This document shows positions 1-64,000 of a stretch of DNA of 64,000 nucleotides, piece by piece. The position numbers were made by a program, and so were the translations under genes. The notes under the pieces are model-generated. The model searched no databases and had not been told where the DNA came from. It saw only the letters and a program-made list of their open reading frames with translations. Position 1 is the stretch's first letter. Every line of letters starts with the position of its first letter. Origin of the DNA: Obrimoposthia wandeli (lineage: Eukaryota); NCBI GenBank assembly GCA_977020255.1, contig CDROCS010001028.1:124001-188000 (forward strand), written 5' to 3'.

Positions 1-282
1 GCGCTCGATTGCTTGTTTTTGAACATCCGCGGATACAACAACAACCTTAGTGTCAAAATCACGTACTGGTAGAGACTTTAAAACTTCAAAACCGTCCATC
101 ACAGGCATTGTTAAATCTAAGAACAAAACATCAATATCGTGCTGACTCAAACACTCTAAACCCGCCCTACCATTTTTTGCAAAATGCAGCGTCAAAAAAT
201 CACTTTCTGGTAGCAAGCGAGCGAGTGCTTTATGTACAATCGGTGAATCATCACAAATTAAAATGTGCTTAGACTTAACCAC
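1..282 (-). CDS. Response regulator receiver (CheY-like) protein, N-terminal part; runs off the window edge
   Basis: Not in the ORF track. Manual translation from GTG at 282 gives VVKSKHILICDDSPIVHKAL...DVLFLDLTMPVMDGFEVL...VVVVSADVQ, which has the acidic DD pair, the phospho-acceptor D in FLDLTMP and the conserved S in VSA. Confidence 0.88.
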   Translation of the reverse strand, partial: MVKSKHILICDDSPIVHKALARLLPESDFLTLHFAKNGRAGLECLSQHDIDVLFLDLTMPVMDGFEVLKSLPVRDFDTKVVVVSADVQKQAIER

Positions 283-689
283 TTAGATAACGTGTCCCAA
301 TTTAATTTTTCACAATACTTATATAATAGTCATTTGATGTATTATTCATAACGCCACTGTATGAAAATTATTGAATAAGTGATGTTGATCCTCTTTTGAG
401 CTCTTATAAATTCTTACTGATACTATCATCATGAGTCAAGATCACATTTCAACTCTCAATTTGCTTGTTTTTTGTACTTAAATGTATCGATTCATAATGT
501 CATGATTTTTTGATAATATGTGAAAATCTATACATTTTCACGCCTAGCATAAGGAATAATCATGAATGAGTAGCCTAAACTCAAATTAAAAATTACCCCA
601 CAATAGGCTTTTATCTCCTGCATTTTAAATCGTGTTAAAACGTTGTAATATTGACACTGCTCATCAATTATTAAATAGGAATAGCTTTA

Positions 690-1049
690 ATGAAAATAGT
701 CCGTTGGGTCTTAGGACGAATCATCCTTTTACTGAATTTCATCTTCTCTCCACGCGCACAAAACCGTGATAATTCAGAACAAAATCGAGTTAATCAAGAT
801 GTTGCAAAATTAAAACTCTATCAATTTGATGCATGCCCATTTTGTGTAAAGGTTCGCCGCTCTGCTAAACGTTTAAATTTACCGCTAGAGACCCGAAACG
901 CAAAAGTTGCACCTTGGGAGCAAGAGTTGATCAAAGATGGAGGTGCACGAAAAGTACCTTGCTTACGCATTGAACAAGAAAATGGCAACATCGAATGGCT
1001 ATATGAATCTAATGACATCATTAGCTACTTAGAACAACGCTTTGCTTAG
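690..1049 (+). CDS. Glutaredoxin-family / GST-N thioredoxin-fold protein
   Basis: YQFDACPFCVKV (CPFC) and KVPCLRI...WLYESNDII motifs; SD-like AGGA upstream. Confidence 0.85.
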   Translation: MKIVRWVLGRIILLLNFIFSPRAQNRDNSEQNRVNQDVAKLKLYQFDACPFCVKVRRSAKRLNLPLETRNAKVAPWEQELIKDGGARKVPCLRIEQENGNIEWLYESNDIISYLEQRFA

Positions 1050-1213
1050 TGTTAATTTTGAGCACTATTAATAACATCTAATGAGATTAAGTGAACTAAA
1101 TCAATTCGTTCACTTAATTTTTGTGCACTATTGAAATAATAGTGAGACACTGTTTGATTACTAGCACGAAAAACAGTATCAGCACTGGCTTTTTTGCCAA
1201 TACAGGACAAAGA

Positions 1214-1888
1214 ATGAAGAAAAATAAAATTATAACTACCGACGATATTCTACTTAAGCTTTGCCAATCGATTTCAAGTGTTTTATCTACCGCAACAGAT
1301 AGCCAAATCAACTACTCTGCTATGGTACAAAAGATAAATAAAACAAGCTTAAAGCCTGATATCGGATGTTTTGTACTATTTGATGGTGGTTTCACCGGTC
1401 TCGTTGTGAGTAACTTCACTCAACAAGCTGCACTTGAGATTTATCAGGCGTATATGTTGAAAATGGGAATTCCTCGTGAAGATCTTGCGATTCATCATAC
1501 TTCTGACGAAGTAGCCGATGTACTGGGCGAGCTGATGAATCAAACCGTTGGTGACTTTACAAGTAAGATTCGTCGTGAATTGCAAATTTCCATCACGCAG
1601 AATCAACCTAAAATGTTGGCGCTAAATAAACAAATAATTCTTTCTGTCGATACTAACCTTGACCGCCCACAAGCTCGTCGCGTTAGCTTTACAACAGAAA
1701 AAAATAACATCTTTTATTTAGAACTCGCAATGGATAAGACTGAATTTATTCAACTTGAAGAGTTTGAGCAACATCAAGATATCGATCCTGACGTAATCAT
1801 CGAAAACGAAAAAAAGCAAAAAGAAAGTAAATTAAAGCTTCAAAATCAATCAGATGAACAAGATTTACTCGATGAACTTGGTATTTAA
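1214..1888 (+). CDS. DUF3334-family protein (CheC/CheX-like fold)
   Basis: MKKNKIITTDDILLKLCQS start (ATG 1214 preferred over 1121); contains DVLGELMNQ (ExxN). Confidence 0.75.
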   Translation: MKKNKIITTDDILLKLCQSISSVLSTATDSQINYSAMVQKINKTSLKPDIGCFVLFDGGFTGLVVSNFTQQAALEIYQAYMLKMGIPREDLAIHHTSDEVADVLGELMNQTVGDFTSKIRRELQISITQNQPKMLALNKQIILSVDTNLDRPQARRVSFTTEKNNIFYLELAMDKTEFIQLEEFEQHQDIDPDVIIENEKKQKESKLKLQNQSDEQDLLDELGI

Positions 1889-1917
1889 CACCCACTAATA
1901 CTGAAGTATAAATAACA

Positions 1918-1981
1918 AAAGGCACTATTAACTAGGTTTTCTATCTACTCATAAATAGAAAACCTAGCTTATAGTGCCTTT
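1918..1981. terminator. Long imperfect inverted repeat, probable intrinsic terminator
   Basis: AAAGGCACTAT-TAACTAGGTTTTCTAT / ATAGAAAACCTAGCTT-ATAGTGCCTTT arms around a 10-nt loop, followed by a T-rich run. Confidence 0.7.
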
Positions 1982-2075
1982 CTTTTTCTCATTAATCCTA
2001 TGAATTGTAACTGCTAATATTTTTCTCTTTGCTAGACTAAAAAGCATCTTCAGTTACATGTTATAGGTCGGCATC

Positions 2076-3164
2076 ATGGCTATTCAAACTAAAGCTTACG
2101 CATTGTACAAGCGATACATTCCCTTCATTTTTTTATTATCCACTTTCGTCGCTTTACCAGCCCTAGCGGAGAAAAGTACCTATGCTGACCATAAACGTGG
2201 TGACGTAATTAACGTCAATTTAGACCAATTGCTACCAACCCAAGCAGTCATAAGCTTGGATGAAGAGTATTATAATCTTGGTCGCTATGCTGAAGACTTA
2301 AAAAAAATGTACAATGATCTCTGCGAGGTTAACGGTGCTAAGGGCGTAAAACAGTGGGATAAAGATTCAAACCCTACCGATATAAGTACATACAGCTGCC
2401 AGAAAAAACAAGGGAACAATATTGATGCCCTCCCCGCTGTAATTATCGGCCCCGAAGATGGCGAACTCTTTCTTATCGATCATCATAATATTCTCTCTAC
2501 CTTCTGGGATATGCCAAACGGCGGAACAAGCGTGCCAGTAACACTAAGGGTTGAATATAACCTACTGGGTTCTGGTGATGATTTTTGGCCGGAATTACAA
2601 AATGATCACGAAGTATGGCTATATAACAATAAAGGTAAAAAGATCAAACCAAGTGCCTTACCTCAATATATTGGATCTAAACAATTAAAGCACGATAAGT
2701 ACTTTTCTCTCACCTATTTCCTAAATGGTATCGCCTATGACATGCCCGAAGGCAACAAAGTGCCTTACGTAAAATTGAATTGGTCTCGCGTATTACGAGA
2801 GAAAATGGATATAGGTGATTACAATCTTAACAATGAAGATGAATACGCTACAGCACTGACGGAAGCTGCAACTATTATCACAGATCTAAAAAGTGACACT
2901 GTAATAGGCAAATCAGGAGAAACTGCTCAAGAGATGGGTCAAAAAAAGAGGGTTGATACTAAAGCGTTAGAAAATTTACTGACGAATGAGAAATCAACTT
3001 GGCATTATGCGATGGCTTATCGCCTTGCCAAGAAAGAAAAGGCAACGCCAAAAAATATTGAAGATGAAAATAATAATAAAGAAGATGCCAACAACAAAAA
3101 AGAATCAAAGAAAAAAGACAAACCCAATTCAATCAATGAAACAGACAAGGTAAAAGTTGAATAA
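2076..3164 (+). CDS. Secreted ParB/Srx-like (ParBc_2-type) domain protein
   Basis: Signal peptide ending in ALA; LLPTQ and IIGPEDGELFLIDHHN motifs resemble ParB-like nuclease domains; Lys/Glu/Asn-rich tail. Confidence 0.65.
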   Translation: MAIQTKAYALYKRYIPFIFLLSTFVALPALAEKSTYADHKRGDVINVNLDQLLPTQAVISLDEEYYNLGRYAEDLKKMYNDLCEVNGAKGVKQWDKDSNPTDISTYSCQKKQGNNIDALPAVIIGPEDGELFLIDHHNILSTFWDMPNGGTSVPVTLRVEYNLLGSGDDFWPELQNDHEVWLYNNKGKKIKPSALPQYIGSKQLKHDKYFSLTYFLNGIAYDMPEGNKVPYVKLNWSRVLREKMDIGDYNLNNEDEYATALTEAATIITDLKSDTVIGKSGETAQEMGQKKRVDTKALENLLTNEKSTWHYAMAYRLAKKEKATPKNIEDENNNKEDANNKKESKKKDKPNSINETDKVKVE

Positions 3165-3170
3165 AGCAAT

Positions 3171-3230
3171 ATATTCAAGCTATCTCAAGATGCAGGATTC
3201 ATAAAGCACCTTGAGGTAACTTGGATCCAT
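3171..3230. repeat. Degenerate copy of a short palindromic interspersed repeat (ERIC/MITE-like)
   Basis: ATATTCAAGCTATCTCAAGATGCAGGATTCA...GCACCTTGAGGTAACTTGG. The left arm matches the 17343 copy at 20 of 23 positions. Confidence 0.7.
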
Positions 3231-3276
3231 ATAAAACAATAGTCAGTGCAATTAATATTTTCCAACTGAGCCTGAC

Positions 3277-3528
3277 TTAAGAATAAGGTTTTTCTTTATT
3301 ATTTAAAGCAGATAAATGGACAATTGCTTGCTCTAAAGCTTCCTGTAAAGAATGCTCTTTAATTGTTGAATAAAAAAATGACTCTCGCAATTGAGCATTA
3401 TTTAAAAAAACCTTTTCAAGGCACTCAGGAAGGTTATCAATATCAAAAACTTTAGATAAACTGTTAGGTTTTTTCACATCGATTTCCATTATATTAGCTG
3501 TCATATTTCGGTTGAAATCTTGAGTCAT
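3277..3528 (-). CDS. Small hypothetical protein
   Basis: 83-aa ORF with a GGAG-like SD upstream; no recognisable motif. Confidence 0.5.
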   Translation of the reverse strand: MTQDFNRNMTANIMEIDVKKPNSLSKVFDIDNLPECLEKVFLNNAQLRESFFYSTIKEHSLQEALEQAIVHLSALNNKEKPYS

Positions 3529-3743
3529 CGTAAAACCGCTCCGCTATTTACTTCTACCATAAGAATAACTCATATACAGCTAACTATAATACACATTTAT
3601 GTAACATAAGATTTACAACTAGATCTATCAATTAACACTTTTGGTGTATGTTAAATGACAATAGCACTAGTTAAGTACTCAGAATAGATATCGAATTCAT
3701 ACACTGCTAAACAGTGTATGAACGTTAAAATGCTAATAAGGCG

Positions 3744-4196
3744 TTACTTTTTAAAGTTCTTGACCAAAAAGGTATCGAGCTTATTTGCGAAATTTTGTCG
3801 ATCTGCTTGGTTCAATGGCGGTGGCCCACCAGTTTGAACACCAGAGCTACGCATTGTTTCCATAAAGTCTCGCATCTGCAAGCGCTGCTTGATGGTATCT
3901 TTAGTATATAGCTCACCACGCGGATTTAGAGCATGAACCCCATTGGTGATCAATTCATCAGCTAATGGAATATCAGCGGTAATCACCAAGTCACCAGGTT
4001 CAGCCTGTTGAACAATATGATCGTCGGCAACATCAAAGCCAGCTAGCACTTGTGTTGAGCGAATATGTGGTGACGGTGGTACCCGTATATGGTGATTGGC
4101 AACTAATGTCACCATTATGCCTACCCTATTGGCAACACGAAATAAAATTTCTTTAATGACGTTCGGACACGCATCTGCATCAACCCAGATCTGCAT
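3744..4196 (-). CDS. yaiI: YaiI/YqxD (DUF188) family protein
   Basis: [11 protein letters not shown] start (ATG 4196), [15 protein letters not shown] and [10 protein letters not shown] motifs. Confidence 0.9.
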
Positions 4197-4283
4197 ATTA
4201 TTCCTATCTTTTAACTGACTCAATACTGAGTATGATAACGCTTTCTACAAAGCTATTCTGCTATTAGTAAGTGTTATAAATAC

Positions 4284-4316
4284 AGAAAAGCCACCATTAA
4301 AAATGGCGGCTTTTCT
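4284..4316. terminator. Intrinsic terminator after ybiT
   Basis: AGAAAAGCCACCATT-AAA-AATGGCGGCTTTTCT hairpin. Confidence 0.75.
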
Positions 4317-4355
4317 AGTTGTTCATTTTACTTATAATTCAAGCAGGCGGCTAAA

Positions 4356-5951
4356 TTAACCAGTAAGACCTTGCTTAGCTAGATACTCTTCGTAAGTACC
4401 GTGGAAATCTTCAATGCCATTTTCTGTAATTTCAATGATGCGTGTTGCAACTGAAGATACAAACTGACGGTCGTGAGATACAAACATTAATGTACCTTTG
4501 AAGTTTTCAAGTGCAAGGTTCAAGGCTTCAATAGATTCCATATCCATGTGGTTGGTTGGTTCATCCATAAGAAGAATGTTTGGCTTTTGCATAATTAGCT
4601 TACCAAACAGCATACGACCTTGCTCACCACCAGAAATTACTTTTACAGATTTCTTGATGTCATTTTGAGAGAAAAGCATACGACCAAGGATACCGCGAAC
4701 AACTTGCTCGTCGTCACCTTCGTTTTTCCACTGACCCATCCAATCAATAAGGTTCAAATCTTCAGAAAAATCTGAGCTATGATCCTGAGCATAGAAGCCG
4801 ATATTATGGTTTTCAGACCACTTAACCATGCCTTCCATTGGTTCCATTTTACCCGCAAGCGTGTTTAGTAATGTCGATTTACCAACACCATTCTGACCGA
4901 TAATCGCAATACGCTCGCCAACTTCTACCATTAGCTTAACGCCATTGATTAGAATGTTCTCGCCGTAACCTTGCTTTAGACCTTCAACTTCTAATGCGTT
5001 ACGGAAAAGAGGTTTTTCTTGATCAAAACGAATAAATGGCGATTGACGGCTAGATGCCTTCACTTCACTCAATTGAATCTTATCAAGCTGCTTTTGACGT
5101 GACGTTGCTTGCTTTGCTTTAGATGCGTTAGCAGAGAAACGGCTTACGAACGTTTGTAGTTCAGCCATCTGTGCTTTTTTCTTCGCGTTATCAGCATGTA
5201 GTTGGTCACGAGACTGCTCTGCAGCCGACATGTACTCGTCATAGTTACCAGGGAATAGGCGAAGTTCACCGTAATCGAGGTCAGCCATGTGGGTACAAAT
5301 ACTGTTCAAGAAGTGGCGATCGTGCGAGATAATGATCATTGTGCAGTTACGCGCCAACAAAATCTCTTCCAACCAGCTAATTGTGTGAATGTCCAAGTTG
5401 TTCGTTGGTTCGTCAAGAAGCATAACTTCTGGATCAGCAAAAAGAACCTGAGCAAGAAGCACACGAACTTTAAGGCCTGGAGCAACTTCGCTCATTAAAC
5501 CAAAGTGTTGCGATTCAGGAATACCAAGACCTAACAGTAATTCACCAGCACGCGCTTCAGCAGAATAACCGTCCATTTCAGCGAATTCTGTTTCTAAATC
5601 GCCAACACGCATACCATCTTCATCTGACATTTCAGGTAAAGAATAAATGTGATCACGTTCTATTTTAACTTTCCAAAGATCTTTGTGACCCATAATAACG
5701 GTATCAACAACAGAGTACTCTTCAAAAGCAAACTGATCCTGACCCAACTTAGCCATACGCTCGTTTGGATCTAATGAAACAGTACCGCCTGACTGCTCTA
5801 ATTCGCCGCCAAGGATTTTCATGAAGGTTGACTTACCACAGCCATTCGCACCGATAAGACCGTAACGGTTACCACCGCCGAATTTAACTGAAATGTTTTC
5901 AAACAATGGCTTATCGCCAAATTGCATTGTAATGTTAGCTGTAGAAATCAA
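4356..5951 (-). CDS. ybiT: ABC-F family ATPase
   Basis: TTG start [41 protein letters not shown]; two nucleotide-binding domains ([16 protein letters not shown]; LLDEPTN twice); no transmembrane segments. Confidence 0.93.
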
Positions 5952-6137
5952 AGTACTGTTCCATAAATAGTTTATGTATAAAGCATTAAAAAAGCCGACA
6001 TCGTCTGCCAGCTTTTTCAATTTTAATTGCGGCGTAGTATATCAGATTTAGTGAGCCACATCACCATTAATAACATTCATAATATGAACAACTTACCTAT
6101 ATTGACATGCAACAGAAACTTAACACCGATAAACCGC

Positions 6138-7034
6138 TTAATAGGTAGACGAATAGTCACTATCTGAATAGTCCGTGTCATCTTCATCGCTATAATAATC
6201 GTGGCTGTAACCATCGTTGCTATAGTCATCAGATGATTTAAGGTCAATCACAAACAGGCAATCAAAAGTCATAGGACTTCCTTCGTCACCAGTAAAGTCT
6301 GTCAAATTTACCATGCCCGATAACCGCACAGTGCCTTTACTATTTTTAAAGCGCCCAGAACTATAAAGTACTGAATTATCCTTACTTGAAGCACCAGTAA
6401 TATGCGTCATCTCAACGCCGCTCGGTGTAACTGTTTCTTGTAGCACTGGTTGAACCGTCGTTTCTCCTCGAGTGACTAACTTACCGTGTGGCGTCTTAAA
6501 AAAAGTGGTACCAACTAATTTAATTCCACCATCTTTAGGTGTGATTTGGGATAAGCAATCTATCGCGGTACCTATTTTTTTCTGATTTTTCGCGTTAACC
6601 AATTGAACTTTAAAACAAAACGCCTCATCCTTATAACCGTCGCCATCAATATCGGGGACATTTCTAATGAACATGTTACCTGTGCCGATTAAATTATAAA
6701 CAAGGTGTCTATCAGTTTTTTTGTCCTTTTTGTCTTTACCGCTATCGTCATACTCATGACCGTAATAGTCATCTTGGCTGTAGTCATCTTCGTTATAGCT
6801 GTCTTCATCATCACTATATTCATAGTTATAATAGCGATCAGAGCTGTAGCTGTAACTGGAGCTATCCTCATAATAGCGATCGTCGTCATAACGTTGTTTA
6901 TAATCACTATAATCATCGCTGTAATAATCATTTTCACTATATCTTTCATTGCTTTCGTCATTTTTTGCAAAAACATTGAATGAGATACCGAGGCAGATCG
7001 CGATAACAATAACCATTAGATTCTTGATATTCAT
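6138..7034 (-). CDS. Secreted protein with Asp/Tyr/Ser-rich low-complexity arms around a small beta-rich core
   Basis: Signal peptide ending in VFA; D/Y/S tracts at both ends; DIDGDG motif; two Cys-containing strands (FCFKV, DCLF). Confidence 0.8.
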   Translation of the reverse strand: MNIKNLMVIVIAICLGISFNVFAKNDESNERYSENDYYSDDYSDYKQRYDDDRYYEDSSSYSYSSDRYYNYEYSDDEDSYNEDDYSQDDYYGHEYDDSGKDKKDKKTDRHLVYNLIGTGNMFIRNVPDIDGDGYKDEAFCFKVQLVNAKNQKKIGTAIDCLSQITPKDGGIKLVGTTFFKTPHGKLVTRGETTVQPVLQETVTPSGVEMTHITGASSKDNSVLYSSGRFKNSKGTVRLSGMVNLTDFTGDEGSPMTFDCLFVIDLKSSDDYSNDGYSHDYYSDEDDTDYSDSDYSSTY

Positions 7035-7434
7035 TGCCTTTTACTCCACGAACATTTTCGTATAGATCAATGAGTCAATTCGCTACCCATAGTCAATAAA
7101 ACACAGTTCACCACAGAATCACAAAGCAATATTAAATATCGCCATGCATCAACAAAAATAAAAAATTAAGCATAATTGCTTAATAAATGTTAACACTGCA
7201 ATGCATTGTCTAGTTATTGTAGGGTATGTTGGTGCTATCGGTTAGTTATGTCAGATTTGTCTATATCAGTCTTATTTATCTGATAAGTGTCTTTTTTTTA
7301 ATAAAAGAACATTATATTTCATAGATATCACTACTAAATTCTCAATTGTGAGACAACCAACTGAAGACTAAAATGAAAAAACAGGTTCTATTTAGAGAAA
7401 AATAGAACGCATAAAGAATACGTTATATATACCC

Positions 7435-8889
7435 TTATACTTTGCGAAAATAAGTAAAACGTCGAAAGTTCAAAGAAGTAAACTTGTCCTTTAACTGTGA
7501 GTATAAATTAGGGAAGGTATTTAAATACACTAAAAGCACCAAGGTAAAGAGACTAATAGCACTCCCTAAAATCAAAACCATTCCTGTCGAAAGCATTGCT
7601 GAAGTAGTACTATGCAACAGATAGGCTACGCTGCAAATACACAAGGTTTTTATCCAACCAGCATGTTTATAAGGTAACGGTTCTAATGACTGGCTAACAC
7701 AATAAAGCAACGCTAAACGCAGACTATAAACACTGCCTAGCACAGCAACCGCAGCCCATACCCCATAAAGTGGAATTAGAAAGTAATAACCTATTACTGC
7801 TATTACTGCACACAAACATTGTATCCACATTTGCTTCTGGCTTGATTCGCCGCTGAAACAGCCTAGGTTCATCAATTCACTTATATTTTTTATTGTATTC
7901 ACTAAAATAAGAGCAACCGACACCTTAGCAGCCAAATAATAATCACTCGGTAAAAACAGGTAAATAAAACTTGGTACGGTAAGAAGCATTGAAAAGGCAA
8001 GAAAAATAATCAAATTACAGCCAAGAATTGCCTTTTCAGCACATTGTTGTGGCCCATTCTCTTGTTGTAATATTTGAATTCTATTTGGAAACCACCACAA
8101 ACAAAATGGTTGCATTAACAAACTTAATATTAGCGAAAACTTAGCGCTTATTGCATATACTGCTAATGTTTCAACGTTTATTTTGTCGGCAAGAATCCAT
8201 TTATCAAGCCCTGTAACGGCAAACATACCAATACCACTAACAACAATGGGCCCCCCAAACTTAAGCAATGGTAATGAATAGCCTAAATAACCTAATCGTC
8301 CCATTTGCTGCCATTGGAACCTTAGTAAACAAACAAGCATTAATACGCTCGATACCGCACCAGCGATCAATACTGCATCAATCCCAAATCCATGCTCTAA
8401 CAAAATAACGATAAGTAAAGCTTGGACAAAAGCTTTAATCACATTAAAAATACAGAACCACTTAGCCAATGACTGCATACGCATTAAGGTAAGGGGGATT
8501 GCAATTAATCCATCTAATAATGTGGGTAAAACAATTAATGCAATTTGATACGCTTTAACTTTCGCGGGTACACAAAGAAGTAACCATGGCATTAATAACC
8601 AAACAATGACGCCACCTATTACGGCTGCAATAAGGCTAAGCGAGAAGCAATTAGCGATCAATAATTGTCGTTTTTCACCTTCACTAGAGCCAACAAAACG
8701 GTACATTGCATCGATTAAGCCGAAGCCAACCAGAATAGTTCCAATATCAGCCAGTAATATTAACGCCTCTAATGAGCCATATTCTTTCGTATCTAGCTGC
8801 CCAGTGACATAAGGCATCATTAACAATGATACCCCTTTCATCATCACAATGCCGACGCCGTAATACAATGACTGTTTAATTGCGCTCAT
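7435..8889 (-). CDS. Wzx-like oligosaccharide flippase (MOP superfamily)
   Basis: 484 aa with many hydrophobic helices; YGSLEAL and GLDKWIL..YAISAKF patterns typical of polysaccharide flippases. Confidence 0.88.
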   Translation of the reverse strand: MSAIKQSLYYGVGIVMMKGVSLLMMPYVTGQLDTKEYGSLEALILLADIGTILVGFGLIDAMYRFVGSSEGEKRQLLIANCFSLSLIAAVIGGVIVWLLMPWLLLCVPAKVKAYQIALIVLPTLLDGLIAIPLTLMRMQSLAKWFCIFNVIKAFVQALLIVILLEHGFGIDAVLIAGAVSSVLMLVCLLRFQWQQMGRLGYLGYSLPLLKFGGPIVVSGIGMFAVTGLDKWILADKINVETLAVYAISAKFSLILSLLMQPFCLWWFPNRIQILQQENGPQQCAEKAILGCNLIIFLAFSMLLTVPSFIYLFLPSDYYLAAKVSVALILVNTIKNISELMNLGCFSGESSQKQMWIQCLCAVIAVIGYYFLIPLYGVWAAVAVLGSVYSLRLALLYCVSQSLEPLPYKHAGWIKTLCICSVAYLLHSTTSAMLSTGMVLILGSAISLFTLVLLVYLNTFPNLYSQLKDKFTSLNFRRFTYFRKV

Positions 8890-8961
8890 GAAACACCTTA
8901 TTACTTAAGAAATATAAACAACTGATATATTTTCATTAATCATGCATATTTGAGCAATCAT

Positions 8962-9915
8962 TCAAATATTTTTACTTGCAAAAAATTTTACTTTTCTTGG
9001 TTTCCATTCTTTTTTAACCTTTGCTAGAAAACTGATAATTCTTCGATGTTTGGGTTCTAAAGCAAACGAACGAAAACTAAATAATAGCGCTTTAATCTTG
9101 TTACCTTTAGCCCTATAATAATTGGCATATTCTTCATTTAATCGAGCTTCAGCTCTCGAAATTGATTTTGATGTTATTAACGATTCATAACTTTTATAAT
9201 ATGAAATGATATTTTTAATTGACTCAAGATTACTCAGTTTATTATCATCTAATTGTGTTATAGAGCCCTTTCTTATTAAGTAGTTAGCGTATACGGTAGG
9301 TATTACTGCAACATCAAAACATTCGCACACTTTCAACCAAAGCTGCCAATCTTCTGCATATTTCAACTTAGTATCAAATAGCCCTACTTTTTTAAATACT
9401 GACTTTTTCATCATAACTGTCGATGTGCCAATAAGATTATTCGAAAAAATGACATTTAAAGGATCATCAAGAATCTTAGCTTGCTCATTACAATCTTGAA
9501 ATTGATTCCAATAGCCAAAACAATCGACTAACTTTTGATTACTCTCAGTCAAGTGAACATAATTTGTAAAACTCATACCCAACTCAGGATTTAATTTATG
9601 TACACCAAGTTGCGTTTTAAGTTTTCCATCATGCCAGCTATCATCTGAATCAAGAAAAGTAATGTATTCTCCACTCGCTTTCTTAATACCTAAGTTTCTT
9701 GCGCTAGATACGCCAACACCTTCCGTTGTTATCACTATTATTCTGCTATCACGCATGACTAGTCGTTCAAGGTACTCAGCTGTTCCATCATTGCTATTAT
9801 CGTTAATTACGATTAACTCTATATTTTCATGCTCTTGTTTTAAAACACTATCAATTGCTTTTGGTAAATAATTCATACAATTATATGTTGGAATAACAAC
9901 AGTAATTCGGCACAT
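8962..9915 (-). CDS. GT2 family glycosyltransferase
   Basis: VVIPTYN, INDNSND, GVSSARNLG, FLDSDD (DxD) and AEDWQLW motifs. Confidence 0.92.
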   Translation of the reverse strand: MCRITVVIPTYNCMNYLPKAIDSVLKQEHENIELIVINDNSNDGTAEYLERLVMRDSRIIVITTEGVGVSSARNLGIKKASGEYITFLDSDDSWHDGKLKTQLGVHKLNPELGMSFTNYVHLTESNQKLVDCFGYWNQFQDCNEQAKILDDPLNVIFSNNLIGTSTVMMKKSVFKKVGLFDTKLKYAEDWQLWLKVCECFDVAVIPTVYANYLIRKGSITQLDDNKLSNLESIKNIISYYKSYESLITSKSISRAEARLNEEYANYYRAKGNKIKALLFSFRSFALEPKHRRIISFLAKVKKEWKPRKVKFFASKNI

Positions 9916-9946
9916 TACTGACTCCTTTTTATTATTATTCTAATAA

Positions 9947-9962
9947 AGCAGGATTCATGCCG
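9947..9962 (-). promoter_or_regulatory. sigma54 -24/-12 promoter for GT2 and the flippase
   Basis: Minus strand CGGCATGAATCCTGCT = GG-N10-GC, about 30 nt upstream of the GT2 start. Confidence 0.65.
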
Positions 9963-10012
9963 TTCCTACATCCAATAAAATAGGTGTCAATATGTGTGAA
10001 TTTTTATCTTTT

Positions 10013-10027
10013 TTTGCATAATGCAAT
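10013..10027. promoter_or_regulatory. Palindromic candidate enhancer-binding-protein site
   Basis: TTTGCA-TAA-TGCAAT dyad lying between the two divergent sigma54 promoters. Confidence 0.45.
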
Positions 10028-10057
10028 AATCTCACTCAAATTTTGCACTTTCCTCAT

Positions 10058-10073
10058 AGGCACAATAATTGCT
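10058..10073 (+). promoter_or_regulatory. sigma54 -24/-12 promoter for GT4
   Basis: AGGCACAATAATTGCT = GG-N10-GC, a near-consensus TGGCAC-N5-TTGC, about 40 nt upstream of ATG 10112. Confidence 0.7.
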
Positions 10074-10111
10074 TTTAACTGTAATACTGAATGTGATTAG
10101 AGAGGAATAAT

Positions 10112-11266
10112 ATGAAAAAAGTGGCTTTTATCACTCCAACCTTTCCGGTATTAAGTGAAACATTTATTCGAACTGAAGTAGATGCAATAAATGCATGTGG
10201 TCATGACGTATGTGTTATGACATTTGAAAAAAATAAAACTGATTATGCTTTTAACTATGCTATTTATAAAATTGGCGATGTTTTTAATACTCACTTTTTA
10301 AAAAAATTAAGCCCTCGTAAAATCATTGATTGTTTAACGTTCATTTATTCACAACAGTCTATGCCTAAAATATCTTTGTTTTGGTGTAGCTTAAAAATGG
10401 CGTCTCAAATGGCAAAGCACAATGTTCAACATATTCACGCGCATTTTGCTCAACATACCTGTTCTCACGGTATTGCTGCAGCCAAACTGATGGGCGTTTC
10501 ATGTTCTTTTGTTGCTCATGGTCATGATGTGTATGAGTTTCCTTTTGATCTTGATTTGAAAATTAAACATAGCGATTTCGTTGTCGCTGTTTGTAATGAT
10601 ATGCAAAATGATTTTAACAAGACCGCTGACGGCAATATTAAATTACTCCACTGTGGTGTGAAAACCCAACTATTTAAACCCCATACAAAACAAGATCAAG
10701 AGACAATCAAGCTCATTTTTATTGGGCGGTTAGTTGAACAAAAAGGTGTTAAGTATTTACTTGATGCGTTGAAACCCTTATGTGGACACTATCCTATTAC
10801 TTTAGATATTATTGGTAATGGTGAGTTATTAAAACCATTAAAAGAACAAGTTGCTCAACTTGGTTTAGCCCCTTATGTGCGATTCTTAGGCTCAAAACAA
10901 CCAAACTGGATCCAAGAGAACTTAGCTTTTTATGATTGCTTGGTAGCACCGTTTTGTTTTTCACATTCAGGATGTGTAGATACAGGCCCTGTCGTCTTGA
11001 AAGAGGCCATGGCTGTCGGTATACCCGTTATCACAACCAACATTATGGGCTGCAAAGAAATAGTAGCGCCTAATACGGGGTACTTAGTCAGAGAAAAAAG
11101 CGTACTCGATCTAACAAGGGTTATTAAAGAGTTTGTATCATTACCCATAGAACGAAGAATAGAAATGGGGATTTTAGCGCGGAAAAATGTAGAACTAAAT
11201 TTTGATGCATTGAAACAGGCGAAGGTACTTTCAAATTGGATAGAAACGCACACCGTAAATCAATAA
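10112..11266 (+). CDS. GT4 (GT-B) glycosyltransferase, WcaL-like
   Basis: FPVLSETFI, HIHAHF, GRLVEQKG and DTGPVVLKEAMAVG motifs. Confidence 0.9.
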   Translation: MKKVAFITPTFPVLSETFIRTEVDAINACGHDVCVMTFEKNKTDYAFNYAIYKIGDVFNTHFLKKLSPRKIIDCLTFIYSQQSMPKISLFWCSLKMASQMAKHNVQHIHAHFAQHTCSHGIAAAKLMGVSCSFVAHGHDVYEFPFDLDLKIKHSDFVVAVCNDMQNDFNKTADGNIKLLHCGVKTQLFKPHTKQDQETIKLIFIGRLVEQKGVKYLLDALKPLCGHYPITLDIIGNGELLKPLKEQVAQLGLAPYVRFLGSKQPNWIQENLAFYDCLVAPFCFSHSGCVDTGPVVLKEAMAVGIPVITTNIMGCKEIVAPNTGYLVREKSVLDLTRVIKEFVSLPIERRIEMGILARKNVELNFDALKQAKVLSNWIETHTVNQ

Positions 11267-11584
11267 AAGCGAGTACGAACAGTGCTTTTCAAGCTCGTTT
11301 TACCTAAACCGCTCCTGCTACTATCTAACTATTTATTTACTCGCAGGCACCGCGAATTATTTAGCTATTCATGCCCATGCTGGACGTACACAAAGCAATA
11401 AAATGGATACTAATTGGGTTCAGATTACGGCTAGCAGTTTAAGTGAGGCGTAAAATAGTGCCACTTATTGCAGGCGCTATGGCATTGATTACATAATTTA
11501 AGTGAAACCACACGCATATGTTTATTTCCCAAATGAATTAATTTGTTATTTGAAATATCCTTCAAAAATCAATTTGGAGTTCTT

Positions 11585-12439
11585 ATGTCAAGTAATAAGT
11601 TTAAGTGCCTAAGTTTACGCAAAAAAAATAAAAGGGATGCGTGTTTGAAAAGCATTCAAGTTAAAGATATTGATCTCTATATCCTTAATGCCCCTCAATT
11701 GCATGCGTTATGGGTAGAAGATAAAAAAAGAAAAGGCGTTAGTAACGAGGAAATCTCAAGCAAATTAGAAATACTTGGTCTTAGCTTTGCTGGTGTTGTT
11801 AGCTCAAGAGGTAATCTAGGACATGAACTTAAAGCCCTCACAGCTCTTGCCTTAGATATGAAAAAAGGGGGATCAATATTAGGTGCCTATGAAATAAAAA
11901 AACAAGCTTCTAAAAGTTATATAACCTTTAAAGGTAACCATAACCTCAGAAATATAGTGAAAGGGACTAGATATCTTGCATCAAATACTAAGCTTATTGC
12001 ATTAGGTATTGGAAAAGCAGGCCTTAAGGCTTCATCTAAATCTGGTGTTTTAGTTACAGTAATATATTCAGTTCCATATCGGACACTTGAATTATTTGTA
12101 AAAAAGGATTACTTGATAAATAACTGGGCTGTGAACGTATCCTCTGACATAATCAAAGCTTCTATTTCAGCGTGTTTTGGCTACATGGTGGCTTCTAGTC
12201 TTATTGCTACATCAGGTATTGTTGTGCTTCCCGTTGCTGCTGGTATCGTAGCTGCTTTATTTGTTGGTGAATCTCTAAGTTATATTGAAGACAGGTTTAA
12301 ATTAAAGGAAAAGTTAGTAACGGTATTGAACTCTTATGTTGAAGAAAGTGCACTTGATGAGGTAGATAGGATTGTCAATCGTCATTCTGCAATGAAATCG
12401 CATCAACAGATTAGAAATTCGGCTATCAGGGTTTATTAA
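11585..12439 (+). CDS. Putative membrane-disrupting polymorphic toxin, Tme-like
   Basis: ITFKGNHNLRNIVKGTRYLASNTKLIALGIG segment, then SDIIK (DxxK) and C-terminal hydrophobic Gly/Ala helices; AT-rich; directly followed by a DUF1240-like gene. Confidence 0.6.
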   Translation: MSSNKFKCLSLRKKNKRDACLKSIQVKDIDLYILNAPQLHALWVEDKKRKGVSNEEISSKLEILGLSFAGVVSSRGNLGHELKALTALALDMKKGGSILGAYEIKKQASKSYITFKGNHNLRNIVKGTRYLASNTKLIALGIGKAGLKASSKSGVLVTVIYSVPYRTLELFVKKDYLINNWAVNVSSDIIKASISACFGYMVASSLIATSGIVVLPVAAGIVAALFVGESLSYIEDRFKLKEKLVTVLNSYVEESALDEVDRIVNRHSAMKSHQQIRNSAIRVY

Positions 12440-12450
12440 GTTTGCTAAAG

Positions 12451-12987
12451 ATGAAGACTGAATTTAAAATCATTATTATCATTTTAGTTCTAGCTGCACT
12501 TTTTGTGTTTTCCTCATACTTATTAATTGATGGTGGAGGTACTCTATCGTTAACAGATCAAATAACGTTAGGGTATGAAGTTATTTATATGGATGTATCA
12601 TATATGACTTTCATATCAGCAGTGATCTCCATTCCATTCATTATTATAGCTATAATCATAGTAAACCATTGTCGTGAAACAAATAAAAACCTAACCTCAT
12701 ATAGGCGATTTTTTCTTATATCAACTGTGGTTGTTTTATTGTCTCTTAGTATTAATATTCCTGGCCGAAGTTTAGAAGCCATGAGAGTTACTAGCATCGT
12801 TGAAAATAAAGGTTATATCAAGTGTCCAACTTTTACTTTACTCTTTGGTGTAAAGACAGTTGATGCGTTTGCTAAAAAGTTGAATTATTGTCATGAACCA
12901 GAGATTATGCGAATTGCACAATATGGGTACATGGACGAGCTAGAGACAATAGATTTATTTATCAAAAGGACAGCATCTGAAAAATAA
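12451..12987 (+). CDS. DUF1240-like membrane protein, putative immunity (Tmi-like)
   Basis: Three hydrophobic helices and a C-terminal KGYIKC...YC motif; alternative TTG start at 12442, two bases after the upstream stop. Confidence 0.6.
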   Translation: MKTEFKIIIIILVLAALFVFSSYLLIDGGGTLSLTDQITLGYEVIYMDVSYMTFISAVISIPFIIIAIIIVNHCRETNKNLTSYRRFFLISTVVVLLSLSINIPGRSLEAMRVTSIVENKGYIKCPTFTLLFGVKTVDAFAKKLNYCHEPEIMRIAQYGYMDELETIDLFIKRTASEK

Positions 12988-13079
12988 TCATAAGCAGCTC
13001 ATTTTTAGGTTCTCATATCGCTGATAGACAAGCTACTCACATAATACGCCACTCTTTTGCTAATCATTTTATGATGAAA

Positions 13080-13101
13080 AAAGGGGCTAAATAGCCCCTT
13101 T
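13080..13101. terminator. Bidirectional intrinsic terminator after tdh
   Basis: AAAGGGGCTA-AA-TAGCCCCTTT perfect hairpin. Confidence 0.8.
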
Positions 13102-13120
13102 AGAAAAATCGTCTTTTATC

Positions 13121-14152
13121 TTATTCCCAATCGAGAATAACTTTACCTGACATGCCTGAACGCATCATGTCAAAGCCTTTTTGGAAATCATCAATTTTGT
13201 AATGGTGCGTGATAATTGGTGTTAGATCTAAGCCTGATTGAATCAAGCTTGCCATCTTGTACCAAGTTTCAAACATTTCACGACCGTAGATACCTTTAAT
13301 AACCAAGCCTTTAAAAATAACTTGAGTCCAATCTACTGCCATATCTGATGGTGGAATACCCAACAACGCCACTTTACCGCCGTGGTTCATGTTCGCTAGC
13401 ATGCCGTTGAATGCTGATGGTACGCCAGACATTTCTAAACCAACGTCAAAACCTTCTGTCATGCCAAGTTCAGACATTACATCTTCAAGTTTTTCGTTTG
13501 CTACGTTAACAGCGCGAGTTACGCCTATTTTACGAGCAAGATCTAGACGGTATTCGTTCACATCGGTGATCACAACATGGCGGGCGCCAACGTGTTTTGC
13601 TACCGCTGCAGCCATAATACCGATAGGTCCAGCACCTGTAATTAGCACATCTTCACCAACAAGGTCGAATGAAAGTGCAGTATGAACAGCATTGCCAAAC
13701 GGGTCGAAGATTGATGCTAGATCGTCAGAGATGCCTTCAGGGATCTTGAACGCATTGAATGCAGGAATAACCAAAAATTCAGCAAATGCGCCATCACGGT
13801 TAACACCAACACCTGTCGTATTACGACAAAGGTGTGTACGACCACCACGACAATTACGGCAATGACCACATGTAATATGACCTTCGCCAGATACACGGTC
13901 ACCAAGCTCAAAACCACGAACTTCTTGGCCGATGCCAACAACTTCGCCAACATATTCGTGACCAACAACCATTGGAACAGGAATCGTCTTTTGTGACCAT
14001 TCATCCCAGTTGTAAATATGCACATCTGTACCACAAATAGCGGTTTTCTTAATACGAATAAGTAGATCATTATGGCCCATTTCAGGCTTATCTACTTCAT
14101 TCATCCAGATGCCTTCTTCAGGCTTTAGTTTTGACAGCGCTTTAATTTTCAT
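13121..14152 (-). CDS. tdh: L-threonine 3-dehydrogenase
   Basis: ICGTDVH, GHEYVG, the CGHCRNC Zn-binding motif and GAGPIG; adjacent to kbl. Confidence 0.97.
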
Positions 14153-14285
14153 TTTTTATTCGCTTACATCTGAATACTGTTTACGGGAAGACGCTTAGCC
14201 TTATACCCTACTTCAGCATTATAAAGAATACTGTTACCTCTGAACTAACCAGAAGCACGTTATGGAAAACTGAATTAGTCGGATA

Positions 14286-15497
14286 TTAAATAATGCCCAT
14301 GCCTTTACCGACTTCGATGAATACATCGATAGCACGGTCAAGCTGCTCTGGTGAATGCGCCGCAGACATTTGCGTACGAATACGTGCTTGGCCTTGTGGT
14401 ACAACAGGGAAAGAGAAACCTACAACGTAGATACCTTTTTCTAGTGCACGCTCAGCAAATTCAGCCGCTACTTTCGCATCACCCAACATGATTGGGATGA
14501 TCGCGTGATCAGCACCAGACATTGTAAAACCAGCTTCTGTCATACGTGCACGGAAATGTGTAGAGTTTTCCCATAGGCGTGTACGTAAATTGCCGCTTTC
14601 AGCCAATAAATCAATAACTCGAATAGAAGCAGAAACAATTGCAGGAGCAACTGAGTTAGAGAATAAGTACGGACGCGAACGCTGGCGTAACCATTCAATC
14701 ACTTCTTTCTTACCTGCTGTGTAGCCGCCTGAAGCGCCACCCATAGCTTTACCCAATGTACCCGTGATGATATCAACACGATCAATTACATTGTGGTACT
14801 CATGTGTACCACGACCATTGTCGCCCATGAAGCCAACTGCGTGTGAATCATCAATCATCACAAGCGCGCCGTACTTATCTGCAAGGTCACAAATAGCAGG
14901 AAGGTTAGCCACTACGCCATCCATAGAGAACACACCATCAGTAACGATTAGTGTATGACGGATACCCGCTTCTTTTGCAGCAATTAACTGCTGCTCAAGC
15001 TCTACCATGTTGTTATTTGCATAACGGAAGCGCTTAGCTTTACATAAACGTACGCCATCAATGATCGATGCGTGGTTTAGCGCATCAGAAATGATCGCGT
15101 CTTCTGGGCCTAATAATGTTTCAAACAAACCCGCGTTCGCATCAAAGCAAGAGGTATAAAGAATTGTATCTTCAGTACCTAGGAACGTAGATAGTTTTTG
15201 TTCTAGTTCTTTGTGAGAATCTTGTGTACCACAAATGAAACGTACCGATGCCATGCCAAAACCATGTGCATCCATACCTGCTTTCGCAGCTTCAATTAAT
15301 TCTGGGTGGTTAGCTAAGCCAAGGTAGTTGTTAGCACAGAAGTTCAGTACCTCTTCGCCGCTATCAACGCCTTCTTTGTTAAGAATAGAAACAGCCGCTT
15401 TTTGCGCTGACGTAATAATACGTTCAGACTTGTACAAGCCACCAGCTTTAACATCTTCAATTTGCTGGTTAATTTGTTCGTAGAATGCAGCAGACAT
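14286..15497 (-). CDS. kbl: Glycine C-acetyltransferase (2-amino-3-ketobutyrate CoA ligase)
   Basis: [32 protein letters not shown] and GTLGKAMGG (PLP lysine); start MSAAFYEQ at 15497. Confidence 0.97.
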
Positions 15498-15700
15498 AGT
15501 GTTCCTCACATTTATTATATTTTGGGGAAATGGCTATCCAGTGAAAGACTTACCCAACGAATACCTTACAAACTCGCTAAGGGTACTTAACACTCATCAC
15601 GATGGTGATTAGCTAAAAATCGTGCAATTAACTCTTCGATTAACTTTAATCATTCTAATTCAAGTGCATTACAACTATTATCCCCTTATATGGAAAATGA

Positions 15701-16636
15701 TTGTTGAACCTGAGGCACAAATCTGTGGATACGAACAAATTGATTGCTGTAATGCCCGACCTTGCCGTCTTTATTATTGTTGTTGATGAAGGCAGTTATA
15801 CCGCGGCAGCAAAGAAGTTAGGTGTTACTCCATCAGCGCTCAGTAAACAAATTTCTCGTCTCGAAAAAGCCCTTTCAGTGAAGCTTTTAGAGCGCACAAC
15901 ACGTAAGTTAATGATCAGTGAATCTGGTACTAAAATTTACGAACAATGCAAAGTTATGACGAATGCCGCAAAACAGGCCGTTGAAATTGCAAGTTCAGAA
16001 CATACTATCCCATCAGGTACATTAACCGTTGCAGCGCCAAAAGCTTTCCTAAGTATAGTATTACAGCCTTTAGTTACGCCTTTTCTGACTCAGTACCCTG
16101 ATATCCAATTAAAACTCAAAGCATCGGACGGTGAAATCGACATTTTATCTGAAGGCATTGATATTGTTTTTCGCTTAACAGAACGCCCATCAGAAGCTCT
16201 AGTAAATAAGAAAATCGGTAAGGTGAACCTTACACTGTGCGCAAGCCCTGAATACTTGGCGCTACGAGGTGAACCTCAAACACCCACAGACTTACGTCAG
16301 CACGATTGCATTTACCTTGGAGAAACGGCTACAGATCATATTTGGGACTTCATTAAAGATGATGAATTTCACAGCGTAAGTGTGACGGGTCGCTACGCCG
16401 TAAACCATTCTCAGATGCGCTTAAAAGGTGTAATAGATGGATTAGGTATAGGTATCTTCCCTGATTTTGTGATTAAACAAGCGTTAGAAAATGGTTCAGT
16501 GAAAGAGGTGTTGAAAGACTGGACAATGAAAGGAAACTATCAGGGAGATATTGCTTTACAGTTTGCTCAGACCAAGTTCATGCCTGCAAGGTTACGGGCA
16601 TTTATCGACTACGTTACTGAACACCTTGCACAATAG
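15701..16636 (+). CDS. LysR-family transcriptional regulator, divergent from kbl-tdh
   Basis: GSYTAAAKKLGVTPSALSKQISRLE helix-turn-helix and LLERTTR; the start may be GTG 15725. Confidence 0.92.
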   Translation: MLNLRHKSVDTNKLIAVMPDLAVFIIVVDEGSYTAAAKKLGVTPSALSKQISRLEKALSVKLLERTTRKLMISESGTKIYEQCKVMTNAAKQAVEIASSEHTIPSGTLTVAAPKAFLSIVLQPLVTPFLTQYPDIQLKLKASDGEIDILSEGIDIVFRLTERPSEALVNKKIGKVNLTLCASPEYLALRGEPQTPTDLRQHDCIYLGETATDHIWDFIKDDEFHSVSVTGRYAVNHSQMRLKGVIDGLGIGIFPDFVIKQALENGSVKEVLKDWTMKGNYQGDIALQFAQTKFMPARLRAFIDYVTEHLAQ

Positions 16637-16778
16637 GCTGTCCTTGTTTCAGAAGCGGTTCAGATACGAAAAGCAACCCTCTTCGCCTTTATTGAGTGTT
16701 TTCACCTATAATCAGATGGGAATTACACTCTAATACGTTGCTAATTCGTACTAGGTTATAAAACTTAGGTGCACACTG

Positions 16779-17222
16779 ATGAAACTATTCATATCTCTGT
16801 TATCTCTCGTTCTGTTTGTGGGAATAAATAATTGTGCTGCCTATCCGGTGGATTCTATGCACTGGAATCATCGAAGCATTCTGTACTTTGCACCAGAGAA
16901 AGATCAGCACGTACAAGAATTCATGAAACAAGTATTAATGAATGAGTGTGTACTGCAAGAACGAGATATAAAAACCGTTATTATGACTCGCGACGGTTTT
17001 AACCAACCCTACAACTTTTTTAGCCCAGAAGAAATTAACCATCTTCAGAAAAAATATAACATTCCCAAAGAACACCATACTGGCATTCTTGTTGGTAAAG
17101 ATGGCTTAGAAAAACACCGCTGGAATGAAAAAACAAATTGGTTACAGCTCACTGAAATTGTTGACCGTATGCCATTAAGAAAAGAAGAAATGCGCCATCA
17201 AGCGAGCCGCTGCCAAATCTAA
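16779..17222 (+). CDS. DUF4174-like exported protein
   Basis: Signal peptide, WNHRSILYFAP, ILVGKDGLEK and IVDRMPLRKEEM motifs. Confidence 0.75.
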   Translation: MKLFISLLSLVLFVGINNCAAYPVDSMHWNHRSILYFAPEKDQHVQEFMKQVLMNECVLQERDIKTVIMTRDGFNQPYNFFSPEEINHLQKKYNIPKEHHTGILVGKDGLEKHRWNEKTNWLQLTEIVDRMPLRKEEMRHQASRCQI

Positions 17223-17342
17223 TCGTCAGATTCTGCTGATCCAATTGGGTTGTTACACGTGTTTTCTACGCCTAACGTCTACTCCTTCCATTTTTGAACC
17301 AAGGTGGATTTTTTTCTCGTCAAAAAACGGTAGATTAGAAAG

Positions 17343-17411
17343 ATACCCAAGCTACCTCAAGATGCAGAATTCAGAGTGAGCTCAGCGAGCATCTTGAAGT
17401 AACTTGGGTAT
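17343..17411. repeat. 69-bp palindromic interspersed repeat (ERIC/MITE-like)
   Basis: Arms ATACCCAAGCTACCTCAAGATGC and GCATCTTGAAGTAACTTGGGTAT are inverted complements at 21 of 23 positions. Confidence 0.8.
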
Positions 17412-17464
17412 TACCTAAAGCACGCACAACACTTCCAATTCAGTTTCAGGCAGAGATAACTACA

Positions 17465-19330
17465 ATGAAAAAGCCATTTCTTTACCATGGACAGGATAGC
17501 GCCTGGCTTACCTCTACAGACAACACGCTTAACGTCACAATGGTCAGTGACGCTGACACACTAATATCAGCTATCTTCATTCGATGTGAACCCGATAATG
17601 AAGAGCTATTAATTGATATGGAACGCGGTAGAACCCAAGGCCGTCTGCAATACTGGCATGGTAAATTACCGATCAATTCAGATAAAGACACCACTTTTTA
17701 TGCCTTTAAAGTGATGCAAAACAGTCGTCAATGGTGGCTACACGGTTGTGGCGTATCACCACGCGTACCGGGTAAAGAAAAACACTTCAAATTCAATAAC
17801 CAGCACCAACCACCTGCGTGGGTTAAAGAGCAGGTTTTCTATCAAATATTCCCCGACCGTTTTTCAAATGCGAATCCAGCAATCAGTGTTCAATCTAATG
17901 AATACTGTTTACGCGGCACAGAAAAACCAACAGTCGCCAAGGCGTGGGGTGAATCTGCATCAAATCATGAATCTAGTGGACCAAGCGAATTTTTCGGGGG
18001 CGACTTACAAGGTATTAGCAATAAGGTTGATTACTTACAAGAATTAGGTGTGACCGCGCTATATTTAAATCCGATATTTACCGCGCCCAGTAATCATAAA
18101 TACGATACAACGGATTACCTCAATATCGATCCTCATTTAGGCACGAATGAGCAATTTGCCAACATGGTGGCAGATCTACATCAACGTAATATGAAGATTA
18201 TGTTAGATGCCGTGTATAACCACACCTCAGTCGACCACCCTTGGTTCGATATGTATCAACGCAATACCGCAGACCAAGCGGTGGGCGCCTACGATCACCC
18301 TAACTCAACTTACCGTCAGTATTATCAATTTACCGATAACAGTAACGAATACGTTGGCTGGAATGGTATATCAACACTACCTAAACTGAATTTTTCTAAT
18401 CCTGAAGTACAGGATTATATCTATGCGGGTGACGACGCTGTAATCAAACACTGGCTAAAACCGCCCTATAATATTGATGCATGGCGTTTTGATGTTATCC
18501 ATATGCTAGGTGAAGGCAAAGGAGCACGTAACAATGCCCATTTTGTTAAATCCTTCCGCAATGCAGCCAAATCGGTCAACCCTGATTGCTATGTGTTAGG
18601 CGAACATTTCTTTGAAGCGTCTAACTGGCTTCAAGGTGATCAAGAAGACGGTGCGATGAACTATTACGGTTTTGCTCACCCTCTTCGTGCCTTTTTTGCC
18701 CAAAAAGACATTGCCTATCACGCATGCCAAATCGATGCTGAACAATTAGTGGAATGGCTAAATGAAGCCCGTACAAAATTACCGTGGTTGAATCAGCTCT
18801 CTCAGCTTAACCAGCTAGATAGCCACGATACAATGCGTTTCTTAACCATGGTGGATAACAACACAGAAACGATGCACCTAGCATTAATGATGCTTTTTGC
18901 TTATGTCGGCACGCCGTGTGTTTACTACGGTACAGAAGTTGACTTACAGGGCGGTCAAGATCCCGATAACCGTCGTTGTTTCCCTTGGGAAAGAACAGAG
19001 CAAGAACAAAAACCACAAACATTCAGTTACCTGCAACAACTCATTGCGGTAAGAAAGTCATCAACAGCCCTTCAATCCGGCAGTGTTCAGTGGCTATTAG
19101 CTGAGAACCAACATTTTGCCTTTGCGAGAACGACTGAAACCGAGCAAGTTATTTGCCTTATTAATAACAGTGAATCTGCTAAAACGCTGCATTTACCCAT
19201 TTGGCAATTAGGTATTGAATCGGGTTCTTTACACGATCTATTAACTGATGATGAATGGCATATTAGCGACGGAATTGTATCTGTTACATTGGCGGGTAAA
19301 GAAGGAATCTTACTGACAGCCAGCGAATAA
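17465..19330 (+). CDS. malZ: Maltodextrin glucosidase (GH13)
   Basis: FYQIFPDRF, GGDLQGI, NHKYDT, WRFDVIHMLGE, GEHF and LDSHDT catalytic motifs. Confidence 0.92.
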   Translation: MKKPFLYHGQDSAWLTSTDNTLNVTMVSDADTLISAIFIRCEPDNEELLIDMERGRTQGRLQYWHGKLPINSDKDTTFYAFKVMQNSRQWWLHGCGVSPRVPGKEKHFKFNNQHQPPAWVKEQVFYQIFPDRFSNANPAISVQSNEYCLRGTEKPTVAKAWGESASNHESSGPSEFFGGDLQGISNKVDYLQELGVTALYLNPIFTAPSNHKYDTTDYLNIDPHLGTNEQFANMVADLHQRNMKIMLDAVYNHTSVDHPWFDMYQRNTADQAVGAYDHPNSTYRQYYQFTDNSNEYVGWNGISTLPKLNFSNPEVQDYIYAGDDAVIKHWLKPPYNIDAWRFDVIHMLGEGKGARNNAHFVKSFRNAAKSVNPDCYVLGEHFFEASNWLQGDQEDGAMNYYGFAHPLRAFFAQKDIAYHACQIDAEQLVEWLNEARTKLPWLNQLSQLNQLDSHDTMRFLTMVDNNTETMHLALMMLFAYVGTPCVYYGTEVDLQGGQDPDNRRCFPWERTEQEQKPQTFSYLQQLIAVRKSSTALQSGSVQWLLAENQHFAFARTTETEQVICLINNSESAKTLHLPIWQLGIESGSLHDLLTDDEWHISDGIVSVTLAGKEGILLTASE

Positions 19331-19446
19331 AACACAAATAGAGGTTAAGTGTGTTTTTCTAACCATTTATCTATCACAAGGTTATGCGGACTGCATACTC
19401 ATAGTCGCAACGCATCAGCTGATTCAGCACACACTAAGAGGTTCTT

Positions 19447-20574
19447 ATGACAATTGAACGTTATATCGGCATTATGTCTGGCACTAGTATGGATGGTGTT
19501 GATACCGTTTTGGTTGAAATTGAAGAAAATAGTATCCGTTTAATAGGCGAAAATTCTTTTCCTATGGGTAAAGACCTTAAACAGGCATTACTTGATATTT
19601 GCCTTGGTCAATCCACCAATTTGCAAGCAGTTGGAGAGCTCGATCACCGACTCGGGCATTTATTTGCGGATGCTGTTCTCGCATTGTTAAAGAAAACCGG
19701 TATATCTCCAGACTCTATTACTGCGATTGGAAGCCACGGACAAACCGTCTTTCATTCACCAGAAACGCAATACGCTTTCACCATGCAACTTGGTGATGCC
19801 AATATTATTGCGGCTAAAACACACATTACAACCATCGCGGATTTTCGCCGAAAAGACATGGCTCTCGGCGGGCAAGGCGCACCACTCGTTCCTGCTTTTC
19901 ACCAACAGCTCTTTAGTTCTCTTGATACAACACGTGTCATTCTCAATATTGGCGGCATTGCTAACATAACAGTGCTTACGCCTAATCAACCTGTAACAGG
20001 TTACGATACTGGCCCTGGTAACATGTTAATGGACGCATGGATCCACCAGCATAATGGCGAACAATATGATGCTAATGCAAAATGGGCAAAAACAGGCACT
20101 GTAAACGAAATACTATTAGAAAGATTGCTCAACGAGCCTTACTTCAAGCAGCCAGCACCTAAAAGTACAGGTCGTGAATTATTTAATTTACCGTGGTTAA
20201 AACAAAAGTTATCAGGTTTAGATATACCCGCAGAAGATGTACAAGCAACTTTAGCTGAGTTTACTGCAGTCACCATTACAAATGATGTCATTACATATCA
20301 ACACAATGAAAAGCCTGAATTATCAACCAAACAGGAATTGTTAGTCTGTGGCGGTGGTGCGCATAATCCATTATTAATGGCGCGTTTAGCAGCACGATTA
20401 CCCAAATGGCAAGTGATGACTACAACAGACCGCGGGGTAGATAGCGATAATATGGAAGCCATGGCTTTCGCGTGGTTAGCTTATCGAACACATCATAATA
20501 AACCGGGAAATTTACCAGAAGTAACTGGTGCTTCTGGATTAACAAGCCTAGGAGCAATTTACCCAGCGGCGTAA
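19447..20574 (+). CDS. anmK: Anhydro-N-acetylmuramic acid kinase
   Basis: GIMSGTSMDGVD, IGSHGQT, GGQGAPLVP, YDTGPGN and KSTGRELF motifs. Confidence 0.96.
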   Translation: MTIERYIGIMSGTSMDGVDTVLVEIEENSIRLIGENSFPMGKDLKQALLDICLGQSTNLQAVGELDHRLGHLFADAVLALLKKTGISPDSITAIGSHGQTVFHSPETQYAFTMQLGDANIIAAKTHITTIADFRRKDMALGGQGAPLVPAFHQQLFSSLDTTRVILNIGGIANITVLTPNQPVTGYDTGPGNMLMDAWIHQHNGEQYDANAKWAKTGTVNEILLERLLNEPYFKQPAPKSTGRELFNLPWLKQKLSGLDIPAEDVQATLAEFTAVTITNDVITYQHNEKPELSTKQELLVCGGGAHNPLLMARLAARLPKWQVMTTTDRGVDSDNMEAMAFAWLAYRTHHNKPGNLPEVTGASGLTSLGAIYPAA

Positions 20575-20587
20575 TATCAATAATGAA

Positions 20588-20630
20588 AAGCTCAAGTTAC
20601 GGTGGAAATAACGACTAACGACTTGAGCTT
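20588..20630. terminator. Hairpin between the convergent anmK and bcsC genes
   Basis: AAGCTCAAGT ... ACTTGAGCTT inverted repeat with A- and T-rich flanks. Confidence 0.65.
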
Positions 20631-20633
20631 ATT

Positions 20634-23600
20634 TTAATCAAAATTACTGTATAAAATTGGCGTATTGGGTGGCGTTGGAATTAATTGCCAACGGTCATTA
20701 AATGTATAACGAGCATAAAGAATAAAATGATTCGGTTCATAAAAGTCTGAACGTTGTAAATCTAATGCAGCCCCTAGATACCACCTTTTGCTGACACGTT
20801 TTTCAAGGGCGGCAAGAAACGAATAGCCAAATCCACCACCAGTACTTGCCTCTCCTGATGATAAATAGGGTGCATCTTCTTTTGTCCAAGAGTTTGAAAT
20901 TGAGCCATTTAGCAAATAGGCCCATGTATTATCAAAACGACCATAATAGTTAACGGGTAAAGATATCGAAAAGTAACTTTGAGGGCTGTAATAACCGCCA
21001 TGACCTAATGTATATTCACTTAGATTTTTATCATAGGTTAAATACATTAAATTCATACCAAGGCTTAAGCGCTCATCTTCCTCTGCAATCAATTTATAGT
21101 AGCCCCCGCCTAACAACCCTATCCGAGTATTATCTTCAACTTTTACACCCGTAATTTGATGATACTGTAGACTACTCCAGAAACCAATGGGACCACCAAT
21201 ATCATAGCTACCACCAAGTTTAATGCCTGTTCGTACTACTCCGCCCCACTTTGTACCTTCTTGATCAATACTTCCTGCTGGTGGTGATCCTGATGGTACA
21301 GACAATCCTGCATACGACAACATACTACTGGTTTCTGGTCGACGTGAAAGCGTTGCACTCCACCCAAAATCTCGTACGTCACCATTCAAATTAACACCAC
21401 CGACCCAAGTAGTATGATCAAAACCGATTGGGGTTGTACCAATATCAGCCGACCACGTTTCCGCTTCCCAGCCTATTCCCAAAGCAGTCCCAAATGCGCT
21501 TTGATCAATCGTATCAGTAACGTTTTCAGCTGATGTCTTATTAAAATACTCTAACTCCCCCGAACGAATACTCACAGAATCAATACGAATTAATAGGTGA
21601 CCATTATATTCTTCTATCGGTATACGGGCTTCGATGGGTATTTGAAAAGCGGTATTTTCACCATCTCTACCACTGTAATCAAAACCAAAAATAACATGCC
21701 CATCATTGCGGTCACGTAGTTTATCAATGTCTCTTTTTACATTGCGGGTTAACCAATAATCATCAGCATTATCGTACAATTCGCGTAGTTCAGGTTTTTC
21801 TTCTTGCGCTTGTTGTGCCGCTTCACTCTTTTCTATTCGATCTGAATTCAACGCTTGATAAGCAAAAGTATCGGCCATATCCCATTCTTGGTTAACCATG
21901 GCAACAGCCATTGCATCACGATAGTCCATCGCCTGTGCATCAGGTTTTGTTAACAAGATTGAATTTAATGCATTTGCTTGCGTTTTTCGGTCAATTTGAT
22001 TGAAAACGACTGCTACCTCAACCAGTTGTTTCGCTGTTAATTGCGGACGTTTAGCATAAAGATCATCAGATAATTGACTATATTGCGACGAGTTTTGTAA
22101 TGAGACACTCGATTGTAGTAGACCTATTTGACCATCTGTACGTAAGGGGCCAGCTTGCATTGATACGACATTGTATAAGCGGTTTGCTTCAGCATAATTG
22201 CCTGTTAGCATTTTACTGTCGGCTTCAGACAAATAACGTCGAGTATTTAATTGCCGTAATGCGCTGTACTCAGATGAAGATAACCCATCACCATTAAACT
22301 GCTTTATCCATTGATCAAACACTGGGTATTTTTGAAGTTTTACCATTAATTCGCCATAACTCAGTTGAGTCGAAAACGGCCATTTATTATCAAATGTTAA
22401 CTCATCAAAAATCGTCATTGCTTTTGTTGGCTGCAATAACTCAACCCATGTCGAGGCAATTCGCATCATGGCTTCTGGATTAGATGTATAATTTCTCGAT
22501 AACTCTTTTAGCTGTTGTTCGGCTTCAAAAGGGTGATCTACAAATAGAGATTGGATATCAGTGAGCTCAAGATCTAGCTTTAAACGTATTAAGTTACGCT
22601 TTATCGCAGGCGAGCGTTGTGCAATGTCTATTTTCTCTAATTCATTAACGGCAGATTGAAGCTGCCCATTGCGTGATAAGTACAAAGCATAGGCAAAACG
22701 CATTTCCGGTTCAGGATTATTATTCGCCCAAATTGCCATCAAGCGATCTGCACGTTCACTTTGCCCTGTCATACGCAGTGCATCGGCGATACCTGCGCGC
22801 TGCCAAGCTGATGTTGGTTTCAACAAAAGCAACGCTTCCACTTTTTGACTGGCAAGGGCATTATCTCCAGCCTGTATTGCAACTTGTATCTCTTTACTTA
22901 ACTGCTCTATTTTTAGTTCATTTACTTTTGCTTTAACAATTCGTTTCTGACTGTTTGAATAACTATCAGCGAGTCTTAACGCTTGCTCTGATTTATTTTG
23001 ACGCAGTAATAAATCAATTCTTCCACTTAAAGCAGTACTGTTTAAAGCGTCTTGTTTTAACGCTTGAATATAGTACCTATCTGCTTCTTCATAATTCCCT
23101 TTCATTCCATATAAGTCAGCTAGACGATTTAACGTATAAGGATTATTCGGTTGAAGGGCTTTAGCTTTCTTATACTGCCGCTCTGCACTGATATATTGTT
23201 TTTTCTCTGCATATTTATCACCTTGATCCACAAAAGCCCAATAAGAGGAAGTATCGATTAAACTTTTCCATTTCGATGCGTTATCAGGGTTTTTATCATT
23301 TTTCTGTGCTTTTTTAAAAAAAGCTAATGCCTTCGTTTGATTTCCCCAACGTAAATATACTTTACCCATGCCACCAAGAATTTCAGGATCATTCGGTCGA
23401 GTTGTGATTGCATATTGGAGTTGTCGAGCGGCTGCATTGGTTTGGTTTTTTTCAAGTAACGCTAACCCTTTTAGCTTCGCCAAATAGGTTGGATCTTTAC
23501 GCAACTCTTTTTTAGTAGCAAGACGGTTTTTTGCGCTTTTATTTGCACGTTGTATTTCTAAATCAGCAGGATAATAGCTTGCCAATATCGCATATTGTTT

Positions 23601-24425
23601 ACTAACAGAATCTGTAATGGGTAATTGGTCTAGCGCCCTTAGCCATGATGTTGCCGCCTGTTTACCTATATTAGGTTTAAGCGCTAAACGCTGATAAGTT
23701 GCTAAAATCCAAGGATCTGCTGGGTTCTGTTTACGTATATGATTTGCTAATGCTAATTGAAAAGTAGGAACTCCCGGATAGTTAAGATTCAGTAACTCCA
23801 ACTCCGACTTAACATGAGCCCAACGGCTATCAATATTACCTTCAACTTGTAGGTATTCGAGCTGAAGCATTTCTGTTGGCATTCCATTAGGGAATAGCTT
23901 TTGATAGGCTTTTAATGCTTCTTCATCACGCCCTGATCGCGCAAGTAAACGGGCATGTTGAAACTCTGCTTTCTTTTCATATTTTATCGCAAAAATTGCT
24001 GTTAATTTTTTTGTTTGTTTCGCATTGGGGGCCAATACTTTAAGCTGCTCAAAAATAGCTTTCGCATCATCAATTTGATTACGCTTTAAGTACATATTGG
24101 CTTGATAATAAAGCCCATCAAGGTTGTTTGGTTCAATAGCAAATAAACGCTCTAATGTACTTAATACAATATCATCCCGATTCATTGCCTGGGCAAATTT
24201 AAGCTGGCTAGCAAGCCATTCTACCGAGTCGACCTTCTGTAAATTCGAAGAGAAAATAACATTCGCACTATTCAGTTGATAAACTTGAGAGGTATCTTTT
24301 TTCGTTGATTGAGAGCCAGTTATTCCATTTCCAGAATTATAGCCAACAGCCAATGTTGGGCTTGTGCCCAAGACTAGCGTTAACCCAATAAATAGCCTGC
24401 GATAGACCTTTGTTTTCACTGACAT
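20634..24425 (-). CDS. bcsC: Cellulose synthase outer-membrane TPR/porin subunit
   Basis: Signal peptide, a long TPR region and a C-terminal beta-barrel with GHGGYYSPQSY; operon context. Confidence 0.93.
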   Translation of the reverse strand: MSVKTKVYRRLFIGLTLVLGTSPTLAVGYNSGNGITGSQSTKKDTSQVYQLNSANVIFSSNLQKVDSVEWLASQLKFAQAMNRDDIVLSTLERLFAIEPNNLDGLYYQANMYLKRNQIDDAKAIFEQLKVLAPNAKQTKKLTAIFAIKYEKKAEFQHARLLARSGRDEEALKAYQKLFPNGMPTEMLQLEYLQVEGNIDSRWAHVKSELELLNLNYPGVPTFQLALANHIRKQNPADPWILATYQRLALKPNIGKQAATSWLRALDQLPITDSVSKQYAILASYYPADLEIQRANKSAKNRLATKKELRKDPTYLAKLKGLALLEKNQTNAAARQLQYAITTRPNDPEILGGMGKVYLRWGNQTKALAFFKKAQKNDKNPDNASKWKSLIDTSSYWAFVDQGDKYAEKKQYISAERQYKKAKALQPNNPYTLNRLADLYGMKGNYEEADRYYIQALKQDALNSTALSGRIDLLLRQNKSEQALRLADSYSNSQKRIVKAKVNELKIEQLSKEIQVAIQAGDNALASQKVEALLLLKPTSAWQRAGIADALRMTGQSERADRLMAIWANNNPEPEMRFAYALYLSRNGQLQSAVNELEKIDIAQRSPAIKRNLIRLKLDLELTDIQSLFVDHPFEAEQQLKELSRNYTSNPEAMMRIASTWVELLQPTKAMTIFDELTFDNKWPFSTQLSYGELMVKLQKYPVFDQWIKQFNGDGLSSSEYSALRQLNTRRYLSEADSKMLTGNYAEANRLYNVVSMQAGPLRTDGQIGLLQSSVSLQNSSQYSQLSDDLYAKRPQLTAKQLVEVAVVFNQIDRKTQANALNSILLTKPDAQAMDYRDAMAVAMVNQEWDMADTFAYQALNSDRIEKSEAAQQAQEEKPELRELYDNADDYWLTRNVKRDIDKLRDRNDGHVIFGFDYSGRDGENTAFQIPIEARIPIEEYNGHLLIRIDSVSIRSGELEYFNKTSAENVTDTIDQSAFGTALGIGWEAETWSADIGTTPIGFDHTTWVGGVNLNGDVRDFGWSATLSRRPETSSMLSYAGLSVPSGSPPAGSIDQEGTKWGGVVRTGIKLGGSYDIGGPIGFWSSLQYHQITGVKVEDNTRIGLLGGGYYKLIAEEDERLSLGMNLMYLTYDKNLSEYTLGHGGYYSPQSYFSISLPVNYYGRFDNTWAYLLNGSISNSWTKEDAPYLSSGEASTGGGFGYSFLAALEKRVSKRWYLGAALDLQRSDFYEPNHFILYARYTFNDRWQLIPTPPNTPILYSNFD

Positions 24426-25525
24426 TGCTCAACCCAAGACGGTTGTAGTTCGCCATTGACTCCAAAGCGGTATTTACCTTGATACCACCCCATGCCAAAT
24501 AATGCTAAAACGTTGTCATAGTAATAATCATTTTTATTAGATTGAAGCGAAATAGAGACGACCTTGGCTTGTTCTATCGCCAACTCCTTTTCGCCTAACG
24601 ATTGTAATAACGGTAATAAAGCGGCAGAAAAGCCAGCACTACCGCCGTTCTTAAATGTGCCTGTTTCAGTATTCACACTTCGAGGTGGCGCCTGTAATTG
24701 CTTTATGGCATTCACCATTGGCGACATCATTGATAATAAGGTTTGTTTCTCTTCCGTTTCATCATCTAACATTCCCGCCCACAGATAGGTTCTTATCGCA
24801 TTGTAGCTACCAATGGATCCCGTTACTTCATCAGCAGAAAATGCTGCACCAGACAACGTCACCCAATCTGGGCTAAAACCTTTTGGCATCGTCTTTACTA
24901 ACATGGTGTAACTGGCATTATATACAGATTGCCATTGATCATTCGGGTAGTGGAATGCCATATTTTGAATAAGAAATAGTGGTACATAACTAGGGTTAAG
25001 GCGTAACTGCCCTTTACCATTATCAAAACCCTTTTTTCCTGGTAGTAAAACGGTGCCTATGCCTTCAACGTCACGTGTTTCTTCGCGTAAGATACGACTC
25101 GCGAGTAAATAGCCGAGCGATTCATAGTAATACTCACCCCATAAACGACCCGCTTCAATTAAGCTGTATGCTATCCATAAATCTGAATCAGATGCTGGGT
25201 TGTTATCAAGTACACCGAGTGTATTGAAATCTTTCTTTCCCCATAACCAAGCAGGCAAACGTGCCGTTAAATCACCATCAGCTAGGTACGTTTCGGTCCA
25301 ATTTAGCATGGCCTTAAATGCCTTAGGATCATTAGCGACCAACGCAAAAAACAAACCATAAGATTGCCCTTCTGATGTGGTGATTTGTCGCATATCGCTA
25401 CCGTCTATCACTCTTCCATTTTGGATATACGTCGATTTAAATTGTTCCCATTCAGGCCAAGTACATGTTTCTGCACTTACGTGATAAGAAAGAGAGAGCC
25501 CAATGAGTAGCACTAACTTTTTCAT
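24416..25525 (-). CDS. bcsZ: Periplasmic GH8 endoglucanase
   Basis: TTSEGQSYGLF, ASDSDLWIAY, YNAIRTYLW and YYDNVL motifs. Confidence 0.95.
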   Translation of the reverse strand: MKKLVLLIGLSLSYHVSAETCTWPEWEQFKSTYIQNGRVIDGSDMRQITTSEGQSYGLFFALVANDPKAFKAMLNWTETYLADGDLTARLPAWLWGKKDFNTLGVLDNNPASDSDLWIAYSLIEAGRLWGEYYYESLGYLLASRILREETRDVEGIGTVLLPGKKGFDNGKGQLRLNPSYVPLFLIQNMAFHYPNDQWQSVYNASYTMLVKTMPKGFSPDWVTLSGAAFSADEVTGSIGSYNAIRTYLWAGMLDDETEEKQTLLSMMSPMVNAIKQLQAPPRSVNTETGTFKNGGSAGFSAALLPLLQSLGEKELAIEQAKVVSISLQSNKNDYYYDNVLALFGMGWYQGKYRFGVNGELQPSWVEQCQ

Positions 25526-27804
25526 ACATCATCCTCATCAGTTTCTAATCGCTTACGCGCTACTGTACGAAGTAATCGCCACAATACAATCGTAATAATA
25601 ACAACAAGAAATGCCGAGATAAAAGCCAATAACACAGGGCGATTAGAAAAGTGGTACCAAATTAATTGCCAAATTGGCAGTTCACCAACAAAGTAATGAT
25701 CACCTACGTTGAAGCTAGCAACCTCATTATTTCGAAGCGTAACAACAGAGCCAAACATATGCTCAATTTTTCCGCTATCTAATAATGCATCATCAATCAA
25801 ACTGAAATCTGCTGAATTTGCAGCAAGTAATGATACAAGACCTCGGTTTTCAGTAAACGGTGATTCTGCCCCTGTTATTGCAGCAAAGGCACCTTCAGAG
25901 CGCACAGAAATAACATCAGCAACTGTCTGCATGTCTTCTGTTTCAAGTATCCAATTTAGATTCACGTCTTCTTCATTTTTAACCGGTAACCGAATAAGTC
26001 GTTCACCCGCTTTCAATACTAAATTCACTTCATTTTTATCAGTGGCTGCTTGTTGTAATTCAGGAACAACACCAATGCTTAGAATATCTTTATCTTTCAG
26101 TTGTTTTTCTGCCCAGGTATCAATTAATTCAACTCTAATGCCTGGGTAGCCAGAGTTTGAACCAATAACTCCCATCACATTGATAAAAGTTTGTAGCGCT
26201 TCAATCGGTGCGTTTTTAGGTAATATTGCAACGGTCTCAGATAAATCAGCCAGTCGTGTAAAAGGAAAACCTGAGTTAGCAAATGCACGTAAATTGGGCA
26301 TTTCGATATAATGCGAAAAACCAGAAAAATCGATTGTTGAATCCGCCTGAATAACCGCATATTGCTTACTCGGCTGCGAACTTTGACACACGTTTTCAGT
26401 CACCGAAGCAAATCCGAATTCAAACTCAATTTTATTATTACTACCCACTTTAAATGCAGGAATTCTTATCTGGTCGCCCAAACCCAGTAAGCCTTCATCT
26501 AATAAAGGCACCCGTATTCGCTTAGATTCACCACCTTTACCTTCCATGTTTAAATTAAAGGCTTCAATGAATTGATTATTAATACTCAAACTCATTCGAG
26601 AACCCGTGTTCTCTTCAGTCGGTGGTGAATAACGATATTTAAGGTCTAGCGGTATACCTCGACTTTGCCAAGTAAATAAATCAGGGGCTAGTCGAAAACT
26701 CACGTTAATTGGTGGCGGCGTTCTTCCCTCTACTTGTAAATCTTGTACATTATTTATTAATTCAGACAATGCAATGGGGCGTAATGTACTCAACCAGTTG
26801 GGGGCATCATAAGGCAATCGAGGAGAGATCTGCTCCACACCACTAATTGTTGCAATAGGGCCAGTTAAAATTTTATTGCCTAAAGCCAACCCCATAACCG
26901 CATCGTTCAAATCCTTGCTATCACGCCCAATGATCAATAACAATTTTATATATGGGTTTTCCGGATGGCTAATCATCTGTAATGTAGGCTTATCTACGTC
27001 AGGAAAATCTCGTAAAAATGCAGGTTTATTGGTATTAGTCACAAAAATAATGGCGTTTTCTTGAGGCAGTTCATCCAACGATAGTGGGAAACGAGCACCG
27101 CGCCAATCTGACATAACACCAAAATACGACGCTAATATTCCAGCAGCTTTCACTTCGCCTAAATCATAATTTTTGCCCATTACAAATGGAATACTAACCT
27201 GACTAAAATCTCGCTCATCGAAAAAAGGTGCTGGTAATATACTTAAGTCACTTCTAAGAGCCGTTTTTTGTACCTGTAATGTTATATGGCTGCTTTGGCT
27301 TATTTCAGCCCAAATGCCTGGATGATTAGGGTTAGCACACCCCCCACCTCCCCCAATGTCACCTATAAATTCGATATGCAGTTGATTAAAATTACTAAAA
27401 AAACGAGGGTCTAGCGGGATATCTGCATTTATTTTTTTTCCTTGCTCACCATCATCGATAGAGATAACCCCCATCAGCTCATTATTTAGATAAACCTTCA
27501 AATGTGATACCAACGAACGCAATGCAGGCGAAGGCGTAAAATCAAATGAGAGCACACCTTTTGAAACCACCTCATCCAATCGAGACCCAAAATTAATATA
27601 AGCATTGCTTTCACTGCCAAGCATGCTTATAGAACCGTTATAGCCTAGCTGCGAAAATTGAATTAGCCGCTCTGTCACGATAGGAAAGTCACTTACGTCA
27701 CTTCTAATCGATTGATCTGAATCTGAAATTGCAGCACCTGTAATGCTTGATAAAGCAAGCCCCAACGCGGTTGCAACTATTTGTATTATTCTCTTAATTC
27801 GCAT
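25522..27804 (-). CDS. bcsB: Cellulose synthase regulatory/periplasmic subunit
   Basis: LPAPFFD, PYDAPNW, NLRAFANSGFPFTRLADLSET motifs and a C-terminal TM anchor. Confidence 0.95.
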   Translation of the reverse strand: MRIKRIIQIVATALGLALSSITGAAISDSDQSIRSDVSDFPIVTERLIQFSQLGYNGSISMLGSESNAYINFGSRLDEVVSKGVLSFDFTPSPALRSLVSHLKVYLNNELMGVISIDDGEQGKKINADIPLDPRFFSNFNQLHIEFIGDIGGGGGCANPNHPGIWAEISQSSHITLQVQKTALRSDLSILPAPFFDERDFSQVSIPFVMGKNYDLGEVKAAGILASYFGVMSDWRGARFPLSLDELPQENAIIFVTNTNKPAFLRDFPDVDKPTLQMISHPENPYIKLLLIIGRDSKDLNDAVMGLALGNKILTGPIATISGVEQISPRLPYDAPNWLSTLRPIALSELINNVQDLQVEGRTPPPINVSFRLAPDLFTWQSRGIPLDLKYRYSPPTEENTGSRMSLSINNQFIEAFNLNMEGKGGESKRIRVPLLDEGLLGLGDQIRIPAFKVGSNNKIEFEFGFASVTENVCQSSQPSKQYAVIQADSTIDFSGFSHYIEMPNLRAFANSGFPFTRLADLSETVAILPKNAPIEALQTFINVMGVIGSNSGYPGIRVELIDTWAEKQLKDKDILSIGVVPELQQAATDKNEVNLVLKAGERLIRLPVKNEEDVNLNWILETEDMQTVADVISVRSEGAFAAITGAESPFTENRGLVSLLAANSADFSLIDDALLDSGKIEHMFGSVVTLRNNEVASFNVGDHYFVGELPIWQLIWYHFSNRPVLLAFISAFLVVIITIVLWRLLRTVARKRLETDEDDV

Positions 27805-30418
27805 TATCGTTTGCTCTTGTTAATGTATTCCTTGGTCTAAATGACCCAACAAAATCACCCACTTTTAGAAAACTCTGCACAATTAATACAACCGGTTTAG
27901 GGCTGTGTTGCAATAAACTGTTGTAACCTTTAAAACCCACTTTGAGTACGCTTTTCATACTCATTAGGGGTTTATCAGATTGATAGCCTTGCTGCCATTT
28001 AGTCCAGGTATCTGCGCGTGCAAAAGTACATTGCACATAATCAACTTCTTGTTGAGTTGTTAATGGCTCGAGTTGCAAACCGACTATAGTGCCATTGGAA
28101 TAAGTTACCTTTACAGGAAACGTAAACTCTTGCTCTGCACGGCTTAATATTATTTCTAACTTCTGGTCTTGCTTTAAAACTAACGCCTGATCGATGACAA
28201 TCCGTATTCCACCTAGAGAAAAATCATTCATTTCAGCTTGCAATAAATGACCAGAATGCAAACGTACCGTCATCGGAATTTTAACGGGAACTCGGTGATC
28301 TTTACGTACTTGCTTTGTTTCAGCAGCGACGGCCACTGCACCACCAAGGATCAAGAGGTTATAAACTGTCCATAAAACATTGACTATCACAGTCGCAATC
28401 TCATCTGTTGGCCCCCACCCAAGTCGATAAATACCAAAACCGACACCAAGAATATTAAGCAAAACTAACGCCAAATAGGGTTTTGATATTACCCAGTCAT
28501 AATGCGTTTTATGAATTAACCCCCCCTTCGCTGTTACATTAAATGTTCCTTTGTGAGGAGCAAATAACGCAATTGTTGTGGGACGTGCGATATACCAGGC
28601 CAATACAGTTTCATACACCTCTCCCCAAAATGAGAAGCGATAATCCCCCTGTATTCTTGAATTGGTCATACTTGCATGCACCATATGAGGTAATACATAC
28701 AGAACAATGGCTAACGCGGGAGCATATATGACATAAGAGTGCAGTAATAAAAAACCGAGAGGGGCGATCAAGAAAATAATTCGAGGAATACCAGAAAGAA
28801 AATGTAACATCGCGTTGGCATAACAAAGCCGTTGTTGCCATTTTAATCCTTTACCCGTTAAAGGGTTATCGACTCTGAATATTTGTGCCATCCCCCTTGC
28901 CCAACGAATGCGTTGACCAACATGTGCAGAAAGCGTTTCTGTTGCCAAACCTGCCGATAGCGGTTGTTTTAAATAAGCAGAGCTATAACCCAAGCGGTGA
29001 ATACGTAACGATGTATGTGCATCTTCTGTAACGGTCTCAACAGCTATCCCACCAACCTCTTCCAACGGCTTACGGCGTAACACTGCACACGAGCCACAGA
29101 AAAAAGTACCGTCCCATAAATCATTACCATCTTGAATTAAACCATAAAAAAGGCTCCCTTCATTGGGTACATCACGAAAATTCGATAAGTTTCTTTCAAA
29201 GGGATCCGGCGAGAAAAAATGGTGAGGTGTTTGTACAAGGGCAAGCTTAGGGTCGATAAGAAATAGCCCCATCGTTAATTGGAAAAAAGCACGTGTCGGA
29301 ATATGATCACAGTCAAAAATAGCCACATATTCACCGCACGACCGCTCAAGCGCATAATTAATGTTACCTGCTTTAGCATGATTATTTAATGGACGTCGAA
29401 TGTAATGAACCCCAGCTTCTTTCGCAAACGTTTTGAAACTATCTCTTTTGCCATCATCTAGAATGTAAATATTCAATTTATCTTTCGGCCAATCAACACC
29501 AAGTGATGCATAAACTGTTGCTTTCACAACATCAAGATCTTCATTATAAGTCGGTATCATCAAATCAATACTCGGCCAAAGCGTTGTATCGGCAGGCAAA
29601 GATGCGGGCTTTCGGTTAAAAGGCCAAATATTTTGAAAATAACCTAATATTAAAACAACCCATGCGAATGTTTCAGCAAATAACAATAAAAGTCCTAAAA
29701 TGAGCGCGAGAGGTTCATCCCAATTTAATGTCGATGTATAACGCCACCATATATACCGACAGGAAGCAGTAAGTGACAAAACAACCAATAATATTGTAGG
29801 GAAACGACCTGGCATTCGTCTAAACATCATGGCTAATGACCATAAAAGTATTATAAAAACAGTCTGAGCTTGTAAGTTAAAAGGGACGGTGAAACACAAA
29901 AAAATCAAAAAAACAACAATGATAAACAAAAAGTAATTGACGGTATTGAACAACTCATCATTATCATTCTTCTTTGTAAAAGTCACTCGTTCAGACGAGC
30001 TTGCTTTTTTTTCAAGCCAAATCACCAGCGAAGAAAGGTATCCAAAAGGCATATAAAAAACATCAACAATCTTGCTCTTCAGCCTTGAAGGAAGCGTCTT
30101 TATTGCTATGTTTTTTGTATTAGTTCGATCTTGCCGAACAATTAACAGCCAAAAAAATTGTATAATAAAACGCAAAAAATCTAACACTTTTAGCTTAGCG
30201 AAATTTATTTGCGGATAATAGTGTAAGGGTAATTTCCAGCTCGGCATTCCGTTAATTTCTGACTTCAAAAAAACAAGGCAAAATGTAAACCAAATTAAGA
30301 GAACCGCTCGACCAATACGATTGGAAGCCTCTCCGCCTTTATATTCATATATTTTTAACTGCTGAAAAAATGCGTTAACAACCCATTTTTTAAAAATTAC
30401 GTTGAAACCACTATACAT
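27794..30418 (-). CDS. bcsA: Cellulose synthase catalytic subunit
   Basis: PTYNE, HAKAGNIN, DCDH, FFCGS, TED and QRIRW motifs; PilZ RKDHR and DFSLGG; ATG 30418 overlaps the bcsQ stop. Confidence 0.97.
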   Translation of the reverse strand: MYSGFNVIFKKWVVNAFFQQLKIYEYKGGEASNRIGRAVLLIWFTFCLVFLKSEINGMPSWKLPLHYYPQINFAKLKVLDFLRFIIQFFWLLIVRQDRTNTKNIAIKTLPSRLKSKIVDVFYMPFGYLSSLVIWLEKKASSSERVTFTKKNDNDELFNTVNYFLFIIVVFLIFLCFTVPFNLQAQTVFIILLWSLAMMFRRMPGRFPTILLVVLSLTASCRYIWWRYTSTLNWDEPLALILGLLLLFAETFAWVVLILGYFQNIWPFNRKPASLPADTTLWPSIDLMIPTYNEDLDVVKATVYASLGVDWPKDKLNIYILDDGKRDSFKTFAKEAGVHYIRRPLNNHAKAGNINYALERSCGEYVAIFDCDHIPTRAFFQLTMGLFLIDPKLALVQTPHHFFSPDPFERNLSNFRDVPNEGSLFYGLIQDGNDLWDGTFFCGSCAVLRRKPLEEVGGIAVETVTEDAHTSLRIHRLGYSSAYLKQPLSAGLATETLSAHVGQRIRWARGMAQIFRVDNPLTGKGLKWQQRLCYANAMLHFLSGIPRIIFLIAPLGFLLLHSYVIYAPALAIVLYVLPHMVHASMTNSRIQGDYRFSFWGEVYETVLAWYIARPTTIALFAPHKGTFNVTAKGGLIHKTHYDWVISKPYLALVLLNILGVGFGIYRLGWGPTDEIATVIVNVLWTVYNLLILGGAVAVAAETKQVRKDHRVPVKIPMTVRLHSGHLLQAEMNDFSLGGIRIVIDQALVLKQDQKLEIILSRAEQEFTFPVKVTYSNGTIVGLQLEPLTTQQEVDYVQCTFARADTWTKWQQGYQSDKPLMSMKSVLKVGFKGYNSLLQHSPKPVVLIVQSFLKVGDFVGSFRPRNTLTRANDNAN

Positions 30419-31208
30419 ACTCACCTCTTTTATCATTACTTTTTGAATAGAGATGAGAAACACACCAAAACGCTAGCGATTGATAATCACGTGCAACTTG
30501 GCTATGTGGTGAATGAATATGAACATTTGTTAAGTTCGCAATACTATCGATAACCGTTGTATCGCGATGTAAAGAAACGGGTAGTAGTGTACTGATAAGT
30601 TCTTTTTGCAGAACAAGCCTAAAATCTTGACTCACTTCACTTTCTGGCTGAAAGTTATTAATAAGAAATTTAATTTTTTTAACATCCCCGACCAATGCCT
30701 TTAAGTCTATCAAATATTGAGAATTATTCTGTGTCAAATAATAGTTAATCGGGTCTGGATTGATGACTATAATAACAAGATCAGCACTCTGTAATATTTC
30801 TTTGTTTGCACTTTGATTGTGTTCTAAATTTCTTAAGTGAATAACTTGCCAATGCTCATCACTCATATCTACAGCCGAAAGTTCAGTTGATAGTTTTGCT
30901 ACCCACGCCTCTTTATGTTCATGATAGTGTTCTAACTCAGAAGAATCTAACGTGCCAAACGGAATAAATTGCATTTTTTGAGGGCTTTCATAACATGCAT
31001 CGGTCCAACATTTTTTATTAACAAAATGCTTTGTCCAACCATCTTTATTATTAATGTCCATTGTAAAGTGTAAACGTAAAAGATTTAACTCAGCTAAATC
31101 AACTGCTATTGTCTCTTTACTCAATAATAGTAAAGCGTGTGAAAGATTCGCCGTAACCGTTGTCGCGCCAACACCTCCCTTTAGACCAACAATAACGATA
31201 CGATTCAT
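30411..31208 (-). CDS. bcsQ: MinD/ParA-like ATPase of the cellulose operon
   Basis: GLKGGVGATT deviant Walker A, NLLRLHF and HRD motifs; directly upstream of bcsA. Confidence 0.92.
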   Translation of the reverse strand: MNRIVIVGLKGGVGATTVTANLSHALLLLSKETIAVDLAELNLLRLHFTMDINNKDGWTKHFVNKKCWTDACYESPQKMQFIPFGTLDSSELEHYHEHKEAWVAKLSTELSAVDMSDEHWQVIHLRNLEHNQSANKEILQSADLVIIVINPDPINYYLTQNNSQYLIDLKALVGDVKKIKFLINNFQPESEVSQDFRLVLQKELISTLLPVSLHRDTTVIDSIANLTNVHIHSPHSQVARDYQSLAFWCVSHLYSKSNDKRGEYV

Positions 31209-31220
31209 ACTAGAGACTAC

Positions 31221-31442
31221 CTATTCATGATGTGTTGCCGTTGACGTTCTAATTTCATGATGCATTGTCGCTGAAGCGCTTATTTCCTTGCTTGCTAGCT
31301 CTCTTGACATAGCATTAAGCATTAACCATTTTTTTTTGATTGAGTGATAGCGCTCATCTTCATTTAATTCAGTATAATTACATTCATCAAGCTCGAACGA
31401 TGCATAAATAGTATCAATATCCTTTGCAAGCTTTTTCGACAT
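31221..31442 (-). CDS. bcsR: BcsR (YhjR) small regulatory subunit
   Basis: MSKKLAKDIDTIYASFELDECNYTEL...KKWLML matches the YhjR pattern; sits directly upstream of bcsQ. Confidence 0.75.
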   Translation of the reverse strand: MSKKLAKDIDTIYASFELDECNYTELNEDERYHSIKKKWLMLNAMSRELASKEISASATMHHEIRTSTATHHE

Positions 31443-31646
31443 GATACAAACTCCTGTAAGCATTACTAATGATAATAGGTTGATTATTATCATCAATCAA
31501 ATAATTTTACTATTATATTCAGCTTGTTAGTAATAAGGTTGGATTTTTAAAAATCAACACGCTAATATTGCAATATATTCAGATTCATCGCTAACACCCC
31601 TTACTAAGGACATGACATTCCGTAAACTCATTTAAGGACATATTGT

Positions 31647-33242
31647 ATGTCAGGAATTTTAAATCTAGATTTAAATGCTGCTTCATTTGATTGCACCTGT
31701 CAGTATATAAATCTATTTAATACCAAAAAATCGAGTTTTAAGTATATCGATCGGTTCATTACCGATATAAAGTTAGTGTCTTTTGTTTCACTATCCAATG
31801 TGGACGACTACTTTTCTGGATGTGATATCAATGAAAGGCAAAAGATATACGATAATATGGATGTGAATTGTCAAAAAAAATTCTTCGTTGGTTCAAAGTT
31901 TACAAAAAAAAATATTGATTTAAAAAAACTAGTCAACGACCTTATTAAGATAAACTTCCGTACTGATTCTATCTTATTAATATCTATACCTGATAAATTT
32001 TTTGAACAATGTAACAATAATGACATTGCATCATTTTTCATAAAAACAAAAAACTGGGCTATAGATCAAAAAATTGCAATTAATTTTATTATATATGGAG
32101 CGACGGTAACATCTATCATCAAGCCTAAACTTGCTTTACTTAATCGATATATCTCTGGACTGACTACATTACAACATATTGATGATAGTCATTCGAATTA
32201 CCATGTGATTTTTTGGGGAAGTCATCATGGTGTAATAAGTAATGTTGAGTTTAATCTCAGTACAAACAGCCGAAATCAATATTGTGTTACTTCTCGTGAA
32301 AACGACAGTAATTACCGTTCAGGTCTAAAGCTGAATGACGATGAAAGAGTATATGTATCAAAAACTGCCATTGATAATGGAATACAAGTGCCCGGAAAGG
32401 TCATTATTACTAATACTAATATTGATACTTTTAACATAATAGAGACTATACACATACAAGCCTCCACCGTAATCCTGAGTTGTTATGATACACACGAAGT
32501 AAAACAACTTGCCCTCGATTGCTTTCATTTAAGACGTAAAGCTGGCAGCGCTGTAAAAATCATTGTAAGAGAAATGGCTCAATGCCTACGGTATTCAGAC
32601 GAGAAGTTTTTGATGAAAGCTGGGGTTAACCTTATAGCCCCCTATAATATGTCTTATGCCAAATTTCTTAGTTTAATTGAAGCGCTTCAAGGACAAGTCT
32701 TTACTCGCCAGATACCAGATTCGATTGAGTCATTACTTAAATTTGATAAGGAGTATGGCTACAAAGGCTACCTTTCTAATGAAAACTTTGTTTCATACTG
32801 CTCTAAACTGATTGAAATATCAGAACAAACACAGTTACATTTCTCTTTGATAAGATTAAATCTTTTACCCGGAATGAGCTCAGAAGAATGCTTGCGTTTA
32901 TGCCACATTCGTCGTGATGGTGATATTGCAACTGCGTGCGAGCATGCTATATATGTATTATTTAGTGCGGTACGGATGAATGATGCAGAGACTGCACTCA
33001 ATAACATTTTTGAAATTCCAGTAATCGATCTCTTTCACTCCCATACCATCATTGAAAATAATTTTGAATTGGAACTGGAATTAGAGAATATTGTTAAACA
33101 TGCTATTGATATACCCGATGATGTTACAAACCTTTCTACCGAAAAACAGATTTTCTCCAGAAACAATGAACAAACAAAACCTAAGTCAGCTATCACACAA
33201 TTCGCGACAAACAAACCGCTGAAAACAAGGTACAAATTATGA
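31647..33242 (+). CDS. bcsE: c-di-GMP-binding cellulose accessory protein
   Basis: CLRYSDEKFLMKAGVNL and CHIRRDGD (RxGD I-site) motifs; divergent from bcsR. Confidence 0.9.
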   Translation: MSGILNLDLNAASFDCTCQYINLFNTKKSSFKYIDRFITDIKLVSFVSLSNVDDYFSGCDINERQKIYDNMDVNCQKKFFVGSKFTKKNIDLKKLVNDLIKINFRTDSILLISIPDKFFEQCNNNDIASFFIKTKNWAIDQKIAINFIIYGATVTSIIKPKLALLNRYISGLTTLQHIDDSHSNYHVIFWGSHHGVISNVEFNLSTNSRNQYCVTSRENDSNYRSGLKLNDDERVYVSKTAIDNGIQVPGKVIITNTNIDTFNIIETIHIQASTVILSCYDTHEVKQLALDCFHLRRKAGSAVKIIVREMAQCLRYSDEKFLMKAGVNLIAPYNMSYAKFLSLIEALQGQVFTRQIPDSIESLLKFDKEYGYKGYLSNENFVSYCSKLIEISEQTQLHFSLIRLNLLPGMSSEECLRLCHIRRDGDIATACEHAIYVLFSAVRMNDAETALNNIFEIPVIDLFHSHTIIENNFELELELENIVKHAIDIPDDVTNLSTEKQIFSRNNEQTKPKSAITQFATNKPLKTRYKL

Positions 33243-33430
33243 ACATTAGCGCTTTCATCTTAACGGTAGTGGTAAGCCTCTCTATTGGCATCATTATTGG
33301 CTATCTACTACGAGATATCTTGTCGGCTTTAAAAGCGTTCTATCATCGCCGTATTCAACAACCAACATACTTTGAAGAGCACATAAAAAAGGCTCAACCT
33401 TCAAACAAAAAAAATGAATTAAAATCATGA
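33239..33430 (+). CDS. bcsF: Small single-TM cellulose accessory protein
   Basis: 63 aa with one N-terminal TM helix; translationally coupled between bcsE and bcsG. Confidence 0.75.
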   Translation: MNISAFILTVVVSLSIGIIIGYLLRDILSALKAFYHRRIQQPTYFEEHIKKAQPSNKKNELKS

Positions 33431-35064
33431 GTAGCCAAGTCTATGACCAAAAAAATCTTCTTATCGGCCTAGGCTGGTGGAATGTTTACTTTATTATAAA
33501 AATAGCCTTGTATTTAAAAGGGGATATCAGTTTTCATGCTATTGAAAATTTTGCTTTTATAAGCTTTTTATTATTACCGATATCGTTAAAATGGCTAAAA
33601 ATTTCTAGGCATATTATCTCAATTCCCGTTGGTTTCTGGTTATTGCATTTTGATTCCTATCTACCGCCACTTGATAGGCTATGGCCCCAAGTCGGGCAAC
33701 TAATGCAGTTTGAGCTGAGCTACCTGATAGAACTTGCGGGTCGATTTGTTTCAATAACGACATTTCTAGCGATTTTCACGCTGGCTACTGCTTACTATTT
33801 ACTGAATCACTATATTCGAGTAACGGTTCTAGTACTGATTGCACTCATCTATATTAGTGTTCCCCAATCAATTATCACAACGCCCAATGCGCTAAATCCC
33901 CCCCCGCTATCAGCACAACAACAACCAAGAGATCAAAGTGAAAACGCAAAACAACCGTTAGATATGTCAGAAATTAACGATAATGTACTCAATAATTTTA
34001 AAAGTAACTTCTTCGCTGAAGAAGCAAAACGAGTCACAAACTTTGATGGCAACACCCAATCAGATGCCCCATTCGATCTTCTTTTCTTAAGTATCTGTTC
34101 TGTTGCATGGGATGATATAGAACTTGTGGGCTTACAGAACCACCCTCTCTTTGACGATTTTGACATCATGTTTGATAACTTCAACTCTGCAACATCTTAT
34201 AGCGGACCAGCAATAATTCGCCTCTTACGGGCAAACTGTGGACAAGAAGAACATAGCCAGCTATTTGATGATGCGGCATCAAATCAATGCTATTTATTTG
34301 AAAATTTGGCGGCGCTTGGATTTCAAGAAAACTTATTAATGAACCATAATGGCGTTTTCGATAGTTTCTTAAGCCTTATAAAAAAAGATGGGAAGATTGA
34401 AACAAACTTAATGGATCAAGAAGGGTTAGTCCCTTATCAAAAAGGCTTTGATGGTGCATCTATCTTTAGAGATAAAGAAGTTTTAAACCGCTGGTGGCAA
34501 GAACGTATAGCAAATGATAATGGTAAAGTCGTGGCACTATACAACACTATCTCGCTTCATGATGGCAACCGTATTATTAATAATAATTCGTCAACTAGCC
34601 TAATAAGTTATAAGCGTCGATTAAGCAATTTACTTGATGACCTGTATTATTTCTTTAATGAACTAAAAGCATCTGAACGCAATATTGTGGTTATATTAGT
34701 ACCAGAACACGGTGCAGGAATACGCGGCGACAAAATGCAAATTTCTGGCATGCGTGAAATTCCGGCACCATCAATTACCCACACACCTGTCGGGTTAAAA
34801 GTCTTTGGTAAAAATATTCAGCGAACAGGAAAAACAGTACATGTTACAACACCATCAAGTTATTTAGCTATTTCCTCTTTAGTGTCGAATATCTTAGATC
34901 AAAATATTTATAACTCAGAATCTTTTGACCCTAGAACACTGGTGGGTAATTTACCCAAAACATCTGTTGTTGCAGAGAACTCTGGCACCACGATTATGGA
35001 TGTTAATAATAAATATTATATTTCTTTAGATGGTAGTACTTGGAGTGAATACCCCGTAAATTGA
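33427..35064 (+). CDS. bcsG: Cellulose phosphoethanolamine transferase
   Basis: GLGWWNVYF, FDLLFLSICSVAWDD, SATSYSGPA, SLHDGN and VPEHG motifs. Confidence 0.95.
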   Translation: MSSQVYDQKNLLIGLGWWNVYFIIKIALYLKGDISFHAIENFAFISFLLLPISLKWLKISRHIISIPVGFWLLHFDSYLPPLDRLWPQVGQLMQFELSYLIELAGRFVSITTFLAIFTLATAYYLLNHYIRVTVLVLIALIYISVPQSIITTPNALNPPPLSAQQQPRDQSENAKQPLDMSEINDNVLNNFKSNFFAEEAKRVTNFDGNTQSDAPFDLLFLSICSVAWDDIELVGLQNHPLFDDFDIMFDNFNSATSYSGPAIIRLLRANCGQEEHSQLFDDAASNQCYLFENLAALGFQENLLMNHNGVFDSFLSLIKKDGKIETNLMDQEGLVPYQKGFDGASIFRDKEVLNRWWQERIANDNGKVVALYNTISLHDGNRIINNNSSTSLISYKRRLSNLLDDLYYFFNELKASERNIVVILVPEHGAGIRGDKMQISGMREIPAPSITHTPVGLKVFGKNIQRTGKTVHVTTPSSYLAISSLVSNILDQNIYNSESFDPRTLVGNLPKTSVVAENSGTTIMDVNNKYYISLDGSTWSEYPVN

Positions 35065-35091
35065 AACATTCACAAAAAAATTAAAGCAATT

Positions 35092-35119
35092 TACGCTCTA
35101 GGTTAACCACTAGAGCGTA
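35092..35119. terminator. Hairpin downstream of bcsG
   Basis: TACGCTCTAG-GTTAACCA-CTAGAGCGTA perfect 10-bp stem. Confidence 0.65.
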
Positions 35120-35143
35120 GCTTGGCTGCATTGTAATAAAAAT

Positions 35144-35179
35144 AGTCATAAAAACAGTCATAAAAACAGTCATAAAAAC
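35144..35179. repeat. 12-bp tandem repeat, 3 perfect copies
   Basis: (AGTCATAAAAAC)x3 with partial flanking copies. Confidence 0.9.
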
Positions 35180-35246
35180 TAATCATCAAAATACTGCCCT
35201 AGCCTAAAAAAACCTTCTCTTTGTCTACATTAGATTGTCTTAATCA

Positions 35247-35261
35247 TTCTCAATTTGCGAA
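35247..35261 (+). promoter_or_regulatory. SypG-type enhancer-like site
   Basis: TTCTCA-ATT-TGCGAA fits the TTCTCA-N3-TG(A/C) core known for syp/bmp promoters in V. fischeri; about 115 bp upstream of a sigma54-like site. Confidence 0.55.
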
Positions 35262-35374
35262 TTTAAATCAATATTTAAAATCAACATTTACCGTTTTACT
35301 ATTAATAATGGTTCGATCAACACACAACTAACTGTTTAATCGATAGTTTAAAATAGAAATGTGCAATTTAATCT

Positions 35375-35390
35375 TGGCATACATATTGAG
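35375..35390 (+). promoter_or_regulatory. sigma54-like promoter with a variant -12 element
   Basis: TGGCATACATATTGAG: a good -24 element, but GA replaces GC at -12. Confidence 0.5.
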
Positions 35391-35433
35391 TGTAATTATG
35401 AACTCTAATTAAAATCACTTAGAAGGAATACAA

Positions 35434-37602
35434 ATGAAATGTCTGAAAATTTTAATCTCACTGCTCTTATTATCTGCTTCTATTGAAGCTTATAGCGCTC
35501 AGGCATTTGATGATTGTCCGACTGAAGCAATGCTATTTCAAGGCAGTCCATCCTCCGTTTATGAAGTTGACCTTTCCTCTGGATCATATCAAGTTGCAAA
35601 TGATCAGAATACTGGCGCAACAGGTGTTATAAATGCAGTAGGCTTTAATGAAGCAGATCGCTATATTTATGGCTGGAATAAAAATGATTCAACGGTTACC
35701 CGTATTAATCAACTTTACTTCATTGAAAATGTAACCGTTACAGGCTTACCTGCCAATACTAATTTCTTTGTCGGTGACGTATTTGATGATGCTTTGTACT
35801 TCTATCTTAGAGGTACTGGTATGTATAAAATCGATTTAAGCACGGGTGATGACAATTTCATTGCCGTAGAAATAATGACAGCAGCTGAAGCGACATTAAA
35901 CTTAACGGATTTTGCATTCTACCCTGAAACTGGCGAACTATTTGCGGTAGAAAATAGCGCTAATAGCCTATATAAAATTAATTTCGATGGTTCAGGCAAT
36001 GCCAGTTTCACAAATATTGCTTCAACAGGCTTAACAGGTTCTACGACATTTGGTGCACAATATTTTGACGTGAATGGCTTCATGTACATCAGTAATAATG
36101 TAGATGGGAACATTTACCGGTTAGACTTGCGCGATATTTCTGGAACAATTGATGCTACCGCAGAATTTTTCGCGAGCGGACCTATTTCTGGCCAAAATGA
36201 TGGTGCTCGATGTGCAAGCGCCCCTGTTGTCGCAACAAATACTGACTTTGGTGATGCACCTGAAAGTTATAAAACTAGCTTACTGACCAACGGACCTCGA
36301 CACTTTATAGGGCCTAACTTTTTCTTTGGCGCACTGGTTGATGATGAAGGCGACTCTGCTGTTTTATCAGGATCGTCTGATGATGCTACAGGTTCTGACG
36401 ATGAAGACGGTATTGTATTTATCAATGATTTGAAACAAGGCTCAGACACCCGCATTCAAGTAACCATTGGTGGTGGTGCAAATACTTATGTAAGCGCTTG
36501 GTTTGATTGGAATGATGATGGTGATTTTGCCGACGATGGTGAACAAGCGATCACTGACCAATTATTACCACCAGGGGTGAATATCCTTAAATTGCGTGTA
36601 CCAGAAACCGCAACCCCCGCAACAACGTGGGCACGATTTAGAGGGGCAAGAGATGCAGGCGTAACATACTTTGGTGGCGTAACAGACGGGGAAGTCGAAG
36701 ATTACAACGTAACGATTAACGAGCAGAACCTTACCCATAATTACTATCCAGGTGAAGGTACATGGGTCACTTTAGCCTACGAAGATAATTGGCCAGAAAA
36801 AGATGACTTCGATTTTAACGACGTTGTAATGTTTTACCGTGTTGATACTGTCACAGATACAAATACAGGGAACATTGTTCGCTATGATATCTCAGGCAGT
36901 TTACAAGCATACGGTGCTGATTTTATTAATGGTTTTGCCGTACAACTCGATGGCATACCACGATCGGCTATCAATGAAGATTTAGCAAAGCTTGTAGTAA
37001 ATAGCCAAACTAAACACGCAGCAACAGTACTAGAAGTTGGTACTACGAATGCCGTTGCGGTTATTTCACCCAATTTAAAAGCTGAAATTACAGATCCTGT
37101 ATGTTCAGGTAGTGAAGGAAACTATTACCGTGTCTGGCAAGGGTGTTCAACCGATAGTGCTAATCAATTCGTCTTTGAAGCAAGTATTCCTTTCATTACA
37201 CCGCTTGCCGCAGGTACAGGACCCAGCATGCCACTTAACCCATTCATTTGTGGGTTAGAAGGTCGCTATCATGGCGATTCATTTAGTGGAAATCCAGGTC
37301 GTTCTCTCGAGATACATTTGAAAGGTGACGATATTACATCGGCGGCTTCTTCAAGTTTTTTCTCTACCAATGATGATACGTCTACATATACAAACTGCCC
37401 AGGTGAAAATTGTGATACTTACCATACAGAAAATGGTATTTCATTTGGTTTACTTATTGATGGCGAATGGAACCACCCAAGTGAAAGAACCGATATTTTG
37501 GCAGCCTATCCAGATTTAGAAGGGTATGCGACTTCTGGCGGAACAACGAATACTGATTGGTACCTGCGCAGCAATGCTGTAATTAATCAATTATTTGAAT
37601 AA
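35434..37602 (+). CDS. Secreted LruC/DUF4842-domain protein with a GEVED domain; Bmp-like biofilm matrix protein
   Basis: Signal peptide; CPTEAMLFQG N-terminus; TDFGDAP; literal GEVEDY; TLAYEDNWPEKDDFDFNDVV LruC-type motif; followed by a lipoprotein gene. Confidence 0.8.
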   Translation: MKCLKILISLLLLSASIEAYSAQAFDDCPTEAMLFQGSPSSVYEVDLSSGSYQVANDQNTGATGVINAVGFNEADRYIYGWNKNDSTVTRINQLYFIENVTVTGLPANTNFFVGDVFDDALYFYLRGTGMYKIDLSTGDDNFIAVEIMTAAEATLNLTDFAFYPETGELFAVENSANSLYKINFDGSGNASFTNIASTGLTGSTTFGAQYFDVNGFMYISNNVDGNIYRLDLRDISGTIDATAEFFASGPISGQNDGARCASAPVVATNTDFGDAPESYKTSLLTNGPRHFIGPNFFFGALVDDEGDSAVLSGSSDDATGSDDEDGIVFINDLKQGSDTRIQVTIGGGANTYVSAWFDWNDDGDFADDGEQAITDQLLPPGVNILKLRVPETATPATTWARFRGARDAGVTYFGGVTDGEVEDYNVTINEQNLTHNYYPGEGTWVTLAYEDNWPEKDDFDFNDVVMFYRVDTVTDTNTGNIVRYDISGSLQAYGADFINGFAVQLDGIPRSAINEDLAKLVVNSQTKHAATVLEVGTTNAVAVISPNLKAEITDPVCSGSEGNYYRVWQGCSTDSANQFVFEASIPFITPLAAGTGPSMPLNPFICGLEGRYHGDSFSGNPGRSLEIHLKGDDITSAASSSFFSTNDDTSTYTNCPGENCDTYHTENGISFGLLIDGEWNHPSERTDILAAYPDLEGYATSGGTTNTDWYLRSNAVINQLFE

Positions 37603-37623
37603 AACACGACAAAGGATTCTAAT

Positions 37624-38082
37624 ATGAACAATTTACTTTTAATTATATCTGTCGTCTTTTTATTAATAGGCTGTGGCGGCGGTGGCGGAGATGATGCGCC
37701 AGCCAGTAATCCTGATTCACCGGCGGATAGTGGTACAGTAAACGATGAATCTTCAGCTAAATTTGAATCATTAGTCGTACCAGACGGCTTCAACTTTAAA
37801 AGCTCTTATCCTGTAAATATTGTTATTGACCTTAATGAAACAGAAACCATGTTTTTAAGTATTTATGGGAAATATTCGATCGATGCGACAGGTACACCCG
37901 TACCAGATGCAAACAGCCGAATTATTGCTGGTGAAATTAAAAATGGTGATTTCAAAGGTACAATTACTGCCACATCCCAATTAAAAAGCTTATTAATTGA
38001 AGCGTGGTATGTAGAAAGCACACAAGAACCTTTCAGAGAAACCGTTAGCCTACCCGCTGAACAGGTAAATATTACGAATTAA
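37624..38082 (+). CDS. Lipoprotein, Bal-like partner of the Bmp-like protein
   Basis: Lipobox LLIGC followed by a Gly run; co-oriented 21 bp after the LruC gene. Confidence 0.75.
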   Translation: MNNLLLIISVVFLLIGCGGGGGDDAPASNPDSPADSGTVNDESSAKFESLVVPDGFNFKSSYPVNIVIDLNETETMFLSIYGKYSIDATGTPVPDANSRIIAGEIKNGDFKGTITATSQLKSLLIEAWYVESTQEPFRETVSLPAEQVNITN

Positions 38083-38124
38083 GATACTCTCTTAAAACAT
38101 GCAACAAACATCCTCAATATGATC

Positions 38125-38149
38125 AAGCAGCCAGTTACTGGCTGCTTTT
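38125..38149. terminator. Intrinsic terminator after the lipoprotein gene
   Basis: AAGCAGCCAG-TTA-CTGGCTGCTT followed by T residues. Confidence 0.8.
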
Positions 38150-38200
38150 ATTTTAAGGCTTAATACTGTATTTTCGTTAGAACGCTATGCGAATTACTCT

Positions 38201-38563
38201 TTATAAGTCATACATTTCAGTCATAATTGCACTTGCTGCCATCAATGCCACACAAGACATGCACCAACAAAAAGCAAATACAAACCATTTTTGAATGTGC
38301 TTAGGAACATTATCCCTTTTTTCGAGCATCCCATAACGTTTAGCATGAAAAGACCAAAGGAATACTGTGGCATATTGCAATACCCCTGTACCTGCAAAAA
38401 AGAGAGTCAAGCTATAAAATCGAACACCATCGTCAAGATTATCTTCTAATAAAGGTAGCCATTTTGATTTTAAATAGAACACTAGTAATATCCAAATAAA
38501 AGTGCCAACACTCCAAAATAATAATAAGATTAAAAAGATGTTTTCAGCTGTTTTCAATGACAT
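38201..38563 (-). CDS. Small membrane protein, putative immunity paralog 2
   Basis: Shares the YLK.KWL...ED..DD, AG.G...YA..FL and R..VPK.I pattern with 38794..39144. Confidence 0.75.
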   Translation of the reverse strand: MSLKTAENIFLILLLFWSVGTFIWILLVFYLKSKWLPLLEDNLDDGVRFYSLTLFFAGTGVLQYATVFLWSFHAKRYGMLEKRDNVPKHIQKWFVFAFCWCMSCVALMAASAIMTEMYDL

Positions 38564-38564
38564 A

Positions 38565-38708
38565 TTATTTAATGGAATTCATACGATATAAAAACCTCCC
38601 TCCTTTATTGCCTAAAAATCCACCAGACATTACGCCAGCACCTGCTACGATGGAACACCAAAAGAAACTAGTCCCGCTAGTTGGTAAACCAAATACAATG
38701 GAGCAAGT
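38565..38708 (-). pseudogene. Orphan C-terminal fragment of a toxin paralog, with no start codon
   Basis: Manual translation TCSIVFGLPTSGTSFFWCSIVAGAGVMSGGFLGNKGGRFLYRMNSIK* aligns with the C-terminus of 39150..40169 (GCNILFGVESLGTSLFWCTIVAGSGAGYLGG...NGIK*). Confidence 0.85.
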
Positions 38709-38793
38709 TGTACTCGATACAGGTGGTAGGTTAAACCTTACCTGACAGGGACTTGATCTCTGAAAATGCCTATATTTATGTAGCTATGGCGAT

Positions 38794-39144
38794 TTATTCG
38801 AGTAATCCACTACCAAAAAGCAGTGCAGCACCAATAAATATAAGCAATTGATTTAAAATAAATAGTCGTCGTATTTTCTTCGGTACTCTATTTCTTATTT
38901 CAAATCTATTACAGCGTCTAGCTTGCCAGTCAAATAGGAATATAAGTGCGTAACGTGTGATTCCTAAACCAGCAGAAAACACATTAGAAGAAAAAGAATA
39001 AGTGCTATCATCAACAATATCTTCTACAAAAGAGAGCCACTTACCTTTTAAATACAAAACAAAAAGAATACTGATAAATGCAACACCTAATCCAGCTACA
39101 AAAATAAGCATGGATATTTGTTGAGTTAAATTTAATTCAGTCAT
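38794..39144 (-). CDS. Small membrane protein, putative immunity paralog 1
   Basis: Three hydrophobic segments; starts 5 bp after the stop of the 339-aa gene; paralogous to 38201..38563. Confidence 0.75.
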   Translation of the reverse strand: MTELNLTQQISMLIFVAGLGVAFISILFVLYLKGKWLSFVEDIVDDSTYSFSSNVFSAGLGITRYALIFLFDWQARRCNRFEIRNRVPKKIRRLFILNQLLIFIGAALLFGSGLLE

Positions 39145-39149
39145 ATTTA

Positions 39150-40169
39150 TTATTTAATTCCATTAAAGTTATATATTTCCACTCCTAATTTCTCCCCTTT
39201 TGTCCCCCCAAAACTTCCCCCTAAGTAGCCTGCTCCAGATCCAGCAACTATTGTGCACCAAAATAAACTTGTACCAAGGCTTTCAACGCCAAATAATATA
39301 TTACATCCAGCATACGCAAGTGCACCGCCAAGGTAACCACCACCAATACTACCAACAGCCTTACCCGTTTGAGTAAACTTAGCCTTGCTACACGTAGCAG
39401 TATCACTAACAGTGCAAGCTTTTTGAATATTAGCTACCGCATCAAATCCAGTTAGTGCAATACCTACATAGCCTACACGCTTCAAATTACGTGACATTTC
39501 AGCTACAGCGGCATAGTTTTTGTGGAAATTAGGGACAGTGGTGACATTGCCGGGTTGCCTGCTCCATTGGTGAATAATGCTTTTAGTGCTTAGCCCTAAA
39601 TTACTGCGAATATCTCCAGATATAAGCTTTCCACCTAATGTAGGTTGTGCAAAACGACTGAGTGCGGTATCTAAACGCGCAAATTGCATTTTACGTTGAG
39701 TAAAGAAACGTCGGTTATTTAAATTGCCGTTTAATTTATAACTCGTAACATAGGTACGTTCTAAATCTTTTAAAATTAATTTTACTTGTTTGGTATGAGC
39801 ATTCCATGCAGTATTACTTACACCTAACAACAAACCATTATAACTAGCAACGTTAGATAAAAATTCATACCTATTCACCAGCAGCTGTTTTTCTGAATTG
39901 CTCAGTTTTAATAAGGTTGAGTCAACAGCTTTCGCTATGTTTAAAAACTCCGTTTCTTCAATTGTGCACTCTCGACTAGTCGCTGGTGATAACAATACAA
40001 CTTGTCCAACTTTTACCTTGTTGTCTTTTAAATGAGAATTTACTGCCCTAAAATGCTCGTAGACTATTTTATCTGGCGAGTTATACATAATCATTATTAG
40101 CTGATCAATAGGTATAGCCTTTTCAACTATGTGCATTGCCATGTGATTTTTATCAGATGACGCAACCAT
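39150..40169 (-). CDS. Putative membrane-acting polymorphic toxin/effector
   Basis: Degenerate LysM-like N-terminus (FRAVNSHL..VKVGQVVLL) and a Gly-rich hydrophobic C-terminal hairpin with paired Cys; GGAG SD. Confidence 0.6.
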   Translation of the reverse strand: MVASSDKNHMAMHIVEKAIPIDQLIMIMYNSPDKIVYEHFRAVNSHLKDNKVKVGQVVLLSPATSRECTIEETEFLNIAKAVDSTLLKLSNSEKQLLVNRYEFLSNVASYNGLLLGVSNTAWNAHTKQVKLILKDLERTYVTSYKLNGNLNNRRFFTQRKMQFARLDTALSRFAQPTLGGKLISGDIRSNLGLSTKSIIHQWSRQPGNVTTVPNFHKNYAAVAEMSRNLKRVGYVGIALTGFDAVANIQKACTVSDTATCSKAKFTQTGKAVGSIGGGYLGGALAYAGCNILFGVESLGTSLFWCTIVAGSGAGYLGGSFGGTKGEKLGVEIYNFNGIK

Positions 40170-40512
40170 TTATTACTCCTCAATATTATTTCTGAAGTAT
40201 TTCCAATTAACTTACTAGTATGCATAAGAAAGAATAAGCAATTGAAGCATGATGAAAAACAAACAAACATGCCGAAGAGTAAATACTGCGATGGACAACA
40301 AATAAGTCTCTGTAAAAAAGAATGATTTCACTGATATGTACATTCGACTAAGGAAGGTAGCTAACGCCGAAAAACTAACTACTGTTGACCTTTTTATCAC
40401 TATTTAATGCGGTGTTTTGGCCTATTTCGACCAATATAAAATAGCGTTATATAATGCAGCCAACTGGTGGCTGCTTTTATTTCAGGGTTTGCGACAGTTA
40501 TTACAATTGGGG

Positions 40513-42897
40513 TTATTTAATGTCTATCGTTCGACTCGCTTTACGATACAGTATTTTCCACCCTTTCCAGCGAGGCAATTCCCAGCGTTTAGGGTCTGCT
40601 TTTCTATTACCTTTAATATAATTAGCGACGACCCTTTTACGATGAATATCGTATTCAATATTCATCACTAAATCATTCAGTTGTACTCGACGTGGATATT
40701 CGGTATCAAAATCTTCCCTTTCCCATTCTGGGATGCCTTCAAAATGAAAGTCGTCCATAGAAAATAATGCCAGATCATCTGACGACTCAATCCCAAGGTC
40801 TTCAATTTGAATAGATAGCCACTTAACAGCATCAACAGGTTCGGGCTTTATGTTGGTGCTGTAGAGCGAGGCATCATATCGCCCCAGTGCTAAATATAAA
40901 TTCCACTGTTGGATATCTGCACTGATCTTTTCTACTAAACCTGAAAGCACATGCCCTTGAAGAATAAAATCGACTAATGTTTCTTTTGCCACATTTCCTT
41001 TAGGTTTTTGCCATTGTCGTTGAATAACCCGCCCTGCATAACGACGTTCAATTTCAACTCGACACTCCCCTTCTACAACGTTACTTTTACCCGCTACCTG
41101 TTCACCCAAGTCTAATGCAATCATCAGATCAAGGCTTATTGGCGTCATACAGGTTGCCAACGCTAATGTTTGTTTACTGCCACGACCAGGCATTGCATAT
41201 TGATCAAAAACGATAGCGGCTTCATCATCATCTGAAAAGCGGCTTTCACGGCCAATACTCACTTCGCTATAGCCATTGCCTAATGCCTGCTTGCGTTTTT
41301 CTCGGCGCACAAACACTAATTCAGGTGCCGCTTCAATTACAGCACTTAACCATTGTTCACGTTTAATTGATGTCGCGACTTCAAGCATCGGTAATTCCAA
41401 TGCTTCACGAATTTGGCTTGATAATTGACGAGCATCTTGAAGCACTTGTCTATCAACATTCAGCGATTCAGGCGCGTCTTCACGTAATATTTTAATCAAT
41501 GTTGTCGCGTCACAATGCTGGGGCTGCCATTGTGCTAATTCTTCTCTGCCCTCTGCGCTTTTAGGAAACTGCCATAAACGCTGAGGAACAGATAACGCAG
41601 CAGACAGATCGATCATGGCTTCTTGGCTCGCTTTATTGGGCATAACTGTAATTAAATGCGCAAAAAGTGTGTCGATAGGTAGCGGAAATAACAATCGCCC
41701 ATGTGCGGTGACTCGCCCTTTTTCATCAATCGCTCTCATATTGCGTAAACGATCAATCGCTTGCTGAGTCGTTTTCTCTGGAAGACTATCAACAAATGCC
41801 AATTCATTGAATTGATAACCACAACACGCAGCGGCTAGCATCGGTTCGACCAGCTCTTCTCGATGTAATTCCGGCGGTGTTAAATATTCTAATGGTGCGG
41901 CTTTACCGTATAACCGAACGCATATGCCTTCGCTTACTCGCCCAGCTCTACCTTTTCGCTGTTCAGAGCTGGCGTTCGAAATAGCATGCAAACCTAATAC
42001 AGTACGACCATTACGCTGATGTGTTCTTCGTTCTAGCCCACTATCAATAATTAAGGTGACACCGGGAATCGTTAACGATGTTTCAGCCACATTAGTGGCG
42101 ACAATTATTCGCTGTTTGTCGCTTTGCGTTAATGCGCGATAGCGTTCATCATCAGAGACTGAGGCATGCAATGGGATAACATCGATTAAACCTAGGCTGA
42201 TTTGCTCTTTAAAATACTGCGCTAATGTCGATACACATTGGCTAATTTCTTTACGACCGGGTAGAAAAATTAAAATATCATCTTGTTCACGATGATATTG
42301 TTCAACCACCTCTTTTATCTTTCGCTCAATACCACGGGCATCTGGCATATCGCGGCTATCATTCGCCTTATAAACAACCTCTACATTATAGGTTCTGCCT
42401 GTCGCTTTAAGATGCTTCGCACCAAGATAGTCAGCCAAACGTTGGCTATCCATCGTTGCTGAGGTTGCAATCAATTGATGCGCATTTTCTTTTTTCAGTA
42501 ACGCCAATAATAAGTCTGTATCCCACCTGCGTTCATGAAATTCATCAATCATAATGGTAGTAAAAGACTGCAGTTTATCTTCTATCATCCAGCGTAAGGC
42601 AACACCGGGAGTAACGAAAACGACTTGGGTATTGTCATCAAAGCGATTATCAAAACGGATGGCATAACCAATTCGCTTACCTAACGTTTCACCATTACTA
42701 GAAGCAACATATTCAGCCAACGCGGTACACGCCACTCGACGAGGTTCAACCACTAAAACACGTCCAGATTCTGCTGCCCATAAAGGCAATCTGGTTGATT
42801 TTCCAGAACCAGTTTCAGCTTCAATAACAAGGTGAGATGTTGGTAAAGCCTTCAAGAAGTCGAGCTTTAGCGAATCAATGGGTAATAGGTTTTGCAT
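40513..42897 (-). CDS. HrpB-like DEAH-box ATP-dependent helicase
   Basis: AETGSGKS, DEFHER, TSAT, ATNVAETSLTIPG and QRKGRAGR motifs. Confidence 0.9.
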   Translation of the reverse strand: MQNLLPIDSLKLDFLKALPTSHLVIEAETGSGKSTRLPLWAAESGRVLVVEPRRVACTALAEYVASSNGETLGKRIGYAIRFDNRFDDNTQVVFVTPGVALRWMIEDKLQSFTTIMIDEFHERRWDTDLLLALLKKENAHQLIATSATMDSQRLADYLGAKHLKATGRTYNVEVVYKANDSRDMPDARGIERKIKEVVEQYHREQDDILIFLPGRKEISQCVSTLAQYFKEQISLGLIDVIPLHASVSDDERYRALTQSDKQRIIVATNVAETSLTIPGVTLIIDSGLERRTHQRNGRTVLGLHAISNASSEQRKGRAGRVSEGICVRLYGKAAPLEYLTPPELHREELVEPMLAAACCGYQFNELAFVDSLPEKTTQQAIDRLRNMRAIDEKGRVTAHGRLLFPLPIDTLFAHLITVMPNKASQEAMIDLSAALSVPQRLWQFPKSAEGREELAQWQPQHCDATTLIKILREDAPESLNVDRQVLQDARQLSSQIREALELPMLEVATSIKREQWLSAVIEAAPELVFVRREKRKQALGNGYSEVSIGRESRFSDDDEAAIVFDQYAMPGRGSKQTLALATCMTPISLDLMIALDLGEQVAGKSNVVEGECRVEIERRYAGRVIQRQWQKPKGNVAKETLVDFILQGHVLSGLVEKISADIQQWNLYLALGRYDASLYSTNIKPEPVDAVKWLSIQIEDLGIESSDDLALFSMDDFHFEGIPEWEREDFDTEYPRRVQLNDLVMNIEYDIHRKRVVANYIKGNRKADPKRWELPRWKGWKILYRKASRTIDIK

Positions 42898-43537
42898 AGT
42901 ATTCTGTAATCTATGAACAATATCTTGCCGCTATGATCGCAAGTATTTTATTGGTTGTCATATTTTATATTGAATTAGCGTTACAGAAAAAGCCGCTACA
43001 TTCACCACGTCGTAAAAATGAATCAAGCAGCCCGTCTTTAGGGCTGTAATGTGTCTGACGGAAAACAAGCAAAAAAGTCACTTCTGCGATCTTTTTTAAC
43101 TCGGATCTGCCCCGAAACGATTTAGCAAAATATCTCATTTTAATTATGTGGTTAATACTTGGGAGCTGTCCTTTATGTGGCAGAACGCTACATTTTGAGT
43201 AGATAATTTAATCGATATTTATTTGCAGAGATGTAATGCTCACTTTGTGCGCATAGCGGAAGCTAGAAACTCGTTAATCCTTACGTCCGCTTCAAGCTCA
43301 AATCTGCCGTTCATATTCGATTCTTGAACATTAACTATCACCGTTATGATCACAATTACCACACAGAACGTGTGATTTTATTGGGTTAACTTCATTAAAA
43401 GAGAGCTGTTTTATACGTAAACCAGCCCTTAATTCTTCTGGTTAAAAACATTAAACATAAACAGCAAACATTATTGGTGTTATATTTTTTTTGTTAAGTT
43501 GCTCACAAACCTTAGCTTATGCCACAGTGAATACACC

Positions 43538-44737
43538 TTAAATCAATGTCGTTAATACTTGAGGATTATTATGTAATGTTCGATGAACTGGGCAGCGATC
43601 AGCTATTTCCATTAGTCTTGCTTTATCTGAATCTTTCATAGGCCCAAATAACTGAACTTTACGAATCAATGACTCTATTTTCGGATCTTGTTCTGAGACA
43701 TTGGCTGCATCGGCTAAATAATTACGTTCGTGAGATAAGAATACTTCCACATGCTCTAGAGGAATTTTTTTGTGGTCAGCATACATGCGAATTGTCATCG
43801 CTGTGCAGGCACCTAAAGCAGCAAGTAAGTGCTCGTAGGGATCTGGACCTGAATTTTTTCCACCTACTTGTGTTGGTTCATCTGCATACCAGTGATGGTG
43901 GTCACTAAATACTTCCTGCTGAAACTTATGATCAAGCTCTGCCACTAAAACATGTCCTTTTGTTATTTTTGGATTAGATATTTCGGGCGTTGGAATATAT
44001 CGACTTGCCCATCCAGAAATCGTTTGTGCGACATACTCACTATCTATTGATTTTGATAAAAGATGATCCGCAGTGTCTAGGCTAACAAAACTTTTAGGGT
44101 GCTTAGCCGCTTTATAGATTTTCTCCGCATCGGAAATATCAACAGTTAAATCGATAGGTGAATGCAGTACAAGCAAAGCCTTATTAAGGTGCTGTATATG
44201 TTCTGTCGTTTGATTACGTAAATCGTCTATAAATTGTTTTTTAATCGTAAACTCACGCGTACCTAAGCTCACTCTCGCCTGACCACTTTTTTCTATGGTA
44301 TCAAGGTGAGCATCAAAGTTGTGTATTACATGGCTTGCTTCATACGGAGCTGCAATTGTCACTATCGCTTTCACCTCTGGAAGTTGTGCCGCCATCGCTA
44401 AAACGGCAGCGCCACCGAGGCTATGTCCAATCAATAATTGAGGCGCTTGGTAATGCAACTCAAGAAACTTTGCAGCTGCCATTAAATCTTCTGTATTGGA
44501 TGAAAAATTTGTATTGGCAAAGTCGCCATCGCTATTTCCCAAGCCAGTGAAGTCAAATCGAAAAACAGCAAAGCCATGTTGTACAAGAAATCGACTAATT
44601 CGCGAAGCCGCTGCAACATCTTTACCACAGGTAAAACAATGGGCAAACAGTACATAGGCTCGTATAGTTTGATCTGGTGTTTCTAGCAAACCAGCCAGAT
44701 TTTGCCCTTGGCTAGGAAATTCTACTTTAGTTCTCAT
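43538..44737 (-). CDS. Bifunctional alpha/beta hydrolase - OsmC family protein
   Basis: [16 protein letters not shown] nucleophile elbow and ADHLL; C-terminal OsmC domain ([23 protein letters not shown]); start MRTKVEF at 44737. Confidence 0.9.
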
Positions 44738-44847
44738 CGATTCTATCCTCAGTTTGTAATAAAACCTCAGGTAAAAATATCGCTCAAGGTTTACTTGTTT
44801 AATCAAAAGCAGCTAGCTGTACTTTGTTGTGCCTGTAATTATTACGG

Positions 44848-45261
44848 CTAAGCAAGTAATAAAGGCTCAATAACTGCCTGCCACTGAGCTAAGCTTGATT
44901 CGTGATCAACTGGAACCTTATCGGCATTGTTGATAAATAAAGTCGGGGTTGCCCAAACGGCCTTAGTTGCTGCGTAGCGAATGGGTGTACGTGCTTGAAC
45001 GTATATATCGCGATCACTCATTCTGTTAAAGAATTTCCCACGATCTGCTAATGCGAATAGTCCCAAGCTCATATCCCAAGCTTGTCGGTGGTTACTGAGG
45101 GTAATCAAATGAACCCTTAGGCTGACGGATTTACCCTGGTAATATTCTGATACTTGCAGCGAATGTGGGCATTGAATATCAATAAATGCATCAATAGTAA
45201 TTTGGGCTGCTGCATCACCGAGAAGAAAACCGCTCGAACGGTGTGGTATAGGTATAGCCAT
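44848..45261 (-). CDS. Thioredoxin/DsbA-fold protein, possibly internally deleted
   Basis: GFLLGDAAAQITIDAFIDIQCPHS (CxxS) and VWATPTLFIN; short for this fold. Confidence 0.65.
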   Translation of the reverse strand: MAIPIPHRSSGFLLGDAAAQITIDAFIDIQCPHSLQVSEYYQGKSVSLRVHLITLSNHRQAWDMSLGLFALADRGKFFNRMSDRDIYVQARTPIRYAATKAVWATPTLFINNADKVPVDHESSLAQWQAVIEPLLLA

Positions 45262-45340
45262 ATGAAGTACTGTCCCTTTCTTACTGTAGATTAATTACTT
45301 TCGATGAATGATTATAGTGGTATTGATTGAATGACTATTT

Positions 45341-45880
45341 TCATTCTAAGCATAAAGCGATCTTTTCATCATTAACCTGATGCTTGAAACGTGTTAATAA
45401 CAGTCTCAATTTTGGATGAATATACGTTTTACAAAAGGGTTTATTAGGTGAATTATATAAGTAATTCTGTAATTCATCCTTATTCGCCTTAAACGAATAA
45501 AATGGCAGTACCTGCGTGATAATTGGTTTATCAAAATCACTTTGTAAGGAGTCTAAAACTTTGTAGGCTTCTTGGTTTTGAGCATCGTTATAGGTATATA
45601 TTGCCGACCGGTATTTTTTCCGCATGGAGTGATTAGCTGTGGATGCATGAGTATGTAAATGAATTTCGATCAATATCTGCAAACTAATCAGAGATTGATC
45701 AAAATATACTTCAATAGCTTCAGATAATTCAGCATTATTGTCGCTTGAAGCGATCCACCCTTGATTCACCACTTTGATACCGATAAGCGACTCGAAAACG
45801 CCTTCGGTACACCAATGGCAACCACCACCTAAACCAATCTTGCTGAAGTTTTCATTATGCATAGTGTTCTCTCTAGTCAC
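45341..45880 (-). CDS. msrA: Peptide methionine sulfoxide reductase A, atypical paralog
   Basis: GGGCHWCTEGVF, EAIEVYFD, YRSAIY and PFCKTYI motifs. Confidence 0.8.
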   Translation of the reverse strand: MTRENTMHNENFSKIGLGGGCHWCTEGVFESLIGIKVVNQGWIASSDNNAELSEAIEVYFDQSLISLQILIEIHLHTHASTANHSMRKKYRSAIYTYNDAQNQEAYKVLDSLQSDFDKPIITQVLPFYSFKANKDELQNYLYNSPNKPFCKTYIHPKLRLLLTRFKHQVNDEKIALCLE

Positions 45881-45902
45881 TATTGAAGTTACTTTTATTA
45901 GC

Positions 45903-46403
45903 TCATTTTACTGAAGGTAATACCCAGTCACGCCGAGGAAAGTGGCAAGTATAACCATTAGGTATTCTTTGCAGATAATCTTGATGTTCTACTTCTGCTT
46001 CCCAAAAATCGCCTGCAAGTGCCAATTCAGTAACCACAGTCCCAGGCCATAAACCTGATGCATTAACATCGGCGATCGTTTGCATTGCTACAGCATATTG
46101 TTCAGCTGAACAATAATAAATCGCTGAACGATATGATGAGCCTTGGTCATTTCCTTGTTGGTTTTTTGTTGTTGGATCATGGATCTGAAAGAACAATTCA
46201 AGAATACTGCGGAAACTAACAACATCAGTATTGAATGATATTTCTATTCCTTCAGCATGATTGCCATGATTACGATAAGTTGCGTTAATAACGTCACCAC
46301 CAGTATAACCAACTCGGGTTGACGTGACTCCGGGAAGTTTGCGTATAAGATCTTGCATGCCCCAGAAGCATCCACCAGCCAAAAGAGCACGTTCAATTTT
46401 CAT
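45903..46403 (-). CDS. msrA: Peptide methionine sulfoxide reductase A
   Basis: [32 protein letters not shown] and AEVEHQDY...GYTCH motifs. Confidence 0.95.
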
Positions 46404-46405
46404 AT

Positions 46406-46852
46406 TTATATCTTCTCCACTTGATTAACATATTCGCCATAACCATTAGTGACCATATCATCACGGTGGATAAAACGAAGAGAAGCTGAATTAATACAAT
46501 AACGTAAACCACCTTCACTTTTTGGACCATCGTTAAATACATGTCCTAAATGACTGTCCCCATAACCTGAGCGAACTTCAGTTCGAATCATACCGTGACC
46601 GTTATCATTAATTTCTTTGATATTTTTCGACTCAATCGGTTTGGTAAAACTTGGCCAACCACAGCCAGATTCAAATTTATCTGAAGAAGCAAATAGTGGC
46701 TCACCTGAAACAATGTCGACATAAATGCCCGGCAGAGTATTATTAAGATGCTCTCCACTACCTGGTCGCTCTGTGCCACTTTCTTGAGTTACACGATATT
46801 GTTCTTTGGTTAGTGCTGAAATTGCATCTGCGGATTTTTGATATGTTGTCAT
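46406..46852 (-). CDS. msrB: Methionine-R-sulfoxide reductase
   Basis: [27 protein letters not shown] and RYCINSASL; start MTTYQKS at 46852. Confidence 0.95.
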
Positions 46853-46901
46853 AATTTTCTGTCCTCGGCATTTTGTCACCTTTTAGAGTGACACGCTGAT
46901 A

Positions 46902-46927
46902 TGATCTACCCCCGATAAAACGGACAC
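46902..46927 (+). mobile_element. Solitary IS3-family-like terminal inverted repeat, no transposase
   Basis: TGATCTACCCCCGATAAAACGGACAC resembles IS3-type ends (TGATCT..CCC......GGACAC); no partner end or transposase ORF was seen nearby. Confidence 0.5.
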
Positions 46928-47101
46928 ATATACTTTCAGGCTACTATGCTTCATATTCTATTGGAGAATATCAGCTCTATTTCAACGGCAGTTACTCACT
47001 AAGCCACTTAGCACCGGAGGCTAAAAAGTTGCACAACAAAGAGCATTCGGCGCAACCTTGAAACATCCCAGTGCATTGGCAATGTTATGTATTGAAATAC
47101 C

Positions 47102-47668
47102 CTATTGAGAATTCAGTGTCGGATAAGCTTCAGTGTATATCCAGTCTTTATCTTTAGCTGGCACATGGCAACTTAGGCAATCCGTTTTATAGTCAGTTGC
47201 AACGTTCTTGGCTTTATTATCTGGCTTGTATAAAGCCCAACCCCAGCCATCCCCCCACAAAGGATTATTGGTAAACCGGCCTTTCACATCTTTGACCATG
47301 ACGAACCATTGTTTAATGTCACTCGTGGCATAATTGACACCTTCCCCTGTAGTATAGCTACCCGATTTAGATGCCCTAAGCTCTTTAACCAGTACTGCAC
47401 CGTCAGGGAATTTACCCGTTTTACGAAACGCCTCTACAGATTCTTTCTCAGTGTATACATCATGAAAACCACTGGCGCCACCAGAAGGCACAAACCATGA
47501 ACCTAAATGAACCATATTAGTTCGAAAGTTTAAGGGAAAACTAATATTGCCATTGCTGTCAACATAAGGAGAAAATGTATCATCTGCCATTACCGAAAAT
47601 GAACCTACACCAAGAATGACAACACAAGCTATGCTTCTCCCTAATTTTTTTAATCGAATGTATATCAT
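47102..47668 (-). CDS. Cytochrome P460-family protein B
   Basis: Signal peptide, FPDGAVLVKEL, WFVMVKD, WGWALY and a C-terminal CLSCH heme motif. Confidence 0.85.
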   Translation of the reverse strand: MIYIRLKKLGRSIACVVILGVGSFSVMADDTFSPYVDSNGNISFPLNFRTNMVHLGSWFVPSGGASGFHDVYTEKESVEAFRKTGKFPDGAVLVKELRASKSGSYTTGEGVNYATSDIKQWFVMVKDVKGRFTNNPLWGDGWGWALYKPDNKAKNVATDYKTDCLSCHVPAKDKDWIYTEAYPTLNSQ

Positions 47669-47670
47669 TA

Positions 47671-48300
47671 TTAATTACCTTTTGGCTCAACATAGTTATT
47701 ATTCAAGTCAGATTCATGACCGCCTGTAGCACTTTTCCCCTTTGCTTTACCTGCACTAAGAACTGGGTAATACTGAGTGAAAACAAAGTCATCTGCCGCA
47801 GCTCCTGCATGACATGAATTACAAGACGTTGTAGGAAATGCTTTTGCTGTTTTTGACAATGTTTTATGATCCGCACTTGAAAAACTAAAGTATGCCCAAT
47901 TACCAGGCTCATTTTCAAAATGCTTCTTGCTTTTTATTGTAGCTTCTAGGCCAACAAATTCGCCCATAAAATAGCCTTTACCGCTAACAGCCGATTTTGA
48001 ACCCACAGAAACAAGTTCTTTAATCAGGATAGTACCATCACGAAATTTACCGGTGTCTTTCCAATGCTTCCAGCTTTTAGGGTCAATATAGACATTATGC
48101 ATTTCAGGAAATGCCGCTTTTCCACCATTCATGTCATTGGGGGTAACGGGTGTTCCAATGTAGATCCACTCTCGATAACCAGTAGGACGTTCAAGCTCAC
48201 CATTTTTCATTGAAAACGCTTCATTTGCATGAGTGATCCCTGAAAAAATGACTTGCACAAACAGGAACGATATTGCTATTAATACTTTATTAATTTTCAT
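47671..48300 (-). CDS. Cytochrome P460-family protein A
   Basis: Signal peptide, HNVYIDP, FRDGTILIKELVSVG, GYFMGEFVGLEATIK, EPGNWAYF and CNSCH motifs. Confidence 0.9.
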   Translation of the reverse strand: MKINKVLIAISFLFVQVIFSGITHANEAFSMKNGELERPTGYREWIYIGTPVTPNDMNGGKAAFPEMHNVYIDPKSWKHWKDTGKFRDGTILIKELVSVGSKSAVSGKGYFMGEFVGLEATIKSKKHFENEPGNWAYFSFSSADHKTLSKTAKAFPTTSCNSCHAGAAADDFVFTQYYPVLSAGKAKGKSATGGHESDLNNNYVEPKGN

Positions 48301-48478
48301 AACATACTCTGTTTTATTTATGAAATTTAACTATAGATGAGTAAATTTGATTTGCTGTATTCACAATACTCAAAAATGTCACTGACCTACTCAAAGTTTC
48401 TATATCAACATTTTAATGCTGCTTTATTTTATTAATTTTAACTATAGTAATGATGTCTATTGAAGCTTAAGGAATGTA

Positions 48479-49420
48479 ATGCTCAAAAATGTCGCTCATC
48501 AACTCAAATGTCCTACATCAGAATTTAATGTACTTGATGATGTCATTGATACTCTTCGCTTTCGTGGCAGTATATTCTTTCATTCAAGCCTTGCTGCACC
48601 GTGGGGTGTGTCGTATTCATCTTGCCTAATGCCTAGATTCCATGTTGCATTAGAAGGTGGGTTTTATGTAGGTGTTGATGCAAATACGATTAATTTAAAA
48701 CAGATGGATATTGCTATGATCCCCCATGGAGAAAAGCATTGGATAGCTGATAATGTAAATAGTCAACTAATAGCTAGTGAACGCGCGAGAGATATTTGTG
48801 CGTTAGGTATGCCACTTTTTCAACAAGGTGAAATCACTAATAAAATTATGTGTGGAATAGTTGAGTATGATGAGGCTATTAAGCATCCTATTCTCAGTGC
48901 TTTGCCTTCCATAATTCAACTTTCTAATATCGCATCAAATGATACTATTTGGATGACAGTAAAATTAATTGACGCGGAAATAAATAGAGCAAATGGTAAT
49001 AAAAACAGCATAATAGATCGTTTAACCGAAGTCTTATTTATTCAGCTACTCAATAACTTCATCAAGAAAGATGAGCACCTAACAGGCTTCTTATCAGCAC
49101 TTAAAGAACCGCGGTTAAATAAAATATTACAGCTCATTCATCAGAATCCTGAAAGACAATGGACTCTAGATATTATTAGTGATGCTGTCGGTATGTCTCG
49201 GGCTACACTGCAGCGTAAGTTTAAAGCTAACATAGGTGTATCTCCTATGGTTTATATTAGTCGTTGGCGTATGGCAAAAGCTTATCAGTTATTAAAATAT
49301 TCCAATTTATCTCTTGAAGGAATTGCTGATGGTATTGGGTTTTCAAACGCGCGTACACTTTCGCATGCATTCAAAGATTATTATGGGGATACACCGAGTC
49401 AATTCCGTAAGAAATTATAA
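48479..49420 (+). CDS. AraC-family regulator with an N-terminal cupin, RclR-like
   Basis: LAAPWG, RFHVALEG, IMCG, IIDRLTEVLFIQLL and WTLDIISDAVGMSRATL motifs; divergent from the P460 genes. Confidence 0.85.
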   Translation: MLKNVAHQLKCPTSEFNVLDDVIDTLRFRGSIFFHSSLAAPWGVSYSSCLMPRFHVALEGGFYVGVDANTINLKQMDIAMIPHGEKHWIADNVNSQLIASERARDICALGMPLFQQGEITNKIMCGIVEYDEAIKHPILSALPSIIQLSNIASNDTIWMTVKLIDAEINRANGNKNSIIDRLTEVLFIQLLNNFIKKDEHLTGFLSALKEPRLNKILQLIHQNPERQWTLDIISDAVGMSRATLQRKFKANIGVSPMVYISRWRMAKAYQLLKYSNLSLEGIADGIGFSNARTLSHAFKDYYGDTPSQFRKKL

Positions 49421-49716
49421 AAACTAATATAATTACTGATACTATATTTTTGGATAAGCAATAATGTGAGTTGTTCTAAACATTTGAAGTTGCAAAATAT
49501 GACCTTGGTGCGGAAAAGACTCGCCTTTATAAATCGATGATTCAATATCGATCTCGTTAATTTGTTGCACTTATTGTATTACTCCAGATGCGCCCCATTA
49601 ATGAATAGGTTTCCCTCGCCTGATTAGGTGTACAAATTCATTAAGCCACAACACAACCTTGACGAAAACACCCTGAAAAAATCTTCTCTCTACTGTATTT
49701 AACGTGTAAAAACAAA

Positions 49717-49745
49717 AAAGCCGCGGCATAATATGCAACGGCTTT
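49717..49745. terminator. Intrinsic terminator after the purine permease
   Basis: AAAGCCG..GCAT/ATGC..CGGCTTT hairpin with an A-run on the left, which reads as a T-run on the minus strand. Confidence 0.65.
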
Positions 49746-49778
49746 GATTATTAATAATACTGTAGGCATAAAGCTATA

Positions 49779-51191
49779 TTAAATAGCCCAGCCTCCTGCG
49801 TAGAAAACAACTAATACGATTGCGATAAGTACCGTACCAACATTCAGCTTTTTCCATTCACCAGAGATAACACGACCAATAACCAGCGCACTAAAACCAA
49901 GCATAATACCTGTAACGATGTTGCCCGTTAATACAATAAACACTGCACACATTAAGCCAGATAAAGCATCAACAGAATCGTTCATGTCTAACTTGCTTAC
50001 ATTGCTAAGCATTAATAAGCCGACATACATCAATGCAGGAGCAGTTGCGTAAGCGGGAACAAGGTAACTAACAGGGGATAAGAACAACATGACTACAAAC
50101 AACAAGCCAACAACCGTTGCTGTTAATCCTGTTTTACCACCAGCAGCCGTACCAGCAGCAGATTCAATATATACTGCAGCAGGTGCACCACCCACGCAAC
50201 CAGCAACAATACTACTGACTGAATCTGCCGTTAACGCTTTACCGCCATTGATAATTTGACCATCTTTATCAAGTAAGTTTGCTTGACCAGCAACAGCTCG
50301 AATAGTCCCTGTTGCATCAAAAATTGCGGTCATAACCAAAGCTAAAACACTTGGAATTACGATAGGGTTTAATGCACCCATAATATCCATAGTGCCCAGT
50401 AGTGATTCACCTTCAGCGCCAAACGATGGCATAGCAAAAAGCCCTTGATACACCACATTAGGATCAAAAATAATACCGAAAACTGAAATTGCGACGATGA
50501 CTAAAAGAATACCACCCGGTACACGGCGCTTTTCAAGACCAAAAATAGCTGCAAGACCGAACACCGACATAAGCACAGGTAACGAGGTAAATTCACCTAG
50601 CATTACCGGTAAACCTTCATACGGATTTTTAACCACTAAACCCACACCATTAGCGGCAATTAGCAGTAAAAATAGACCTATACCAATACCCGTACCGTGT
50701 GCGATACCATGCGGTAAGTTCGTTAAAATCCACTGTCTTACCCCCGTTACAGTAATGGCGGTAAACACCACACCCATAAGGAATACTGCACCCAACGCAA
50801 CAGGAATACTGATGCCCTGCCCTAATACCAAGCTAAATGCTGTAAAAGCAGTTAACGAGATAGCACAGCCGATTGCCATTGGTAGTTTTGCCCATAAGCC
50901 CATTAACAATGAACCAAATGCGGCAACTAAACAGGTTGCTATAAATACAGCACCTTGATTAAACCCAGCCGCCCCAAGCATGCTCGGCACTACAATAACG
51001 GAGTAAACCATCGCTAAAAACGTCGTTAACCCGGCTACCATTTCTGTTTTTACGGTACTGCCACGCTCTGTAATATAGAAGTAGCCATCAAGCCCTCCTT
51101 TTATTTCAGGTTTCGCTTCTGAGCTTTCCGTGTTGTTAAGATCAGTGTCTTTTGTTGATTGTCCTGTATGTATTGCACTGTGATCAGACAT
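49779..51191 (-). CDS. NCS2/AzgA-type guanine-hypoxanthine permease (GhxP/GhxQ-like)
   Basis: [21 protein letters not shown] and [18 protein letters not shown] motifs; downstream of guaD. Confidence 0.9.
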
Positions 51192-51247
51192 GATGTTAGT
51201 TCCTTTGATTTGTCGTCAGGAGCAAAAGCGATAAAAATCGAACCGAG

Positions 51248-51324
51248 ATTCTAGAAACTCATCCGTAAAATTTCAATGATCAATTCTAGAAACTCAAATT
51301 TAGATACTCAGCTCTATAAACTCA
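51248..51324. repeat. Degenerate 14-bp repeats, 4 copies
   Basis: ATTCTAGAAACTCA at 51248 and 51283, then AATTTAGATACTCA and GCTCTATAAACTCA in tandem. Confidence 0.75.
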
Positions 51325-51433
51325 GTTGAAGTATCAAAGATCGATCTTTGTTGTTACCTTTGCTGCCTATAAGTTCGTTGAGCTTCCTCTCAACAATGTT
51401 AAATTCTGCTTTTAATTCGATATCAAACTTTTA

Positions 51434-52750
51434 TTAGCCGCGTTCATACACTAGGCGACCATCAACATAGGTACGATAGATACTGCGATCATCGCCTAAT
51501 GTCATTAAGACAAATAATTCATCAGCAAGACTTTTTGAGCTGTCGTAACGCAACTGTTGTAATGGCGTAGCACAAGGATCAATCACCACAAAGTCAGCTT
51601 CTTTTCCTACTTCAAAGTTACCAATTAGGTGATCGAGTGATAGCGACTTTGCCCCGCCTAATGTCGCAAGGTAGAACGCTTCAAATGCCGATAAACGGTG
51701 TTGTTGCAGTTGCATTACCTTGTAGGCTTCATTCAATGTTTGCATCATATTAAACGTGGTTCCGGCACCAATGTCCGTGCCCATACCCACTTTGATCTTA
51801 CGCTGCCATGCTTCTTGTAATTTGAATAAGCCACTGCCCAAATACAGATTTGATGTAGGGCAAAAAGCGATAGCAGAATCGGTTTCTTGCAAGCAATCCC
51901 ACTCTTTATCTTCAAGATGAATACAGTGAGCGAAAACACTTTTTGAACCCGTTAAGCCATGGTGATGATATACATCGAGGTAACCATCTTGCTCTGGGTA
52001 TAATTCTTTTACCCATTCAATTTCATTTTTGTTTTCACACAAATGTGTATGAACATAAGTGTCGGGATATTCTTGTTTCAATTTACCCGCCATCGCAAGT
52101 TGTTCTGGCGATGAAGTTGGCGCGAAACGAGGCGTAATCGCGTATAACGCACGACCGCGTTTATGCCACTTTTCAATTAATTCTTTGGTTTGGTTATAGC
52201 TGATTTCGGGAGTGTCTAATAGATAATCAGGTGCATTACGATCCATCATTACTTTACCAGCAATGATTCGCATGTTGATACCTTCAGCCGCTTCAAATAA
52301 TGCATCGACAGATTCAGGATGTACTGTGCCAAATACCAATGCGGTCGTTGTACCATTGCGTAATAACTGCTTAAGGAAGAAAGCCGACATTTCACGTGAA
52401 TAGTCTTTATCTTTATAACGGGCTTCTGTCGGGAAGGTGTAATTATTTAACCACTCTAAAAGCTGTTCACCGTAAGCCCCCACCATTTCTGCTTGTGGGT
52501 AGTGAATATGTGTATCGACAAATCCTGGCATAACAATTTTGCCTGGATAGCTACGAACTCGCACTGAATCAGGTATTTTGTCTTTACCCTCTTCCCAAGT
52601 TCCCACCCATTCGATTCGACCATTATCAACCAGCATTAATCCATCTTCGATAAAACGCAGGTGTTGTTCGATATCTTCCGGTTTATCTACGACACTCGCT
52701 ATATCTAAAATAGATGCACGAATCGCTTTAATTGATTGGGTATATTGCAT
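51434..52750 (-). CDS. guaD: Guanine deaminase
   Basis: PGFVDTHIHYPQ, YAITPRFAPTS, HTHLCEN, FAHCIH and GTDIGAGT motifs. Confidence 0.96.
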   Translation of the reverse strand: MQYTQSIKAIRASILDIASVVDKPEDIEQHLRFIEDGLMLVDNGRIEWVGTWEEGKDKIPDSVRVRSYPGKIVMPGFVDTHIHYPQAEMVGAYGEQLLEWLNNYTFPTEARYKDKDYSREMSAFFLKQLLRNGTTTALVFGTVHPESVDALFEAAEGINMRIIAGKVMMDRNAPDYLLDTPEISYNQTKELIEKWHKRGRALYAITPRFAPTSSPEQLAMAGKLKQEYPDTYVHTHLCENKNEIEWVKELYPEQDGYLDVYHHHGLTGSKSVFAHCIHLEDKEWDCLQETDSAIAFCPTSNLYLGSGLFKLQEAWQRKIKVGMGTDIGAGTTFNMMQTLNEAYKVMQLQQHRLSAFEAFYLATLGGAKSLSLDHLIGNFEVGKEADFVVIDPCATPLQQLRYDSSKSLADELFVLMTLGDDRSIYRTYVDGRLVYERG

Positions 52751-52861
52751 ATAAACCTCTAATAGTTGTTTTTGCGCTTTCGTCGTCTTTTAGCTGCCAA
52801 TTAAAAATCTTGTAGGGTTAAACGGCAACTTGACGTAACGCCTTTTTTTTAAATATTCTAT

Positions 52862-52957
52862 TTTTATAAACAATTACTTTTATAAATAGTTGCTCTTATA
52901 AACAGTTGCTCTTATAAATAATGATTTTTATAAACAACAGTTTTTATAAACCACGAC
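52862..52957. repeat. Degenerate 16-bp tandem array, 6 copies
   Basis: T(T/C)TTATAAA(C/T)-N6 units at exactly 16-bp spacing; the two central units differ at only two positions. Confidence 0.85.
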
Positions 52958-54372
52958 TATTTCGCACTTTCCAACTGTTCTTTTTGTTCAAGATCTTCCT
53001 CTTCTTTCAGGGCTTTTTCGCAGGCTTCACATTCTATAATTTGTGTTTCTAATGCTTCACGTTTTTCTTGTGCGCTTTCTGCTTCATCTGCACGATTGAT
53101 ACTTAAGAAAGCATTCATGCCCAACGCAACTAACGAACCGGTAGTAATACCAGAGCCTAAAATTACGCGGAATGAATCAGGTAAATAAGTCAGTATTTCA
53201 GGGCGAACAGTCACCGCCATTCCCGATGCAACACCCACGGCGATAATCAGCATGTTTCGTTTGGTAAAACTGATACGAGAAAGAATACCAATACCCGATG
53301 AAATGATCATCGCGAACATGACTAAACCTGCACCACCTAATACTGGAGAAGGGATTGTGACAACAATACCGCCTAACTTTGGAAATAAACCTGCTATCAA
53401 CATAATGAAGCCTGTTACCGCCACAACATGACGACTCGCAACCCCAGTGATAGAAACAATACCAACGTTCTGGCTGAATGATGAGAAAGGCGTTGTACCA
53501 AATAAAGAAGCTAATGCACTACCCAAACCGTCACATAAAATCCCTCTCGAGAGTTTTTTACCGGTTAATTTTGTATGGGTGGCATCACTCAAGGCAAGAA
53601 AGTCGCCTGTCGATTCCATAATGGTAACTAAATACGCTATCGACATGCCTATAATGCCGCTAACCGTAAAAGTTAAACCAAACGGTAATAACTTAGGTAA
53701 TGCAAAGAACTCCGCATTTTTCACTGGTGAGAAATCAACGATCCCCATGAAAATAGCTGTGATGTAGCCGACAGCCATACCTATTACAATTGCCGCCGCA
53801 GAGATAATACCTTTACCCACTTGGGATAAAACAATCACCACGACTAAAACTAATAAGCCCAATAGTAGGTTGTTTATTTGGCCATATTCTTCTTGCCCCA
53901 CAAAACCGCCAGCAAACCAATCGACTGAAACAGGTAATATGGTTAAACCAATTAAGACCACCACAGTGCCAGATACAACTGGTGGAAACAGCTTTCGAAT
54001 TTGCGTCATAAATCGGCTGCCCACAATCATCACGATTGAGCCAACGAGGGATGCTCCAAAAATACCAGAGACACCTGCATCTAATCCAATAGAAATCGAA
54101 ATAGCCACAAAAGTAAAACTTGTGCCCATGACCACAGGTAAACGAATGCCAACAGGACCAATACCTTTGCACTGAATAATGGTAACAATACCCGACACCA
54201 TCAATGCCGCGTTAACCAGAATCACCATTTGTTCAGTCGGTAAGCCTATGGCACTTCCAACAACAAGTGGTACTGCAATAATTGCTCCCATCGCGGCAAG
54301 CATATGTTGTAACGCCAATAAAATTGACGCTCCGACTGGTGGTTTGTCTTCTACGTTATAAAACAGTTTCAT
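52957..54372 (-). CDS. NCS2 xanthine/uracil permease (XanQ-like)
   Basis: ALQHML, MESTGD and TTPFSSFSQNVGIVSITGVASR NAT signature; start MKLFYNV at 54372. Confidence 0.88.
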   Translation of the reverse strand: MKLFYNVEDKPPVGASILLALQHMLAAMGAIIAVPLVVGSAIGLPTEQMVILVNAALMVSGIVTIIQCKGIGPVGIRLPVVMGTSFTFVAISISIGLDAGVSGIFGASLVGSIVMIVGSRFMTQIRKLFPPVVSGTVVVLIGLTILPVSVDWFAGGFVGQEEYGQINNLLLGLLVLVVVIVLSQVGKGIISAAAIVIGMAVGYITAIFMGIVDFSPVKNAEFFALPKLLPFGLTFTVSGIIGMSIAYLVTIMESTGDFLALSDATHTKLTGKKLSRGILCDGLGSALASLFGTTPFSSFSQNVGIVSITGVASRHVVAVTGFIMLIAGLFPKLGGIVVTIPSPVLGGAGLVMFAMIISSGIGILSRISFTKRNMLIIAVGVASGMAVTVRPEILTYLPDSFRVILGSGITTGSLVALGMNAFLSINRADEAESAQEKREALETQIIECEACEKALKEEEDLEQKEQLESAK

Positions 54373-54627
54373 TTCAATACCATCCGTTAATGACTTCCCT
54401 GAACGAGTATGGAATCGATAACCTAACCAGAATGACACTAAGGGCCTTACACTTCGCATGACGATTGCTATGACTAATCGCTAATCGATAGTGTTGCCTA
54501 ACCCCAATAATTACGATCAAATGATTATGTAATCACTTAATCTATTGGCCAAGCTATGACAGCTCACTCGTAAATTAAAAAAGTGGTCACTTCCCCATCC
54601 CCAGAAAAATGACCACTTCAATATTAC

Positions 54628-57498
54628 TTAGAGCTTATTCAAACCTTTTAGCACTTTCTCTGGCGTGAAGTGCCAGTCTCTTAACCACACACCACAAGCA
54701 TCATGTATTGCCGATGCAATTGCTGGTGCTGCACCATTGACCCCAATCTCCGAGATTGATTTCGCGCCATAAGGCCCAACAGGATCATCACTCGGTACGA
54801 GTACCGCTTTGAACTCTGTTGGAATATCACCAATCATTGGTGCGCCATAGCTCTTTAAGTCACGGGTTAGCGGAATGCCGTTATCATCATAGACAAGCTC
54901 TTCCGTCATACTGTGTCCGATAGCACGCATGCTGGCACCGTAAATTTGTCCCAATGCTAAATCAGGGTTAACGGGCGTACCGCAATCTAATAAAGCATGG
55001 AATTTATCGATCTTAATTTCACCCGTTCGGGTATTAACCGAGACTTCTGCAAAGTTTGCACCGTAAGGGAAAGCAAATTCAGATGTAGTGAAACAACCCG
55101 TTGCTAATAACTGCCCCCACCCTGTGCCACTTTCTGCTTTATGGGCTATGTCGAAGTAGCTAACTTCACCGGTTTTACCTTTTACTAATCCCGGAGATAC
55201 AAGAGCGACATCTTCCACTGGCTCTGCCAGCATTTCAGCACCGCATTTTAATATTTTTTCTCGCATCGCTTCAGCAGCACGTTTTGCCGCATTACCGGAG
55301 AAACATGTACCCGATGAGGCGTACGCACCTTTATCAAACGGGGCATGGTCGGTATCGCCAGAATGAATCGTGATTTCATCCATAGGGCAACGTAACACTT
55401 CAGCAGTCAGTTTACTGACAACAGTATCGAGGCCTGTGCCAATATCGGCACCACCAGAGTGAACAATAAAGGTGCCATCAGATGCCATCTTAATACTACA
55501 GTTGGCTTGGTCGATATCGGGAATACCGGATTTTTGCTGGATAATTGCAGCACCACGGCCGACTTTCCAATCACCTTTCGCTGGTTTAGCTGAATCCCAC
55601 TCGATCAACTTTCGACCTTCACGTAAGATTTCTTTCAGTGCACAACTGTGTACTGTCGGGGCACACGTCGGCATTTTACCTTCGCCAATCGCCGCCAATA
55701 TTTTCAGCTCTTGCCCTTCAACTACACGGTTTGTCTCAATCATGTCTAAATGATCAATGCCCAATTCTTCGGCTAATTCGGCCATTGCCATTGTTAAGGC
55801 AAAGTTACCTTTTGGCGCGCCATAACCTTGATAAGCACCCGTTGGACAGATATTGGAATAATACGTTGTCACACGGAAATCGACATTATCACAAGGATAC
55901 AGAGGCAAAGATAACGCAGGGCCATTACTCGGCACGGTTAAAGCGTGGTTACCATAAGGCCCCGTATTTGCACGGAACTCCATATCAATGGCGGTCAGTT
56001 TACCGTCTTTCGTTGCGCCTAATTTAACGGTTACTTTGGCAACGTGGCGGGTAGAGTTACAAATAAACTCTTCTTCGCGAGTATGATGGAAGTACACAGG
56101 ACGACCGGTTGTCCAAGTTGCCCATGCACACACATCTTCTAACAAGATGTCTTGCTTAGAGCCATAACCACCACCCACACGTTCTTTCACGATGTGTACT
56201 TTATTTTGCTTAATACCCAAGATTTTTGCGACCTGACGACGCACATGCCATGGCACTTGCGTGGAATCATGCATAACGAGGCGTTCGCCATCCATGTAGC
56301 TATAACAAATATGGGTTTCTACGGGTAACTGCTGAACCTGTGTTGATTCGTAAGTACGCTCGATGATCACATCCGCTTCTTCAAAGCCTTTGTTCAAATC
56401 ACCAATATGCCCTCGCACACTGGCTGCAATATTCTTACGTGGGAAACAGCCAATCGGGAAGTTAACGATCAACTTTCCTTCACGAGGATCAGCGTTGGCA
56501 TTTTGTTCCTCTAAATCATCAGGGGCACCTACGCCATATTCAATCGGTTCATTGTGAATAATCGGCGCTTCTGCTGCCCTTGCTTCATCAATGCTCATAA
56601 CTGGTGTTAGAACATCAAATTCAACATCAATCAGTGTTAATGCGTGCTCTGCAATTTCAAGGCTTTCTGCAACAACGGCGGCAACCCTATCACCGACATG
56701 ACGCATTTTTTGACCAAACATACGGCGATCAAGTGGTGAAGGCTCAGGCGCACTTTGTCCACCCGGTGTATAAGGAATATCTGGACAATTTAAATGCGTA
56801 ATAACCGATACCACGCCCGGTAATGCTTCGGCTTTACTAACATCTAAATGAGTGATCCACGCATGCGGGTGCGGGCTACGCAATATTTTAACAACACATG
56901 CATTGGCAGGAATGCGATCTTCGACATAACAAGGTTTAGCTTGCACCATTTTAGCCGAATCAATTTTAGGGCAATTTTTACCGACTATGGTTAGATCATC
57001 ACGGAATTCTGGTGCGAAGTTCTGCTTATGTTCAGGATCTGTTAAGCGTTTTACTGCTAATTCAACTACTTCGTAAAACTGCTGATAACCTGCATCTCGG
57101 CTGAATAAACCTGATAATGCATCGTCAATTTCAGCGCGGTTCGGTTGAGTGTTGGTTTCAAGCAATTGCGTAAGGATCAATGCTAACGCAGGGTCATTAT
57201 AACCCGATTGCACCACACCTACATCTATCATGGCTTGTTGCACTAAGCTTAATTGATTCCACTTCCCTAGTGATTCAGCCGTTTGTATTTCTTTGCCTTC
57301 AAGCTGTGCAGCCACTAATAGCGATGCATTCTTTAACACACCATTAAGTAAAATAACGTCTGAACCAGCAAAGCCAAAGCCGTCATCACTATTACGTACA
57401 GAGTGATACCCCATACCATGCAATAACGTTTGTACGTTTTCACCCAGCTTACATTCTAACGTTTGCGGGCGACCATTTAAGGTAAATGTAATAGTCAT
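54628..57498 (-). CDS. xdhD: Molybdopterin oxidoreductase Mo-binding subunit with a fused Fe-S-like N-terminal domain
   Basis: VRNSDDGFGFAGSD, GGGYGSKQD, GAYQGYGAPKG, GGADIGTG and GAKSISEIG match E. coli XdhD motifs; start MTITF at 57498. Confidence 0.92.
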   Translation of the reverse strand: MTITFTLNGRPQTLECKLGENVQTLLHGMGYHSVRNSDDGFGFAGSDVILLNGVLKNASLLVAAQLEGKEIQTAESLGKWNQLSLVQQAMIDVGVVQSGYNDPALALILTQLLETNTQPNRAEIDDALSGLFSRDAGYQQFYEVVELAVKRLTDPEHKQNFAPEFRDDLTIVGKNCPKIDSAKMVQAKPCYVEDRIPANACVVKILRSPHPHAWITHLDVSKAEALPGVVSVITHLNCPDIPYTPGGQSAPEPSPLDRRMFGQKMRHVGDRVAAVVAESLEIAEHALTLIDVEFDVLTPVMSIDEARAAEAPIIHNEPIEYGVGAPDDLEEQNANADPREGKLIVNFPIGCFPRKNIAASVRGHIGDLNKGFEEADVIIERTYESTQVQQLPVETHICYSYMDGERLVMHDSTQVPWHVRRQVAKILGIKQNKVHIVKERVGGGYGSKQDILLEDVCAWATWTTGRPVYFHHTREEEFICNSTRHVAKVTVKLGATKDGKLTAIDMEFRANTGPYGNHALTVPSNGPALSLPLYPCDNVDFRVTTYYSNICPTGAYQGYGAPKGNFALTMAMAELAEELGIDHLDMIETNRVVEGQELKILAAIGEGKMPTCAPTVHSCALKEILREGRKLIEWDSAKPAKGDWKVGRGAAIIQQKSGIPDIDQANCSIKMASDGTFIVHSGGADIGTGLDTVVSKLTAEVLRCPMDEITIHSGDTDHAPFDKGAYASSGTCFSGNAAKRAAEAMREKILKCGAEMLAEPVEDVALVSPGLVKGKTGEVSYFDIAHKAESGTGWGQLLATGCFTTSEFAFPYGANFAEVSVNTRTGEIKIDKFHALLDCGTPVNPDLALGQIYGASMRAIGHSMTEELVYDDNGIPLTRDLKSYGAPMIGDIPTEFKAVLVPSDDPVGPYGAKSISEIGVNGAAPAIASAIHDACGVWLRDWHFTPEKVLKGLNKL

Positions 57499-57500
57499 GA

Positions 57501-58295
57501 TTATGCCTCCTGTGCTAGGTGCTGACATTCAGCAAGTAAATCAGTAACCACAACACCAGCAATATAACGTTTGTATTCCACGCCGCCGCAAAGATTTGCG
57601 ACCGGATGTACTGCATCTGCCACTGCTTGCTCTAGTAACTCACCTTTTAAGTCTTGCGCTTCAACATCACGTAATCGAACAGGCACCGCATAACCATGAT
57701 GAAATGGTGATACACCGTCTAGGGCGATAATTTTATTTCCTTGCTGATCAACAGAAACAGCAGCTGTAACAACAGCCAGCCCCGCAGCCGAACGTGTAAT
57801 GTTGTAACCGATACACATTAAATTTACGTTTGGAATAATGACTTCAACGATCAATTCACGTTGCTCACTATTGATATAATCTTCGATGTCCATCTGATTG
57901 GCATTAGCGAGAATAACCGTTGCCTTTAATGCCATTAAACTTGGCACTAACAATGCTTCTGATTGGAATGCCGCAATTTCACCACCAATAGTGGCTTGGT
58001 TACGGACATGGCGAGAATAGATGAATGCCGCCGCTTGTTTTAGTGCCACTGGCGTTAGCTCGTTATCAATCAAGCTTTGAATATGACACATCGCGCCGAT
58101 ATGAAGCGCTTCACCCTGTAGTTCGATTTTATCCAGCGCTAGCTTATCAAGAGAAATAGCCACTGTTTTGTCGGTTTTAGTTGGCGTAGCATTGAGTTTT
58201 GTACCACCAGCAAACCATGTTGCAACACCTGTATGTTGCTTCATGAGTTCAAGGGCTTGAATGGTCGACTCTGGCTGTAAATAATGTTCAATCAT
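57501..58295 (-). CDS. ygfM: FAD-binding subunit of the molybdopterin oxidoreductase
   Basis: WFAGGTKLN, SRHVRNQATIGGEIA and EYKRYIAG motifs; directly upstream of xdhD. Confidence 0.88.
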   Translation of the reverse strand: MIEHYLQPESTIQALELMKQHTGVATWFAGGTKLNATPTKTDKTVAISLDKLALDKIELQGEALHIGAMCHIQSLIDNELTPVALKQAAAFIYSRHVRNQATIGGEIAAFQSEALLVPSLMALKATVILANANQMDIEDYINSEQRELIVEVIIPNVNLMCIGYNITRSAAGLAVVTAAVSVDQQGNKIIALDGVSPFHHGYAVPVRLRDVEAQDLKGELLEQAVADAVHPVANLCGGVEYKRYIAGVVVTDLLAECQHLAQEA

Positions 58296-58394
58296 TGTTC
58301 TTACCTTTTTTGAATTCTACTTCTGTTTGATAGTCATCAGGCATGTCTCTAAGACGAGAGAATGAGTGATTGTTAATCTCTATAGGTTCAAAAA

Positions 58395-58410
58395 GGCAAC
58401 TATTAAGCCA
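58395..58410 (-). promoter_or_regulatory. sigma54 promoter of the ygfM-xdhD operon
   Basis: Minus strand TGGCTTAATAGTTGCC = GG-N10-GC, 100 nt upstream of ygfM. Confidence 0.65.
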
Positions 58411-58722
58411 ACCTTATTAAAGTGTTAGATAAGCCATCAGATTCGTGAGCGCCGTCAGAATTTGGGGTGAAAATGAGAACTACATCAATAGAAAGACTTT
58501 GATTTAGGAAAAGAATCTCGCACTTAAAATAATGCTTGATAAGATCATTTCTCACTCTCTCTTAACTATCTATCAAAATAATAAGTCTCTTCTATCAATT
58601 TGATAGCTGATAGTCATAGATAATAAGGGCTCTCAGCTTTAGCCGACGACTTCTGCGATAACCATATTTATGGTGACGACTCTTAAGATGATTATGCTAG
58701 TCTTGGCACAGATGATTTTTGG

Positions 58723-59304
58723 ATGCAGGCTTATTTGAAAGTGGATACGTTTACTAAAGTGATTAATTTCTTCTCTGATTTAGGTGTTCCAAGTCAAGTT
58801 ATTGAATCACACATATCCCAACTAAAACCGATAACCCTAAGTACTGGCGAGCCATTACTCGCGCAAGGTTCAGAGCAACGTTATGGGTATTTTATTACGT
58901 CAGGTATTCTGCGAGCTTGCCACTTTAATGAAAGAGGTAGCGAACGCTGCAAAGAATTTTATTTTTCGGGTGAACTCTGTTTTTTATATTCAAGCTGGTT
59001 ACAGGGAACATCGGCTCAATACCAAATTGAAGCCATAGGTGAGGCTAAAGTAATAAGAGTCCCCTTACATATTTTATCTTTACCAGAATATTTACCTGTG
59101 AAAATTTCTCTATTACAACAACAGCTTATATTTAAAGAACAAAAAGAGGCCTTACTTTTACTCAATACTCCCGAACAACGTTATCAGCATCTTGTGCAAT
59201 ATTGGCCACATTGGGTTAAGCAGCTTAACAATATTCAAATAGCCAGCTATATTGGCATTAGTCCTGTTAGCCTATCCCGATTAAAAACAAGAATTAAGGA
59301 CTAA
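58723..59304 (+). CDS. Crp/Fnr-family regulator (cNMP-binding domain plus short HTH)
   Basis: GYFITSGILRA, TPEQRYQHL and IASYIGISPVSLSRLK motifs. Confidence 0.88.
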   Translation: MQAYLKVDTFTKVINFFSDLGVPSQVIESHISQLKPITLSTGEPLLAQGSEQRYGYFITSGILRACHFNERGSERCKEFYFSGELCFLYSSWLQGTSAQYQIEAIGEAKVIRVPLHILSLPEYLPVKISLLQQQLIFKEQKEALLLLNTPEQRYQHLVQYWPHWVKQLNNIQIASYIGISPVSLSRLKTRIKD

Positions 59305-59396
59305 ATTAACTTAAGTTAATTCCTCTCACAGAATTCACCTTCATAATAATCACTCTATTTTCATTATTAAACAAAAGCTTAGAGTGGAAAAAATTC

Positions 59397-59909
59397 ATGT
59401 CGACTTTTATATGGTCCCAACTTTTAATTGCCATTGCGATCGTATTCGATCTTGCATCATTTCAATTTAAACAAAGGCAAAAAATTGTCTGTTGTTTATG
59501 TTTTTCAGGAATATTGATTAGTGCCCACTTTATCTTACTTGAGCAATGGACAGCTGCGGGTTTAATGCTGCTGGCAAGCATACGCTATTTCTCCAGCATT
59601 TTTACGACGTCTAAAATGTTGATGTCCTTCTTTTTAGTTTGCGCTTTAGTCATCACATCTGCGACCTTCACTGGCTTACTCAGCCTTTTAAGTTTCAGCG
59701 GTACAGTATTCCAAACGTCTGCTTCATTTTGCCAGAACGATCAACGCCTACGGCAATTAATGATCATTGGAACCACAATCTGGCTAGTACACAACTACCT
59801 TGCAGGATCACCAACGGCTGTGATTATGGAACTACTATTTATCGGCAGTAACATAGCTGGCTATTACCGGTATTATGGGATAAATGTAAAGAGACATGCT
59901 CAAGGGTAA
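59397..59909 (+). CDS. YgjV-family inner-membrane protein
   Basis: SFQFKQRQKI, HFILLEQWTAA and WLVHNYLAGSPTAVIME patterns; multiple TM helices. Confidence 0.78.
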   Translation: MSTFIWSQLLIAIAIVFDLASFQFKQRQKIVCCLCFSGILISAHFILLEQWTAAGLMLLASIRYFSSIFTTSKMLMSFFLVCALVITSATFTGLLSLLSFSGTVFQTSASFCQNDQRLRQLMIIGTTIWLVHNYLAGSPTAVIMELLFIGSNIAGYYRYYGINVKRHAQG

Positions 59910-60071
59910 TGGAAAATATATCGGTGGAATAGTTCATACCAATAACCACTTACTTATGGTCACAGACGTAAAACAATACCTGAAACTTTTGGGCTTATTA
60001 CAAACAAAAAAAATCGGCCTCAAACATTCGCTTGAGACCGATTAAATTAAAATAAAACTAGATGAACAACC

Positions 60072-61679
60072 TTACGTTGTTTTAGTCAGCTTTTTATTGT
60101 TCGTATATAACGCACTTTCGCTGTGTAAGCCTTTCACTAAACTAACGCACATTAATAACAACACAAAGGTGAATGGCAAGGCTGTTGCAACCACACCAGA
60201 CTGTAGTGCCTGAAGCGCTTCTTTGCCGCCAACCCAAAGCATAACACCAGCGATAGCACCCTCGACTGTTGCCCAGAAAATTCGCTGTGGAACTGGTGCA
60301 TCTATCTTACCGCCAGAAGTGATACTATCGATGACCAATGAACCTGAATCAGACGACGTAATAAAGAAGATCAATATCAATACAATCGACAGTACTGAAA
60401 TAGCTGAACCATATGGTAGTGCATCGTAAACATGGAATAAGGTAAGTGAGATATCATTCATACCATTTATACCCAATTCACCGACTTTATTAACCACTTG
60501 ATCAATCGCAATACCACCAAAAACCGCCATCCAAATGATCGTCACTAATGTCGGAATAAAGATCACAGCAAGTAAGAACTCACGCACTGTTCGACCTTTA
60601 GAGATACGCGCAATAAACATACCTACAAATGGTGACCATGAAATCCACCACGCCCAATAGAACACAGTCCAACCGTGCATCCATGTTGTATCTTCACGAC
60701 CATGAGGATTACTTAAACCAATGATATTTTCCGCATAAGCTATAAATGTGTCTGGAATCGAAAGCTTCACAACATCAAAGCCAACGTAACCAACAAACAG
60801 TAACAGAGCAAATGCAAATAGCATATTGATATTGCTCAGTACTTTTACGCCACCATCAATGCCACGAATAACAGAGACAATCGCAATCATGGTCACGAAT
60901 GCAATAACAATAAGCTGCATACCAATGCCGCCATCTGTACCGAATACATGGTTGATACCACTGGTTGCTTGCTGTGCACCTAAACCAAGCGACGTCGCCA
61001 AACCAAACAAGGTCGCGAGTACTGCCAGAATATCGATGACATGCCCTAACCAGCCCCACGCTCTATCCCCAAATATCGGATAAAACACAGAACGAATCGA
61101 TAATGGCAAACCTTTGTTATAAGTAAAAAATGCTAACGATAACGCGACAATGGCATAGATAGCCCAACCATGGATGCCCCAATGGAAGATAGTCGACCCC
61201 ATAGCCAGTGCTTTGGCTTCTGGTGTGTACGGTTCTACGTTAAAGGGTGTTCCCCACCAATCAGTAAAGTAAGCAACCGGTTCTGCTACCCCCCAGAATA
61301 GAAGACCAATCCCCATACCGGCAGCAAATAGCATTGCTAACCATGAAACTGTTGAGTGCTCAGCCTTAGCCTCTTTGCCACCAATACGAATTTTACCGTA
61401 CGGCGACAACATCAGCACTAAAGAGAAGATCACGAAAAAGTTAGTTGACCACATGAAGAAACTGTCAAAACCATTAATGATACTGTTCTTAAGACTATTT
61501 AGAGCTTCTTTCGCTGTATTTGGGTCGACGATCAGAAGAGTTGTGAGGAATAAGAGAATAAACCCTGCGCTAATGCCAAATACTGGGTTATGAATATCAA
61601 AACCCCACTTTTGAATGTTATCTTGACCCACCTGATAGTCGGTCGTATCAATACTGTACTTCTTAAATTTGCTATCCAT
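60072..61679 (-). CDS. BCCT-family transporter
   Basis: WLAMLFAAGMGIGLLFWGVAEP, FHWGIHGWAIY, WTVFYWAWWISWSPFVGMFIARISKGRT and FFITSSDSG motifs. Confidence 0.95.
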   Translation of the reverse strand: MDSKFKKYSIDTTDYQVGQDNIQKWGFDIHNPVFGISAGFILLFLTTLLIVDPNTAKEALNSLKNSIINGFDSFFMWSTNFFVIFSLVLMLSPYGKIRIGGKEAKAEHSTVSWLAMLFAAGMGIGLLFWGVAEPVAYFTDWWGTPFNVEPYTPEAKALAMGSTIFHWGIHGWAIYAIVALSLAFFTYNKGLPLSIRSVFYPIFGDRAWGWLGHVIDILAVLATLFGLATSLGLGAQQATSGINHVFGTDGGIGMQLIVIAFVTMIAIVSVIRGIDGGVKVLSNINMLFAFALLLFVGYVGFDVVKLSIPDTFIAYAENIIGLSNPHGREDTTWMHGWTVFYWAWWISWSPFVGMFIARISKGRTVREFLLAVIFIPTLVTIIWMAVFGGIAIDQVVNKVGELGINGMNDISLTLFHVYDALPYGSAISVLSIVLILIFFITSSDSGSLVIDSITSGGKIDAPVPQRIFWATVEGAIAGVMLWVGGKEALQALQSGVVATALPFTFVLLLMCVSLVKGLHSESALYTNNKKLTKTT

Positions 61680-62118
61680 AAATGCTACTCAAACGTTTTT
61701 CCGTAATGTTTTTTTGATCAAAAAGTAGAAACGAAAATGGTCAATCAAAAACCAAGATAATTAGACCACTAAATAAAAAATCCTGATGATCTTAACAATA
61801 ACGACATAAAAATTCAAATACTCTTAGTTAAATGAGGCATTCATACTACTGAGATGGCAAGTTTACCCACACATTTATTACGTACACTAAACATTTAATC
61901 ATGATGCTAGCGTGCTCTGAAATACCTAAGTCATATGAAATTCAAATATGATGTTCTGGAAGAGAAGAGCTGAAAAAGAAGTGCTAAACGAAGGAAGAGA
62001 ATAACTATAAAAGTGAGAAGCATTAAATGGCTAGTACCTGAGTAATATCAGAAGACTAGCCAACGAATTGTTAATGACGAATCATGCCGATAGACACCTG
62101 TTCTTCATCAATGATTAA

Positions 62119-62829
62119 TTATAGACACGGCTCACAAATAATCGCTAATTCAGACGGATCTCGAATGATGTAATCAGGTTTAATAGACCAGTGTTCTGGC
62201 GCTGCGCCACTGTACGCAACCGCCACAGAAATAACGGTTAATTTTTCACCAAAGGCAGCTTGCAGATTACGAGCAAACTGCACATCCGCTTCATGATCGC
62301 CGATATACATCACTGTTTTATTCTCTGAGCTATCAAATAATTGTTCTAAACAAATTAAACCACCATCTGCAGCAGGTTTTTGAGCATCGCCTAATACATC
62401 GTCGTAACCGATGACTGATTTGAAAAAAGAATCAATTTTCGCCTCAGATAAAACATTACGTATATTCTTTGAAGAATTCTGCGAGCAAATACCATGCGGA
62501 ATAGAAGATAAACGTCGCACCGTATCATCAATCCCCGAAAACAATTTAACTGGCGTGGTATTGCTTAACTGATGTTCAGCCCATAACGAACCCGCTACCT
62601 GCATTTCTGATTCTGTCATGCCATAGTAATTTACATAAAGTTCTTGCCAGTTTTTAGCTGCATGATTTGCATGATGATATGCCGCCTCACTGAGTAGGCA
62701 TTTAGGCAGGTTATCACCAATTAATCGAGGCGCGACAATGGATAAAATACTTTTGGTAATCTCTATATTTTTAGGAACAGAGTTAACAATCGTTCCATCA
62801 TAATCCCACAAAATAGCATCTAGCTTCAT
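62119..62829 (-). CDS. HAD-family hydrolase
   Basis: WDYDGTI (DxDGT), QKPAADG and YIGDHEAD motifs; start MKLDAIL at 62829. Confidence 0.9.
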   Translation of the reverse strand: MKLDAILWDYDGTIVNSVPKNIEITKSILSIVAPRLIGDNLPKCLLSEAAYHHANHAAKNWQELYVNYYGMTESEMQVAGSLWAEHQLSNTTPVKLFSGIDDTVRRLSSIPHGICSQNSSKNIRNVLSEAKIDSFFKSVIGYDDVLGDAQKPAADGGLICLEQLFDSSENKTVMYIGDHEADVQFARNLQAAFGEKLTVISVAVAYSGAAPEHWSIKPDYIIRDPSELAIICEPCL

Positions 62830-62946
62830 TATTACTCTCATATTCATTTATTGGTAACAGCTAAAAATATATCTGATTCATTCACTAGAATCATATTTAA
62901 AACGTCTACACACAGAAACGATGAGTTGATTATTTTTCGGCAGGAT

Positions 62947-63999
62947 TTATCCTATTGTTACCTGCATATTAACCCCAACGTCTCTGACAAAATCTTTATC
63001 ATGACTGACTAAAATAAACCCTCCTTTAAAGGCTTTTAGTGCGGTTGCTAGCATCTGTTTTGAGTCGATATCTAAATGATTATCTGGTTCATCAAGCAGT
63101 AACAAAGGCGCATCATCAACGTGGCTCACCATGAGCATCGACAATTTCATTTTTTCGCCACCACTTAAATGTGCCACTTTGCGGTAGACGGAATCTCGCC
63201 TAAAACCAATGCCAGCTAATAAGATTCTAGCGTCGCTTTCAATAAGCCCTCGGCAATGTTGCATTAAGCTATCTAGCATCGAATCATCACGTTTTAATAA
63301 GCCAAAGTTTTGATCCAAATACACCGTGTTTACATACTGTTTAATCACCCCTGAATAGCTTGTGTGCTGCTGTTGAATCGCTTTTAATAACGTGGATTTT
63401 CCACATCCATTCGCACCATCGAGATAGCATCGATCCGTCTGAGATAAAGAAAAAGAGAACAGGTTTCCTAAGCCATAATCCAATCGACAGCTTTGGACGT
63501 CTAACAGCTTGCGTTTCTTTACTTGCTCAGATTGCTGTAAATACAACGCTTGGGGTTTCAATGCCTCTTTATGTACTTCTAAGCTTTGCAGTTTGTCTTG
63601 ATTACGGTCTACTTGATTTTGCTGATTGGTTACCTGTGCCGATTGACTGCGTCCCGCTTTGTCTTTCATCGCGTCCATTAAAATTTTAGGCTGACTACCC
63701 GATTTTCTAAGGCGGTTGCCTTGGGCTTCACGTTGCTGTGCCTTTTCTTTGTTGGCTTGGGTTTGACGCTCTATCTTTTTTTGTTCCGATTTCAGTTGCG
63801 CGATTTTTCTGTCTAGTGCTGTTGATTGAATCGTCGCCTGCTCTTGATATACGTCGTAATTTCCGCTGAAAAACGTTAGCCCTAAGCCCGTTAGCTGATA
63901 AATAGCATCGACATGTTTTAGCAAGCTTCTATCATGGCTAACCAAGAGTATTTGCCCTTCGAATTGCTCTAATTGATTAATTAGCCAACGTTTACCCGC
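62947..63999 (-). CDS. ABC-F-like ATP-binding protein, C-terminal part; the start lies beyond the window
   Basis: The frame stays open to the edge (AGKRWLINQLEQFEGQILLVSHDR); coiled-coil linker, [14 protein letters not shown] and LLLLDEPDNHLD motifs. Confidence 0.88.
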   Translation of the reverse strand, partial: AGKRWLINQLEQFEGQILLVSHDRSLLKHVDAIYQLTGLGLTFFSGNYDVYQEQATIQSTALDRKIAQLKSEQKKIERQTQANKEKAQQREAQGNRLRKSGSQPKILMDAMKDKAGRSQSAQVTNQQNQVDRNQDKLQSLEVHKEALKPQALYLQQSEQVKKRKLLDVQSCRLDYGLGNLFSFSLSQTDRCYLDGANGCGKSTLLKAIQQQHTSYSGVIKQYVNTVYLDQNFGLLKRDDSMLDSLMQHCRGLIESDARILLAGIGFRRDSVYRKVAHLSGGEKMKLSMLMVSHVDDAPLLLLDEPDNHLDIDSKQMLATALKAFKGGFILVSHDKDFVRDVGVNMQVTIG

Positions 64000-64000
64000 A

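What the first reader, a model, noticed from the sequence alone, without database searches (positions are those of the whole stretch)
38201..40169. Polymorphic-toxin-like cassette array with a hidden orphan toxin tip
The order on the minus strand is a 339-aa gene, immunity-like gene 1, a start-less 47-codon fragment (38565-38708, absent from the ORF track) homologous to the last ~50 aa of the 339-aa protein, then immunity-like gene 2. Both toxin ends read IK-stop followed within a few bases by the next ATG (ATTAAATAAT..ATG). A main toxin plus immunity followed by orphan C-terminal/immunity cassettes is the established architecture of CDI/Rhs/MafB loci. Here the conserved part is a Gly-rich hydrophobic hairpin with a C..FG...GTS.FWC.IVAG motif, which I do not recognise as a named toxin family. 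The inference is an undescribed membrane-acting toxin family that diversifies by tip replacement.
Basis: partly seen in the sequence, partly recalled or inferred. Interest (0 to 1): 0.78.

Follow-up and report, generated by a model that had tools for sequence, protein, structure and literature searches.

The report
T6SS pore-toxin locus with swapped tip
A marine Photobacterium carries a type VI secretion membrane toxin whose last ~65 residues and immunity gene were swapped for a foreign pair, leaving the old toxin tip and its immunity gene behind. This is a clear new example of a known way that bacterial weapons diversify.

Summary
On the minus strand lie a 339-aa gene, a 116-aa three-helix membrane gene, a start-less fragment matching the last 51 residues of the 339-aa protein (49% identity, E 1e-13), and a 120-aa paralogue of the small gene.

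Comparison with the syntenic locus of Photobacterium frigidiphilum shows a real tip replacement. Toxin residues 1-275 are 96% identical in DNA. The tip and first immunity gene then have no DNA match. The orphan tip and second immunity gene match again at 88%. The break falls at the same place (residues ~267-275) in five independent pairs, and tip identity tracks immunity identity (partial Mantel r 0.76, p 0.0002).

The family is not undescribed. It aligns end to end (hhalign 99.6%, E 1e-24) with WP_025789713.1 of pVA1 plasmids. That protein is a T6SS1-dependent antibacterial effector, reported to be homologous to the Vibrio cholerae ion-channel effector TseVs. Distant relatives are fused to PAAR or VgrG.

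The orphan tip looks like an eroding relic: it has no start codon and a 5-residue deletion in the conserved glycine zipper. The retained immunity gene is intact. I class it as a new member of a known kind.

The parts
40170..40455 (-). 5' untranslated and promoter region of the toxin operon, bounded upstream by a hairpin terminator at 40456-40474 after the helicase gene
   Evidence: Hairpin found. This region is 96% identical to P. frigidiphilum and P. profundum. No promoter is called above chance.
39150..40169 (-). 339-aa toxin gene: a stand-alone, cargo-type TseVs-like T6SS membrane effector with no signal peptide
   Evidence: ORF. 76 close homologues and 584 representative clusters. hhalign against WP_025789713.1 gives 99.6%, E 1e-24, 322 columns. 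No Pfam or NCBIfam hit.
39984..40142 (-). Residues 10-62: beta-alpha-alpha-beta module with a LysM-like fold
   Evidence: AF2 of residues 1-105 gives pLDDT 86. The Foldseek top hits are almost all LysM domains, but the E-values are weak (0.3-4), with target-normalised TM about 0.7 and rmsd about 2.5 A over 52 columns. The Pfam LysM model does not hit.
39345..39371 (-). Residues ~267-275 (conserved TQTGKAxGS stretch): recurrent recombination junction between the conserved body and the exchangeable tip
   Evidence: In 45-nt sliding windows, identity drops from over 90% to about 50-60% at nt ~800-825 in win/L001, L013/L014a, L013/L014b and L014a/L014b. In L006/L013 it rises there from about 55% to about 88%.
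39153..39344 (-). Residues 276-339: type-A tip, made of two glycine-zipper stretches flanking a hydrophobic core with Cys289 and Cys305
   Evidence: Hydropathy and GxxxG scan. 52% identical to the P. frigidiphilum tip although the N-terminal part is 95% identical. The nearest tip is in Psychromonas antarctica (76-80%).
38794..39144 (-). imm1: 116-aa three-TM inner-membrane protein, the presumed cognate immunity to the type-A tip
   Evidence: 76% identical to the protein downstream of the Psychromonas toxin. Member of a coherent 29-member family with a Y..F....A.R motif. No Pfam family.
38565..38754 (-). Displaced orphan type-B tip: a relic of the previous toxin 3' end, including its stop codon, with no start codon
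   Evidence: 88% DNA identity to the P. frigidiphilum orphan, with the same 5' boundary, which is also present in P. profundum SS9. It has a 5-residue and a 3-residue in-frame deletion relative to the P. frigidiphilum copy. dS 0.116, omega 0.45 from only 10 substitutions.
38201..38563 (-). imm2: 120-aa intact three-TM orphan immunity gene of type B
   Evidence: 87.5% and 80% identical to the two immunity proteins of P. frigidiphilum. dS 0.099, omega 0.63.
38125..38147 (.). GC-rich hairpin with a T run: the likely bidirectional terminator that ends the operon
   Evidence: No terminator-like site lies between imm1 and imm2, so imm2 is probably co-transcribed (inference).

Best explanation
[quoted passage not shown] Inferred mechanism: it is loaded on the T6SS spike and delivered to the periplasm of a neighbouring Gram-negative cell. 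There its C-terminal glycine-zipper helices insert into the inner membrane and form an ion-conducting channel that collapses the membrane potential. The small three-TM proteins are inner-membrane immunity proteins that neutralise the toxin by recognising its last ~65 residues.

Shown here: the family is modular. A conserved body (residues 1 to ~270) is joined at a fixed junction to an exchangeable cassette made of the tip plus its immunity gene. This cassette moves horizontally between lineages.

In the window's lineage an incoming type-A cassette replaced the previous main tip, which is a type-B variant in the two sister genomes. The start-less type-B tip and imm2 downstream come from an earlier displacement, since they are shared with those genomes. 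The orphan tip is decaying. imm2 is kept intact, probably because it protects against type-B toxins still fired by close relatives such as P. frigidiphilum.
For: Anatomy and paralogy.

Tip replacement:
- The window and the syntenic P. frigidiphilum locus are 96% identical up to residue ~275. They then share no DNA similarity across the tip and imm1. They are 88% identical again across the orphan tip and imm2.
- dS is equal for the body, the orphan and imm2 (0.10-0.12), while the main tips are saturated.
- The same junction is seen in five pairs.
- Tip identity tracks immunity identity independently of the body: partial Mantel r 0.76, p 0.0002. Examples: Colwellia/Pseudoalteromonas N 53%, tip 88%, immunity 77%; two Pseudoalteromonas copies N 96%, tip 44%, immunity 38%.
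- Orphan tips or extra immunity genes occur in L001, L004, L010, L014, L015, L019, L048 and P. profundum.

T6SS link:
- The whole domain sits at the C-terminus of VgrG (P0098, P0187) and of PAAR proteins (P0107, P0109, P0113, P0152).
- TssC is present in 14 of 14 genomes that carry the family.
- The assembly holds a TssC copy 97% identical to that of P. frigidiphilum.

Function by homology:
- hhalign 99.6%, E 1e-24 to WP_025789713.1.
- bioRxiv 10.1101/2024.06.03.597196 shows that protein to be toxic in the periplasm, hcp1-dependent and neutralised by the downstream gene. It also reports homology to the ion-channel effector TseVs.

The displacement model for T6SS effector/immunity arrays is established in Vibrio cholerae (PMC5361080).
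Against: - No T6SS gene lies next to the locus in the window or in any close homologue examined.
- The assembly is a 1.35-Gb mixture, so assigning a T6SS to this bacterium rests on 97% identity of one contig.
- Homology to TseVs itself was not tested, because the sequence and paper were not available.
- The immunity family shows no similarity to WP_025789712.1.
- Structure prediction of the C-terminal half has low confidence and matches no known pore-former.
- Toxicity, the target compartment, channel formation and tip-immunity binding are all untested for this clade.
Confidence: 0.75

Rival explanations
1. The orphan tip is a functional reservoir, as in Rhs/CDI orphan modules: it is kept in frame so that recombination can re-attach it to the toxin body and switch the strain back to type B.
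For: The frame is open over 53-60 codons in the window and in P. frigidiphilum. Both indels between them are multiples of three (9 and 15 nt). Omega is 0.45. In L004 the orphans keep the body from residue 142 onwards, which would allow homologous recombination. In L048 the orphan has an ATG and is called as a 79-aa ORF.
Against: The window orphan starts after the junction, so it has no upstream homology apart from about 60 nt inside the tip. It lacks five residues of the conserved second glycine zipper, which spans the invariant G314 and the nearly invariant G317. The P. profundum copy has lost its 3' end and its immunity gene. The omega estimate rests on 10 substitutions and cannot be told apart from neutrality. 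Two in-frame indels have a chance probability of about 0.11.
Confidence: 0.12
2. The array arose by local tandem duplication of a toxin-immunity pair followed by a 5' deletion of the second toxin copy and divergence, with no horizontal replacement.
For: The two cassettes are paralogous. Tandem full-length duplicates exist in Pseudoalteromonas ostreae (L014).
Against: Tip A and imm1 are much closer to Psychromonas antarctica (76-80% / 76%) than to the neighbouring cassette (49% / 38%). The sister species has a different main cassette on a 96%-identical body with equal dS in the flanks. The breakpoint recurs at one position in unrelated lineages.
Confidence: 0.06
3. The system does not depend on T6SS. 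It could be a bacteriocin-like or self-lysis membrane protein pair, released by lysis or another route, or a membrane stress module rather than a weapon.
For: No T6SS gene is adjacent in any stand-alone locus. There is no recognised loading domain (MIX, FIX or RIX). Glycine-zipper membrane toxins also occur in other delivery systems such as T7SS LXG and Cdz (PMC12744356 and PMC10434224, seen).
Against: The same complete domain is fused to VgrG and PAAR. A validated homologue is hcp1-dependent. TssC is present in 14 of 14 carriers, against 66 of 140 in the genus Pseudoalteromonas. The polymorphism and orphan immunity arrays are typical of interbacterial weapons.
Confidence: 0.07

Closest known systems
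TseVs/TsiVs of Vibrio cholerae E1 and the pVA1-plasmid pair WP_025789713.1/WP_025789712.1 of AHPND Vibrio parahaemolyticus (Liu et al. 2025, Cell Host Microbe 33:1146; bioRxiv 10.1101/2024.06.03.597196). Also the RIX-fused 'colicin A-like pore-forming' class (PMC10435454).
   Same: Full-length homology of the ~330-residue toxin domain to WP_025789713.1 (hhalign 99.6%, E 1e-24). This covers the LysM-like start, the NLxLSxxSIIH motif, the Cys252/Cys260 pair and the Gly-rich C-terminus. A small membrane-protein gene follows, abutting or overlapping the toxin gene. Both families have been mis-annotated as 'SSU ribosomal protein S2'. The link to T6SS is shared.
   Different: Only about 25-27% identity. 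The window protein has no N-terminal extension: WP_025789713.1 has about 130 extra residues, and others carry RIX, PAAR or VgrG. The Cys289/Cys305 pair is specific to this clade. The immunity proteins show no detectable similarity. As far as I could read, tip-level modular exchange and orphan tips are not mentioned in the papers held. TseVs itself was not compared.
Sequential displacement arrays of T6SS effector-immunity modules in Vibrio cholerae (Kirchberger et al. 2017, PMC5361080)
   Same: An incoming effector-immunity module replaces the effector 3' part. The old immunity gene, and sometimes an effector 3' remnant, is pushed downstream. This creates orphan immunity arrays that are thought to protect against kin.
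   Different: Here the locus is an isolated cargo effector far from any hcp, vgrG or T6SS cluster. The unit exchanged is only the last ~65 residues of one conserved toxin domain plus the immunity gene, always at one junction.
Rhs, CdiA and MafB polymorphic toxins with orphan CT/immunity cassettes
   Same: A conserved N-terminal part, a sharp demarcation, a variable C-terminus that co-varies with the immunity gene, and start-less orphan C-termini followed by immunity genes.
   Different: The protein is small (340 aa). There is no Rhs/YD, FHA or MafB delivery scaffold. The tips are alleles of one membrane hairpin rather than unrelated toxin folds. The window's orphan lacks the conserved upstream segment that lets Rhs/CDI orphans recombine.
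Pore-forming colicins (A, E1, Ia) and their integral-membrane immunity proteins; glycine-zipper T6SS toxins Tse4, Tse5-CT and Ssp6/Tpe1
   Same: Membrane-depolarising toxins neutralised inside the membrane by small multi-TM immunity proteins. From my own knowledge of the colicin literature, specificity resides in the hydrophobic helical hairpin. GxxxG-type zippers are shared.
   Different: No sequence or fold match to colicin domains was found here. HHpred-level similarity to colicin A is claimed only for distant relatives.
Tme/Tmi (DUF1240) membrane-disrupting T6SS effectors (PMC7046647)
   Same: Orphan, ~300-aa T6SS membrane effectors of marine Vibrionaceae with a small multi-TM immunity protein. 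A Tme-like pair lies in the same window at 11543-12987.
   Different: No profile similarity (hhalign probability 0.1%). No DxxK motif. None of the 29 immunity proteins hits DUF1240.
TseVF of Vibrio fluvialis (PMC12861213)
   Same: A T6SS membrane-disrupting cargo effector with an N-terminal LysM module that is dispensable for periplasmic toxicity.
   Different: It is 1197 aa with an unrelated C-terminal toxin region and a periplasmic TPR-like immunity protein, and it depends on a Tap adaptor.

Membership tests
TseVs-like T6SS channel-forming effectors | Sequence homology of the whole toxin domain to an experimentally validated member | tested here: met
   hhalign of A3 against WP_025789713.1: probability 99.6%, E 1e-24, query 9-335 aligned to target 132-480. 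tblastn E 9e-11. The protein's identity was confirmed by its accession in the plasmid record.
TseVs-like T6SS channel-forming effectors | Direct homology to TseVs (XDT02158.1) itself | not testable with these tools
   Neither the sequence nor the paper is held. The link rests on the statement of 'robust homology' in bioRxiv 10.1101/2024.06.03.597196.
TseVs-like T6SS channel-forming effectors | T6SS-dependent delivery | not testable with these tools
   Indirect evidence only: VgrG and PAAR fusions of the same domain, TssC in 14 of 14 carrier genomes, and a TssC 97% identical to that of P. frigidiphilum in the assembly.
TseVs-like T6SS channel-forming effectors | Immunity protein homologous to that of the validated pair | tested here: not met
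   hhalign of A4 against WP_025789712.1: probability 0.05%. Both are small and encoded immediately downstream, but they are not detectably related.
TseVs-like T6SS channel-forming effectors | Ion-channel formation and membrane depolarisation | not testable with these tools
   Only sequence features are available: two glycine-zipper stretches (269-285 and 309-329) flanking a hydrophobic core.
Polymorphic toxin systems with orphan cassettes (Rhs/CDI/MafB; V. cholerae T6SS displacement arrays) | Conserved N-terminal part and variable C-terminus, separated by a sharp and recurrent junction | tested here: met
   The junction lies at nt ~800-825 (residues ~267-275) in five independent pairs. N 95% against tip 52% for window/L001.
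Polymorphic toxin systems with orphan cassettes (Rhs/CDI/MafB; V. cholerae T6SS displacement arrays) | The variable C-terminus co-varies with the downstream immunity gene | tested here: met
   Partial Mantel test of tip against immunity, controlling for N: r 0.76, p 0.0002, 16 pairs.
Polymorphic toxin systems with orphan cassettes (Rhs/CDI/MafB; V. cholerae T6SS displacement arrays) | Start-less orphan C-termini followed by immunity genes downstream of the main pair | tested here: met
   Seen in the window, L001, L004, L048 and P. profundum. Immunity-only arrays occur in L010, L015 and L019.
Polymorphic toxin systems with orphan cassettes (Rhs/CDI/MafB; V. cholerae T6SS displacement arrays) | Orphans keep a stretch of the conserved region that allows homologous re-attachment | tested here: not met
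   The window, L001 and P. profundum orphans begin after the junction, near residue 283. This feature is met only in L004, where the orphans begin at residue 142.
Polymorphic toxin systems with orphan cassettes (Rhs/CDI/MafB; V. cholerae T6SS displacement arrays) | Alternative C-termini are unrelated toxin domains | tested here: not met
   All tips align with each other (38-88% identity) and keep the C..FG...G.S..WC motif.
Tme/Tmi | Tme domain (DxxK followed by a TM helix) and a DUF1240-type immunity protein | tested here: not met
   hhalign probability 0.1% to DUF1240-linked effectors. No DUF1240 hit in 29 immunity proteins at E up to 1.
LysM domain (PF01476) | Match to the LysM profile, or the beta-alpha-alpha-beta LysM fold | tested here: inconclusive
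   No Pfam hit in 64 members. The AF2 model (pLDDT 86) has the beta-alpha-alpha-beta order, and the top Foldseek hits are LysM domains, but with E 0.3-4. Two distant relatives carry an additional canonical LysM-like N-terminus.
Colicin A-type pore-forming domain | Ten-helix bundle with a buried hydrophobic hairpin; sequence or fold match to solved colicins | tested here: inconclusive
   No colicin appears among the Foldseek, VIA-align or PDB-profile hits, but the C-terminal half is modelled at pLDDT below 55.

The most novel reading that the evidence does not exclude
In this clade the whole immunity-recognition code of a channel-forming T6SS effector lies in a ~65-residue glycine-zipper membrane hairpin. 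This hairpin is exchanged, together with a three-TM immunity gene, at one fixed junction (residues ~267-275) that plays the role of the VENN or PxxxxDPxGL demarcation of CDI and Rhs toxins. This would be a minimal 'sub-domain' polymorphic toxin: alleles of one pore are told apart inside the membrane, and natural A/B alleles and orphan immunity genes provide a ready-made specificity matrix.
Probability: 0.45. Interest if true: 0.65.

Novelty: new member of a known kind. Interest (0 to 1): 0.5.

Why it matters
How small integral-membrane immunity proteins distinguish self from non-self pore-forming toxins is poorly understood. This family offers dozens of natural tip/immunity alleles on nearly identical toxin bodies, a precisely mapped exchange junction, and sister genomes caught just before and after a swap. 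That makes immunity specificity testable with simple co-expression assays.

It also extends the recently described TseVs-like effectors beyond Vibrio. Relatives occur in Photobacterium, Psychromonas, Colwellia, Moritella, Shewanella, Agarivorans, Thalassomonas, Pseudoalteromonas and other lineages, in stand-alone, PAAR-fused and VgrG-fused forms.

Finally, it shows that the displacement model of T6SS immunity arrays also operates at orphan loci far from T6SS clusters. The family has no Pfam or NCBIfam model and is annotated as 'hypothetical' or wrongly as ribosomal protein S2, so a profile would improve annotation.

Tried and rejected
- Pfam and NCBIfam scans of the toxin, 64 homologues and 29 immunity proteins gave nothing meaningful. 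There were only spurious Ribosomal_S2 and one weak Gly-zipper_Omp hit.
- The full-length AF2 model had mean pLDDT 59. Foldseek against the PDB found nothing. VIA-align found only generic helical bundles with Z up to 8.6, below the level that is informative for helical proteins.
- A PDB profile search found nothing.
- Complex prediction of toxin residues 225-339 with imm1 gave no verdict (score 0.10, mark 0.34). This is not evidence either way.
- A Tme/DUF1240 relationship was rejected.
- No MIX-type motif was evident by eye. This was not formally tested.
- The within-genus co-occurrence test in Pseudoalteromonas was uninformative. Only 2 of 140 species genomes carry the close family, and both have TssC.
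- dN/dS of the orphan tip rests on too few substitutions (10) to decide between constraint and neutrality.
- Promoter scans were no better than shuffled controls.
- Truncated homologues in Moritella yayanosii and Photobacterium sanguinicancri turned out to be frameshifted or IS-associated pseudogenes rather than array orphans.
- Literature searches for the locus tag PBPRA3334, and a first search for 'TseVs' alone, gave nothing useful.
- The TseVs paper is not held.
Full report
**Observation**

The minus strand of window 38201-40169 carries four elements:
- a 339-aa ORF (39150-40169);
- five bases later, a 116-aa ORF (imm1, 38794-39144);
- a start-less stretch that ends in a stop at 38565-38567;
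- one base later, a 120-aa ORF (imm2, 38201-38563).

The start-less stretch aligns with residues 289-339 of the 339-aa protein (25/51 identical, E 1e-13). imm1 and imm2 are 38% identical (E 3e-22). Upstream of the fragment there is an in-frame stop and no usable start codon. Both toxin ends read IK-stop followed almost at once by the next ATG. A hairpin terminator closes the unit at 38125-38147 and another lies upstream at 40456-40474. None lies between imm1 and imm2.

**The organism and the assembly**

The window's contig is syntenic with Photobacterium frigidiphilum JCM 12947 (locus L001) at 84-96% DNA identity over about 17 kb. The helicase gene lies on one side and the DUF4842 protein gene on the other. 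The assembly it comes from is a 1.35-Gb, 6912-contig mixture, so statements about 'the genome' need care. It does contain a TssC gene 97% identical to that of P. frigidiphilum, and only this one locus of the toxin family.

**The protein families**

The 339-aa protein has 76 close homologues of about 340 aa in marine Gammaproteobacteria. These include Photobacterium, Psychromonas, Colwellia, Moritella, Shewanella, Agarivorans, Vibrio alginolyticus/diabolicus, Thalassomonas and Pseudoalteromonas. All are named hypothetical or, wrongly, ribosomal protein S2. No Pfam or NCBIfam model hits it or any of 64 homologues.

The alignment is conserved along its whole length, with invariant Cys68, Cys252, Cys260, Cys289 and Cys305. 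The protein has the following features:
- Residues 10-62 fold as beta-alpha-alpha-beta. The top structural matches are LysM domains, though with weak E-values.
- Residues ~100-240 are predicted as a helical bundle.
- The last 70 residues contain two glycine-zipper stretches around a hydrophobic core.
- There is no signal peptide.

The small proteins form one family of three-TM proteins with a Y..F....A.R motif. They have a strongly basic loop between TM2 and TM3 and an acidic loop after TM1. They have no Pfam family.

**Tip replacement is real**

Against L001, the window is 96.2% identical from the promoter to toxin codon ~275. It has no DNA match across the tip and imm1. It is 87.8% identical again across the orphan tip, imm2 and beyond. 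Synonymous divergence is the same for the toxin body (0.118), the orphan (0.116) and imm2 (0.099), whereas the main tips are saturated.

P. frigidiphilum instead carries a type-B-like main tip and immunity gene, 79% identical in DNA to the window's orphan cassette. This is followed by the same orphan tip with the same 5' boundary and a second immunity gene. P. profundum SS9 has the same orphan boundary at one locus, there without its 3' end and immunity gene, and a type-A-like cassette at a second locus, PBPRA3334. The window's tip A and imm1 are closest to those of Psychromonas antarctica (76-80% and 76%).

Across 16 toxin/immunity pairs, tip identity predicts immunity identity after controlling for the toxin body (partial Mantel r 0.76, p 0.0002). 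There are striking discordances in both directions. In five independent pairs the identity profile breaks at the same place, nt ~800-825, within the conserved TQTGKAxGS stretch. The exchangeable unit is therefore residues ~276-340 plus the immunity gene, about 550 nt.

**Arrays elsewhere**

- A Pseudomonadales MAG contig (L004) has a full toxin and immunity gene, then a copy starting at residue 142 with an immunity gene, then a bare tip with an immunity gene, then another partial copy.
- A 230-kb metagenome contig (L048) has a toxin, a type-A immunity gene, a 79-aa tip ORF and a type-B immunity gene.
- Thalassomonas has four tandem immunity genes.
- Pseudoalteromonas loci have two toxins and several immunity genes, or immunity genes alone.

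**Delivery**

An exhaustive profile search found 584 representative clusters. In many of them the complete domain (positions ~10-337) follows an N-terminal extension. Two are VgrG fusions and several are PAAR fusions. The PAAR protein P0107 aligns over 324 columns (E 3e-41). All 14 genomes carrying the close family encode TssC, against 66 of 140 species genomes in Pseudoalteromonas. Stand-alone loci are never next to T6SS genes. They sit beside transposases, at the edge of the Vibrio T3SS1 cluster, or in ordinary chromosomal contexts. This is the pattern of orphan cargo effectors.

**Link to described effectors**

tblastn against plasmids hit the pVA1-type plasmids of AHPND Vibrio parahaemolyticus. 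The gene is WP_025789713.1, with WP_025789712.1 overlapping it downstream. Profile comparison gives 99.6% probability, E 1e-24, over 322 columns from the LysM-like start to the Gly-rich end.

A preprint (10.1101/2024.06.03.597196) shows that this pair is toxic in the E. coli periplasm and is neutralised by the downstream gene. It also shows that the pair confers hcp1 (T6SS1)-dependent killing. The preprint reports homology to TseVs of V. cholerae E1, an ion-channel-forming, depolarising effector that binds the VgrG trimer (Liu et al. 2025). It also reports homology to a Pantoea protein and to a RIX-fused 'colicin A-like' class. I could not obtain TseVs or its paper.

In a sample of 251 Vibrionaceae species genomes, 32 have a superfamily match. 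Only 4 have the close ~340-aa clade. The immunity family is not detectably related to WP_025789712.1. The family is unrelated to Tme/Tmi.

**What the orphan is**

The orphan tip has no start codon. It begins after the recombination junction, and in the window it lacks five residues of the conserved second zipper as well as three residues further up. The P. profundum copy has decayed further.

Its frame is open in the window and in P. frigidiphilum, both indels between those two copies are multiples of three, and omega is 0.45. With ten substitutions, none of this departs from neutrality. I read it as a relic of displacement, as in the V. cholerae model of sequential effector displacement with retention of immunity genes (PMC5361080). 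imm2 is intact and probably co-transcribed. A protective role against type-B toxins of close relatives is an inference.

**Mechanism, and what is shown versus inferred**

| Status | Claims |
|---|---|
| Shown | Anatomy; homology; the modular junction; co-variation of tip and immunity; horizontal cassette exchange; fusion of the domain to T6SS spike proteins |
| Inferred from a validated distant homologue | T6SS delivery; action in the periplasm; membrane depolarisation |
| Inferred from sequence only | Glycine-zipper insertion; recognition of the tip by the immunity protein inside the membrane; disulfide formation by the conserved cysteines; a peptidoglycan- or spike-binding role for the LysM-like module |

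A complex prediction for the tip with imm1 gave no verdict.

**Verdict**

However, the family is a branch of the recently described TseVs-like effectors, and the orphan-array architecture follows a known evolutionary model. The new elements are the clade itself, the sub-domain scale and fixed junction of the exchange, and a sister-genome pair that captures the swap.

Noticed in passing
window 43114-49693: The ~6.6-kb block holding the cytochrome P460 / Msr cluster has no counterpart in the otherwise syntenic P. frigidiphilum locus. L001 4243-4970 sits between segments that match window 49694 and 43113. This looks like an insertion or deletion between close relatives.
   Followed up: no
window 11543-12987 (+): The 298-aa and 181-aa pair noted earlier as Tme-like is related to effectors that lie upstream of DUF1240 genes in Shewanella waksmanii: 26% identity, E 3e-17, to L044:12161-13084. 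It is unrelated to the family studied here, and neither protein hits Pfam.
   Followed up: partly
whole assembly G000: The window belongs to a 1.35-Gb assembly of 6912 contigs, with 14 TssC matches on 8 contigs. This means several T6SS-bearing bacteria, or several clusters, are mixed with what is probably a large eukaryotic genome. The window contig is Photobacterium.
   Followed up: partly
L020-L024 (Vibrio alginolyticus/diabolicus), 10001-11395: The homologous toxin/immunity pair sits immediately after the T3SS1 translocon genes (LcrV- and YopD-family) at the edge of the T3SS cluster. The arrangement is identical in five assemblies.
   Followed up: no
L037 10001-21494: The PAAR-fused relative lies next to a defence island (AbiEi/AbiEii, Mrr-like nuclease, HEPN-RES). 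It is followed by a 126-aa gene with only faint similarity to the immunity family (hhalign E 0.005).
   Followed up: partly
proteins P0096, P0100, P0106, P0117, P0121, P0123, P0165, P0204, P0224: Several recurrent N-terminal extensions (about 110-490 aa) precede the toxin domain and have no Pfam hit. They may be undescribed T6SS loading domains.
   Followed up: no
window 35434-38082 (+): A 722-aa secreted protein (DUF6923 repeat, GEVED, DUF4842) and a 152-aa lipoprotein-like ORF flank the locus. They are conserved in P. frigidiphilum and their function is unknown.
   Followed up: no
L056 and L057 (P. profundum SS9 chromosome 1 at 1.955 Mb and 3.78 Mb): SS9 carries two loci of the family. One is B-type, with the shared orphan boundary but no second immunity gene. 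The other (PBPRA3334) has an A-like cassette. So paralogous loci within one genome could serve as cassette donors.
   Followed up: partly

What the first reader, a model, noticed from the sequence alone, without database searches (positions are those of the whole stretch)
43538..49420. Candidate new reactive-species defence system: tandem cytochromes P460 with Msr enzymes under an RclR-like regulator
The sequence shows seven co-oriented genes (P460-A, P460-B, msrB, msrA, atypical msrA, thioredoxin-fold gene, hydrolase-OsmC) divergent from a cupin-AraC regulator that keeps the xxCG Cys (IMCG) and has extra Cys residues. Established knowledge: cytochrome P460 oxidises hydroxylamine and binds NO in nitrifiers and methanotrophs; MsrA/B repair oxidised Met; E. 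coli RclR is a cupin-AraC that senses reactive chlorine through Cys. No ammonia- or methane-oxidation genes are in the window. The inference is a unit coupling periplasmic NH2OH/NO/chloramine detoxification to cytoplasmic Met repair, plausibly against host antimicrobial oxidants. I do not know of a description of this combination.
Basis: partly seen in the sequence, partly recalled or inferred. Interest (0 to 1): 0.82.

Follow-up and report, generated by a model that had tools for sequence, protein, structure and literature searches.

The report
Conserved P460 cytochrome and Msr stress cluster
A marine Colwellia-like bacterium has two periplasmic cytochrome P460 genes beside a cysteine-bearing AraC regulator, followed by methionine-sulfoxide repair genes; this layout recurs in many marine bacteria and gives a testable idea of what P460 does outside nitrifiers.

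Summary
All eight genes are present at the stated coordinates.

Minor corrections:
- msrB probably starts at 46852, so the gap to P460-B is 249 bp, not 220.
- The thioredoxin-fold gene is a remnant with two in-frame deletions.

The contig is bacterial and Colwellia-like, inside a 1.35-Gb assembly.

Core unit:
- The core is the Cupin_6-AraC regulator divergent from P460-A and a second P460.
- It is widespread: about 55 of 80 genome loci found with P460-A carry the regulator.
- Conversely, 50 of 54 metagenome loci found with the regulator carry P460-A.

msr linkage:
- msrB-msrA lies beside this core in 16 of 80 genome loci and 19 of 33 metagenome loci.
- It appears in several arrangements and with two unrelated Msr types, mostly 50 bp or less downstream.
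- The same msrBA type also occurs without P460 elsewhere (0 of 7 non-Colwellia loci had it).
- So msrBA is a recruited accessory module, not a dedicated partner.

The regulator is not RclR. It scores 79 bits against a cut-off of 400 and lacks Cys21. It does keep the Cys89 equivalent and a second near-invariant Cys.

Other recurrent neighbours are also redox or repair genes. The inducer is unknown, co-transcription in this window is untested, and a host-oxidant role is unsupported. I found no published description.

The parts
48479..49420 (+). Cupin_6 + HTH_18 AraC-family regulator (313 aa). C107 and C125 are conserved. It is divergent from P460-A.
   Evidence: Pfam Cupin_6 98.5 bits and HTH_18 77.8 bits. 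The best NCBIfam hit is RclR, at 78.9 bits against a cut-off of 400. Among 46 orthologues C125 is 100% and C107 is 96% conserved. C125 aligns with RclR C89, and RclR C21 aligns with Ser36.
48301..48478 (.). Divergent promoter region. It is 178 bp here, against about 70 bp in other Colwellia loci, and carries an insertion of about 110 bp that repeats the CTATAGTT element.
   Evidence: Intergenic sequences were extracted from 118 loci. CTATAG lies about 38 nt before the P460-A ATG in the Colwellia-type loci. Reading this as a -10 element is inference.
47671..48300 (-). Cytochrome P460-A (209 aa). It has a signal peptide, CNSCH, the cross-link Lys94 and the distal Glu119.
   Evidence: phmmer E 1e-58 to the N. 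europaea P460 structures 2je2 and 8gar. K94, E119, C160, C163 and H164 are invariant in alignment A1 and at least 90% conserved in 79 orthologues.
47102..47668 (-). Cytochrome P460-B (188 aa), starting 2 bp after P460-A. It has a signal peptide, CLSCH and the Lys in KELR, but Phe (motif KQWFVM) at the distal Glu position.
   Evidence: PF16694, 98 bits. Alignment to 8gar and 2je2. The motif is conserved in 56 orthologues. It is 89% identical to the Moritella dasanensis protein.
46853..47101 (-). A 249-bp spacer between P460-B and msrB. It is strongly folded, no intrinsic terminator was called, and it contains a repeat of about 67 bp (46902-46968).
   Evidence: Sequence. Fold -72.4 kcal/mol, z = -2.1. 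No terminator on the - strand in the gap. The 67-bp piece matches several contigs of C. hornerae at 85%. The spacer is 82-86% conserved in L092, L093 and L106.
46406..46879 (-). msrB. The ORF starts at GTG 46879, but the likely start is ATG 46852, giving 148 aa.
   Evidence: TIGR00357, 190.8 bits against a cut-off of 113. Orthologues are 148-151 aa.
45903..46403 (-). msrA (166 aa, GCFWG), starting 2 bp after msrB.
   Evidence: TIGR00401, 155 bits against 108. It is 69-77% identical to P460-linked MsrA in other families and 39% identical to the Colwellia housekeeping MsrA.
45341..45880 (-). Atypical MsrA-like gene (179 aa, GCHWC), 22 bp after msrA.
   Evidence: Pfam PMSR 78.5 bits; TIGR00401 64 bits, below its cut-off of 108. 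It follows msrA in Colwellia loci and in L032, L074, L120, L139, L148, L166 and L181.
44848..45261 (-). Remnant of a DsbA-like thioredoxin-fold gene (137 aa, CPHS) with two in-frame deletions.
   Evidence: Thioredoxin_4 matches only profile positions 87-164. BLASTP against the 192-aa C. hornerae homologue gives 61% identity with gaps of 7 and 48 aa. Full-length homologues follow P460-B in L125, L134 and L136.
43538..44806 (-). Alpha/beta-hydrolase plus OsmC fusion. It has GHSLGG, and the OsmC domain has two Cys. The probable start is near 44737.
   Evidence: Pfam OsmC 63.5 bits and Hydrolase_4 58.6 bits. It is 86-99% identical in Colwellia and metagenome loci, in the same position in L006, L092 and L106.

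Best explanation
The window holds a Colwellia-lineage version of a widespread but undescribed stress module.

Core:
- A Cupin_6-AraC regulator with two conserved cysteines (C107 and C125).
- Divergent from it, a translationally coupled pair of periplasmic cytochromes P460.
- P460-A has every residue known to be needed for hydroxylamine oxidation (CXXCH, cross-link Lys, distal Glu).
- P460-B keeps the Lys but has a hydrophobic distal pocket. It is probably a ligand (NO or NH2OH) binder or redox partner rather than an NH2OH oxidase.

Accessory genes:
- Different lineages have repeatedly docked cytoplasmic repair and thiol-redox genes onto this core.
- Most often this is an msrB-msrA(-msrA-like) cassette.
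- Others are glutathione reductase, a glutaredoxin/thioredoxin-reductase fusion, a DsbA-like protein, AhpD/CMD, hydrolase-OsmC, DUF302 and a UDG-family glycosylase.

Inferred mechanism:
- A reactive small oxidant oxidises the regulator's cysteines. Candidates are hydroxylamine or NO-derived species, or haloamines and hypohalous acids.
- The activated regulator switches on the P460 genes, and the downstream repair genes where they are operonic.
- The P460 pair removes the reactive nitrogen species in the periplasm, while Msr and the thiol enzymes repair oxidised Met and Cys in the cytoplasm.

What is shown: gene identities, catalytic residues, conserved linkage, conserved cysteines, and that the Msr copies are extra paralogues in Colwellia.

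What is inferred: regulation by the AraC protein, the inducer, cysteine sensing, and co-transcription in this window.
For: Gene identities.

P460-A-anchored synteny (80 species genomes):
- The cupin-AraC regulator is divergent in about 55.
- A second P460 follows in 56 (P460-B type) plus 9 (P460-C type).
- Msr genes are adjacent in 16, across Colwellia, Thiotrichaceae, Alcanivoracaceae, Sedimenticola, Woeseiaceae and others.

Regulator-anchored scan (80 metagenome contigs):
- P460-A in 50 of 54 with room, a second P460 in 42 of 48, and Msr in 19 of 33.
- L139 has the regulator divergent from DUF302-msrB-msrA-msrA2 with no P460.

Operon distances: the gap before msrB is 53 bp or less in most lineages.

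Independent recruitment: two unrelated Msr types and at least four arrangements are found. The link also holds where a LysR replaces the AraC.

Extra copies: Colwellia genomes keep separate housekeeping msrA and msrB elsewhere, so the linked copies are additional.

The other recurrent neighbours are redox or repair genes:
- Gor, 644 bits against a cut-off of 480.
- Grx-TrxR in the Nitrosomonadaceae loci.
- CMD, UDG and cytochrome b561.

Regulator: C125 is 100% and C107 is 96% conserved, and C125 equals RclR C89. RclR senses through Cys21 and Cys89 (PMC7464077).

P460 chemistry: the distal Glu is required for NH2OH oxidation, and classes with Ala or Phe exist whose function is called 'mysterious' (PMC6457333).

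No AmoA was found in five carrier genomes.
Against: - No expression or binding data exist for any member.
- In this window msrB is 249 bp from P460-B, across a repeat-bearing spacer. No RNA-library contig bridges it.
- The msrBA cassette at 77-80% identity sits without P460 in 7 of 7 non-Colwellia genomes sampled. It is therefore not dedicated to the module.
- About 80% of P460-A genome loci have no Msr nearby.
- The regulator is only 20% identical to RclR and lacks Cys21.
- The AlphaFold model is too poor around C107 (pLDDT below 50 for residues 107-119) to say whether the two Cys can meet.
- The AmoA search had no positive control in that call.
Confidence: 0.5

Rival explanations
1. There are two independent units that merely sit side by side. 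One is an AraC-regulated P460 pair. The other is a self-contained, separately promoted msrB-msrA-msrA2 cassette with trailing genes. Their repeated adjacency would reflect shared genomic islands or insertion hot spots rather than co-regulation or a shared stressor.
For: - There is a 249-bp spacer with a repeat element in this window.
- The same msrBA(-msrA2) cassette stands alone in Primorskyibacter and several metagenome genomes.
- Most P460-A loci lack Msr.
- RNA-library contigs cover the msr genes but not P460-A.
Against: - Adjacency in 16 of 80 and 19 of 33 loci is far above the roughly 0.3% expected for a two-copy family. That expectation is my own estimate.
- Gaps of 53 bp or less and the same strand in most lineages indicate operons.
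- Two unrelated Msr types were recruited.
- In L139 the regulator faces the msr genes directly.
- No terminator was called in the spacer.
Confidence: 0.25
2. This is specifically a reactive-halogen (HOCl, HOBr or haloamine) defence that works like the RclR regulon. The regulator would sense halogen oxidants through a C107-C125 disulfide. The P460 pair would act on haloamines, which are structural analogues of NH2OH.
For: - RclR is the best-scoring named NCBIfam family.
- The Cys89 equivalent is invariant.
- Methionine is a prime target of HOCl and chloramines, and RclR responds to N-chlorotaurine (PMC7464077).
- No recurrent NO-detoxification genes such as hmp, nor or hcp appear among the neighbours.
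Against: - The regulator is far below the RclR cut-off and lacks Cys21.
- No RclA, RclB or RclC is present. The flavoprotein neighbour is glutathione reductase; RclA scores 200 bits against a cut-off of 740.
- No P460 is known to act on haloamines.
- No paper links P460 with hypochlorite or chloramine.
Confidence: 0.15
3. The P460 pair serves nitrogen metabolism rather than defence. It would oxidise hydroxylamine from the cell's own or neighbours' nitrogen metabolism and pass the electrons to the respiratory chain, through cytochrome b561 in Colwellia. The AraC protein would sense a metabolite, and the Msr genes would be incidental.
For: - P460-A is about 60% identical to the N. europaea enzyme and has all catalytic residues.
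- The P460-A/P460-B tandem is also present in Nitrosomonadaceae and Methyloprofundus genomes.
- P460-C is followed by a membrane cytochrome b561 in Colwellia.
Against: - No AmoA was found in five carrier genomes.
- The recurrent neighbours are repair and thiol-redox genes, not nitrogen-cycle genes.
- Even in the Nitrosomonadaceae loci the next gene is a Grx-TrxR fusion.
- The literature regards cytochrome P460 as non-metabolic even in ammonia oxidisers (PMC10411619 abstract).
Confidence: 0.1

Closest known systems
Cytochrome P460 (CytL) of Nitrosomonas europaea; PDB 2JE2, 2JE3, 8GAR
   Same: P460-A is about 60% identical (E 1e-58). It keeps CXXCH, the heme cross-link Lys and the distal Glu that is essential for NH2OH oxidation. 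It is periplasmic.
   Different: The host is a heterotroph. Its closest sequenced relatives (two Colwellia and a Moritella genome) showed no AmoA match. The gene is paired with a conserved second P460 paralogue, sits opposite a dedicated AraC regulator, and is linked to Msr and thiol-repair genes. None of this context is described for CytL in the papers read.
Nitrosomonas sp. AL212 cytochrome P460 (PDB 6AMG), the NH2OH-oxidation-incompetent class
   Same: P460-B, like the AL212 protein, keeps the Lys and CXXCH but lacks the distal Glu. The paper notes that a Phe class exists in non-nitrifiers.
   Different: P460-B has Phe within a conserved KQWFVM motif, is only about 28% identical to P460-A-type proteins, and is always encoded directly after a Glu-type P460.
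RclR-RclABC reactive-chlorine regulon of E. coli
   Same: Both have a Cupin_6-AraC regulator divergent from its targets, with the Cys89 equivalent invariant. The targets span periplasm, membrane (cytochrome b561 in Colwellia) and cytoplasmic redox enzymes.
   Different: The regulators are 20% identical. The score is 79 bits against a cut-off of 400. Cys21 is replaced by Ser, and a different second Cys (C107) is conserved. The target genes are entirely different.
MsrPQ / HprSR, and bifunctional MsrBA fusion proteins
   Same: Methionine-sulfoxide repair is placed under oxidant-responsive control. The MsrB and MsrA here resemble the two halves of MsrB/A fusion proteins (NF004042, 146 and 182 bits).
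   Different: The proteins here are separate cytoplasmic enzymes with no signal peptides. They are not the molybdoenzyme MsrP. Their regulator, if any, is an AraC protein rather than a two-component system.

Membership tests
Cytochrome P460 (PF16694), for P460-A | Pfam model above the gathering score, and a c-type heme motif CXXCH | tested here: met
   101.3 bits against a cut-off of 27. C160, C163 and H164 are invariant.
Cytochrome P460 (PF16694), for P460-A | The lysine that forms the heme-Lys cross-link (Lys70 in N. europaea) | tested here: met
   K94 aligns with the Lys of the N. europaea KELV motif and is invariant. The cross-link chemistry itself cannot be tested here.
NH2OH-oxidising class of cytochrome P460 | Distal second-sphere glutamate (Glu97 in N. 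europaea, position 131 in AL212) | tested here: met
   E119 in the GLEAT motif aligns with the Glu of 2je2 and of the A131E variant 6e17. The requirement is stated in PMC6457333.
NH2OH-oxidising class of cytochrome P460, for P460-B | Distal second-sphere glutamate | tested here: not met
   Phe in the KQWFVM motif occupies that column, and this is conserved in 56 orthologues. The Lys and CXXCH are kept.
RclR (NF040475 equivalog) | Score above the curated cut-off | tested here: not met
   78.9 bits against a cut-off of 400, matching residues 113-312 only.
RclR | The redox-sensing pair Cys21 and Cys89 | tested here: not met
   Cys89 equals C125, which is 100% conserved. Cys21 aligns with Ser36, which is Ser in 43 of 46 sequences. 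C107 is 96% conserved and lies in a region absent from RclR.
RclR regulon | rclA, rclB and rclC as divergent targets | tested here: not met
   None is present in the window. The flavoprotein found in related loci is glutathione reductase; RclA scores 200 bits against a cut-off of 740.
MsrB (TIGR00357) and MsrA (TIGR00401) | Equivalog scores above the cut-offs, and a catalytic GCFWG motif in MsrA | tested here: met
   190.8 against 113 and 155.2 against 108. GCFWG is seen in the translation.
MsrA (TIGR00401), for the third msr gene | Equivalog score above the cut-off | tested here: not met
   64.2 against 108. Pfam PMSR is met (78.5 against 23.7). The motif is GCHWC.
DsbA-like thioredoxin (PF13462) | CxxC active site and a complete fold | tested here: not met
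   The motif is CPHS. Only profile positions 87-164 are matched, and there are 7-aa and 48-aa in-frame deletions relative to the 192-aa homologue.
OsmC/Ohr peroxiredoxin (PF02566) | Pfam domain, and two conserved cysteines | tested here: met
   63.5 bits against a cut-off of 27.5. Both Cys are visible in the translation (GACTAM and DRCPVH). Activity was not tested.

The most novel reading that the evidence does not exclude
The cupin-AraC/P460-A/P460-B unit is a previously unrecognised and widespread bacterial sensor-effector system for a reactive nitrogen or halogen oxidant. The regulator would sense it through a C107-C125 thiol switch. P460-A and P460-B would act together, possibly as a heterodimer, to destroy it in the periplasm. 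This would give cytochrome P460 a primary physiological role in stress defence in non-nitrifiers, with Msr and thiol-repair genes as its natural regulon partners.
Probability: 0.3. Interest if true: 0.8.

Novelty: new variant of a known kind. Interest (0 to 1): 0.62.

Why it matters
The function of cytochrome P460 outside ammonia oxidisers is an acknowledged open question. PMC6457333 calls the non-Glu class 'mysterious' and notes P460 genes in non-nitrifiers.

This analysis shows three things:
- A Glu-type and a Phe-type P460 form a conserved gene pair.
- The pair has a dedicated, cysteine-bearing AraC regulator.
- It is repeatedly wired to methionine-sulfoxide and thiol repair genes.

That turns the question into concrete experiments in culturable hosts such as Colwellia psychrerythraea 34H, Shewanella and Enterovibrio.

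It also bears on marine N2O and NO production by heterotrophs, if P460-A really oxidises hydroxylamine released by nitrifiers.

Tried and rejected
- **RNA evidence for co-transcription.** Three sediment metatranscriptome runs hold contigs over msrA2/msrA, msrB, the 3' end of P460-B and araC. None bridges the P460-B-msrB spacer. Contigs cannot show single transcripts, and DNA carry-over is possible. The result is inconclusive.
- **A dedicated Msr clade travelling with the module.** This was rejected. P460-linked MsrA proteins are 69-77% identical across families, against 39% to the Colwellia housekeeping copy. However, equally close MsrA proteins (77-80%) lie in msrB-msrA pairs without P460 in 7 of 7 non-Colwellia genomes sampled.
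- **Regulator structure.** The AlphaFold model has mean pLDDT 68.9, and below 50 for residues 107-119. It is too poor to judge the C107-C125 distance, so no fold search was run.
- **Solved relatives of the sensor domain.** The PDB sequence search finds only generic AraC DNA-binding domains such as Rns and MarA.
- **Remnant of cytochrome b561 in the spacer.** None was found.
- **Extra copies of the spacer repeat in the window's own assembly.** Only the self-match was returned.
- **Operator motif shared by all 109 distinct intergenic regions.** There was no convincing common motif beyond lineage-specific elements.
- **Literature.** No paper combines cytochrome P460 with methionine sulfoxide reductase, with a relevant AraC regulator, or with hypochlorite or chloramine. 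The 2025 P460 review has no discussion of gene context.
- **AmoA search.** It was negative in five carrier genomes, but no positive control rang in that call.
- **Complex prediction for P460-A with P460-B.** Not run. Paralogues of a homodimeric family would probably pass the controls whether or not they form a heterodimer.

Full report
**What is there.** All eight ORFs are present at the coordinates given, seven on the minus strand and the regulator on the plus strand. Pfam and NCBIfam confirm each one:
- two Cytochrome_P460 proteins, at 101 and 98 bits
- MsrB (TIGR00357, 191 bits against a cut-off of 113)
- MsrA (TIGR00401, 155 against 108)
- a divergent MsrA-like protein, which passes Pfam PMSR but scores 64 against 108 on the equivalog model and has GCHWC at the active site
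- a partial Thioredoxin_4 match
- an alpha/beta-hydrolase plus OsmC fusion
- a Cupin_6 + HTH_18 AraC regulator

Three details need correcting.
- msrB most likely starts at the ATG at 46852, giving 148 aa like its orthologues. The spacer to P460-B is then 249 bp.
- The hydrolase-OsmC gene probably starts at Met24.
- The thioredoxin-fold ORF carries in-frame deletions of 7 and 48 aa relative to the 192-aa Colwellia hornerae homologue. It has CPHS rather than CxxC, so it looks like a decayed copy.

**Where it comes from.** The window lies on one contig of a 1.35-Gb, 6912-contig assembly, so this is a bacterial contig inside a much larger assembly that is probably eukaryotic. Nucleotide identity across the cluster is 79-89% to Colwellia genomes. 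The P460 pair alone is 83% identical to Moritella. Near-identical DNA occurs in sediment, marine, sea-ice, invertebrate-gut and food metagenomes. The organism is therefore a free-living, Colwellia-like marine psychrophile. Nothing ties the cluster to a host.

**The two P460 proteins.** P460-A matches the N. europaea enzyme (2JE2, 8GAR) at E 1e-58. It keeps CXXCH, the cross-link lysine (K94) and the distal glutamate (E119). PMC6457333 shows that this glutamate is indispensable for NH2OH oxidation. P460-B keeps the lysine and CXXCH but has Phe at the glutamate position, within a KQWFVM motif conserved in 56 orthologues. The same paper notes Glu, Ala and Phe classes, and P460 genes in non-nitrifiers, and calls the function of the non-Glu class 'mysterious'. 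Both proteins have N-terminal signal-peptide-like sequences, judged by eye. Their genes are 2 bp apart.

**Synteny anchored on P460-A.** I scanned one genome per species with a P460-A alignment. This gave 439 confirmed relatives, of which the best 80 loci were kept. tblastn and ORF clustering showed:
- The cupin-AraC regulator lies divergently upstream in about 55 of the 80.
- A LysR or another AraC takes its place in 14 more.
- A P460-B-type gene follows directly in 56 loci, including Nitrosomonadaceae and Methyloprofundus.
- A more diverged P460 ('P460-C') follows in 9 loci. In Colwellia it is itself followed by a cytochrome b561.
- msrA and/or msrB are adjacent in 16 of the 80, spread over Colwellia, Thiotrichaceae, Alcanivoracaceae, Sedimenticola, Woeseiaceae and unclassified Gammaproteobacteria.

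**Synteny anchored on the regulator.** I made an independent scan of metagenome contigs with a regulator alignment. P460-A was divergently adjacent in 50 of 54 contigs with enough upstream sequence. A second P460 was present in 42 of 48, and Msr genes in 19 of 33. One contig, L139, has the regulator facing DUF302-msrB-msrA-msrA2 with no P460 at all. Three contigs (L092, L093 and L106) share the window's regulator-to-msrA2 gene order; L092 and L106 also carry the DsbA-like and hydrolase-OsmC genes. The distance between msrB and the preceding gene is 53 bp or less in most lineages. It is 222-249 bp only in the window's own lineage. Two unrelated Msr types and at least four gene orders are involved, which argues for repeated independent recruitment.

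**Limits of the Msr link.** Colwellia genomes keep separate housekeeping msrA and msrB elsewhere, so the linked copies are extra. The linked MsrA is 69-77% identical to linked copies in other families and only 39% identical to the housekeeping copy. However, an Msr-anchored check showed that equally similar MsrA proteins (77-80%) lie outside any P460 context — mostly in plain msrB-msrA pairs, two without an adjacent msrB — in 7 of 7 non-Colwellia genomes examined. One of these is an msrB-msrA-msrA-like triple. C. psychrerythraea 34H, in contrast, has the full regulator-P460-P460C-b561-msrB-msrA-msrA2 cluster. The msr cassette is therefore a common, portable unit that is frequently docked to the P460 core. 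It is not a dedicated partner.

**Other recurrent neighbours.** Across 162 loci the next most frequent neighbours are listed below:
- DUF302
- a DsbA-like CPHS protein
- a UDG-superfamily glycosylase
- the hydrolase-OsmC fusion
- glutathione reductase (644 bits against a cut-off of 480)
- AhpD/CMD
- in the Nitrosomonadaceae loci, a glutaredoxin/thioredoxin-reductase fusion

No ammonia monooxygenase was detected in five carrier genomes, although that search had no positive control. No NO-detoxification genes recur. The common theme is protein, thiol and DNA repair.

**The regulator.** RclR is the best-scoring named family, but at 78.9 bits against a cut-off of 400, and identity to E. coli RclR is about 20%. 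RclR senses through Cys21 and Cys89 (PMC7464077). Cys21 is replaced by Ser. A different cysteine, C107, is 96% conserved. His55, His87 and His136 are also invariant. A thiol switch is plausible but unproven. The AlphaFold model is unreliable exactly around C107, and no solved relative of the sensor domain exists by sequence.

**This window's own wiring.**
- The regulator-P460 intergenic region is 178 bp, against about 70 bp in other Colwellia. It carries a 110-bp insertion that duplicates the CTATAGTT element lying about 38 nt before the P460-A start.
- The P460-B-msrB spacer has no called terminator. It folds strongly. It contains a 67-bp repeat found on several C. hornerae contigs. It is 82-86% conserved in the three metagenome relatives.
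- RNA-library contigs from sediment metatranscriptomes cover msrA2/msrA, msrB, the P460-B 3' end and araC. None bridges the spacer, and such contigs cannot prove a transcript.
- Co-transcription here remains open.

**Interpretation.**
- Best supported (confidence about 0.5): a modular stress system. A cysteine-bearing cupin-AraC sensor controls a periplasmic Glu-type/Phe-type P460 pair, and lineages repeatedly attach methionine-sulfoxide and thiol repair genes to it.
- The inducing species cannot be named from sequence. Hydroxylamine or NO-derived oxidants fit the P460 chemistry. Halogen oxidants fit the RclR resemblance and the Met-repair theme.
- Main rival (about 0.25): the P460 unit and the msr cassette are independently expressed neighbours.

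**Novelty.** Searches of 8.4 million papers and preprints found no paper that joins cytochrome P460 with methionine sulfoxide reductase, with a relevant AraC regulator, or with hypochlorite or chloramine. The 2025 family review does not treat gene context. The individual families are known. The conserved pairing of two P460 classes, their dedicated regulator and the recurrent repair-gene linkage appear to be undescribed. I class this as a new variant of a known kind, an oxidant-responsive regulon, with moderate to high interest because it makes the role of P460 in non-nitrifiers directly testable.

Noticed in passing
whole window (G000:C1028:124001-188000): The window's assembly has 1.35 Gb in 6912 contigs, but this contig is bacterial and Colwellia-like (79-89% nucleotide identity to Colwellia genomes). 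It is probably an associated or contaminating bacterium in a eukaryote assembly.
   Followed up: partly
window 46902-46968: A repeat of about 67 bp inside the P460-B-msrB spacer matches at least five places on four contigs of the Colwellia hornerae genome at 77-85%. It lies in a strongly folded region, so it may be a REP or MITE-like element. Only the self-match was found in the window's own assembly.
   Followed up: partly
window 48301-48478: The regulator-P460-A intergenic region carries an insertion of about 110 bp that duplicates the promoter-proximal CTATAGTT segment. Metagenome contig L106 shares it, while other Colwellia loci have a compact region of about 70 bp.
   Followed up: partly
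window 44848-45261: The DsbA-like gene has two in-frame deletions (7 and 48 aa), and the active site is CPHS in both this copy and the full-length homologue. Full-length homologues follow P460-B directly in L125, L134 and L136.
   Followed up: yes
window 40513-42897 (-): A 794-aa DEAH helicase related to HrpB and HrpA, well below both cut-offs, with a weak wHTH-PRTase-associated domain. It lies downstream of the cluster and next to the polymorphic-toxin-like cassette that another reader noted.
   Followed up: no
L050:7292-7918, L057, L074 and others (7 loci): A UDG-superfamily DNA glycosylase lies next to the regulator or the P460 genes in seven loci. This hints that base damage such as deamination or halogenation may be part of the same stress.
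   Followed up: no
L076:10209-11402 and L080 (Nitrosomonadaceae MAGs): In ammonia-oxidiser genomes the P460-A/P460-B tandem is followed by a glutaredoxin/thioredoxin-reductase (AhpF-like) fusion. No AraC regulator is present there.
   Followed up: partly
L183 (Colwellia psychrerythraea 34H, CP000083.1 3195596-3210096): This model psychrophile carries regulator, P460-A, P460-C, cytochrome b561, msrB, msrA and msrA-like in one cluster, with only 53 bp before msrB. It is a ready experimental host.
   Followed up: partly
G000 contigs C2469, C6241, C4997: Three further, weaker Cytochrome_P460 matches lie on other contigs of the same assembly. They may belong to other bacteria in it.
   Followed up: no
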